A DNA stretch of 10,942 nucleotides from Candidatus Iainarchaeum sp. GTDB lineage: Archaea; Iainarchaeota; Iainarchaeia; Iainarchaeales; DTGL01. The notes below the pieces were generated by a model. That model did not search any database. It saw only the letters and a program-made list of their open reading frames with translations, and was not told the origin of the DNA. Of this stretch, positions 1 to 10,942 are shown one piece after another. The translations under genes and the position numbers were made by a program. The DNA is taken from contig JAVYME010000036.1 of NCBI GenBank assembly GCA_038736825.1, positions 1-10,942 of the forward strand. The letters run 5' to 3'. The number at the start of each line of letters is the position of its first letter. The stretch's first letter is position 1.

Positions 1-546
1 GCGCCTGGAAAGGCTTTGCGTGCTCCTGCATTCCAGCTTGTCAAGGCAAGAATTCCTTGGCTTTTGATGGGATTGGTGGGAGGCATTATTGCAGCGCAAA
101 TCACTGGTTTTTTTGAAGAGCCTTTAAAAGAATTTTTTGTTTTAGCAGCCTTCATGCCTTTAATAGTTTATATGGCGGACGCAATTGGAACTCAAACTGA
201 AACCCTTTTTGTCAGAAGCCTTGTAATGCAAAGGTTTTCCTTGAAAGAATATTTTTTTAGGGAAGCAAAAGTGGGAGCAATGATTGCTTGCATTCTTGGC
301 GGGTTGCTTTTCATTATTTCTTTATTGCTTTACAATCTGCCAAAAATTGCCTTGATTTTGGCGGTTTCAATGTTTTTCACTGGATTTATTGCAGTGTTTG
401 TTCCAATTTTTATAGTAATTGTGTTGCAAAAAACTGGCAAGGATCCAGCAATGGGTTCAGGGCCTTTTGCAACAGTGGTGCAAGACATAATATCGCTGGC
501 TGCCTATTTTTCGATTGCTGCAATAATGTTAAACGCTTTACCCTAA
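1..546 (+). CDS. mgtE: MgtE-family divalent-cation (Mg2+) transporter, membrane domain; 5' end cut by the window edge
   Basis: Frame 1 is open from nt 1, so the TTG at 16 is only the first start-like codon. The translation ...RIPWLLMGLVGGIIAAQITGFFE...AAFMPLIVYMADAIGTQTETLFVRSL...GKDPAMGSGPFATVVQDIISLAAYFSIA shows the conserved MgtE TM-domain blocks: the PWLL entry helix, the x-GTQ block and DPA-x-x-x-GP-x-x-T-x-x-D. Stop is TAA 544-546. Confidence 0.85.
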   Translation, partial: APGKALRAPAFQLVKARIPWLLMGLVGGIIAAQITGFFEEPLKEFFVLAAFMPLIVYMADAIGTQTETLFVRSLVMQRFSLKEYFFREAKVGAMIACILGGLLFIISLLLYNLPKIALILAVSMFFTGFIAVFVPIFIVIVLQKTGKDPAMGSGPFATVVQDIISLAAYFSIAAIMLNALP

Positions 547-549
547 ACC

Positions 550-557
550 TATAAAAA
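550..557 (+). promoter_or_regulatory. TATA-box-like element (TATAAAAA) upstream of the crtI-family gene
   Basis: TATAAAAA lies in the 33-nt mgtE-crtI spacer. Its centre is about 26-27 nt upstream of ATG 580, and there is no Shine-Dalgarno between them. This is the geometry expected for an archaeal leaderless mRNA. Confidence 0.4.
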
Positions 558-579
558 TGCCTCTTTGCCCAATTTTTAC

Positions 580-2109
580 ATGAAATCCAAAAAAGCAATA
601 ATTGTTGGAGCGGGCCCAGGCGGTTTGGCTTGCGCAATGATTTTAGCCCACAGGGGTTTTTCAGTGACAGTTTACGAGAAAGAGGCAAGAGTGGGTGGAA
701 GGAATGCAGTGCTAAAAATTGGTCCTTACACTTTTGACACTGGCCCGACATTTTTAATGATGAAATTTATAATGGATGAAATGTTTGAAGAGGCTGGAAA
801 AGACTCTTCAAACTACCTCAAGGTGAAAGAGATAGAGCCATTGTATCACCTTGACTATGGAGACATGGAATTGTTTCCTTCAAAAGACATGGAAAAAAAC
901 ATTTTGGAGGCAAAAAAGTTTTTTCCTGGCAGTGAAAAAGGCGTTAAAGAATTCTATGAAAAGGAAAAAAAGCGCTATGAATTGTTGTTTCCATGCCTTC
1001 AAAAGGATTACTCGCATTTTTCTGCTTTTTTTTCAAAGCGCTTCATAAAGGCAATTCCAATTTTAGGCATAAACGAGTCCTTGTTTGATAATTTAAACCA
1101 TTATTTTAAGGATTTAAGGCAAAAAATGGCTTTTGCGTTTCAATCCAAATACCTTGGAATGTCGCCATGGGAGTGCCCTGCAGGTTTTACCATGATTCCT
1201 TACGTGGAAAGAAGATATGGCATATTCCATGTAATGGGCGGCTTGAACGCAATATCTGAGGCAATGGCGAGAGCAGCAAAAGAGGAGGGCGCAAAAATAA
1301 AACTGAAAACCCCAGTAAAGCAAATAATCTTTGAGGGAAGAAAAGCAGTCGGGGTTTTGCTTGAATCAGGCAAAAAGGATTTTGCAGACGAAATAATAAT
1401 AAACGCAGACTTTGGTTATGCTGCCACAAACCTTTTCCCGAAAGGGTTTTTGAAAAAATATTCTCCAGAAAAAATTGCAAAAAAGAAATACTCTTGCTCC
1501 ACTTTCATGATATACTTGGGAGTGGACAAAAAATATTCCTTGCCACACCACAACATTTACTTTTCAAAAGACTATGAAGGCAACGTGAAAGACATATTTG
1601 AAACAAAAAAACTCTCTGAAGAGCCGTCCTTTTACCTTCAAAACCCTTCAGCAATAGATGAATCGCTTGCACCAAAAAACCATTCTGCAATCTATGTGCT
1701 TGTTCCGGTTCCAAACAACACTTCCAAAATAAACTGGGAAAAAGAAAAGAAGGCTTTCAGGAACAAGGTACTAAATTTAGTGGCAAAAAGAACAAAAATA
1801 AAAGACATAGAAAAGCACATAAAGGCTGAACATATTATCACTCCACTTGACTGGGAGAAAAAATACAATGTTTATTATGGTGCCACATTCAATTTAGCCC
1901 ACAATCTTTCCCAAATGCTTTATTTCCGTCCAAGAAACAAGTTTGAGGAAGCTGAAAACTGTTGGCTTGTCGGAGGCGGCACTCATCCTGGAAGCGGTTT
2001 GCCGACAATATACGAGTCTGCAAGAATCACAGCAAACCTTTTATGCAAAAAGCATGGAATCAACTTCAAAGAACCTTCAAGCCTTTCAGAAAAAAGAACA
2101 GGCGGCTGA
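580..2109 (+). CDS. crtI: CrtI-family phytoene desaturase / carotenoid (FAD-dependent) oxidoreductase
   Basis: ATG 580 gives MKSKKAIIVGAGPGGLACAMILAHRGFSVTVYEKEARVGGRN (Rossmann GxGxxG at nt 604-624, followed by E-x5-GGR). It continues with GPYTFDTGPTFLMM and the C-terminal NCWLVGGGTHPGSGLPTIYESARITANLL. These are the three hallmark blocks of CrtI-type enzymes. The ORF-track TTG at 565 adds 5 residues before a canonical N-terminus, so ATG 580 is preferred. Stop is TGA 2107-2109. Subfamily (CrtI, CrtD or CrtN-like) cannot be decided by eye. Confidence 0.85.
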   Translation: MKSKKAIIVGAGPGGLACAMILAHRGFSVTVYEKEARVGGRNAVLKIGPYTFDTGPTFLMMKFIMDEMFEEAGKDSSNYLKVKEIEPLYHLDYGDMELFPSKDMEKNILEAKKFFPGSEKGVKEFYEKEKKRYELLFPCLQKDYSHFSAFFSKRFIKAIPILGINESLFDNLNHYFKDLRQKMAFAFQSKYLGMSPWECPAGFTMIPYVERRYGIFHVMGGLNAISEAMARAAKEEGAKIKLKTPVKQIIFEGRKAVGVLLESGKKDFADEIIINADFGYAATNLFPKGFLKKYSPEKIAKKKYSCSTFMIYLGVDKKYSLPHHNIYFSKDYEGNVKDIFETKKLSEEPSFYLQNPSAIDESLAPKNHSAIYVLVPVPNNTSKINWEKEKKAFRNKVLNLVAKRTKIKDIEKHIKAEHIITPLDWEKKYNVYYGATFNLAHNLSQMLYFRPRNKFEEAENCWLVGGGTHPGSGLPTIYESARITANLLCKKHGINFKEPSSLSEKRTGG

Positions 2110-2114
2110 ACTTT

Positions 2115-3025
2115 TTGCCAAAAAACACGGTTTTGCTCTTGCAATTAATTAAGCTTGGGCGCTTTCAATTTGTTTTTGGGGGCATCCTGTTATACCTCTT
2201 GGGTTGCCTTTTGGCATTGCCTGCAGGCTATGCTTTCAATCCCTTTTTATGGTTTTCTGGCTATCTAGTTTTGTTTCCAGCGCACCTTTCAGTTTCCTAC
2301 AGCAATGACTTTTTTGATTCAATTGGAGACAAGGCTGCCAAGCGAACCATTTTCTCGGGCGGAAGCGGTGTTCTCTTAGAACACCCTGAACTAAGAGAAA
2401 CAGCGAAAAGAATTGCTTTGGCATTAATAGCATTGTCTTTTCTTGCAGGAATTGCTTTCATTTTAGCATTTGATTTCAATCCATTTCTTTTGGTTTTTGT
2501 TTTAATTGGAAATTTTTGTGGCTGGTTTTATAGTGCCCCCCATTGCGCTTTTCTGAAAAAATTTATGGCAACACTGTTTTTGCCCTTACTGCTTGCGTTT
2601 TGCTTCCAAGCTTTGGCAATTTTATTGCTTCCGGTACAATCACGCCAGAAATGCTTGCATTTTCAATTCCACTGCTGTTTTATGGTTACGCTTTCACAAT
2701 TGCAGTTCAAATACCCGATATTATTGTGGACAGAAAAAACAATAAAAAAAATTTTGCACTGGTTTTAGGCGAACAAAAATCCTTTTTTGCAATTTTAGTT
2801 CTTTCAATTTCAGCCTCTCTTTCCTTTATTGCAATTCCCTTCCTTTTCAAAAACATCCCTGACTTCAATTTTTTCTTTTTATTTTCATGGATTCCGCTTG
2901 CAGTTTCTTCCTTCAATCTTTTGGCAAAAAACAAGGCCTCCCTTAAAACAATGGTTTTTGTTTCTTCAATAATGGCTTTTGCAGCAATTTGCAATGCATT
3001 CCTGTTCTGGAAATTTTTTTGGTAA
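2115..3025 (+). pseudogene. UbiA-family aromatic/isoprenoid prenyltransferase, interrupted by a 1-nt frameshift in a C6 run (true pseudogene, homopolymer assembly error, or recoding site)
   Basis: The N-terminal half is in the frame of ORF 1962-2768. It carries TM helices and the first Asp-rich motif NDFFDSIGD (nt 2304-2330). The C-terminal half is in the frame of ORF 2543-3025, with the second Asp-rich motif DIIVD (2717-2731) followed by RKNNKKNFALVLG. The two frames can only be joined at 2534-2542. Adding one C restores ...WFYSAPPLRFS..., the canonical UbiA-fold junction. The repaired length of about 300 aa is typical for the family. The start is uncertain: there is no in-frame ATG after the crtI stop, and TTG 2115 (5 nt after the stop) or TTG 2133/2139 are the candidates. 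Confidence 0.75.
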
Positions 3026-3057
3026 GCAATCTTAAAACTGGAAGAGCACTCAACTTT

Positions 3058-3915
3058 TTATTCTACAATAATCTCTAATTCAAAGGATTGCGCGCTTTTT
3101 GATGCAAAGCCCACGTCAACGTATTGACTGCCGAGTTCTTGCTTCCACTTTTCAGCATATTCAATTGGTGGATCCACAATAATAATTTTGACAGAAAAGT
3201 TCTTTTTTGGAGCATTCTTTTTTGCAAAAACCTCCACAAAAACAGCCCTAGCCCAAGCTTTATCGAATTTTGGAAAGCTTGGGCCTAACAAAAAAACAGG
3301 CTCGCTTATGTTCACTTCAAGGAATTGCTTTGCATTTTCATCAAGAAATTCTGGTTTCAACATCATTCCCTGAAATGATCTTACCCCATAACCTGAATGC
3401 AGAAAAAACACAGTCTTTTTTTTTCCTTCCTGTTGCACAAAAACAGTTTCTTTTATGGGAAAATAGCCATAGCCATAAGCAGCCCAATGCGTTGTAGACG
3501 GCTTTAACCAGTATTCAAGCCCGTTTTGCTTGAAAGAAGGATAGAATTCTGGTTGCAAATAATAATCTTTTGAAAAAAAATCATAATTCGTGTAAAGGTT
3601 TTTGTGCATTAATGAAACAATCCTGTTAAAATCAGGGGGTGGAACAGGCAATTCTTCAAATACTGCTAGCGGAATGCCGTAAGCCTTTCTTTCTTCCATA
3701 AGCCCTTCCGAATTTTGGCTGCTTTCTGGAATTATTGAAGAACTAAAACCAGGAAGCAGGTTGTTGTTGTCGCTTTCAATGCTGGTTTTTTTGAATGAAT
3801 TCAGGTTAAAAACAAAAAAGAAAACAGCCAAAACCGCAACAATAACAATTAAAATCCCAGCAATGGCTTTTTTTTCTGGCTTTTTCTTTTCCATAAAAGC
3901 AAATTTTCCAGCCAA
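3058..3915 (-). CDS. Hypothetical N-terminally membrane-anchored protein with an aromatic-rich extracytoplasmic domain; distal gene of the giant-protein operon
   Basis: TTG 3915 sits 4 nt downstream of GAGGTGA (3920-3926). An alternative ATG lies at 3894. The product has a basic N-terminus (KKKPEKK), one TM helix (AIAGILIVIVAVLAVFFFVF), and then about 235 aa rich in Tyr/Phe/Trp (HWAAYGYGYFP, FFLHSGYGVRSFQGM) with no motif I recognise. Stop is TAA 3058-3060. Confidence 0.75.
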   Translation of the reverse strand: MAGKFAFMEKKKPEKKAIAGILIVIVAVLAVFFFVFNLNSFKKTSIESDNNNLLPGFSSSIIPESSQNSEGLMEERKAYGIPLAVFEELPVPPPDFNRIVSLMHKNLYTNYDFFSKDYYLQPEFYPSFKQNGLEYWLKPSTTHWAAYGYGYFPIKETVFVQQEGKKKTVFFLHSGYGVRSFQGMMLKPEFLDENAKQFLEVNISEPVFLLGPSFPKFDKAWARAVFVEVFAKKNAPKKNFSVKIIIVDPPIEYAEKWKQELGSQYVDVGFASKSAQSFELEIIVE

Positions 3916-3919
3916 AAAA

Positions 3920-3926
3920 TCACCTC
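3920..3926 (-). promoter_or_regulatory. Shine-Dalgarno site GAGGTGA overlapping the stop codon of the giant gene
   Basis: The minus strand reads AGC-TGA-GGTGA-TTTT-TTG. The GA of the TGA stop (3925-3927) plus GGTGA form GAGGTGA, which is complementary to the 16S rRNA 3' end. It is followed by a 4-nt spacer and TTG 3915. This is a classic translational-coupling arrangement. Confidence 0.55.
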
Positions 3927-6900
3927 AGCTTGGACCACTAGTGCTTGTAACATTGCGATCTGTGCTTCCAACACTGGCTCCAATAAAATCTGCAAAAATA
4001 AAAATGTTCAAATCCTTTGAACCAGTGCTATAAACAGCAGTTCCAATGTTTTTTGGAGTAGCATCTATTTCAACACAGTCCACGTCAGTGTTTCCACTGC
4101 ACGAAGAAGCCCAGCCATTGTATGTTTTTGAAACCTTTAACTTGAGAGTGCTTGGAAGGGCTTCATTCAAGTGAAGCGAAAAATTAATATCGTTCCAGCC
4201 AGTGCTTTGATTGTCATAAACAAAAAAAGGAATGCTTGAAGTCTGGCCTTCTGGGTCCACTTTGGTTTGATCTGAAAGCCCTGACAAATCTGTTGGCTCA
4301 AAATAGCCTTTTTCGCAGGCACCACTGCCAGCACTAATTCTGCCTTTTCCTTCAGTGCAACCTGAAGAGGGCAGTGAAAGCGTGAAAGTATAATCCGCTG
4401 GCCCACTTATTGTTATATTTATGTCTGCATTGTTTGCACTAGAATAGTTCACGTCAGCACTCCAATTAGAATCAATTTTTGCTCTAATTGTATAAGTGCC
4501 AGCGGCAGTGCCAGTGACTTGGAAAACAAAATAGTTTGTGTCAGAAACATCGAGCAAATTGTCTCTCCTGAAATAAGTGCCATTTGAAACATAAAGCGGG
4601 CTTGAAGAAGAAGTGTTCATGTCAAACCATTGAGAGCAGCCATTTGAAGGATTAATGCAATACATTAGTACGACATTTGTGTCACCACAGGAATAGTTTT
4701 TGCAAGAGCCAAGCACGCTTACATCAAAAGCAGTGTTTATTGTTTTCTGTGAATTGTTTGCAGGCGAAACAATTCCAGTGTTCAAGTCACCTGCAAGCCT
4801 AATGCTTGCAGGAGCAATGAGGTTGCTGTCCCTTGTTGCTGCAGTATTCCCGTTATAGGAAAGTGTTCCCACAGCAGTGGTTGGGCTCACACCGTAAAAC
4901 GCGACCTCTGCGACTATTTTGTCTCCCCTGGTTAATGTAACAGCACTACCAGCAGCAGTCAAAAGCTTGTATGTGGGGCTTGTACCAATTTCAGTTGCCA
5001 AGGTAGTTGGAACCACAATATTCTGCTGCTTTGAGTCATTTGCATCCCAGACATAAATCGCATACCTTCCCTGCAAGTCGTCGTTAGTTGCACTTTCGTG
5101 AAGATAAGCAGTCATCCTCCAGTTCGCAGCGGAAATAGTCTGCGGCACAAGTGGAGGAGAAGTGAAAGAAGCTAGGCTGATGAAAACATTACTTCCACTA
5201 CTAAGTGATGGTGTTGAAATAGTAGTGGTCGAACTACCAGCTGTGTCAATCATTCCAAGGCCAGTCCAAGTGCTTCCGGCAAGAAAGCTGTCTCCAGAGG
5301 CAGAAGCATTAGGCATTGGCTCACTTGGAGCCCAATCAGCGGCTTGCCTAAAAAAGAAAATTGTTGTCGGGTTTGCGTCCACTGCAATCATCCAAGCCCT
5401 TGTTTCTGCAAAAAAGAAGTTTTTTCCATTTATCTCCAATGGCCCGATATTGTAAAGCCATGGCTTTTTGTCAGGAACTGAATAATAATAGTAAATTTCT
5501 GCAATTCCTTCTTCATTGAATTTAACATTTTTCCATTCAATTATTTTCTCGCTTTCGGTTTCAGAAACAGAAAAGCCTTCGCCTTCAATTTCGAATTCTT
5601 TTGGCACAAACTCTCTAATGTCAGCTGTTTTCTTTCCATCAAATGTTTTCACCTCTATTGCTACTTTGTTGGGTTGAACTGCTGGGTCGATTTTTGTGGC
5701 GGTTCGCCTTAAAACTTCAAAGGGAACAAATTTTTGGACTTCAAAGGTTGTCTTAATTTCAACATCAATATTGGGAGCAATGGCTTTCGCTAGCACTCCA
5801 TGGGTTCCCTCTTCAAAAACTTGCAGTTCGCCAACATAAATTCCACTTGAAGTTGTTTCCTTTATGGTGCCATTTATTGTGGAAATTGTTTGAGTTTGCC
5901 CGCTTGGAGTCAAAACTGCAAGGTTGACTTCTGCCCCCTGCACTCCATAGCTTTCCCTGTCGAGCACGACAACATGGAATTCAACTGTTTCACCCGGCTT
6001 ATATGTGCTTTTGACTGTATTTACTGCAATCAAGCCCCATTCAAAGGAATCCGATTGCTCTATAAACTCATTTCCGTCAAAAGCTTTAATTCTCAAAGTA
6101 TAAGTGCCAGCCTTAAAGCTTCGCAATACTGGCACGGTTATAAGGAAAACCCCTTCCTCTTTTCTTTTTATTTTTTCTGTGCTAATCGGTTTTTCTGTTC
6201 CATCCGGCATTACAAGAAATGCTTCTATTTCACTGTCAACTTTTTCGTTCAATTCGCTTGTTATTTGGAGTTCAAAGACAGGCATTTCGTTTGCCAAAAA
6301 TTTGGAGCGAGCTTTGGAGAGTGCAAAAAACTTTTTTCCAGATTTTTTTATTTTTAGCTCTGGCTCGTCCTTGTTAAAATCCTCTATATTGAAATCTGGT
6401 GGCAGTTCTGGCAAAACAATGCGCTTGGCAAAAGCAAAGGCTCTTGCACCGTTTTCCAAGGAAAGCAATGCAGTGGCGCCACTTATTTCAGAGGCTTTTT
6501 CAAAAAGCGAATTGCATTTTTTTCCAGCAAAATCCCAGTTATTGCATAAAAAAACAGTGTCAGCTTCACCAGGCACTGCGAACGAAATAAGCCCTTGTTC
6601 AAAAGAAAAACCGGGCTTTTCTGCCACAATGTTTTCAAAATAAAAGTTTTTGTCAGGACTGGGCACAGAATTTTCATCTATTTCTTCATCTATTTCAAAC
6701 AATGTTGTGTTTGAGTCAATTTTTGCTCCGTCAATTTCAATTTTTGAAAAAACAGAATCAAAAAAAGAAATTTTCAAGGCATAAGAGCCAAGCGCTATTT
6801 CAATCAATTCAGTGCCAGAGGCAACAGGGTTCTCGTTGGAATCATAAAATGTTGCTGCTGAAAAAAAATTGGATGGCTTTACAAAAACAGTTTTTTGCAT

Positions 6901-7503
6901 TGGTTCAATTGGCTTTGCAGTGCCAGGCGCCAAAGATGGAGTTGGGAAAGGGGTTTCCCCTGAATGGCTTGGGCTTATTGCTGGCGTTTCAAGGAGTGTA
7001 TCCTGTGCTTGAGTTGGAATTGCAGTCTGAATTGGGGTTTCCGGAAGAGTTGTGTCAGGCTGAAGAGGGCTTGCAGTTGGGATTTCCTCGGGCTTTTCTT
7101 CCAAGGGATTGATTATTTCTATATTGGCTTTCTTGGATTGGCAGTTTTCTTCGATGCAGGCAGTAATTGAAAAGGAATGCACTCCATTTTCAAATTGTAA
7201 AGAATTAAAATCTGATGAAAAATTGTTTTCAATTGAAAGACTGCCAAGCCTTTGCCCGTCCACTTCAAACCAAGCGCTTGTAATTTGTTCCCTTGGCTCT
7301 ATAACTGCAATAACTATTGCACTGCCTTTCACTTTTTGTGATTCCATTGGCGAAACTATTGAAACAAATAATGTTTCTTGTTGAGTTTTTGCGGTTTCTT
7401 TTAAGATTTCATCTTCTTGAAAGAACGCGGGGGAAAGAAAAAAAGTTGTTGGAATAATAAAAACCAAGCAAAGCCAGAAAAAAAAGCCACTTTCTTTCAG
7501 CAT
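3925..7503 (-). CDS. Giant (~1190 aa) secreted surface protein: mosaic of Ig-like/beta-sandwich domains with a Pro/Thr linker and a Cys- and N-glycosylation-sequon-rich C-terminal third; no C-terminal membrane anchor
   Basis: The ORF is uninterrupted from 3925 to 7515. ATG 7503 (MLKESGFFFWLCLVFIIPTTFFLSPAFF...) is preferred over the TTGs at 7515/7512. After the hydrophobic N-terminal signal comes an Ig-like domain (VSIVSP...GSAIVIAVIEP...AWFEVDGQRLG...NGVHSFSITA). A Pro/Thr/Glu linker with ETP repeats follows (nt ~6898-7107). Beta-sandwich modules follow, each with the pattern x-P-[DS]-G-x...G-x-Y (e.g. YKPGETVEFHVVVLD...VLTPSGQ...SGIYVGEL, nt ~5746-6033). The C-terminal ~290 aa (3928-4803) contain many Cys and, by my manual count, at least 12 N-x-S/T sequons in the last ~460 aa. 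The protein ends ...DRNVTSTSGPS with no TM segment. Stop is TGA 3925-3927. Confidence 0.85.
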   Translation of the reverse strand: MLKESGFFFWLCLVFIIPTTFFLSPAFFQEDEILKETAKTQQETLFVSIVSPMESQKVKGSAIVIAVIEPREQITSAWFEVDGQRLGSLSIENNFSSDFNSLQFENGVHSFSITACIEENCQSKKANIEIINPLEEKPEEIPTASPLQPDTTLPETPIQTAIPTQAQDTLLETPAISPSHSGETPFPTPSLAPGTAKPIEPMQKTVFVKPSNFFSAATFYDSNENPVASGTELIEIALGSYALKISFFDSVFSKIEIDGAKIDSNTTLFEIDEEIDENSVPSPDKNFYFENIVAEKPGFSFEQGLISFAVPGEADTVFLCNNWDFAGKKCNSLFEKASEISGATALLSLENGARAFAFAKRIVLPELPPDFNIEDFNKDEPELKIKKSGKKFFALSKARSKFLANEMPVFELQITSELNEKVDSEIEAFLVMPDGTEKPISTEKIKRKEEGVFLITVPVLRSFKAGTYTLRIKAFDGNEFIEQSDSFEWGLIAVNTVKSTYKPGETVEFHVVVLDRESYGVQGAEVNLAVLTPSGQTQTISTINGTIKETTSSGIYVGELQVFEEGTHGVLAKAIAPNIDVEIKTTFEVQKFVPFEVLRRTATKIDPAVQPNKVAIEVKTFDGKKTADIREFVPKEFEIEGEGFSVSETESEKIIEWKNVKFNEEGIAEIYYYYSVPDKKPWLYNIGPLEINGKNFFFAETRAWMIAVDANPTTIFFFRQAADWAPSEPMPNASASGDSFLAGSTWTGLGMIDTAGSSTTTISTPSLSSGSNVFISLASFTSPPLVPQTISAANWRMTAYLHESATNDDLQGRYAIYVWDANDSKQQNIVVPTTLATEIGTSPTYKLLTAAGSAVTLTRGDKIVAEVAFYGVSPTTAVGTLSYNGNTAATRDSNLIAPASIRLAGDLNTGIVSPANNSQKTINTAFDVSVLGSCKNYSCGDTNVVLMYCINPSNGCSQWFDMNTSSSSPLYVSNGTYFRRDNLLDVSDTNYFVFQVTGTAAGTYTIRAKIDSNWSADVNYSSANNADINITISGPADYTFTLSLPSSGCTEGKGRISAGSGACEKGYFEPTDLSGLSDQTKVDPEGQTSSIPFFVYDNQSTGWNDINFSLHLNEALPSTLKLKVSKTYNGWASSCSGNTDVDCVEIDATPKNIGTAVYSTGSKDLNIFIFADFIGASVGSTDRNVTSTSGPS

Positions 7504-7528
7504 AAGAACCAACAACCACTGGTTGAAA

Positions 7529-7536
7529 AAAATAAA
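7529..7536 (-). promoter_or_regulatory. TATA-like element (TTTATTTT on the minus strand) upstream of the giant gene
   Basis: Its centre is about 29-30 nt upstream of ATG 7503 on the minus strand, and no convincing Shine-Dalgarno lies between them. This is compatible with a leaderless or very short-leader transcript. Confidence 0.3.
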
Positions 7537-7545
7537 TGCGAAAAG

Positions 7546-7553
7546 TTTATAAA
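7546..7553. promoter_or_regulatory. Palindromic TATA-like box TTTATAAA in the divergent intergenic region
   Basis: The 8-mer is a perfect palindrome and so could serve either divergent transcription unit. It lies ~46 nt from ATG 7503 (minus strand) and ~44 nt from ATG 7594 or ~65 nt from GTG 7615 (plus strand). Confidence 0.3.
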
Positions 7554-7564
7554 TAACAAGAGCA

Positions 7565-7572
7565 TTATATTT
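7565..7572 (+). promoter_or_regulatory. TATA-like element TTATATTT upstream of the small secreted ORF
   Basis: Its centre is about 25-26 nt upstream of ATG 7594, which is leaderless-type geometry. Confidence 0.3.
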
Positions 7573-7593
7573 TGTGCCTTTCTTTAAATTTGA

Positions 7594-7902
7594 ATGGGAA
7601 AAAGGGTGATATACGTGAATTTTAAGTTTTGGGTAATAGTTTTAATTTTAATAAATTTTTGCATAGTGGTGTTTGCTGACACTCAAACCACCACTTTGAG
7701 TTGGGTTATTCCCGCAAACGTTGTGCACACTCTCTCTTATGGTGGCAATTGTTCAAATTCCGCAATGTATTTTATTGAAACAAATTCTCCAGAGGATCCA
7801 GACATTGACGGAAATGGCGCAAAAATAATTCCATATGATGCAGCAAGCAGTGGCATTTCAATAGACAGGCCACATTTTAGGCTAATCATAACAGTAAACT
7901 AA
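7594..7902 (+). CDS. Small secreted protein (95-102 aa precursor) with signal peptide; mature part resembles the start of the giant protein's C-terminal domain
   Basis: ATG 7594 gives MGKRVIYVNFKFWVIVLILINFCIVVFA/DTQ. The alternative GTG 7615 is preceded by GGGTGAT (7604-7610) plus a 4-nt spacer and gives MNFKFWVIVLILINFCIVVFA/DTQ, a textbook Sec signal. The mature ~73 aa are Thr/Ser/Asn/Asp-rich. Stop is TAA 7900-7902. There is no alternative long ORF here on either strand. Confidence 0.6.
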   Translation: MGKRVIYVNFKFWVIVLILINFCIVVFADTQTTTLSWVIPANVVHTLSYGGNCSNSAMYFIETNSPEDPDIDGNGAKIIPYDAASSGISIDRPHFRLIITVN

Positions 7903-7930
7903 ACTGCCTGTGAGCCCTATCTAAACCAAA

Positions 7931-7944
7931 TTTTTAGACTTTTT
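7931..7944 (+). terminator. Two oligo-T tracts (T5 at 7931-7935 and 7940-7944) downstream of the small ORF
   Basis: Archaeal RNA polymerase terminates at oligo-T tracts. These are the first T5 runs after the stop at 7902, and they precede the next TATA-like box (7957-7964). Confidence 0.3.
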
Positions 7945-7956
7945 CTTAAAAAGATT

Positions 7957-7964
7957 TTTAAATA
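7957..7964 (+). promoter_or_regulatory. TATA-like element TTTAAATA upstream of the 685-aa membrane protein gene
   Basis: Its centre is about 23-24 nt upstream of GTG 7984. Only a weak AGG lies between them. This is again leaderless-type geometry. Confidence 0.35.
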
Positions 7965-7983
7965 ATGGAAGCATAATAGGTTT

Positions 7984-10041
7984 GTGCTAGCAAAAAAACT
8001 GCCTTTGGTTTTGCTCTTTCTGTTGTTTTTCCATTTACTGGTTTTTGCGGATTTTAAGGGAACAGACTTAAAATGGCTTTCTGCAAGCGAAAACCTTTAT
8101 GAAATAAATATAACCGCAGATCATACGCCTGAATTGAACCAAGTTGTTGAAATAAAAGTGTCATTTTCAAAGCAAGGGGTTTTGCTTTCCGGCGACATAA
8201 ATGGCACAATCACGAAACCGGATGCTTCAACTGAGAGTTTCAATTTTGTACAAACTGGGGACGGCAATCACCAGTATAATTTTTTGTTTGAACAAAATGG
8301 GGCTTACACTCTTGACATAACCGCAGTTGATGAAAATGGCTTTCTTGCAAGGAAAAGAGATTATTTTTATGTTGGAGCATACAATATCAACAGGTCTATA
8401 ATAAGCCAGCAAGATTTTCTTCCAAACTCTATTGTCACCATTATGGTTTATGCAAGCGTTAATCCACCGCTGGTGCGTGCTAGGGGAACAATTTCAATAA
8501 ATTATCCCAATGGAAACGCTCTTGTGTCAAATGCAAATCTCACTGAATCTACAACGCCAGGATATTACTCTTACAGTTTCACAGCGCCAAACATTCTTGG
8601 AACATATACTTACAACATAACAATGGTTTCTGGAGCGAATAGTGTTTCAAAAACAGGCAGTATAAACATCAATGTGTTGGGAGCCATTTGCGGCAATGGT
8701 TTTTGTGAAACAAATGAAACCTGCACAAACTGTGAAAGCGATTGCGGTGCGTGTACAATGCCAACTCCAATACAACAACCTGGCGGGGGCAGTGGAGGCG
8801 GAACAGGCGGTGGAGGTAGTTTTGCAAAACCCACTCCAACGCCAGAAACCTTTGAAAAACCAAAGATTAGAGCAGAAGGCATTTCTGTAAAGCCATTTGA
8901 ACTTGGAAGCCCTGCAATAATTAGCGGCAAAATCATAAATTCTTCAGACAAAAAAGCCACAGTACTAGTTTCAGTCATAATTCAATACGAAAACACACTG
9001 GAATATGTGGATGAAAGGGTTTACCTTGACATATTGCCTTCTTCCTCTCAAGACTTTTCAATGCTTTTGCCTTGGACTCCAAAAATTGCTGGCTCGCATG
9101 TAATGACTTTAACATTGTATTCAATTGACAAAACCGTTAAATTTGACGAACAAGTAAAAGTTTTTGAATTGCCAGGCGAAATGCGTTACGATCTAGAAAT
9201 CAAGTGCATTACTCAAAACACGGCAGCAGGACTGCCAGCCTATTTTGAAATATTTGCCTACAATTTAGGACAATACTATTCCGACATAGGCCTTTACTGG
9301 TTTATAGAGGACAGTGAAGGAAAAGTCCAGTTTTCTTCTTCAACGCCGTTTGCACTCAAGCCTGACGAAAAGGCAACCAAAGCGTTTATTGCCACAATTC
9401 CGCAAAACGCAAAATCAGGAATTTACACTGCAAGGGCAAAACTTTTACACCTTGAAAACGGCAATCAACCGGAAAGAGAAGCGATTTGCACTTTTAATGT
9501 TTTAAGCCAGCCAAACTATTATGCTTTAGAGGTTTTTGACTTAAACAAAAGGCTTGAAGAAGCGCAAAGCGCGGTTGAAGAACTAAAATTAAAAGGAAAA
9601 AATGTTTTAAGCATTGAATTGAAAATCTCTCAAGCAAGGCTGGCTCTTTTTGAAATAGAAACATTGATTGGCAACCGCAATTTTGAAGGAATTGAACTCA
9701 AATTAATAGATTTGTTCAAAAAAATAAACGATATTGAAAAAGAAATAGAACAAATCAAAAAAGAACCAGTTTTTGATTTCACAATTGTTTTGTTTTTGAT
9801 TTATGGCTTGATACTTTTGCTTTTAGGGTTCTTTTTTTATAGGCATATGCGACTGGCTGCTGAAAGAGAGGAAAAGTTTTCAAAAATTTTGGAAGCAAAC
9901 ATTCGCTCTGCAAGAAAGGCAAAAAGCCTTATTCCAATCGGCAAATCCTTATGGCATGAACCACAACACAAGCGGTTAATGCGAAAAATTCACGAAACCA
10001 GTCATGCCCATAAGCACGCTTTAAGCCATCATAAAAGTTAA
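7984..10041 (+). CDS. Type-I membrane surface protein: signal peptide, Ig-like domains, Cys-rich module, Gly/Pro linker, two CARDB-like domains, coiled-coil stalk, C-terminal TM helix, His-rich cytoplasmic tail
   Basis: GTG 7984 gives MLAKKLPLVLLFLLFFHLLVFA/DFKG, a signal peptide. Two beta-sandwich modules follow, with the P-[DN]-G...G-x-Y pattern (TKPDAST...NGAYTLDITAVD; NYPNGNA...PGYYSYSFTAPNILGTYTYNITM). Next come CGNGFCETNETCTNCESDCGAC (8689-8754), the linker PTPIQQPGGGSGGGTGGGGSFAKPTPTPE (8755-8865), and two CARDB-like repeats (~8872-9168 and ~9181-9504). A heptad-rich segment, LNKRLEEAQSAVEELKLKGK...KKINDIEKEIEQIKKE, spans ~9520-9765. The TM helix FDFTIVLFLIYGLILLLLGFFFY spans 9772-9840, followed by a basic tail ending HETSHAHKHALSHHKS. 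Stop is TAA 10039-10041. Confidence 0.85.
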   Translation: MLAKKLPLVLLFLLFFHLLVFADFKGTDLKWLSASENLYEINITADHTPELNQVVEIKVSFSKQGVLLSGDINGTITKPDASTESFNFVQTGDGNHQYNFLFEQNGAYTLDITAVDENGFLARKRDYFYVGAYNINRSIISQQDFLPNSIVTIMVYASVNPPLVRARGTISINYPNGNALVSNANLTESTTPGYYSYSFTAPNILGTYTYNITMVSGANSVSKTGSININVLGAICGNGFCETNETCTNCESDCGACTMPTPIQQPGGGSGGGTGGGGSFAKPTPTPETFEKPKIRAEGISVKPFELGSPAIISGKIINSSDKKATVLVSVIIQYENTLEYVDERVYLDILPSSSQDFSMLLPWTPKIAGSHVMTLTLYSIDKTVKFDEQVKVFELPGEMRYDLEIKCITQNTAAGLPAYFEIFAYNLGQYYSDIGLYWFIEDSEGKVQFSSSTPFALKPDEKATKAFIATIPQNAKSGIYTARAKLLHLENGNQPEREAICTFNVLSQPNYYALEVFDLNKRLEEAQSAVEELKLKGKNVLSIELKISQARLALFEIETLIGNRNFEGIELKLIDLFKKINDIEKEIEQIKKEPVFDFTIVLFLIYGLILLLLGFFFYRHMRLAAEREEKFSKILEANIRSARKAKSLIPIGKSLWHEPQHKRLMRKIHETSHAHKHALSHHKS

Positions 10042-10060
10042 ACTTTAAATCTAAAACCGC

Positions 10061-10942
10061 TTATGCCTTTACAATCCTGTACGAGGCTCTTTTCATTCGG
10101 TTCATTATCGCCAAACCCAAGCCTTCCTCGCTAATTCCTTCCGCAATTATTATTTGGATTCCCTCCCTGTCAAATGCCCTAAATTTTTTGAAAAGGTTTC
10201 TAGCAATCTCTTTGTGAGAAGAACCAGCAAATTTCAAGGAATCTGCAGAATAAGGGCTTTTTTTTGAACAATAAAGCACTCCAACAATTTTTCCCTTCTT
10301 TTTGAATTTAAGCGCTAAACCTGCAATTTTTGCCCTAACCTTTTCTGGTTCGCCTTCCACTAAAAAAATTTTGGCTTTTGGAGAATAATGCCTGTACTTC
10401 ATTCCAGGAGACTTGGCTTTTGCCTTTAAAGAAAAAAGCTTGCCTTTAAGCGAAGAGTGCAATTTTATTGGCCCCAAAATTTCTTCAATTTCCTCCCTTG
10501 TAATGCCGCCAGGCCTTAACAGTGTTGGCGGATTGCTGGTTAAATCTATTACAGTGGATTCTAATCCAATGGTTGCATTGCCGCCATCAATTATTGCTTC
10601 AACTCTTCCTTTTAGGTCTTGAATTACGTGTTTGGCGATTGTTGGAGAGGGTTTTCCTGAAAGGTTTGCGCTTGGCGCGGCAATTGGCACTCCACTGGCT
10701 TTGATTAGCGCGCGAGCAATTTTGTGTGAAGGCATTCTTATTGCCACAGTGTTCAAACCACAAGTGACTTCGCATGGCACCAGTGAAGATTTTTTCAAAA
10801 CAATTGTGAGCGGTCCAGGCCAAAAGGCTTTTGCCAGTTTCAATGCTTTGAAGGGCACTTGCAAGGCAAGTTTTTCCAAGTCTTTTTTTTCTGCAATGTG
10901 CACTATCAATGGGTTGTCATAGGGCCTGCCTTTTGCTTTGAA
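10061..10942 (-). CDS. sua5: L-threonylcarbamoyladenylate synthase, Sua5 type (YrdC catalytic domain plus C-terminal Sua5 domain); 5' end beyond the window edge
   Basis: The frame is open to nt 10942, and the 'M' at 10909 in the ORF track is an internal TTG (Leu). The translation FKAKGRPYDNPLIVHIAEKKDLE...KAFWPGPLTIVLKK...LNTVAIRMPSHKIARALIKASGVPIAAPSANLSGKPSPT...IIDGGNATIGLESTVIDL...PTLLRPGGITREEIE is the YrdC/Sua5 t6A catalytic domain. It is followed by the extra Sua5 C-terminal domain (KYRHYSPKAKIFLVEG...IIAEGISEEGLGLAIMNRMKRAS). Stop is TAA 10061-10063. Confidence 0.9.
   Translation of the reverse strand, partial: FKAKGRPYDNPLIVHIAEKKDLEKLALQVPFKALKLAKAFWPGPLTIVLKKSSLVPCEVTCGLNTVAIRMPSHKIARALIKASGVPIAAPSANLSGKPSPTIAKHVIQDLKGRVEAIIDGGNATIGLESTVIDLTSNPPTLLRPGGITREEIEEILGPIKLHSSLKGKLFSLKAKAKSPGMKYRHYSPKAKIFLVEGEPEKVRAKIAGLALKFKKKGKIVGVLYCSKKSPYSADSLKFAGSSHKEIARNLFKKFRAFDREGIQIIIAEGISEEGLGLAIMNRMKRASYRIVKA

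Follow-up and report, generated by a model that had tools for sequence, protein, structure and literature searches.

The window analysed here is the whole of a 10,942-nucleotide contig (JAVYME010000036.1) assigned to Candidatus Iainarchaeum sp., and it carries on its forward strand an intact crtI-family gene directly followed by a gene for a UbiA-family prenyltransferase whose reading frame is broken. The continuous ORF of ~300 aa expected of a UbiA enzyme is absent, and two ORFs, 1962..2768 and 2543..3025, occupy its place. The features of the locus are as follows:

580..2109, + strand: crtI-family gene (phytoene/carotenoid desaturase), intact, 509 aa, MEM0360729.1, matching TIGR02734 with 435 bits against a cut-off of 238
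2106..2109, + strand: CTGA at the crtI/ubiA junction, where relatives have ATGA
2115..2540, + strand: N-terminal half of the UbiA-family prenyltransferase, zero frame, start uncertain
2304..2330, + strand: first Asp-rich motif, NDFFDSIGD (NDxxDxxxD), in the N-terminal half; homologues have SYSNDFFD
2536..2541, + strand: C6 homopolymer and site of the 1-nt frame break, from direct reading and gapless homologue alignment
2540..3025, + strand: C-terminal half of the same enzyme, -1 frame (CCA TTG CGC ... TGG TAA)
2541..2768, + strand: out-of-frame tail of the upstream ORF, HCAFLKKFMATLF...HWF and then TAG 2766-2768
2717..2731, + strand: second Asp-rich motif, DIIVD (DxxxD), in the C-terminal half; homologues have QIPDIEADR

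Read directly in the sequence, the break lies at a run of six C's (CCCCCC, 2536-2541). The upstream frame reads GGC TGG TTT TAT AGT GCC CCC CAT, which encodes GWFYSAPH, and then continues through 75 codons of unrelated sequence rich in Cys, His, Gln and Leu to TAG 2766-2768; this tail shows no homology and arises where translation continues beyond the break. A stop, TAG 2531-2533, closes off the downstream frame, which from 2534 reads C-P-P-L-R-F-S-E-K-I-Y-G..., so that beyond the stop the sequence CPPLRFSEKIYGN... runs by way of DIIVD to TAA 3023-3025. The position of the run, the two frames and the flanking stops had been reported in an initial annotation of this DNA, and all of these coordinates were verified. 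The same annotation had proposed that one extra C restores the gene, which proved correct: the addition yields a protein of 303 aa, counted from TTG 2115, whose junction reads GWFYSAPPLRFSEKIYGN. The alternative repair, removal of two C's, produces SAPLRF, a sequence seen in no homologue; the parsimonious intact state is C7 (GCC CCC CCA, Ala-Pro-Pro). The C6 run is the longest G/C homopolymer and the sole G/C run of at least six in the 10.9 kb. It is also the only C6 or G6 run of the window, with one observed against 2.4 expected from shuffles, and by itself it is not unusual. Its coincidence with the frame break, on the other hand, is real and far beyond chance.

The identity of the gene was supported by profile and homology searches with the repaired protein. 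It matched the Pfam family PF01040 from end to end in one stretch that crosses the break (profile 6-249 of 250) with 61.5 bits against a cut-off of 34.2, upholding the earlier assignment to the UbiA family. The best homologue had E = 1.8e-103 at 99% coverage, and homologues of ~300 aa from metagenomes and MAGs were 51-60% identical across 95-99% of the repaired protein. In an alignment of 27 homologues, the SAPPLRF junction was gapless against GW[YF]YSAPP[LM]RFS[HQ][KR]LYGN, and the chlorophyll synthase in the PDB, with the matching sequence YSAPPLKLKQ, was likewise gapless at this point. Both of the Asp-rich motifs by which the UbiA superfamily is recognised are present and intact. NCBIfam gave no equivalog at cut-off for the repaired protein, and its generic "prenyltransferase" matches were sub-threshold. 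The best NCBIfam match was NF004749, for MenA (1,4-dihydroxy-2-naphthoate polyprenyltransferase), a member of the same superfamily and the name that JGI gives to the homologues; we rejected this assignment, as the score was 47.3 bits against a cut-off of 277 and the gene context is one of carotenoid rather than menaquinone synthesis. A plasmid tblastn search for annotated elongase relatives returned three weak matches of ~29-33% identity, labelled "prenyltransferase" or unannotated.

The crtI gene ends with its TGA stop at 2107-2109, directly upstream of ubiA. The same pair, a 509-aa desaturase with a 300-aa UbiA protein, was also found in a Diapherotrites MAG (GCA_038886995.1; locus L027, crtI at 657-2186) and in an Altiarchaeota MAG (GCA_016933855.1; locus L029, crtI at 4475-6004). 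UbiA and CrtI identities were 51% and 80% between the window and L027, 56% and 74% between the window and L029, and 47% and 69% between L027 and L029, the latter being a comparison of two intact genes. By these values the conservation of crtI between phyla is unusually high, a sign that the crtI-ubiA pair may have spread horizontally, while the membrane enzyme UbiA would seem to evolve much faster than its partner. A further connection comes from three JGI metagenome proteins of 519-520 aa (P0002, P0004 and P0009), in which an N-terminal lycopene-cyclase domain, PF18916 in two repeats, is joined to this UbiA subfamily. Such fusions may be taken as a Rosetta-stone link to the elongation and cyclisation of C45/C50 carotenoids in uncultured lineages. 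Because of the adjacency to crtI, as in the two other archaeal MAGs, and the fusion of homologues to lycopene-cyclase domains, the enzyme is probably a lycopene-elongase-like carotenoid prenyltransferase.

In Corynebacterium glutamicum, CrtEb adjoins the C50 cyclase CrtYe/Yf, a pairing that is paralleled by the cyclase-domain fusions among the close homologues of the window gene. For haloarchaea, PMC9258230, citing Yang et al. 2015, describes a bacterioruberin cluster of the form crtD-lyeJ(-cruF). The window gene resembles CrtEb and LyeJ of Haloarcula japonica (crtD-lyeJ-cruF) in its UbiA fold, in both Asp-rich motifs and in its location directly behind a CrtI/CrtD-family desaturase. It differs from them in that its frame is broken and that no CruF or cyclase accompanies it in the window. 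A Pfam search of the window found no CruF-type hydratase, cyclase, crtB or crtE. To our knowledge, carotenoid synthesis is uncharacterised in DPANN archaea. The presence of the crtI and UbiA pair in Diapherotrites, Altiarchaeota and other uncultured lineages hints at C45/C50-type elongation beyond haloarchaea and actinobacteria, a hint that concerns the gene family and is independent of the frameshift.

The start of the broken gene also differs from that of its relatives. In both syntenic loci the crtI stop and the ubiA start overlap in ATGA (L027 2183-2186; L029 6001-6004), and in the window CTG 2106 occupies the position of their ATG. No ATG occurs from 2043 up to the LGRFQF motif at 2154, and the nearest conventional start is TTG 2115, whereas most of the intact homologues examined begin with ATG, usually ~9-20 codons ahead of LGRFQF. 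The CTGA may reflect the loss of an ATG start, and thus a second lesion, or TTG 2115 may simply serve as the start codon; GTG starts are also used on this contig, so the presence of CTG in place of ATG may have no bearing.

Comparison with the nearest relative contig (L030, Diapherotrites GCA_043809265.1), in which Sua5 is 80% and MgtE 73% identical to the window proteins, suggests that the pair lies in a variable part of the genome. In that contig Sua5 and MgtE are adjacent and convergent (3494-5562), and in the window they are separated by 9.5 kb (547-10060) that hold crtI, ubiA, a 285-aa protein, a 1196-aa MG2-domain protein, a 102-aa protein and a 685-aa protein. Because the nearest relative contig is without the whole 9.5-kb crtI-ubiA block, the ubiA gene is regarded as accessory, and the block looks like a variable island of accessory pigment and giant surface-protein genes. 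Its four other genes, at 3058-3915 (-), 3925-7515 (-), 7594-7902 (+) and 7984-10041 (+), could hardly be assigned to families: the only match of the 1196-aa protein is to one MG2 (alpha-2-macroglobulin-like) domain, and in the 685-aa protein a Gly-rich linker is accompanied by a C-terminal region like a coiled coil and by a TM segment at the C-terminus. All four are probably DPANN cell-surface proteins. We rejected two further candidate frame breaks in the window. MgtE and Sua5 are not truncated by frameshifts, as both run off the contig ends in frame, and the 102-aa and 685-aa proteins, though in the same frame, are not one broken gene, as each has its own signal-peptide-like N-terminus and is a separate CDS at NCBI.

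At the junction itself, the comparison covered the loci where the motif could be located (n = 19). Every one of these relatives is in frame across it, with SAPP written in varied codons, and a C7 run occurs in only one, L010 (GCCCCCCCA). The initial annotation had pointed to conservation of the tract and of the break among orthologues as informative; the break was conserved in 0 of the 19 and the C7 run in 1. Two homologous loci in JGI metagenomes are interrupted elsewhere. In L011 (~306-308), TGA replaces the conserved Trp codon directly before YYSAPP, and in L013 (~1115-1125), an extra A in a short A run (tcgaaaaccc) shifts the frame after GDRISK. Breaks at such other sites would be the pattern expected of random lesions or errors and not of a conserved recoding site. 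For a comparison of the C run itself we searched for a near-identical locus, and genome contigs yielded a relative of 60% at best, metagenome contigs 24 loci that were all at or below 66%, and viral contigs no exact 32-mer match. Nor did the contig index contain exact matches to the proteins CrtI and Sua5 or to the fragment of 160 aa. In these collections, then, neither a second assembly of the strain nor a C7 allele came to light.

Sequence conservation on either side of the break bears on the age of the lesion. The ratio of C-terminal to N-terminal identity to homologues was 0.86 for the window gene, within the range of 0.76-0.93 shown by intact proteins in the alignment of 27, and neither relaxed constraint in the downstream half nor faster divergence relative to crtI was seen. 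We therefore rejected an old pseudogene: the ratio is that of intact genes, and the divergence is like that of the intact-intact pair. As both halves look fully constrained, the lesion is either very recent or absent from the DNA, an artefact of the assembly.

The explanation that we prefer, with about an even chance of being correct, is that the DNA of the sampled Diapherotrites population has lost one C from an ancestral C7 tract, with no programmed mechanism behind the loss. GCC CCC CCA would thereby become GCC CCC CA, and the deletion would split an otherwise intact ~300-aa UbiA-fold prenyltransferase in an operon-like pair with a crtI/crtD-family desaturase. Ribosomes from the normal start would then enter the 75 out-of-frame codons and stop at TAG 2766-2768. 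Because the product would keep the first Asp-rich motif and be without the second, the allele would be null or nearly so, and because nothing else in the gene has decayed, the lesion would be evolutionarily very recent and may be polymorphic in the population. It is also quite conceivable, at somewhat short of an even chance, that the gene is intact in the organism, with a C7 run, and that the consensus undercalled the longest G/C homopolymer of the contig by one base. The break falls exactly in the only G/C run of at least six, the place on the contig where an error is most likely; apart from the break the gene is pristine, with both halves conserved as in intact homologues, and its partner crtI is intact. 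However, 66 of the 67 intragenic homopolymer runs of at least six keep the frame, including 28 A/T runs of 7-9 (up to T9), so a general homopolymer problem in the assembly is not indicated. One broken run in 67 would fit a per-run error rate of 1-2%. All other genes in the window are intact. The length of the contig, 10.9 kb, suggests that it was assembled from short reads, and consensus indels at a 7-mer are uncommon in assemblies of that type; the substitution of CTGA for ATGA is unlike the changes caused by homopolymer errors; this substitution and the accessory status of the gene slightly favour a real lesion. We consider a genuine recent deletion at least as likely as an error. The initial annotation had ranked a sequencing or assembly error first, a preference that the statistics of the window do not support; its set of candidate explanations was the right one, with the difference that the primacy of error is not established and that recoding, its third option, is disfavoured by the tests described below. 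Whether a deletion or an assembly error, the event is of an ordinary kind, a frameshift at a homopolymer; the gene affected is accessory, encodes a carotenoid-cluster prenyltransferase and belongs to a DPANN archaeon that is uncultured.

A break that is programmed is disfavoured. In principle, C6 DNA could still yield a full-length enzyme, through a -1 slip of the P-site tRNA-Pro from CCC 2538-2540 to CCC 2537-2539 or through an RNA polymerase that adds one C; both events would give exactly ...SAPPLRF..., and the downstream half is fully conserved. Frameshifting by -1 does exist in Archaea, in fucA1 of Sulfolobus solfataricus (PMC1616953, PMC8211752), where, as here, the 0 and -1 ORFs meet at a homopolymer-containing site and the run of the full-length relatives is different by a single nucleotide (PMC8211752). 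The fucA1 site has an A-AAA-AAT heptamer, flanking rare codons and a putative stem-loop, and its DNA is 100% identical among Sulfolobales (PMC8211752), whereas the window site is without a true heptamer, rare codons, a stem-loop or conservation. Its zero-frame heptamer, C-CCC-CAT (2537-2543), does not conform to the X-XXY-YYZ rule for -1 frameshifting as quoted in PMC8211752, and since the tRNA-His in the A site has no way to re-pair after a -1 shift, only the lone slip of the P-site tRNA-Pro would be possible. The CAT codon after the site is not rare (24 CAT against 20 CAC). A stimulatory structure would be expected 5-9 nt downstream, but the downstream 99 nt have an MFE of -15.6 kcal/mol, against a mean of -17.6 for shuffled sequences (z = +0.68), and a stretch of 101 nt across the site is likewise folded no more stably than its shuffles (z = +0.41). 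No Rfam frameshift element was found at the site and no SD-like element upstream of it. The well-known shift of tRNA-Pro on CCC-N is +1, and a +1 shift here meets TGA after four codons. Efficient transcriptional slippage needs a run of ~8-9, and the C6 run is below that length. Together with the absence of the break from all 19 relatives, these results make recoding highly improbable. If the C6 were functional through low-level -1 recoding, this would be the second cellular archaeal gene known to be so expressed and the first in DPANN, and recoding on C6 would tune carotenoid elongation.

The C run could also be a contingency tract, in which frequent slipped-strand mispairing toggles the carotenoid prenyltransferase between on (C7) and off (C6) among the cells of the population. 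The run is the longest of its kind in an AT-rich contig (38% GC), lies within an accessory gene and would need only one repeat unit to pass from one state to the other. Contingency loci with high switching rates usually have tracts of 8 or more, longer than the six or seven C's here; the tract is also not conserved among relatives, which have mixed Ala/Pro codons, the window holds no other G/C tracts, and we know of no phase-variable tract system in DPANN archaea. We regard such a switch as very unlikely, if slightly less so than recoding. Still less credible, and the least so of the explanations considered, is a functional split enzyme whose two parts, TM1-4 with motif 1 and TM5-9 with motif 2, are made as separate chains that come together in the membrane. 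Split genes have been described in some DPANN archaea, each half keeps a catalytic motif, and TTG 2543, from which NCBI calls the 160-aa CDS, lies directly behind the break. Yet the upstream ORF has a 75-codon nonsense tail that overlaps the second ORF, no purine-rich ribosome-binding sequence precedes TTG 2543 (tatagtgccccccaTTG), and none of the 19 homologous loci compared at this junction is split there. Coupling by termination and reinitiation is impossible because the upstream stop lies 224 nt downstream of TTG 2543. An archaeal precedent for an unprogrammed single-base indel is the Pyrococcus furiosus chitinase, split into PF1233 and PF1234 by a one-nucleotide insertion that is read as a genuine mutation (PMC3575233). 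As in the window, an archaeal enzyme gene appears as two annotated ORFs through a single-base indel relative to intact relatives; the chitinase break differs in being verified in a cultured strain and in having a phenotype.

The main relevance of the break is to annotation hygiene. The NCBI proteins of the contig span MEM0360728-MEM0360736 (locus tags QXK06_053xx), with exact protein matches for MEM0360728 (MgtE), 729 (phytoene desaturase family, 509 aa), 731, 734, 735 and 736; the Sua5 fragment at the right-hand end of the window is likewise 100% identical to an NCBI protein of this contig. Exact look-ups of five variants of the N-terminal fragment and five of the repaired full-length protein in a collection of 15 billion proteins gave no match. 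MEM0360731.1 is present in the protein collection and nevertheless did not appear among the best 120 matches of the repaired-protein search despite 100% identity over 160 residues, presumably a quirk of the word-index candidate filter. This entry (2543-3025, 160 aa), annotated as a separate CDS for a "UbiA family prenyltransferase", is really the C-terminal half of one gene, and the missing number 730 suggests that the N-terminal half is another CDS. The record would better show the two as one frameshifted pseudogene, or as one repaired gene should reads carry C7.

Follow-up and report, generated by a model that had tools for sequence, protein, structure and literature searches.

The window analysed here, 10,942 nt in length, makes up a whole contig from a MAG of Candidatus Diapherotrites (Iainarchaeota) and carries a locus of four open reading frames, B1 (3058-3915) and A (3925-7515) on the - strand and a short ORF (7594-7902) and D (7984-10041) on the + strand. 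These lie head to head around an AT-rich spacer, as described in an earlier note made from the sequence alone, and homologues of all four occur in conserved synteny, so the four are real genes and not chance ORFs. The spacer spans 7504-7593 and is 90 nt long with the more likely start of A, the ATG at 7503 (1192 aa, NCBI model P0001), or 78 nt with the TTG at 7515 (1196 aa). It contains two TATA-like boxes, TTTATAAATA on the + arm (7547-7556) and TTTATTTTTTTC on the - arm (7525-7536), which, judged by what is known of archaeal promoters, would be putative divergent promoters. A third TATA-like box, TTTTTAAATA (7955-7964, + strand), lies 20-29 nt ahead of D's GTG start codon and suggests D has a putative promoter of its own.

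Gene A encodes a giant secreted surface protein. Its hydropathy profile contains an N-terminal hydrophobic signal as the sole hydrophobic segment, confirming a signal sequence without C-terminal anchor. An N-terminal β-sandwich domain (aa 50-135, 7111-7368, - strand, as are all features of A), with the Cys pair C120 and C125 and kept across much of family A, is followed by a disordered Pro/Thr/Glu-rich spacer (aa 139-204, 6904-7101, pLDDT ~40) and a chain of β-sandwiches (aa 209-712, 5380-6891, pLDDT mostly 75-93). Residues 714-1034 (4414-5376), modelled as β-rich with low confidence, are kept only among closer relatives, and the protein ends in a domain of ~160 residues (aa ~1035-1196, 3928-4413), delimited by a phmmer domain map and alignment, that we refer to as the A-CTD. 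The model is essentially helix-free, and in the C-terminal half of A, where pLDDT ranges from <50 to ~55, an enzymatic or lattice-forming fold could be present.

The fold of residues 50-712 is predicted to be a chain of macroglobulin-type β-sandwiches. The earlier note had found no nameable family for A; Pfam's own threshold for MG2 is nevertheless passed at aa 502-573 (5797-6012; 39.2 bits vs a gathering cut-off of 32.8, E 9e-10), the family-A profile matches the MG1-MG2 region of C3/A2M (E 2e-5), and the best 50 Foldseek matches are nearly all complement C3/C5, A2M, CD109, TEP1 or ECAM, at TM-scores of ~0.1. For the modelled part (aa 50-712), neither an enzyme nor a specific tail fibre was matched, hits of the kind that the note had named as telling against its reading. 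Its description of A as sequon-dense and Cys-rich was overstated, with 15 sequons against 12.3 expected from composition (1.25 per 100 aa, compared to 0.97 per 100 aa in a cytoplasmic enzyme also encoded on this contig) and 13 Cys (1.1%). The short signature said to be shared by the two large proteins, x-P-[DSN]-G-x...G-x-Y-x-[LVF], has, when written strictly, a single occurrence in A and none in D; the pattern is a generic one of Ig/MG-type domains, and both A and D have MG2-type matches, those of D being weak.

Family A is modular and ranges from 900 to 2775 aa, with inserts that differ by member (MG2, FG-GAP, Big_7, β-helix or LamG-type); MG2 is present in 8 of the 35 members scanned, and some genomes hold several copies of A. 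Family-wide conservation is confined to the N-terminal domains and the CTD. The latter is the best conserved part of the protein and is found in every member with a recovered C terminus, while the middle is swapped; it is marked by four conserved Cys and the motifs DNQS, GW..C and DF...DRN, has neither a PDB nor a Pfam match, and is modelled at pLDDT <50. Modularity, spread in length and multiple copies fit an adhesin-like display protein better than a lattice protein.

B1, a 285-residue type-II membrane protein, starts 9 nt past the stop codon of A, behind a GGTGA in the spacer between the two (3916-3924, - strand), and is the single-pass protein closely following A that had been described. 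A short Lys-rich N terminus leads into the only TM helix (aa 16-40, 3796-3870, - strand), giving an N-in/C-out topology, and a disordered linker (aa 43-67) connects this to a helical subdomain (aa 68-137, 3505-3714, - strand) and a PapD/MSP-like β-sandwich (aa 149-284, 3064-3471, - strand). The AF2 model has a mean pLDDT of 86, rising above 90 in the globular part. In sequence searches B1 matched nothing in Pfam, NCBIfam, PHROG or the PDB; Foldseek against the PDB hits MSP, ASH/PapD-like domains, cohesin and chaperones of chaperone-usher systems, along with sandwich domains from certain glycosidases and subtilases, with no catalytic fold matched and no match to the helical subdomain. The predicted s-type Ig sandwich of B1 thereby resembles the PapD-like/MSP/ASH superfamily, whose members bind partners via edge-strand or groove interactions. 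The B family comprises 26 close clusters and 414 clusters at 50% identity among 1.84 billion representatives, those among the matches listed all being small proteins.

Gene D encodes a 685-residue protein in which a signal sequence (aa 1-22) precedes a first set of Ig-like domains (aa ~23-235), a Cys cluster, CGNGFCETNETCTNCESDCGAC (aa 236-257, 8689-8754, + strand), a Gly/Pro-rich linker and a second set of Ig-like domains (aa ~301-505). A coiled coil of ~80 residues (aa ~510-590, 9511-9753, + strand), a TM helix (aa ~593-622, 9760-9849, + strand) and a basic, His-rich cytoplasmic tail of 63 residues (9850-10038, + strand) complete the protein. A filamin repeat match (E 6e-4) and coiled-coil-type matches at aa ~495-580 (keratin, GCN4, trimeric autotransporter) were obtained, and the layout given in the earlier note, from β-sandwich domains to tail, holds.

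A search with the B profile located the cluster at 33 loci in ~29 GTDB representative genomes, and the named genomes among these are nearly all Iainarchaeum. Together with a Diapherotrites MAG protein 100% identical to A, this shows the DPANN origin guessed in the earlier note to be correct. Among non-redundant loci, A is followed by a B gene at 29 (gap mostly -4 to +33 nt), a second secreted protein, C (~215 aa), is followed by a B gene at short gaps in 19, and D is found in 21, so that the genes are co-conserved. This is a genuine, conserved and unnamed cell-envelope gene cluster of one DPANN group, and its ancestral form is three modules of five to six genes in all: A-B1, C-B2 and D(±E), in which B2 is a paralogue of B1 and E is a small membrane protein accompanying D in many relatives. 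The orientation of C-B2-D(-E) relative to A differs between loci. Some genomes carry several A-B modules, and most extra copies of A, or enlarged copies of C, have an adjoining B. B1 and B2 are clearly paralogous (E ~1e-35), and B-after-A and B-after-C form distinct orthogroups: for 27 of 28 of the former and 18 of 19 of the latter, the nearest neighbour shares the partner type. The constant, co-duplicating and probably co-transcribed partner of A is B1 and not D.

Comparison with these loci also explains the short ORF (7594-7902, + strand, 102 aa), which had been taken for a small secreted protein and a possible assembly subunit. Far from representing a separate gene family, it is a fusion, C'-B2', that joins the 5' third of C (signal peptide plus the first ~80 residues) to the final ~22 codons of B2. 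In BLASTP its residues 12-102 match C and residues 77-102 match the B2 C terminus of a relative (locus L002, 77% identity), while at the nucleotide level 7667-7784 corresponds to the 5' end of C (70%) and 7836-7901 to the 3' end of B2 (91%). These C and B2 targets are ~1.4 kb apart in another relative (locus L013), and the alignment places the junction in a microhomology at 7831-7854, encoding PYDAASSG. An in-frame deletion of ~1.4 kb has thus fused the start of C to the end of B2, wrecking the C-B2 module and leaving what is most likely a non-functional remnant. Since the small ORF is a C/B2 fusion, the supposed four-gene locus is a deletion form of the five- to six-gene cluster; E is also missing from the contig, and A-B1 and D alone are intact. 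Loss of C-B2 here means either that the module is dispensable or that the contig represents a defective or minority variant.

Profile comparison of family C with the A-CTD gave hhalign E-values of 4.5e-5 to 4e-4 at 35-44% probability, and longer alignments are collinear over ~155 columns with several conserved Cys in register, although an HMM of C does not match A. This is suggestive of homology between C and the A-CTD, in which case the whole of C would probably be made of a CTD-type domain.

Our best explanation is that the cluster is an Iainarchaeota-specific cell-envelope set of 'cargo plus anchor' modules, and we put at roughly 40% the probability of this reading, with B proteins as tethers for surface proteins that bear a CTD and D as a stalk of SlaB type. 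Each protein bearing the ~160-residue domain, at the C terminus of A or as probably all of C, would leave the cell through Sec and stay attached to its surface by docking non-covalently onto the dedicated B encoded just downstream. The CTD is proposed as candidate docking domain for B1 from gene pairing, co-duplication and conservation. B would present its helical subdomain and PapD/MSP-type sandwich on a short flexible linker above the N-terminal TM anchor, and this type of fold typically binds partners by β-strand augmentation. A would project its Pro/Thr-rich spacer and macroglobulin-type bead chain away from the membrane, with FG-GAP, β-helix or LamG-type inserts in place of the beads in other family members, and it is from this projection and the variable inserts that we infer A may be a displayed adhesin or spacer. 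D, partnered by E in many relatives, would form a separate stalk carrying its Ig-like domains on the coiled coil and C-terminal TM helix. Rather than being the S-layer itself, such an assembly is more likely to be an accessory structure of the surface or for attachment, and would most likely work alongside a canonical DPANN-type S-layer.

The two-component S-layer put forward in the earlier note, in which a paracrystalline canopy, made of A or of A plus the Ig-like domains of D, is held above the membrane by a D stalk and B1, finds partial support and seems to us improbable, though it is the strongest of the alternatives. A large, secreted, anchorless protein, all-β where modelled, with membrane-anchored partners recalls SlaA/SlaB of the Sulfolobales, and D copies the SlaB order of signal, β-sandwich domains, coiled coil and C-terminal TM helix. 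Chains of Ig-like domains are a common S-layer building block, anchoring by co-expressed accessory proteins is a known archaeal mechanism, and co-conservation is phylum-wide. What finds no support is a slaA/slaB-type pairing of A with D: the protein that always accompanies A is B1, whose topology is the reverse of that of SlaB, since it is anchored at the N terminus, lacks a coiled coil and has a PapD/MSP-like fold, while D belongs to another module, in variable orientation to A and here behind its own TATA-like box. In contrast to SlaA, A is modular, sometimes multi-copy and varies three-fold in length and domain content, and its sequon density is ordinary. No sequence similarity links the cluster to SlaA/SlaB or A to solved S-layer proteins, none of which is among the best 50 Foldseek matches, and no Pfam, PDB or profile match connects A to S-layer families.

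Moreover, an S-layer protein of usual DPANN size is already predicted for Iainarchaeota, namely UniProt A0A2G9N319 (1039 aa, '6+2'), which has the same size and prediction type as the DPANN entries listed beside it, in a preprint whose text assigns an MSTP-like fold to several DPANN phyla and 'the remaining phyla' (10.1101/2024.05.28.596244). Family A shares with such proteins (NEQ300, Micrarchaeum SLP and A0A2G9N319) the phylum-level setting and the character of large, secreted β-sandwich envelope proteins (~750-1070 aa), but is defined by a CTD always paired with a B gene. As 1039 aa falls inside the family range, A0A2G9N319 might itself be a family-A protein, which would favour the S-layer reading.

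A chaperone-assisted fibre, in which C polymerises, A is the tip (adhesin plus C-like domain), the B proteins are membrane-tethered PapD-like chaperones capping subunits until assembly and D is the base, appears less probable still. It would account for the resemblance of C to the end of A, with A analogous to FimH and its lectin and pilin domains, for a separate B behind each subunit gene, and for the conserved strand-like T-[ML]-T-W-V motif at the start of mature C, similar to an S/T-x-T-W motif starting many D proteins. The B sandwich matches CsuC, FaeE and Caf1M, but only generically (target-normalised TM 0.35-0.57), with MSP, ASH and cohesin equal or better. Chaperone-usher systems further differ in that B has one sandwich rather than two, an unmatched helical subdomain and a membrane anchor, no sequence similarity to their chaperones and no usher-like gene nearby, and the host is an archaeon, without outer membrane. 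Among solved proteins, TasA-family and pilin entries included, none is related to C in sequence, and neither C nor the CTD has a confidently modelled fold. A membrane-anchored, α-2-macroglobulin-like protease trap or defence protein, to which the MG2 domain and the complement, A2M, TEP and ECAM matches of A might point, is very unlikely, as a search for the CxEQ thioester motif found none, the thioester domain (helical), CUB domain and a recognisable bait region are absent, MG2 is present in a minority of the family members scanned and TM-scores indicate a common bead type (aa ~400-712) rather than a common global architecture.

Clustered secreted or membrane Ig-like proteins annotated as S-layer-like also occur in a neighbourhood centred on arCOG01314 and put forward as a secretion or envelope locus of archaea (Makarova et al. 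2015, PMC5898192). Of its defining genes, for a MoxR-type AAA+ ATPase, for a vWA protein and arCOG01314 itself, none appears among the genes listed for the loci that we inspected. Within B itself, the most strongly conserved loops, QPEFYP, HSGYGVR and FPKF, could equally form a catalytic or processing site or a docking surface.

The window is a complete contig of 10,942 bp, and ORF calling places its four envelope genes where the earlier note had put them. The minus strand carries A (3925-7515, 1196 aa), a giant secreted surface protein, and downstream of it B1 (3058-3915, 285 aa), a type-II membrane protein whose start lies 9 nt past the stop codon of A and is preceded by GGTGA. On the plus strand are an ORF of 102 aa (7594-7902) and D (7984-10041, 685 aa), the latter with a TATA-like box of its own. 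TATA-like boxes are found in both directions within the divergent spacer between A and the 102-aa ORF; the minus-strand box favours the ATG at 7503 as the start of A, and with this start the spacer has the previously proposed length of 90 nt. Hydropathy also agrees with the topologies first assigned: A has an N-terminal signal alone, B1 one N-terminal TM helix, and D a signal plus, ahead of a 63-aa basic tail, a TM helix (~aa 593-622). A hypothetical protein of a 'Candidatus Diapherotrites archaeon' MAG shares 100% identity with A, whereas exact look-up of D and of the neighbouring phytoene desaturase gave no entry, probably owing to differently annotated start codons.

To our knowledge, almost nothing is known of the cell envelope of Iainarchaeota (Diapherotrites), which have no cultured representative; DPANN surface proteins are presumed to be the point of contact with hosts or partners. 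When one genome per GTDB species was scanned with the B profile, 33 loci emerged from about 29 MAGs; those with names are nearly all Iainarchaeum, a single MAG carrying the label Aenigmatarchaeota and another Thaumarchaeota. HMMs built for five families and run on all ORFs of these loci resolve three modules: A followed by B (29 non-redundant loci, in most of which -4 to +33 nt separate the two genes); C, a small secreted protein, followed by a second B (B2) in 19 loci; and D, often followed by the small membrane protein E (9 loci). The co-conservation that the earlier note had proposed as a test is therefore present, as A with B in 29 loci and C with B in 19. Depending on the genome the modules are colinear, divergent (as in the window) or convergent; the modules, and not one operon, are thus the units. 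What is defined here is a real, phylum-restricted syntenic envelope cluster, undescribed in the papers we found, together with B and CTD/C families (the CTD being the C-terminal domain of A) that have no model in Pfam or NCBIfam. It is a variation on a known theme, a surface protein with a dedicated membrane partner, and not categorically new.

Only three parts of family A are widely conserved: the N-terminal domains at aa ~50-150 and ~205-365, and the CTD (~160 aa, ~1035-1193). No member with a recovered C terminus lacks the CTD, and the middle is swapped between members. Of the 35 members scanned, 8 carry MG2 as an insert, 4 FG-GAP, 2 Big_7 and 1 a beta-helix, and the family spans 900-2775 aa. 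Full-length searching with A returned 4 proteins, among the 8000 candidates sharing most words, and homologues are present on three further contigs; the CTD profile retrieved 10 short fragments only. The model of A, built from a 14-sequence alignment, has confident beta-sandwich domains at aa 50-712, interrupted at aa 139-204 by a spacer that is disordered and rich in Pro/Thr, while confidence is low for aa 714-1196, the CTD included. The earlier note had assigned A to no nameable family, but Pfam MG2 is matched above threshold at aa 502-573 (39.2 bits, cut-off 32.8), and among PDB chains the family-A profile matches complement C3 and A2M in their MG1-MG2 region (E = 2e-5). Nearly all of the best 50 Foldseek matches are complement, A2M, CD109, TEP and ECAM structures, with TM scores of only ~0.1; as modelled, A has the type of bead in common with complement/A2M proteins, but not the architecture. 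Nor is A sequon-dense or Cys-rich as was thought, with 15 sequons against 12.3 expected from composition and 13 Cys (1.1%). Its C terminus, ...GSTDRNVTSTSGPS, has no hydrophobic segment. Archaeosortase-anchored S-layer glycoproteins of the PGF-CTERM type carry a C-terminal PGF and a TM helix, whereas both were sought at the C terminus of A and are absent, the sole PGF tripeptide lying at aa 301.

B1, modelled with a 22-sequence alignment, reaches a mean pLDDT of 86, and >90 throughout the ectodomain. Behind a TM helix (aa 16-40) and a disordered linker (aa 43-67), the model shows a helical subdomain (aa 68-137) and then a beta-sandwich (aa 149-284). Against the PDB, Foldseek matches the sandwich to MSP, ASH/PapD-like proteins, chaperone-usher chaperones, cohesins, and the sandwich domains of certain glycosidases and subtilases (E = 4e-6 to 2e-4, target-normalised TM up to 0.57), with no catalytic fold among the matches, and the sandwich is accordingly predicted to be a protein-binding Ig-type fold. 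Residues invariant in the family lie in the loops QPEFYP, HSGYGVR and LLGPxFPKF. B1 has 26 close clusters, and exhaustive HMMER searching among 1.84 billion representatives extends the family to 414 clusters at 50% identity, the matches listed all being small proteins. B1 and B2 are clear paralogues (E about 1e-35), and the B genes after A and those after C form separate orthologous groups, the nearest neighbour sharing the partner type in 27/28 and 18/19 cases, respectively. Sequence and profile searches of the PDB with B, C and the CTD gave nothing significant, and neither B nor the CTD/C domain has relatives in Pfam, NCBIfam or PHROG. In the related locus L003 (4096-4873) B1 is split by a frameshift into two ORFs of ~105 and ~160 aa, which makes it the second B gene damaged on a MAG contig. 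Of the B homologues with usable flanks, the most distant is at L038 (1723-6858), from the MAG labelled Aenigmatarchaeota; there a 1434-aa secreted protein lies downstream, not upstream, of B and has no family-A HMM match. Outside Iainarchaeota, B proteins may have other cargo as partners.

C, about 215 aa long, is secreted. Profile-profile comparison aligns it with the CTD at E = 4.5e-5 to 4e-4 and a probability of 35-44%, the longer alignments being collinear over ~155 columns with several conserved Cys in register, which is suggestive of homology; as an HMM of C does not find A at E up to 10, and profile-profile comparison only suggests the relation, we do not treat it as established. In some genomes C reaches 414-890 aa (L029 15599-18010, L030 5331-7226, L032 1010-2335, L033 750-1994, L034 8334-9611, L035 2-2671 and L036 3257-4513); most of these long forms carry an insertion of ~200 aa at profile position ~82-85, and a few have additional sequence at the N terminus. 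Mature C begins with a T-[ML]-T-W-V motif right behind the signal peptide, and many D proteins open with a similar S/T-x-T-W-V/Y motif, as in C (10866-11546) and D (12905-14857) of L004 and in the window at 7594 and 7984, where D carries the diverged form DLKWL. BLASTP also links aa 1-38 of D in L005 to aa 1-39 of C in L007, and the motif could be a common recognition or donor strand.

The 102-aa ORF, described earlier as a small secreted protein, does not represent a gene family; it fuses the start of C to the end of B2. It aligns with family C over the N-terminal 80-90 residues of that family and, through its own last 26 residues, with the C terminus of B2 in the related locus L002 (77% identity). 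Mapped on the nearest complete relative, L013, nt 7667-7784 are 70% identical to the 5' part of C and nt 7836-7901 are 91% identical to the 3' end of B2, stretches that lie ~1.4 kb apart there. The fusion is in frame, with its junction at 7831-7854 encoding PYDAASSG, where the parent stretches are similar (PYNAASGG in C, YFDAASSG in B2). In every locus other than the window in which a small C gene has downstream sequence available, B is the next gene. Fixed deletion, minority variant and assembly collapse could each explain the loss. A genuine deletion is the likelier, since the microhomology appears too short and imperfect for easy bridging by a k-mer assembler. Annotation of the small ORF on this contig should treat it as a deletion scar. 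The insertions of the long C proteins enter the loop after ...ILPY in which the window deletion begins, a loop evidently tolerant of insertions and rearrangements alike. The 3' end of B2 is itself locally conserved, with nucleotide identities of 91% to L013 (4619-4684) and 85% to L002 (1891-1964) against 66-83% for all other alignable parts of the locus, and might serve as regulatory sequence upstream of D.

In the alignment of family D (616-782 aa) an N-terminal pair of Ig-like domains is followed, in some members, by a Cys cluster; a Gly-rich linker, two more Ig-like domains, coiled coil, TM helix and tail come next. Comparison with solved proteins gave only generic matches and no further sequence similarity, the weak ones being to filamin, MG2, PKD, CARDB and YtkA, with coiled-coil matches at aa ~495-580. 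The short beta-sandwich signature that the earlier note saw in both A and D is not informative when written as a regular expression. E (~100 aa) begins with a TM helix and continues as a charged helical tail. It is absent downstream of D in the window and L013, in both of which D is longer (685-688 aa), its cytoplasmic tail being rich in His (window 9850-10038; L013 2523-4589). An HMM of E does not match these tails, and a fusion of E into D therefore finds no support.

The CTD is present in every A with a recovered C terminus, C is CTD-like and each of these genes is followed by its own B from one of two co-evolving orthogroups, so that a one-to-one physical partnership of CTD or C with B is the simplest reading; most extra A and C paralogues also have a B of their own. 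The ectodomain of B would bind the CTD (or C) and keep the Sec-exported protein at the membrane, the remainder of A would point outward as a variable, bead-like arm for display or adhesion, and D would be a separate stalk-like envelope protein of SlaB-like layout, co-conserved with C-B2. We give this docking model, in which the partnership is inferred, a probability of roughly 0.4. The cluster gives a simple, testable rule, by which a B gene of its own goes with every secreted protein that bears a CTD. The docking model, if right, would describe a new archaeal tether, distinct from a TM helix within the surface protein, from the lipid anchor of PGF-CTERM proteins and from a stalk of SlaB type, and the CTD-B pair could serve as a marker of displayed adhesins in these genomes.

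The proposal of the earlier note, a two-component S-layer in which A and D correspond to SlaA and SlaB, draws on an architectural analogy that is real for A, which is large, secreted and anchorless, and for D, which has the layout of the Sulfolobales anchor protein (signal, beta-sandwich, coiled coil and C-terminal TM helix); the genes are, moreover, co-conserved. The pairing does not follow the analogy. A goes with B1 (29 loci), whereas D follows C-B2 and varies in its orientation relative to A across loci, so that canopy and stalk do not form a fixed pair, and the variation of A in length, domain content and copy number is more like that of adhesins. A search of all PDB chains with A (phmmer and family profile), presumably with the solved SlaA structures among them, found only complement/A2M MG domains and no SlaA, and no S-layer protein is among the best 50 Foldseek matches. 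Nor did A match an S-layer family in Pfam/NCBIfam at E up to 0.1, or tile-protein domains by profile in our PDB copy, in which we take the Methanosarcina tile-protein structure to be present. For Iainarchaeota a preprint lists a predicted S-layer protein, A0A2G9N319 (1039 aa, prediction type '6+2'), among DPANN entries of 745-1069 aa that mostly have the same prediction type; several DPANN phyla and 'the remaining phyla' are there given a sandwich fold of MSTP-like type, which is said to be orthologous (10.1101/2024.05.28.596244). The missing S-layer and tile-protein matches set A apart from MSTP-like DPANN S-layer proteins. It is because A0A2G9N319 may belong to family A that we leave the two-component S-layer at unlikely.

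A chaperone-assisted surface fibre, independently evolved and similar to chaperone-usher pili, seems improbable. C would be the polymerising subunit, A a tip adhesin whose CTD is a C-type subunit, B1 and B2 membrane-tethered PapD-like chaperones, one per subunit, and D the membrane base, with T-[ML]-T-W-V, the N-terminal strand of C, and its counterpart in many D proteins as donor strand. The putatively shared domain of C and the CTD, and the conservation of this strand in C and its likeness in many D proteins, are in keeping with such a fibre. So are the PapD-like matches of B, which are generic: CsuC, FaeE and Caf1M match at E = 4e-5 to 1e-4 (target-normalised TM ~0.36), but are equalled or outscored by MSP, ASH, cohesin and glycosidase sandwich domains. 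PapD-like chaperones are soluble and have two domains, whereas B joins a single sandwich to a helical subdomain and is anchored by a TM helix, and an usher-like gene, sought in the gene lists of the loci, is absent. A weaker reading is a second, phylum-specific type of S-layer, its canopy docked to the membrane via a CTD-B anchor. A protease trap of the thioester type is essentially excluded, as A shares MG domains with A2M/thioester proteins but lacks the CxEQ motif, and its essentially helix-free model has no helical thioester domain, although aa 714-1196 are of low confidence. Membership of the 'novel secretion system' of arCOG01314 (PMC5898192) is rejected, its MoxR ATPase, vWA protein and arCOG01314-like gene being absent from the gene lists examined, and so is a viral origin: A has no PHROG match, and its BFVD matches are mostly generic Ig-domain arrays (TM ~0.07-0.1), with a few tail proteins at equally low scores and thus no specific tail-fibre match.

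Some MAGs have two or three A-B modules, with A of 1650-2716 aa (L033 and L037 on the same 220-kb contig, L018 with L029, and L024 with L030), and the order is reversed, B then A, in L030 (7270-15226), L032 (2319-7761) and L034 (9842-15293). On a 527-kb groundwater contig (L001, 15243-18775) the cluster lies beside genes for an 837-aa secreted protein with FG-GAP repeats and a 295-aa secreted protein of repeated Cys-rich modules, and this region may be a larger surface-protein island.

The flanks of the window are housekeeping genes: an MgtE fragment, a phytoene-desaturase-type oxidoreductase (565-2109), immediately following it a frameshifted UbiA-family prenyltransferase (1962-3025), and a Sua5/TsaC gene. 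The prenyltransferase is broken near 2535-2541, at or close to a stretch of six C residues (agtgCCCCCCattg), into two overlapping ORFs that cover UbiA profile positions 6-134 (1962-2768) and 114-249 (2543-3025), and is either a pseudogene or the product of a homopolymer sequencing error. The two neighbours recall the haloarchaeal pair of carotenoid desaturase and lycopene elongase.

Follow-up and report, generated by a model that had tools for sequence, protein, structure and literature searches.

A mosaic surface protein of Iainarchaeota with an obligate C-terminal domain and a membrane-tethered candidate partner

The locus and its large gene

The window analysed here, a stretch of 10,942 nucleotides from an archaeon of the Iainarchaeota (Diapherotrites, DPANN), carries on its minus strand a large gene followed by a small one, BD1, and on its plus strand a short fusion ORF and a third gene, famE (Table 1). 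NCBI names the product of the large gene MAG hypothetical protein QXK06_05350 (Candidatus Diapherotrites archaeon) and places its start at the ATG at 7503, which yields 1192 amino acids; counted from a TTG, the ORF is uninterrupted over positions 3925–7515, with the stop codon at 3925–3927, in agreement with the single ORF of ~3.6 kb reported in the original prediction. Full-length orthologues are found on three other Iainarchaeota/Diapherotrites contigs (L001, L002 and L004), with 50 to 56% identity and collinearity across the entire length. As judged from sequence conservation, the large ORF is a genuine conserved gene and not a chance ORF, because these orthologues are collinear with it from end to end. 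The same orthologues exclude a chimeric misassembly of 3925–7503.

Table 1. Positions of the genes and protein modules in the window
Feature	Positions	Strand	Extent	Basis or remark
Large secreted surface protein (whole gene)	3925..7503	(-)	1192 aa	NCBI annotation; collinear orthologues
Sec signal peptide (predicted)	7414..7503	(-)	aa 1-30	Hydropathy; family N-termini
N-terminal Ig-like module, Nig	7099..7371	(-)	aa 45-135	Cys116/Cys121; weak Pfam Big_7, E 0.003
Pro/Thr/Glu-rich linker	6895..7098	(-)	aa 136-203	Three ETP units
Module D2	6409..6894	(-)	aa 204-365	Cys320/Cys330; second family-conserved N-terminal module
Triple beta-sandwich MGa-MG2-Ig3	5374..6306	(-)	aa 400-710	Pfam MG2 match inside
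'Unknown' module, beta-sandwich/jelly-roll	4789..5373	(-)	aa 711-905	AlphaFold, Foldseek
Cys-containing Ig-like (CARDB-like) module, CysIg	4399..4788	(-)	aa 906-1035	CARDB structure 3idu match
CTD, ~155-aa beta-sandwich	3928..4398	(-)	aa 1036-1192	AlphaFold pLDDT 92.1
BD1, downstream operon partner	3058..3915	(-)	285 aa	Begins 9 nt downstream of the large gene's stop codon
In-frame fusion ORF	7594..7902	(+)	102 aa	famC remnant plus last 26 codons of second BD
famE	7984..10041	(+)	685 aa	SlaB-like architecture

The only 19-residue Kyte-Doolittle segment of the large protein above 1.6 lies at residues 4–30, and the maximum beyond residue 40 is 1.23; the N-terminal segment is thus the sole hydrophobic stretch, as had been claimed. 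N-termini across the family end in an 'A-Q-E/D' cleavage-type motif, most members having a typical n-region, an h-region of 15–20 residues and a small-x-A sequence followed by Q-E/D. From its sequence, the signal peptide of the large protein is probably cleavable, at a site near the SPA/FFQEDE junction. Hydropathy and these family N-termini support the earlier view that the mature protein is without a membrane anchor. A tripartite sorting signal of the archaeosortase/PGF-CTERM type, with its hydrophobic helix, was not found at the C-terminus, nothing beyond residue 40 being hydrophobic, and the end of the protein (...DRNVTSTSGPS) falls inside a beta-strand of the AlphaFold model. Searches of Pfam and NCBIfam gave no catalytic domain, named beforehand as a finding that would speak against a surface mosaic, and the secretion-type N-terminus together with the domain parse supports the prediction of an extracellular mosaic protein.

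A mosaic of beta-sandwich modules within a fixed frame

The mature large protein consists only of beta-sandwich modules. Nig is kept across the family, its module HMM matching most members; the linker that follows it, correctly delineated in the original prediction with its ETP units, differs in length among orthologues, and D2 is without Pfam match. Modules of the MG and bacterial Ig types had been predicted as well. Pfam MG2 (PF01835) matches residues 498–569 with an E-value of 9e-10 and 39.2 bits, against a gathering cut-off of 32.8, and the Big_1 and Big_7 matches are weak. The MGa-MG2-Ig3 block is common to well over a thousand large proteins: an exhaustive profile search retrieved 1565 proteins at E<=1e-10, mostly via this block among the matches listed. 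These proteins are giant and mostly unannotated, one being named as an archaeal CARDB domain-containing protein. A genuine MG2 flanked by MG-like and Ig-like modules recalls alpha-2-macroglobulin (A2M)/MG and CARDB/Big multi-Ig proteins; unlike in A2M, the MG block here is one exchangeable insert in the family frame, and no CGEQ thioester motif, bait region, CUB or receptor-binding domain was found in the sequence or by Pfam.

Residues ~730–900 had been said to match nothing recognisable, which holds for ~711–905 in Pfam and among PDB sequences. The AlphaFold model of residues 696–1035 is all-beta (pLDDT 81), the 711–905 module forming a beta-sandwich with a conserved RGDK turn (R859-G860-D861), and Foldseek relates this model to generic tandem beta-sandwiches (E 1e-6 to 1e-4).

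The mature protein contains 12 cysteines, which form six local pairs: 116/121 in Nig, 320/330 in D2, 934/939 and 949/956 in CysIg, and 1049/1063 and 1135/1143 in the CTD. The predicted disulfide stabilisation is likely, because these local pairs are invariant, all six in an alignment of three orthologues; the four cysteines of the CTD are also invariant in 30 family representatives. As for the sequon-rich C-terminal third, 10 of the 15 N-x-S/T sequons do lie inside the final 290 residues, but their enrichment over composition is modest, with 7 against 3.8+/-1.6 expected in CysIg, the stretch richest in sequons, and 3 against 2.2+/-1.2 in the CTD. The sole universally conserved sequon is N1098 in YDNQST, within the invariant YDNQS[TS] motif of the CTD (NQS in 43/43), and its conservation could have a structural cause.

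A module-by-module comparison of dN did not support the proposal that the Cys- and sequon-rich C-terminal third is a variable, outermost host-contact region. It is instead the most conserved region, with dN of 0.21–0.23 (0.29–0.30 against the most distant orthologue) versus 0.42–0.68 for Nig, D2 and the 711–905 module, the lowest values of all modules being those of the CTD and CysIg.

Relatives were collected by the exhaustive profile search, and 2008 share modules with the large protein. The large protein is a member of a lineage-specific mosaic family with a fixed frame made of the signal peptide, Nig, D2 and, at the very end, the CTD; the frame recurs with differing middles, some with weak FG-GAP matches, and lengths of ~1030–2775 residues. 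The CTD occupies the extreme C-terminus in 40/40 family representatives, and one or two CTD genes were identified per genome. It is an undescribed and uncharacterised domain, without relatives in Pfam or matches among PDB sequences, and its modelled fold gave no significant match in the PDB or the viral BFVD (best Foldseek hit E 0.08, TM 0.40, the top of the list being non-significant matches to pilins). Since the CTD is family-wide and obligately C-terminal, a role in docking or assembly fits this end of the protein better than host contact.

A membrane-tethered candidate partner and a recurrent cassette

BD1 has an N-terminal membrane anchor, a spacer and a conserved extracellular domain of ~210 residues. 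In 29 of 35 loci a BD gene follows the large gene directly, with the same orientation and a median gap of ~9 nt, and in one further locus it lies directly upstream; it is absent beside the CTD gene in three or four loci (L011, L014, L021). The BD proteins have ~260–300 residues and no Pfam or PDB match. All are predicted to be tethered to the membrane, three orthologues through a lipobox-like N-terminus and the others through a TM anchor. The window protein and its locus show every element of the family, from the signal peptide, Nig, D2 and the terminal CTD to the neighbouring BD.

Both genes belong to a recurrent five-gene cassette comprising the large gene, BD, famC, a second BD and famE. 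The famC product is a small secreted stand-alone homologue of the CTD (hhalign P 1e-6 to 4e-5, versus P>=0.036 for controls), with a conserved beta-strand-like TTxTWxxP at its mature N-terminus; famC and CTD profiles gave no PDB sequence match, nor any Pfam TasA/Peptidase_M73 match. A BD paralogue of its own follows famC, so that the order 'CTD-type domain, then BD gene' occurs twice per cassette. The fusion ORF of the window lacks ~1.43 kb relative to L004, and the cassette may be partly non-functional here, famC and the second BD having both been deleted.

The famE protein comprises, in order, a signal peptide, Ig-like domains, a Cys cluster, a Gly-rich linker, a coiled-coil stalk and a TM helix (~aa 594–621) followed by a basic cytoplasmic tail; signal peptide, Ig-like domains, coiled coil and C-terminal TM helix are present in the 10/10 members examined. 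The gene is a neighbour of the large gene in ~15 loci; its operon partners are famC and the second BD, not the large gene. Many pairs of large gene and BD have no famE within 10 kb (L022, L026, L028, L029, L031).

How the large protein may be held at the surface

We propose, with a probability of about one half, that the large protein is an anchor-less surface protein held non-covalently by docking of its CTD to the tethered BD encoded downstream. It would be exported via Sec, braced by disulfides and displayed on the cell surface, with the CTD as a docking module that binds the BD1 product. The conserved C-terminus would then lie near the cell, with the variable parts directed outward, and docking would work inside a larger surface cassette with famC, the second BD and the SlaB-like famE. 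The expectation that the protein is retained through a partner has in this way acquired a concrete candidate, BD, and a SlaB-like stalk nearby. Several points speak against this reading. BD could be a chaperone or assembly factor and not an anchor, and docking could instead take place through the conserved N-terminal modules. In a mirror-tree test, co-variation of CTD and BD was not above shared phylogeny (partial r 0.20), and BD co-varied with the N-terminal Ig at least as much as with the CTD. The loci without a BD beside the CTD gene, and the loss of famC and its BD from the window, count against it as well.

More tentatively, the CTD-type domains of the large protein and famC may form with BD an undescribed, Iainarchaeota-specific display or assembly system, in which a dedicated membrane-tethered partner would recognise a C-terminal beta-sandwich 'sorting' domain and homotypic CTD-famC contacts could give rise to a stalk or fibre that rests on the SlaB-like base. 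Such a system would be a single-membrane archaeal counterpart of T9SS-CTD or chaperone-subunit logic. Like the T9SS cargo of Bacteroidota, the family has an obligate C-terminal beta-sandwich across otherwise unrelated modular surface proteins, and recognition by dedicated machinery for surface attachment is plausible. It differs in belonging to an archaeon without outer membrane and in lacking homology, residues 1036–1192 giving no NCBIfam or Pfam match to the T9SS sorting domain (TIGR04183/Por_Secre_tail). Moreover, the CTD is about twice as large and bears two disulfide-type Cys pairs, it has just one small tethered protein as its presumed partner, and it is not known to be cleaved.

We consider it less probable that the locus encodes a two-component S-layer like SlaA/SlaB of Sulfolobales, with the large protein as lattice (canopy), famE as stalk, and BD and famC as accessories. 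The likeness is one of architecture, a large, anchor-less, Cys-bridged and sequon-bearing (glycosylatable) multi-beta-sandwich outer protein being retained by a partner, for which the neighbouring famE would provide the beta-sandwich, coiled-coil stalk and C-terminal TM helix; one or two CTD genes per genome would also suit a core envelope component. The solved structures of SlaA and SlaB are expected among the PDB sequences, yet neither the large protein nor the famE profile matched them there. Unlike in Sulfolobales, the stalk gene lies in a separate, often divergent operon and is missing near many pairs of large gene and BD, and the tightest partner is the N-terminally tethered BD. The large protein is mosaic in its middle, which is very variable in length, and a ~2.7-fold variation of protein length and middle architecture between species is unusual for a lattice subunit. 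Finally, a survey of S-layers lists MSTP-like S-layer proteins in other DPANN phyla (10.1101/2024.05.28.596244).

Somewhat less likely again is a donor-strand fibre with a tip adhesin, in which the CTD would be pilin-type, famC a polymerising or adaptor subunit, the BDs tethered chaperones and famE the base. As in the two-domain FimH/CupB6 tip adhesins of chaperone-usher pili and in archaeal donor-strand filaments (Saci_0406 threads, the AbpA/TasA superfamily, cannulae), a variable, potentially adhesive part precedes a C-terminal beta-sandwich sharing homology with a small secreted subunit whose gene lies nearby, and each CTD-type subunit has one dedicated BD. The strand-like mature start of famC suits this scheme, and the list of weak structural matches to the CTD consists mostly of CS17, CsuA/B, Caf1 and Fim subunits, with the CupB6 tip adhesin, Ena2A and the P. 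calidifontis bundling pilus. Archaeal donor-strand filaments without known chaperones exist and provide a precedent (PMC9715654; PMC12518558). None of the pilin matches is significant, however, the TasA/Peptidase_M73 signal is absent from famC and CTD, the CTD is confidently modelled by AlphaFold as a complete monomeric fold, and famC is deleted in the window while the large gene is intact.

An uncleaved N-terminal signal anchor that tethers the large protein itself in type II topology is improbable. The h-region here is long (~21 residues), the residues preceding QEDE are not a textbook A-x-A, and some orthologues have a long Pro/Gln-rich spacer directly after the hydrophobic segment; against this, the cleavage-type pattern is found in most family members, and conservation is lowest in the first 30 residues (20–35% identity). 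Least probable is a soluble A2M-like protease trap, or another secreted effector, that is released from the cell. The MG2 match above threshold and weak PDB sequence matches to MG domains of A2M and TEP1 can be cited for it. It is opposed by the single MG2, the lack of thioester, bait, CUB, TED and receptor-binding domain and the absence from the mature protein of cysteines other than those of the six pairs; the close operon with a tethered partner also argues for surface retention.

Archaea of the DPANN group are ultrasmall and for the most part uncultured, with a biology believed to hinge on the cell surface. The literature searched describes no envelope or attachment component of Iainarchaeota/Diapherotrites. 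The locus offers three uncharacterised lineage-wide families (CTD/famC, BD and famE) in a recurrent cassette, and a testable hypothesis for the retention of a large anchor-less surface protein, whose family frame lets the exposed middle be swapped between species. If sorting or docking of the CTD by BD is true, it would constitute a new archaeal route of protein display, and the CTD-BD pairing would serve as a marker for surface proteins in DPANN metagenomes.

The large gene and its modules

The minus strand of the window carries a single unbroken ORF (3925–7515, if started at TTG), for which NCBI takes the ATG at 7503 as the start of a 1192-aa "hypothetical protein QXK06_05350" from a Candidatus Diapherotrites archaeon MAG, the MAG contig of that record being the window itself; the one large ORF of the original prediction is thereby borne out. 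A chimeric misassembly of 3925–7503 is ruled out, because collinear full-length orthologues of identical architecture, sharing 50 to 56% identity, are found in L001, L002 and L004 (other contigs with genes of this family). The G+C content of positions 4001–5500 is 0.41–0.44, against about 0.33–0.40 elsewhere in the window, probably an effect of amino-acid composition, since this stretch coincides with the part of the gene for the C-terminal half, rich in Gly, Ala, Ser and Thr. Scans of the window for tRNAs, Rfam families and tandem repeats returned nothing relevant.

Since a word-index homology search yielded too few relatives (two of the full protein and eight of the CTD, its last ~155 residues), an exhaustive profile search was needed. 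With residues 204–1192 as query, it retrieved 2008 proteins at E ≤ 1e-3, and module HMMs over the best 150 of these relatives provided the domain parse (Table). The MGa-MG2-Ig3 block recurs in most of the matches listed, giant proteins as long as 5267 aa among them. The expected MG/Ig-like modules were recovered as a genuine Pfam MG2 domain at residues 498–569 (E 9e-10) accompanied by weak Big_1 and Big_7 signals, and the Pro/Thr/Glu linker with its three ETP units was confirmed. The stretch initially left unrecognised (residues ~711–905) indeed has no sequence match in Pfam or among PDB sequences, and a PDB sequence search with a profile of residues 696–1035 gave nothing meaningful. The AlphaFold model of residues 696–1035 is all-beta (pLDDT 81), and its Foldseek matches are generic tandem beta-sandwiches only (E 1e-6 to 1e-4), namely transglutaminase barrels, MG domains of C3/A2M, MAM-Ig, the CocE jelly-roll and a CARDB domain. 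No catalytic domain was detected with Pfam or NCBIfam anywhere in the protein. The 711–905 module contains an R-G-D tripeptide (residues 859–861, window 4921–4929 (-), context LTRGDKIV). Among the orthologues R859 and D861 never vary, and 18 family sequences all keep the Asp. A structural turn is the probable explanation, though the tripeptide does stand on a surface protein.

Nig and D2, the N-terminal modules, also open most full-length CTD proteins (about 1030 to 2775 aa in total), while the middles are wholly different, some of them with FG-GAP-like repeats. The protein is therefore a mosaic, as proposed, built from modules combined differently across the family, and its mosaicism is located in the middle. 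The cysteines are paired as anticipated, the 12 of the mature chain forming six short-range pairs that are invariant in the three aligned orthologues (alignment A1). The run of sequons attributed to the last 290 residues stands in part: 10 of the 15 sequons lie there, but enrichment beyond composition is restricted to residues 906–1035 (7 observed vs 3.8 ± 1.6 from composition). Elevated divergence of the C-terminal third, in contrast, was contradicted by the orthologues, whose divergence is given as dN and identity only, because dS is saturated and dN/dS thus unusable. Among the modules, conservation is highest in the CTD and Cys-Ig, with dN of 0.21–0.23 relative to the two closer orthologues and 0.29–0.30 relative to the most distant one (L002), vs 0.42–0.68 for Nig, D2 and the 711–905 module.

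The CTD and the membrane-tethered protein encoded beside it

The CTD ends 0–7 residues ahead of the stop codon in all 40 representatives. An alignment of 30 diverse CTDs brings out the motif YDNQS[TS] and four Cys that never vary; the NQS sequon of this motif is present in 43/43 sequences. AlphaFold predicts a nine-strand beta-sandwich with very high confidence (pLDDT 92.1), for which Foldseek found no significant neighbour among PDB structures (best E 0.08, TM 0.40) and no match among the BFVD viral structures; Pfam, NCBIfam and PDB sequences likewise gave no match. Scanning one genome per species located 32 CTD loci, at one or two per genome, nearly all labelled Candidatus Iainarchaeum, ainarchaeum or uncultured archaeon. 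Two of them, with complete Iainarchaeota-type genes, are on contigs labelled as unrelated phyla (L016, Thaumarchaeota; L034, Chloroflexi), which are most likely mis-binned. A scan of viral contigs for the CTD returned no relatives.

Directly 3' of the CTD gene and on the same strand lies a BD gene, in 29 of the 35 CTD genes with enough downstream sequence (median gap about 9 nt); at one further locus BD is directly upstream. BD consists of an N-terminal TM anchor, a spacer that varies and a ~210-aa domain that is conserved. The TM anchor gives way to a lipobox-like L-x-[GC]-C motif in three orthologues, an indication that it is the tethering to the membrane as such that is conserved. Its homologues are all hypothetical proteins of Diapherotrites or ainarchaeum; Pfam matched none of 30 BD proteins, and the BD profile found nothing meaningful among PDB sequences. 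A sortase-like enzyme was rejected, as BD has no invariant Cys, His or Ser.

The wider cassette and its incomplete copy in the window

Many loci have three further genes, arranged as one operon, for famC (secreted, ~212 aa, 6 Cys), a second, longer BD paralogue and famE (620–715 aa, combining a signal peptide and Ig-like domains with a coiled coil, a C-terminal TM helix and a basic tail). PDB sequence searches with the famC and famE profiles gave nothing meaningful. famC and the CTD are homologues (hhalign, P 1.2e-6 in global and 2.3e-5 in local mode; E 4.2e-5 and probability 70% with a separate profile-comparison tool), all controls (15 column-shuffled, one reversed and six with other modules) having P ≥ 0.036. 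Both units of the cassette thus obey one rule: where a protein has a CTD-type domain at its end, a BD gene comes next. The famC-type domain also occurs in split form or as the C-terminal part of longer proteins (414–890 aa), so it too is a terminal module; a BD gene follows in most of these loci (L019, L023, L025 and L026). Close to their C-terminal end, several famE cytoplasmic tails share a motif of LLGL type (KLLGLK, RLLGLA, GLLGLDD, ELLGLKEE), which may bind a partner in the cytoplasm; the famE encoded in the window shows no obvious example of it.

Features of the large protein and of related cassette proteins
Feature	Position	Basis or motif
Signal peptide	residues 1–30	
Nig (N-terminal Ig)	residues 45–135	module HMMs
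Linker	residues 136–203	
D2	residues 204–365	module HMMs
MGa-MG2-Ig3	residues 400–710	module HMMs
"Unknown" module	residues 711–905	module HMMs
Cys-Ig	residues 906–1035	module HMMs
CTD	residues 1036–1192	module HMMs
BD, downstream of large gene	window 3058–3915	
BD, lipobox-like N-terminus	L020:6117–6902	LLSGC
BD, lipobox-like N-terminus	L024:4938–5729	FASGC
BD, lipobox-like N-terminus	L034:1169–1969	FTCGC
famC-type domain, split or C-terminal	L016:2–2671	
Same	L019:3515–4792	
Same	L023:1354–2598	
Same	L025:1010–2335	
Same	L026:3890–5146	
Same	L033:16162–18573	
famE tail (example)	L003:6153–8111	LLGL-type
Same	L006:11691–13550	LLGL-type
Same	L017:13403–15355	LLGL-type
Same	L034:3983–5977	LLGL-type

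The window's ORF 7594–7902 (+), of 102 aa, is an in-frame fusion in which ~76 codons from the start of famC (70% nt identity to L004 6613–6730) run into the final 26 codons of the second BD gene (last 66 nt, 91% identity to L004 5114–5179). Relative to L004, about 1.43 kb are absent, the junction lying in a shared PY[ND]AAS[GS]G microhomology; either the DNA is truly deleted or the assembly collapsed at this point. In other MAGs, apparent frameshifts split the large CTD gene (L014:9293–10478 and L025:3188–7761) and BD1 (L002:4096–4873), owing either to errors of assembly or to these loci decaying frequently. On a 527-kb groundwater contig, some 4 kb away from the cassette, L003:17888–18775 (+) encodes a 295-aa protein starting MQMKKKIQEIFREGQSALEYVF... 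followed by a hydrophobic stretch, an N-terminus that resembles the class III (type IV pilin-like) signal peptides of archaea.

Elsewhere in the window, a UbiA-family prenyltransferase gene (1962–3025 (+)) is divided between two overlapping ORFs in different frames, the Pfam profile being covered from 6 to 134 in ORF 1962–2768 and from 114 to 249 in ORF 2543–3025; this apparent frameshift stems from a pseudogene or a sequencing error. Directly upstream lies a flavoprotein of the phytoene-desaturase/amine-oxidase family (565–2109 (+)). The pair recalls gene pairs for carotenoid or isoprenoid-lipid modification and is unrelated to the surface cassette.

Proposed retention of the large protein

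The only hydrophobic stretch is N-terminal, as originally described (residues 4–30), and neither a C-terminal anchor nor a lipobox is present on the large protein, so that both were rejected. Family N-termini show an n-region, a 15–20-residue h-region and then A-Q-E/D; the Sec signal is thus most likely cleaved, leaving a mature protein predicted to be anchor-less. We consider retention through a partner the best-supported mechanism for such a protein: its CTD would dock onto the ectodomain of the membrane-tethered BD, possibly as part of a bigger complex that also includes famC, the SlaB-like famE and the second BD. However, a mirror-tree (Mantel) test of CTD vs BD revealed no co-variation beyond shared phylogeny, and BD may be a chaperone instead of an anchor.

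An S-layer of SlaA/SlaB type including the large protein, to which the stalk-like layout of famE would correspond, appears unlikely. Somewhat less likely still is a donor-strand fibre that carries an adhesin at its tip: most of the PDB structures listed for the CTD are donor-strand pilins or tip adhesins, none of them significant, and we regard this resemblance as a lead only. Given the family N-termini, an uncleaved signal anchor is improbable, and a released A2M-like protein, despite the MG2 domain, is the least credible reading, the A2M-like protease inhibitor having been rejected for lack of a thioester and a bait region.

Literature searches on Diapherotrites or Iainarchaeota surface proteins found no description of the CTD family, nor is it described in a broad S-layer survey or in studies of the TasA superfamily, cannulae and archaeal threads. 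The general kind, a secreted multi-Ig archaeal surface protein held by a partner, is already known. The families CTD/famC, BD and famE are new relative to the literature searched, as is the strict way in which they are paired.

Follow-up and report, generated by a model that had tools for sequence, protein, structure and literature searches.

A predicted type-I membrane protein of Iainarchaeota with a conserved two-beta-sandwich core and a five-gene neighbourhood, and its possible role as an anchor of co-encoded secreted proteins

In tetrabrachion of hyperthermophilic archaea four strands form a very long parallel coiled coil that extends for tens of nanometres, and fibres built by donor-strand exchange, with a tip adhesin and a major subunit, are represented by the bacterial chaperone-usher pili and the "threads" of Sulfolobus. 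The Iainarchaeota (Diapherotrites) are uncultivated and to our knowledge nothing is known of their envelope. The system closest in architecture to the protein discussed here is SlaB, the S-layer anchor of Sulfolobales, which consists of a signal peptide, two to three beta-sandwiches, a coiled coil and a C-terminal transmembrane (TM) helix (PMC6911244, PMC10903991). Its C-terminal helix is continuous over about 100-132 aa and forms a trimeric coiled coil, and the TM segment of SlaB, residues 448-470 of 475, leaves a tail of about 5 aa (PMC6911244, PMC10903991).

The gene lies at 7984..10041 on the forward strand of the window, by which we mean the whole stretch of 10,942 nucleotides from Candidatus Iainarchaeum sp. 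that was analysed. As the earlier note on this DNA stated from the ORF listing, it encodes 685 aa (GTG start, stop codon included in the coordinates); it appears to be a type-I membrane surface protein, and its product is identical to QXK06_05360, an NCBI MAG protein of a Candidatus Diapherotrites archaeon. Some 20-30 nt ahead of the start codon a TATA-like box can be read in the sequence. From N to C terminus there are a signal peptide, two Ig-like modules, a six-Cys module, a Gly/Pro-rich linker, two further beta-sandwiches, about 85 helical residues, a TM helix and a 65-aa tail, and both sequence and AF2 model agree with the domain order given earlier. The four beta-sandwich domains are at residues 39-130, 136-229, 295-396 and 402-507, with pLDDT about 90 in the AF2 model. 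By sequence nothing above threshold was found in Pfam, NCBIfam (no match at E<=1) or the PDB. No characterised adhesin or protease family is matched; a clear full-length match to one is what the earlier note had named as counting against it. Foldseek with the full model returned generic tandem Ig/MG arrays only, and SlaB was not among the top 50. There is no enrichment of N-glycosylation sequons, of which 7 are observed and 5.8 expected.

By sequence the protein is a member of an unnamed and uncharacterised family that is almost restricted to MAGs of Iainarchaeota, a DPANN lineage. A word-indexed search gave 2 matches each with the protein and with the core profile, and so an exhaustive search of representatives was needed, which gave 286 matches with E<=1e-3, of which 26 had E<=1e-30; P0002 is a full-length homologue with 41% identity. 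Loci across genomes were gathered with a 6-sequence family profile, and the 9 in GTDB genomes are mostly from Candidatus Iainarchaeum MAGs. The two-beta-sandwich core, the TM helix and a basic tail are kept across the family. A literature search found no paper describing the family, its tail motif or the five-gene cluster discussed below.

The core comprises beta-sandwich 3 (residues 295-396; 8866..9171, +) and beta-sandwich 4 (residues 402-507; 9187..9504, +), both delimited from the AF2 model. Beta-sandwich 3, with a WTPxxAG motif, P366 and G370, is part of what defines the family and is the best-conserved part in relatives that share only the C-terminal region. Beta-sandwich 4 has RYD and NLGxYY motifs and a conserved pair of cysteines, C408 and C502, that we infer to form a disulfide; in the family alignments D403, C408, N427, G429, Y431, D434, G479, Y481 and C502 are invariant or nearly so. 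The same holds for the series WTPxxAG, G398, RYD, C408...C502, NLGxYYxD, G479xY481 and the YY that precedes the helices, all of which are present in the 685-aa protein.

With regard to the nature of these modules, the earlier note called them CARDB-like. The two beta-sandwiches stand (pLDDT about 90), but the CARDB label is not confirmed, there being no Pfam CARDB (PF07705) match at E<=0.1 in the 685-aa protein or at E<=0.05 in 23 family members; a distant relative, P0151, has a weak match (E 0.008) that is below the cut-off. NPCBM_assoc/NEW3 (PF10633) is matched in P0151 and in 2 of the 23 relatives. The E-set modules of CARDB and NEW3 are like the core modules in size (about 100 residues) and in having a beta-sandwich fold, but WTPxxAG, RYD, NLGDYYxDV and the conserved Cys pair are motifs of the family and no signatures of CARDB. 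When profiles of the core and of the helical region were compared with the PDB, the only matches were compositional ones to coiled coils.

The gene is the last of a cluster. First in this comes the gene for a large secreted protein, followed by those for a type-II membrane protein, for a small secreted protein, for a second type-II protein that is paralogous to the other, and for the 685-aa family protein, and this order is conserved in L002, L004, L005, L007, L008, L009, L010 and L012. In several loci the paralogue gene abuts the family gene or overlaps it, by 0-12 nt, which suggests that the two are co-translated. In the window the large secreted protein (1196 aa; 3925..7515, -) has a Pfam MG2 match (E 9e-10) and a conserved C-terminal domain of about 155 aa, with syntenic homologues in L002, L005, L007, L008, L010 and L012. 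The type-II protein, with its TM helix N-terminal (285 aa; 3058..3915, -), has syntenic homologues at all of the loci, where a cluster usually has two paralogues; a search for its family gave 45 proteins, all hypothetical, with no Pfam match and no PDB relative. The divergent layout of the window is also that of L005 and L012. L002 has glycosyltransferase genes inside the cluster, and an architecturally similar cluster is present in a Micrarchaeota genome.

No Pfam, NCBIfam or PDB relative fixes a function for any of the five cluster proteins. Pfam gave nothing for the others; the one weak match, to the archaeal pilin N-terminal model (E 0.038), spans only the TM helix. No homology of cluster proteins to a pilin, usher or chaperone family was detected. 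We considered the 1196-aa neighbour as a canonical archaeal S-layer protein and rejected this, as it has no S-layer family match in Pfam or NCBIfam, in which it differs from the Micrarchaeota S-layer protein. The C-terminal domain of the large protein and the small secreted protein are probably homologues: hhalign gave a probability of 87% and E 3.8e-6, and BLASTP gave E 3e-9 to L014_181. The link is seen only by profile-profile comparison and through a Micrarchaeota intermediate, and in pairwise BLASTP the small protein resembles neither the C terminus of the large protein nor the 685-aa protein.

We suggest, with the chances about evenly balanced, that the 685-aa protein is a Sec-exported type-I membrane anchor or tether for an extracellular assembly of the co-encoded secreted proteins. 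We infer the anchor role itself, the physical association with the products of the neighbouring genes and the docking in the cytoplasm. Several points speak against it: what joins the cluster proteins to one another is synteny, this member is without the canonical C-terminal motif, proteins of this type persist where partner genes are gone, and sequons are not enriched. The protein would be integral to the membrane and hold an assembly built from the secreted proteins of the cluster, which it would contact through the conserved membrane-proximal core and possibly also through an N-terminal Trp peptide. The helical region would serve as a pedestal of about 4 nm between core and TM helix, with the Gly-rich tether more distal, and the tail would dock an intracellular partner through the (L/I)LG(L/F)(E/D)(E/D) motif of the family.

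The N-terminal half begins with a Sec signal peptide (residues 1-22, MLAKKLPLVLLFLLFFHLLVFA; 7984..8049, +), within a Kyte-Doolittle hydrophobic window of residues 1-27 and with its cleavage site placed by eye; AF2 gives a helix at 6-20, and relatives have equivalent N termini. The Trp peptide TDLKWLS follows (residues 27-33; 8062..8082, +), with a family consensus of T-x-T-W-V/I-x-P and a Trp at position 29-36 in each of the 23 close family members with a signal peptide (in one it is W22). In the AF2 monomer residues 21-37 are unstructured, with pLDDT <50. The small secreted protein of the cluster starts with the same peptide, as TTMTWVVPS, and in P0031 the peptide runs straight into a poly-Gly linker.

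Ig-like beta-sandwich 1 (residues 39-130; 8098..8373, +) is given by AF2 strands with pLDDT about 90-95 and has sub-threshold Pfam matches to Filamin and Ig-like_KY, while Ig-like beta-sandwich 2 (residues 136-229; 8389..8670, +), also from the AF2 model, has a sub-threshold MG2 match at 162-214; the scores are 18.4 bits for Filamin (cut-off 26.9) and 14.8 for MG2 (cut-off 32.8). Among 23 relatives the N-terminal modules match YtkA in 10 (best E 5e-15), Filamin in 6 (3e-11) and MG2 in 12 (7e-10). Next is a 22-aa six-Cys module (residues 236-257, CGNGFCETNETCTNCESDCGAC; 8689..8754, +), with Cys at 236, 241, 247, 250, 254 and 257 and low AF2 confidence. It is covered by no Pfam model, is an optional insert found in only some relatives, and in unrelated secreted proteins such as the trypsin-like P0063 is repeated in tandem, with up to 11-12 copies. 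The Gly/Pro-rich flexible linker (residues 258-294; 8755..8865, +; pLDDT <50 for 256-289) has a Gly-rich counterpart at the equivalent site in nearly all relatives. The signal, the two Ig-like modules (modelled with pLDDT about 90), the six-Cys module and the hinge had all been described earlier and are all there.

It is perhaps here that one should look for a stand-alone adhesin or receptor for host attachment, in which the distal Ig domains, flexibly tethered by the Gly linker, would bind to a ligand on a surface or host and the gene would work independently of its neighbours. The distal modules are the most variable part of the protein, being swapped or duplicated between relatives while the proximal core is conserved, and the Foldseek matches are to the tandem MG/Ig arrays of complement C3/C5 and alpha-2-macroglobulin and to one adhesin repeat. 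Many DPANN archaea are ectosymbionts (PMC11329633), a lifestyle that would suit such a role. Partner genes are deleted in the window and the large protein is absent at the P0002 locus, and a protein of this type can therefore persist without them, its gene being intact in both. However the tight synteny over at least eight loci, with nearly overlapping upstream genes, and the N-terminal peptide common to the co-encoded small protein argue against independence, as does P0031, which has no Ig modules and yet retains core, tail and cluster. We consider an independent adhesin unlikely.

A more specific form of the anchor reading, distinctly unlikely as we see it, is that the products of the five-gene cluster form a hitherto undescribed structure of DPANN archaea, either a surface fibre that is not of type IV or an envelope complex, with a member of the 685-aa family as its base. 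The small secreted protein would be the repeating subunit and the large protein, with the same domain at its C terminus, would be the tip or adhesin. By analogy with donor-strand exchange, the membrane base might capture the assembly through the shared N-terminal TxTW(V/I)xP strand, and the LLGLEE-type tail motif might couple it to a cytoplasmic partner. The likeness to donor-strand fibres lies in the probable homology of the C-terminal domain of the large protein to the small subunit and in the short conserved N-terminal extension ahead of the subunit domain, which is common to the membrane-anchored protein; in contrast those fibres have no TM-anchored base subunit with a cytoplasmic tail. 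If true, this would connect a surface structure of archaea directly across the membrane.

The helical region (9508..9762, +) is the segment that the earlier note took for a coiled coil immediately before the membrane. AF2 gives it as an antiparallel three-helix bundle with helices at 509-536, 542-563 and 570-593 (28, 22 and 24 residues), both when modelled alone (pLDDT 95.3, pTM 0.84) and in the full-length model. The best Foldseek match of the bundle is 9rgz_B, a designed single-chain antiparallel three-helix bundle (TM 0.81/0.77, rmsd 1.7 A). In the loops, 16 of 23 sequences have Gly at 538 and 19 of 23 have an aromatic residue at 567, and the 85 residues have a single insertion column in the alignment of all 23. 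Heptad periodicity, claimed for about 80 residues, is real, being confined to 514-597 and exceeding shuffles of the helical region (P ~0.004) or of the whole ectodomain (P ~0.02-0.03), but the single continuous coiled coil implied there is not confirmed. The idea of an uninterrupted helix of that length lifting the beta-domains about 10 nm fails because the model, the conserved loop residues and the nearly indel-free alignment all point to three packed helices, and the region is predicted to be a compact antiparallel pedestal about 4 nm long.

It remains to compare this with SlaB. The two proteins have in common a Sec signal, at least two N-terminal beta-sandwiches, a helical segment with heptads and a single C-terminal TM helix, and each gene adjoins one for a large secreted beta-rich protein. 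The 685-aa protein differs in its three helices of 22-28 residues in a predicted intramolecular antiparallel bundle, in having the TM helix at 598-620 of 685 with a 65-aa tail to follow, in its long Gly-rich tether and in its distribution in another phylum. The full protein gave no match to SlaB, and profile matches to 8qox_B (E 0.012-0.13) cover the helical region only and are compositional. As for a SlaA-like partner, there is a conserved secreted neighbour, the 1196-aa protein, but it lacks an S-layer family signature. The protein resembles SlaB (PDB 8QOX chain B) architecturally and is not a member of the SlaB family; the earlier statement that no named family combines these parts was thus too strong. 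Tetrabrachion-type stalks are similar in being surface proteins with a helical heptad region beside a C-terminal membrane anchor, but the region in the 685-aa family is about 85 residues long and has conserved loops that interrupt it, and some relatives can dispense with it.

One could still envisage a long, probably trimeric parallel coiled coil of about 10 nm that anchors a lattice of the 1196-aa neighbour. The SlaB-like order of parts (PMC6911244, PMC10903991), the adjoining gene for a large anchor-less secreted protein and the significant heptad signal all favour it, and AF2 run on a monomer can return an oligomeric coiled coil as helices folded back on each other, so that the bundle could be a misfolded form of an extended oligomer found in vivo. 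Against it are the three helices with their Gly/aromatic loops, of fixed length in 23 sequences and with the pTM and bundle match given above, a shift in heptad register between helix 1 and helix 3, and the complete absence of the helical region from five relatives. SlaB itself has a single 132-aa helix and a tail of about 5 aa, similarity to it is not significant, and the neighbour has no S-layer family match. We regard a SlaB-type stalk as quite improbable.

The anchor reading also makes use of the TM helix and tail. The TM helix (residues 598-620; 9775..9843, +) is the only later hydrophobic segment, with a maximum of 2.77 over 599-618, and lies in an AF2 helix of 599-644. The tail has a charge of +9 and the 15 residues ahead of the TM helix -2, a bias that fits the positive-inside rule and so supports the type-I topology proposed earlier, with the beta-domains outside and the basic tail inside. 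The tail (residues 621-685; 9844..10038, +), described earlier as a Lys/Arg/His tail of about 65 aa, is indeed so by composition and charge: its 65 residues include 9 His, 8 of them among the last 28, compared with 5 His in the remaining 620 residues of the protein (binomial P ~3e-9), and it is disordered past about 645 in the AF2 model. There is no archaeosortase (PGF-CTERM/PEF-CTERM) signature, as neither PGF nor PEF is present, KEPVFDFT precedes the TM helix and the tail is 65 aa long.

In the family the (L/I)LG(L/F)(E/D)(E/D) motif occurs in at least one copy in the tails of about 28 of about 40 relatives, often at the extreme C terminus, and is kept even in those without the helical bundle. 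A likeness to the ESCRT MIM1 motif (LxxRLxxL) was considered and set aside, as only a few members fit it; literature searches with the motif strings found nothing relevant. The tail of the 685-aa protein has no match to [LIFMV][LIFMV]G[LIFV], but KFSKILEAN (residues 631-639; 9874..9900, +) is, in a comparison by eye with the DKILGLEE-type motif, a putative degenerate membrane-proximal copy with the Gly lost, matching in position and sequence the juxtamembrane copies of P0004, P0005, P0025 and P0031. The earlier proposal that the tail does more than stop transfer or sort the protein is thus supported for the family, while this member lacks the C-terminal copy of the motif.

The two genes directly upstream in the window are reduced to a 102-aa ORF (7594..7902, +), in which the 5' part of the small secreted-protein gene is fused to the last 26 codons of the type-II paralogue, with BLASTP matches to both corresponding L005 genes. 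DNA matches of window 7667-7784 to L005 5395-5512 (70% identity) and of window 7836-7901 to L005 6946-7011 (91%) flank the gap, and so about 1.4 kb of the cluster is missing. With these genes largely deleted and the C-terminal motif copy lost, the system in this genome may be remodelled or decaying. It could be argued further that the gene is a non-functional relic with an intact frame, given this fusion, the absence of a canonical tail motif, and P0002, whose locus is also rearranged and which as annotated lacks a signal peptide. The 685 codons are however intact with every near-invariant core residue present, L005 combines a tail of the same His type with a complete cluster, the TATA-like box is in place, and the deletion could be an assembly artefact; that the gene is a relic is very improbable. 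Least probable is a transmembrane sensor or metal-handling protein whose His-rich end binds Ni/Zn/Cu or relays a signal, perhaps tied to YtkA/FixH-like domains, as the His enrichment, which P0002 and the L005 protein as its nearest relatives also have, the YtkA-like matches and the annotation of P0003 as a FixH family protein are outweighed by a tail with no enzymatic or signalling domain, the limitation of His-rich tails to a small subclade (in most relatives the tail is Lys-rich and includes the LLGLEE-type motif), YtkA matches that are at the level of fold and sub-threshold in this protein, and no metal-ligand motif identified in the ectodomain.

What was a single "hypothetical protein" becomes a member of a defined family with a conserved core, a modelled pedestal, a cytoplasmic linear motif and a five-gene neighbourhood, and its geometry is corrected, on the model, from a stalk of about 10 nm to a pedestal of about 4 nm. 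The cluster provides testable candidates for how ultra-small archaea may build and anchor a surface structure, and for whether such a structure is connected to the cytoplasm.

The gene under discussion, at 7984-10041 on the forward strand, has a GTG start and encodes a 685-aa protein identical to the NCBI hypothetical protein QXK06_05360; the window is the whole of a MAG contig of 10,942 bp from a Candidatus Diapherotrites (Iainarchaeota) archaeon. The 685-aa reading frame is a real, conserved gene, and the earlier note described its sequence accurately, with all of the features that it listed present in the order stated. Residues 1-22 form a hydrophobic signal, and no other segment is hydrophobic except the TM segment (residues 598-620). 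Between them lie four beta-sandwich domains (residues 39-130, 136-229, 295-396 and 402-507, with AlphaFold2 pLDDT of about 90) and six Cys residues within 236-257, after which comes a Gly/Pro stretch. The tail has 65 residues, a net charge of +9 and nine His, as against five His in the remaining 620 residues (P ~3e-9). The AlphaFold2 model was built on 23 relatives, and its confidence is low in the Cys module, the linker and the distal part of the tail. About 15-30 nt 5' of the GTG, in window 7955-7983, the sequence has a TATA-like element rich in A and T (TTTTTAAATAAT), so that the gene could be transcribed from a promoter of its own, with a leader that is short or absent.

The domain label "CARDB-like" is not borne out, as there is no CARDB match at family level in the 685-aa protein or the 23 relatives. 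The sole label of this sort that we found is NPCBM_assoc/NEW3, detected in two of the 23, and at the fold level structure search places the modules among ordinary Ig/MG-like sandwiches.

When 1.84 billion representatives were searched exhaustively and without a profile, 286 proteins matched at E<=1e-3 and 26 at E<=1e-30. Those with a named source come from MAGs of Diapherotrites or Candidatus Iainarchaeum, or from unclassified archaea. About a dozen are full-length colinear relatives (600-690 aa), and many more match just residues ~260-620, so the conserved core comprises the two membrane-proximal sandwiches, the helices and the TM segment. The core motifs are WTPxxAG, G398, RYD, the Cys pair C408/C502, NLGDYYxDV, G479xY481, CSFxV and YY at 512-513, and all are present in the 685-aa protein. 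The distal Ig modules are variable, being duplicated in relative P0003 and absent from P0031, and their Pfam matches in the relatives are to YtkA (10/23), MG2 (12/23) and Filamin (6/23). The six-Cys module (22-25 aa, CGNGxCExGExCxxCxxDCGxC; window 8689-8754) is an optional insert in the family. No Pfam model matches it. It is a mobile extracellular repeat, of which unrelated secreted proteins (seen in P0063, P0070 and P0077) contain as many as 11-12 in tandem, one of these proteins being a trypsin-like protease that has a TM segment at its C-terminus. Some relatives, P0017 (2362 aa) and P0018 (861 aa), have two full copies of the two-sandwich core and bundle with a pair of TM helices between them, which shows tandem duplication of the core module inside a single polypeptide.

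The region before the membrane was earlier proposed to be one unbroken helix some 80 residues long, forming a pillar of about 10 nm. The heptad periodicity on which this was based holds up: it is confined to residues 514-597, is at its highest in the protein there, and exceeds that of shuffled sequences (P ~0.004 within the helical region, 0.02-0.03 within the ectodomain). The pillar itself is contradicted by the models, by conserved breaks, by the alignment and by relatives without the region. The full-length model has three helices, at 509-536, 542-563 and 570-593, with a fourth starting at 599 with the TM segment. A model of the region alone, with its own alignment, reaches pLDDT 95.3 and pTM 0.84, and its best structural match in the PDB is 9rgz_B, a designed single-chain antiparallel three-helix coiled-coil bundle (TM scores 0.81/0.77, rmsd 1.7 A, 93 columns). 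In the first loop 16 of 23 sequences have Gly at position 538, with an aromatic or hydrophobic residue, Asp and Val coming next, and in the second loop 19 of 23 have Phe or Tyr at position 567; these breaks are conserved and are not noise. Over its 85 residues the region has one insertion column across 23 sequences of 15-34% identity, as would be expected of a folded domain of fixed geometry and not of a stalk, whose length would vary. Between helix 1 and helix 3 the heptad register moves by one residue. In five relatives (P0021, P0024, P0026, P0027 and P0029) the last beta-strand runs directly into the TM helix, and the helical module is therefore optional. The heptad signal is thus real but reflects an intramolecular up-down-up bundle, about 4 nm long from its 24-28 residues per helix, with the caveat that AlphaFold2, run on a monomer, can fold back on itself a coiled coil that forms oligomers in vivo.

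Family members have Lys/Arg-rich tails of 12 to 102 residues, and about 28 of some 40 members have one or two copies of a motif, phi-x-(E/D)-(K/R)-(L/I)-L-G-(L/F)-(E/D)-(E/D), for which a literature search found nothing. Typically there is one copy right after the TM segment and one at the extreme C-terminus, with a poly-Lys linker between; examples of tail ends are MLEKLLGLEE, IERLLGLEEE and FDKILGLEE. Motif-bearing tails are present in relatives P0003-P0048 and in the proteins encoded at L007 7104-9038 and L012 11068-13026, and members without the helical bundle also retain the motif. In the 685-aa protein and its closest relatives, which are P0002 and the L005 protein, the C-terminal copy is missing and a His-rich end stands in its place, and the 685-aa protein retains just a degenerate juxtamembrane copy, KFSKILEAN (residues 631-639, window 9874-9900). 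The proposal that the tail is an interaction element thus gains support for the family from the conserved motif, and is weakened for the 685-aa protein itself by loss of a copy.

Comparison of gene order across 12 related loci places the 685-aa family in a conserved five-gene cluster. The order is a large secreted protein (900-1900 aa, with a variable N-terminal part and a conserved C-terminal domain of about 155 aa), a type-II membrane protein (~260 aa), a small secreted protein (~210 aa), a paralogue of the type-II protein (~320-340 aa) and the 685-aa family protein. The cluster is colinear in L007, L008, L010 and L002, the last with PMT and GT2 glycosyltransferase genes inserted within it; L005 and L012 have the first two genes in inverted orientation, which is exactly the layout of the window. 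In several loci the paralogue gene adjoins or overlaps the 685-aa-family gene. No Pfam, NCBIfam or PDB relative that would fix a function was found for the cluster proteins.

Homology is probable between the small secreted protein and the large protein's C-terminal domain: the two align with hhalign probability 87% (E 3.8e-6, 101 columns) and are bridged by a Micrarchaeota protein (BLASTP E 3e-9). The regions compared were window 3925-4400, for that domain of the 1196-aa protein, and L007 5410-6042, L005 5253-5960 and L014 9437-9982. The relation appears to be of the subunit/tip-protein kind. Locus L014 (3568-13543), from Candidatus Gugararchaeum (Micrarchaeota), is a cluster of the same layout outside the Iainarchaeota, and encodes in order a large protein, a small protein homologous to its C-terminus, a type-II protein, and a 597-aa protein with signal, beta-domains, TM segment and basic tail, in which homology to the 685-aa family was not detectable. 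A gene for a ParA/MinD-like ATPase follows.

A second link joins two families of the cluster. At the start of the small secreted protein is an extension that is conserved, TTMTWVVPS, and the same peptide, T-x-T-W-(V/I)-x-P, also opens the mature proteins of the 685-aa family (window 8062-8082), as seen in the N-termini of P0003-P0031 and in the small secreted proteins of L002-L012. It lies 6-12 residues past the signal peptide, often with an N-x-T sequon just before it, and all 23 close members having a signal peptide have the Trp at position 22-36. P0031, which is without Ig modules, keeps the peptide with a poly-Gly linker directly after it. The peptide is unstructured in the AlphaFold2 monomer model.

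The cluster is incomplete in the window. Comparison with L005 5253-7009 shows the 102-aa ORF at 7594-7902 to be an in-frame fusion: some 76 N-terminal residues come from the beginning of the small secreted protein, and the 26 C-terminal residues (77% identical to L005) come from the end of the type-II paralogue, the two parts being joined at a shared DAAS(S/G)G microhomology. At the DNA level window 7667-7784 matches L005 5395-5512, and 7836-7901 matches L005 6946-7011 with 91% identity, so about 1.4 kb that exists in L005, L007, L010 and L012 is missing, by either real deletion or misassembly. The locus of P0002 (L001) is also rearranged, without genes for the large protein, the small protein and the paralogue. 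P0002, the closest full-length homologue, has as annotated no signal peptide (L001 3799-3900, MDKTPAEGNIFLKRSHSLCKHC...), unlike the L005 protein, which together with the missing genes points to rearrangement or a wrong start. Elsewhere in the window (1962-3025) a UbiA prenyltransferase gene is broken across two ORFs that overlap but lie in different frames, 1962-2768 covering Pfam UbiA positions 6-134 and 2543-3025 positions 114-249, which indicates a frameshift, by pseudogene formation or sequencing error.

We show a modelled structure and synteny for the 685-aa family, and the best-supported reading is that the protein would be a type-I anchored envelope protein, with the conserved core and a three-helix pedestal positioned at the membrane and the variable Ig modules displayed on a flexible tether. 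On the same reading, as we infer, it would serve the co-encoded secreted proteins as anchor or tether at the membrane, and the tail would be a docking site in the cytoplasm. The domain shared by small subunit and large protein, with the shared N-terminal extension, is reminiscent of donor-strand fibre systems; a fibre of that kind is a lead and not a result. The closest known architecture is that of Sulfolobales SlaB, with a signal, two to three beta-sandwiches, a coiled coil and a C-terminal TM segment (PMC6911244, PMC10903991). However the 685-aa protein is predicted to be without the single long trimeric helix, its TM segment is not at the extreme C-terminus, and it has no sequence homology to SlaB, so that it differs in three features that define SlaB. 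Family searches of the large neighbour gave no indication of a known type of S-layer protein. Sequence and NCBIfam reject the 685-aa protein as an archaeosortase substrate. It is an Ig-domain surface protein with a C-terminal TM anchor, of a familiar kind in an unstudied phylum, and what is unexpected is the conserved cytoplasmic motif and the conserved five-gene context.
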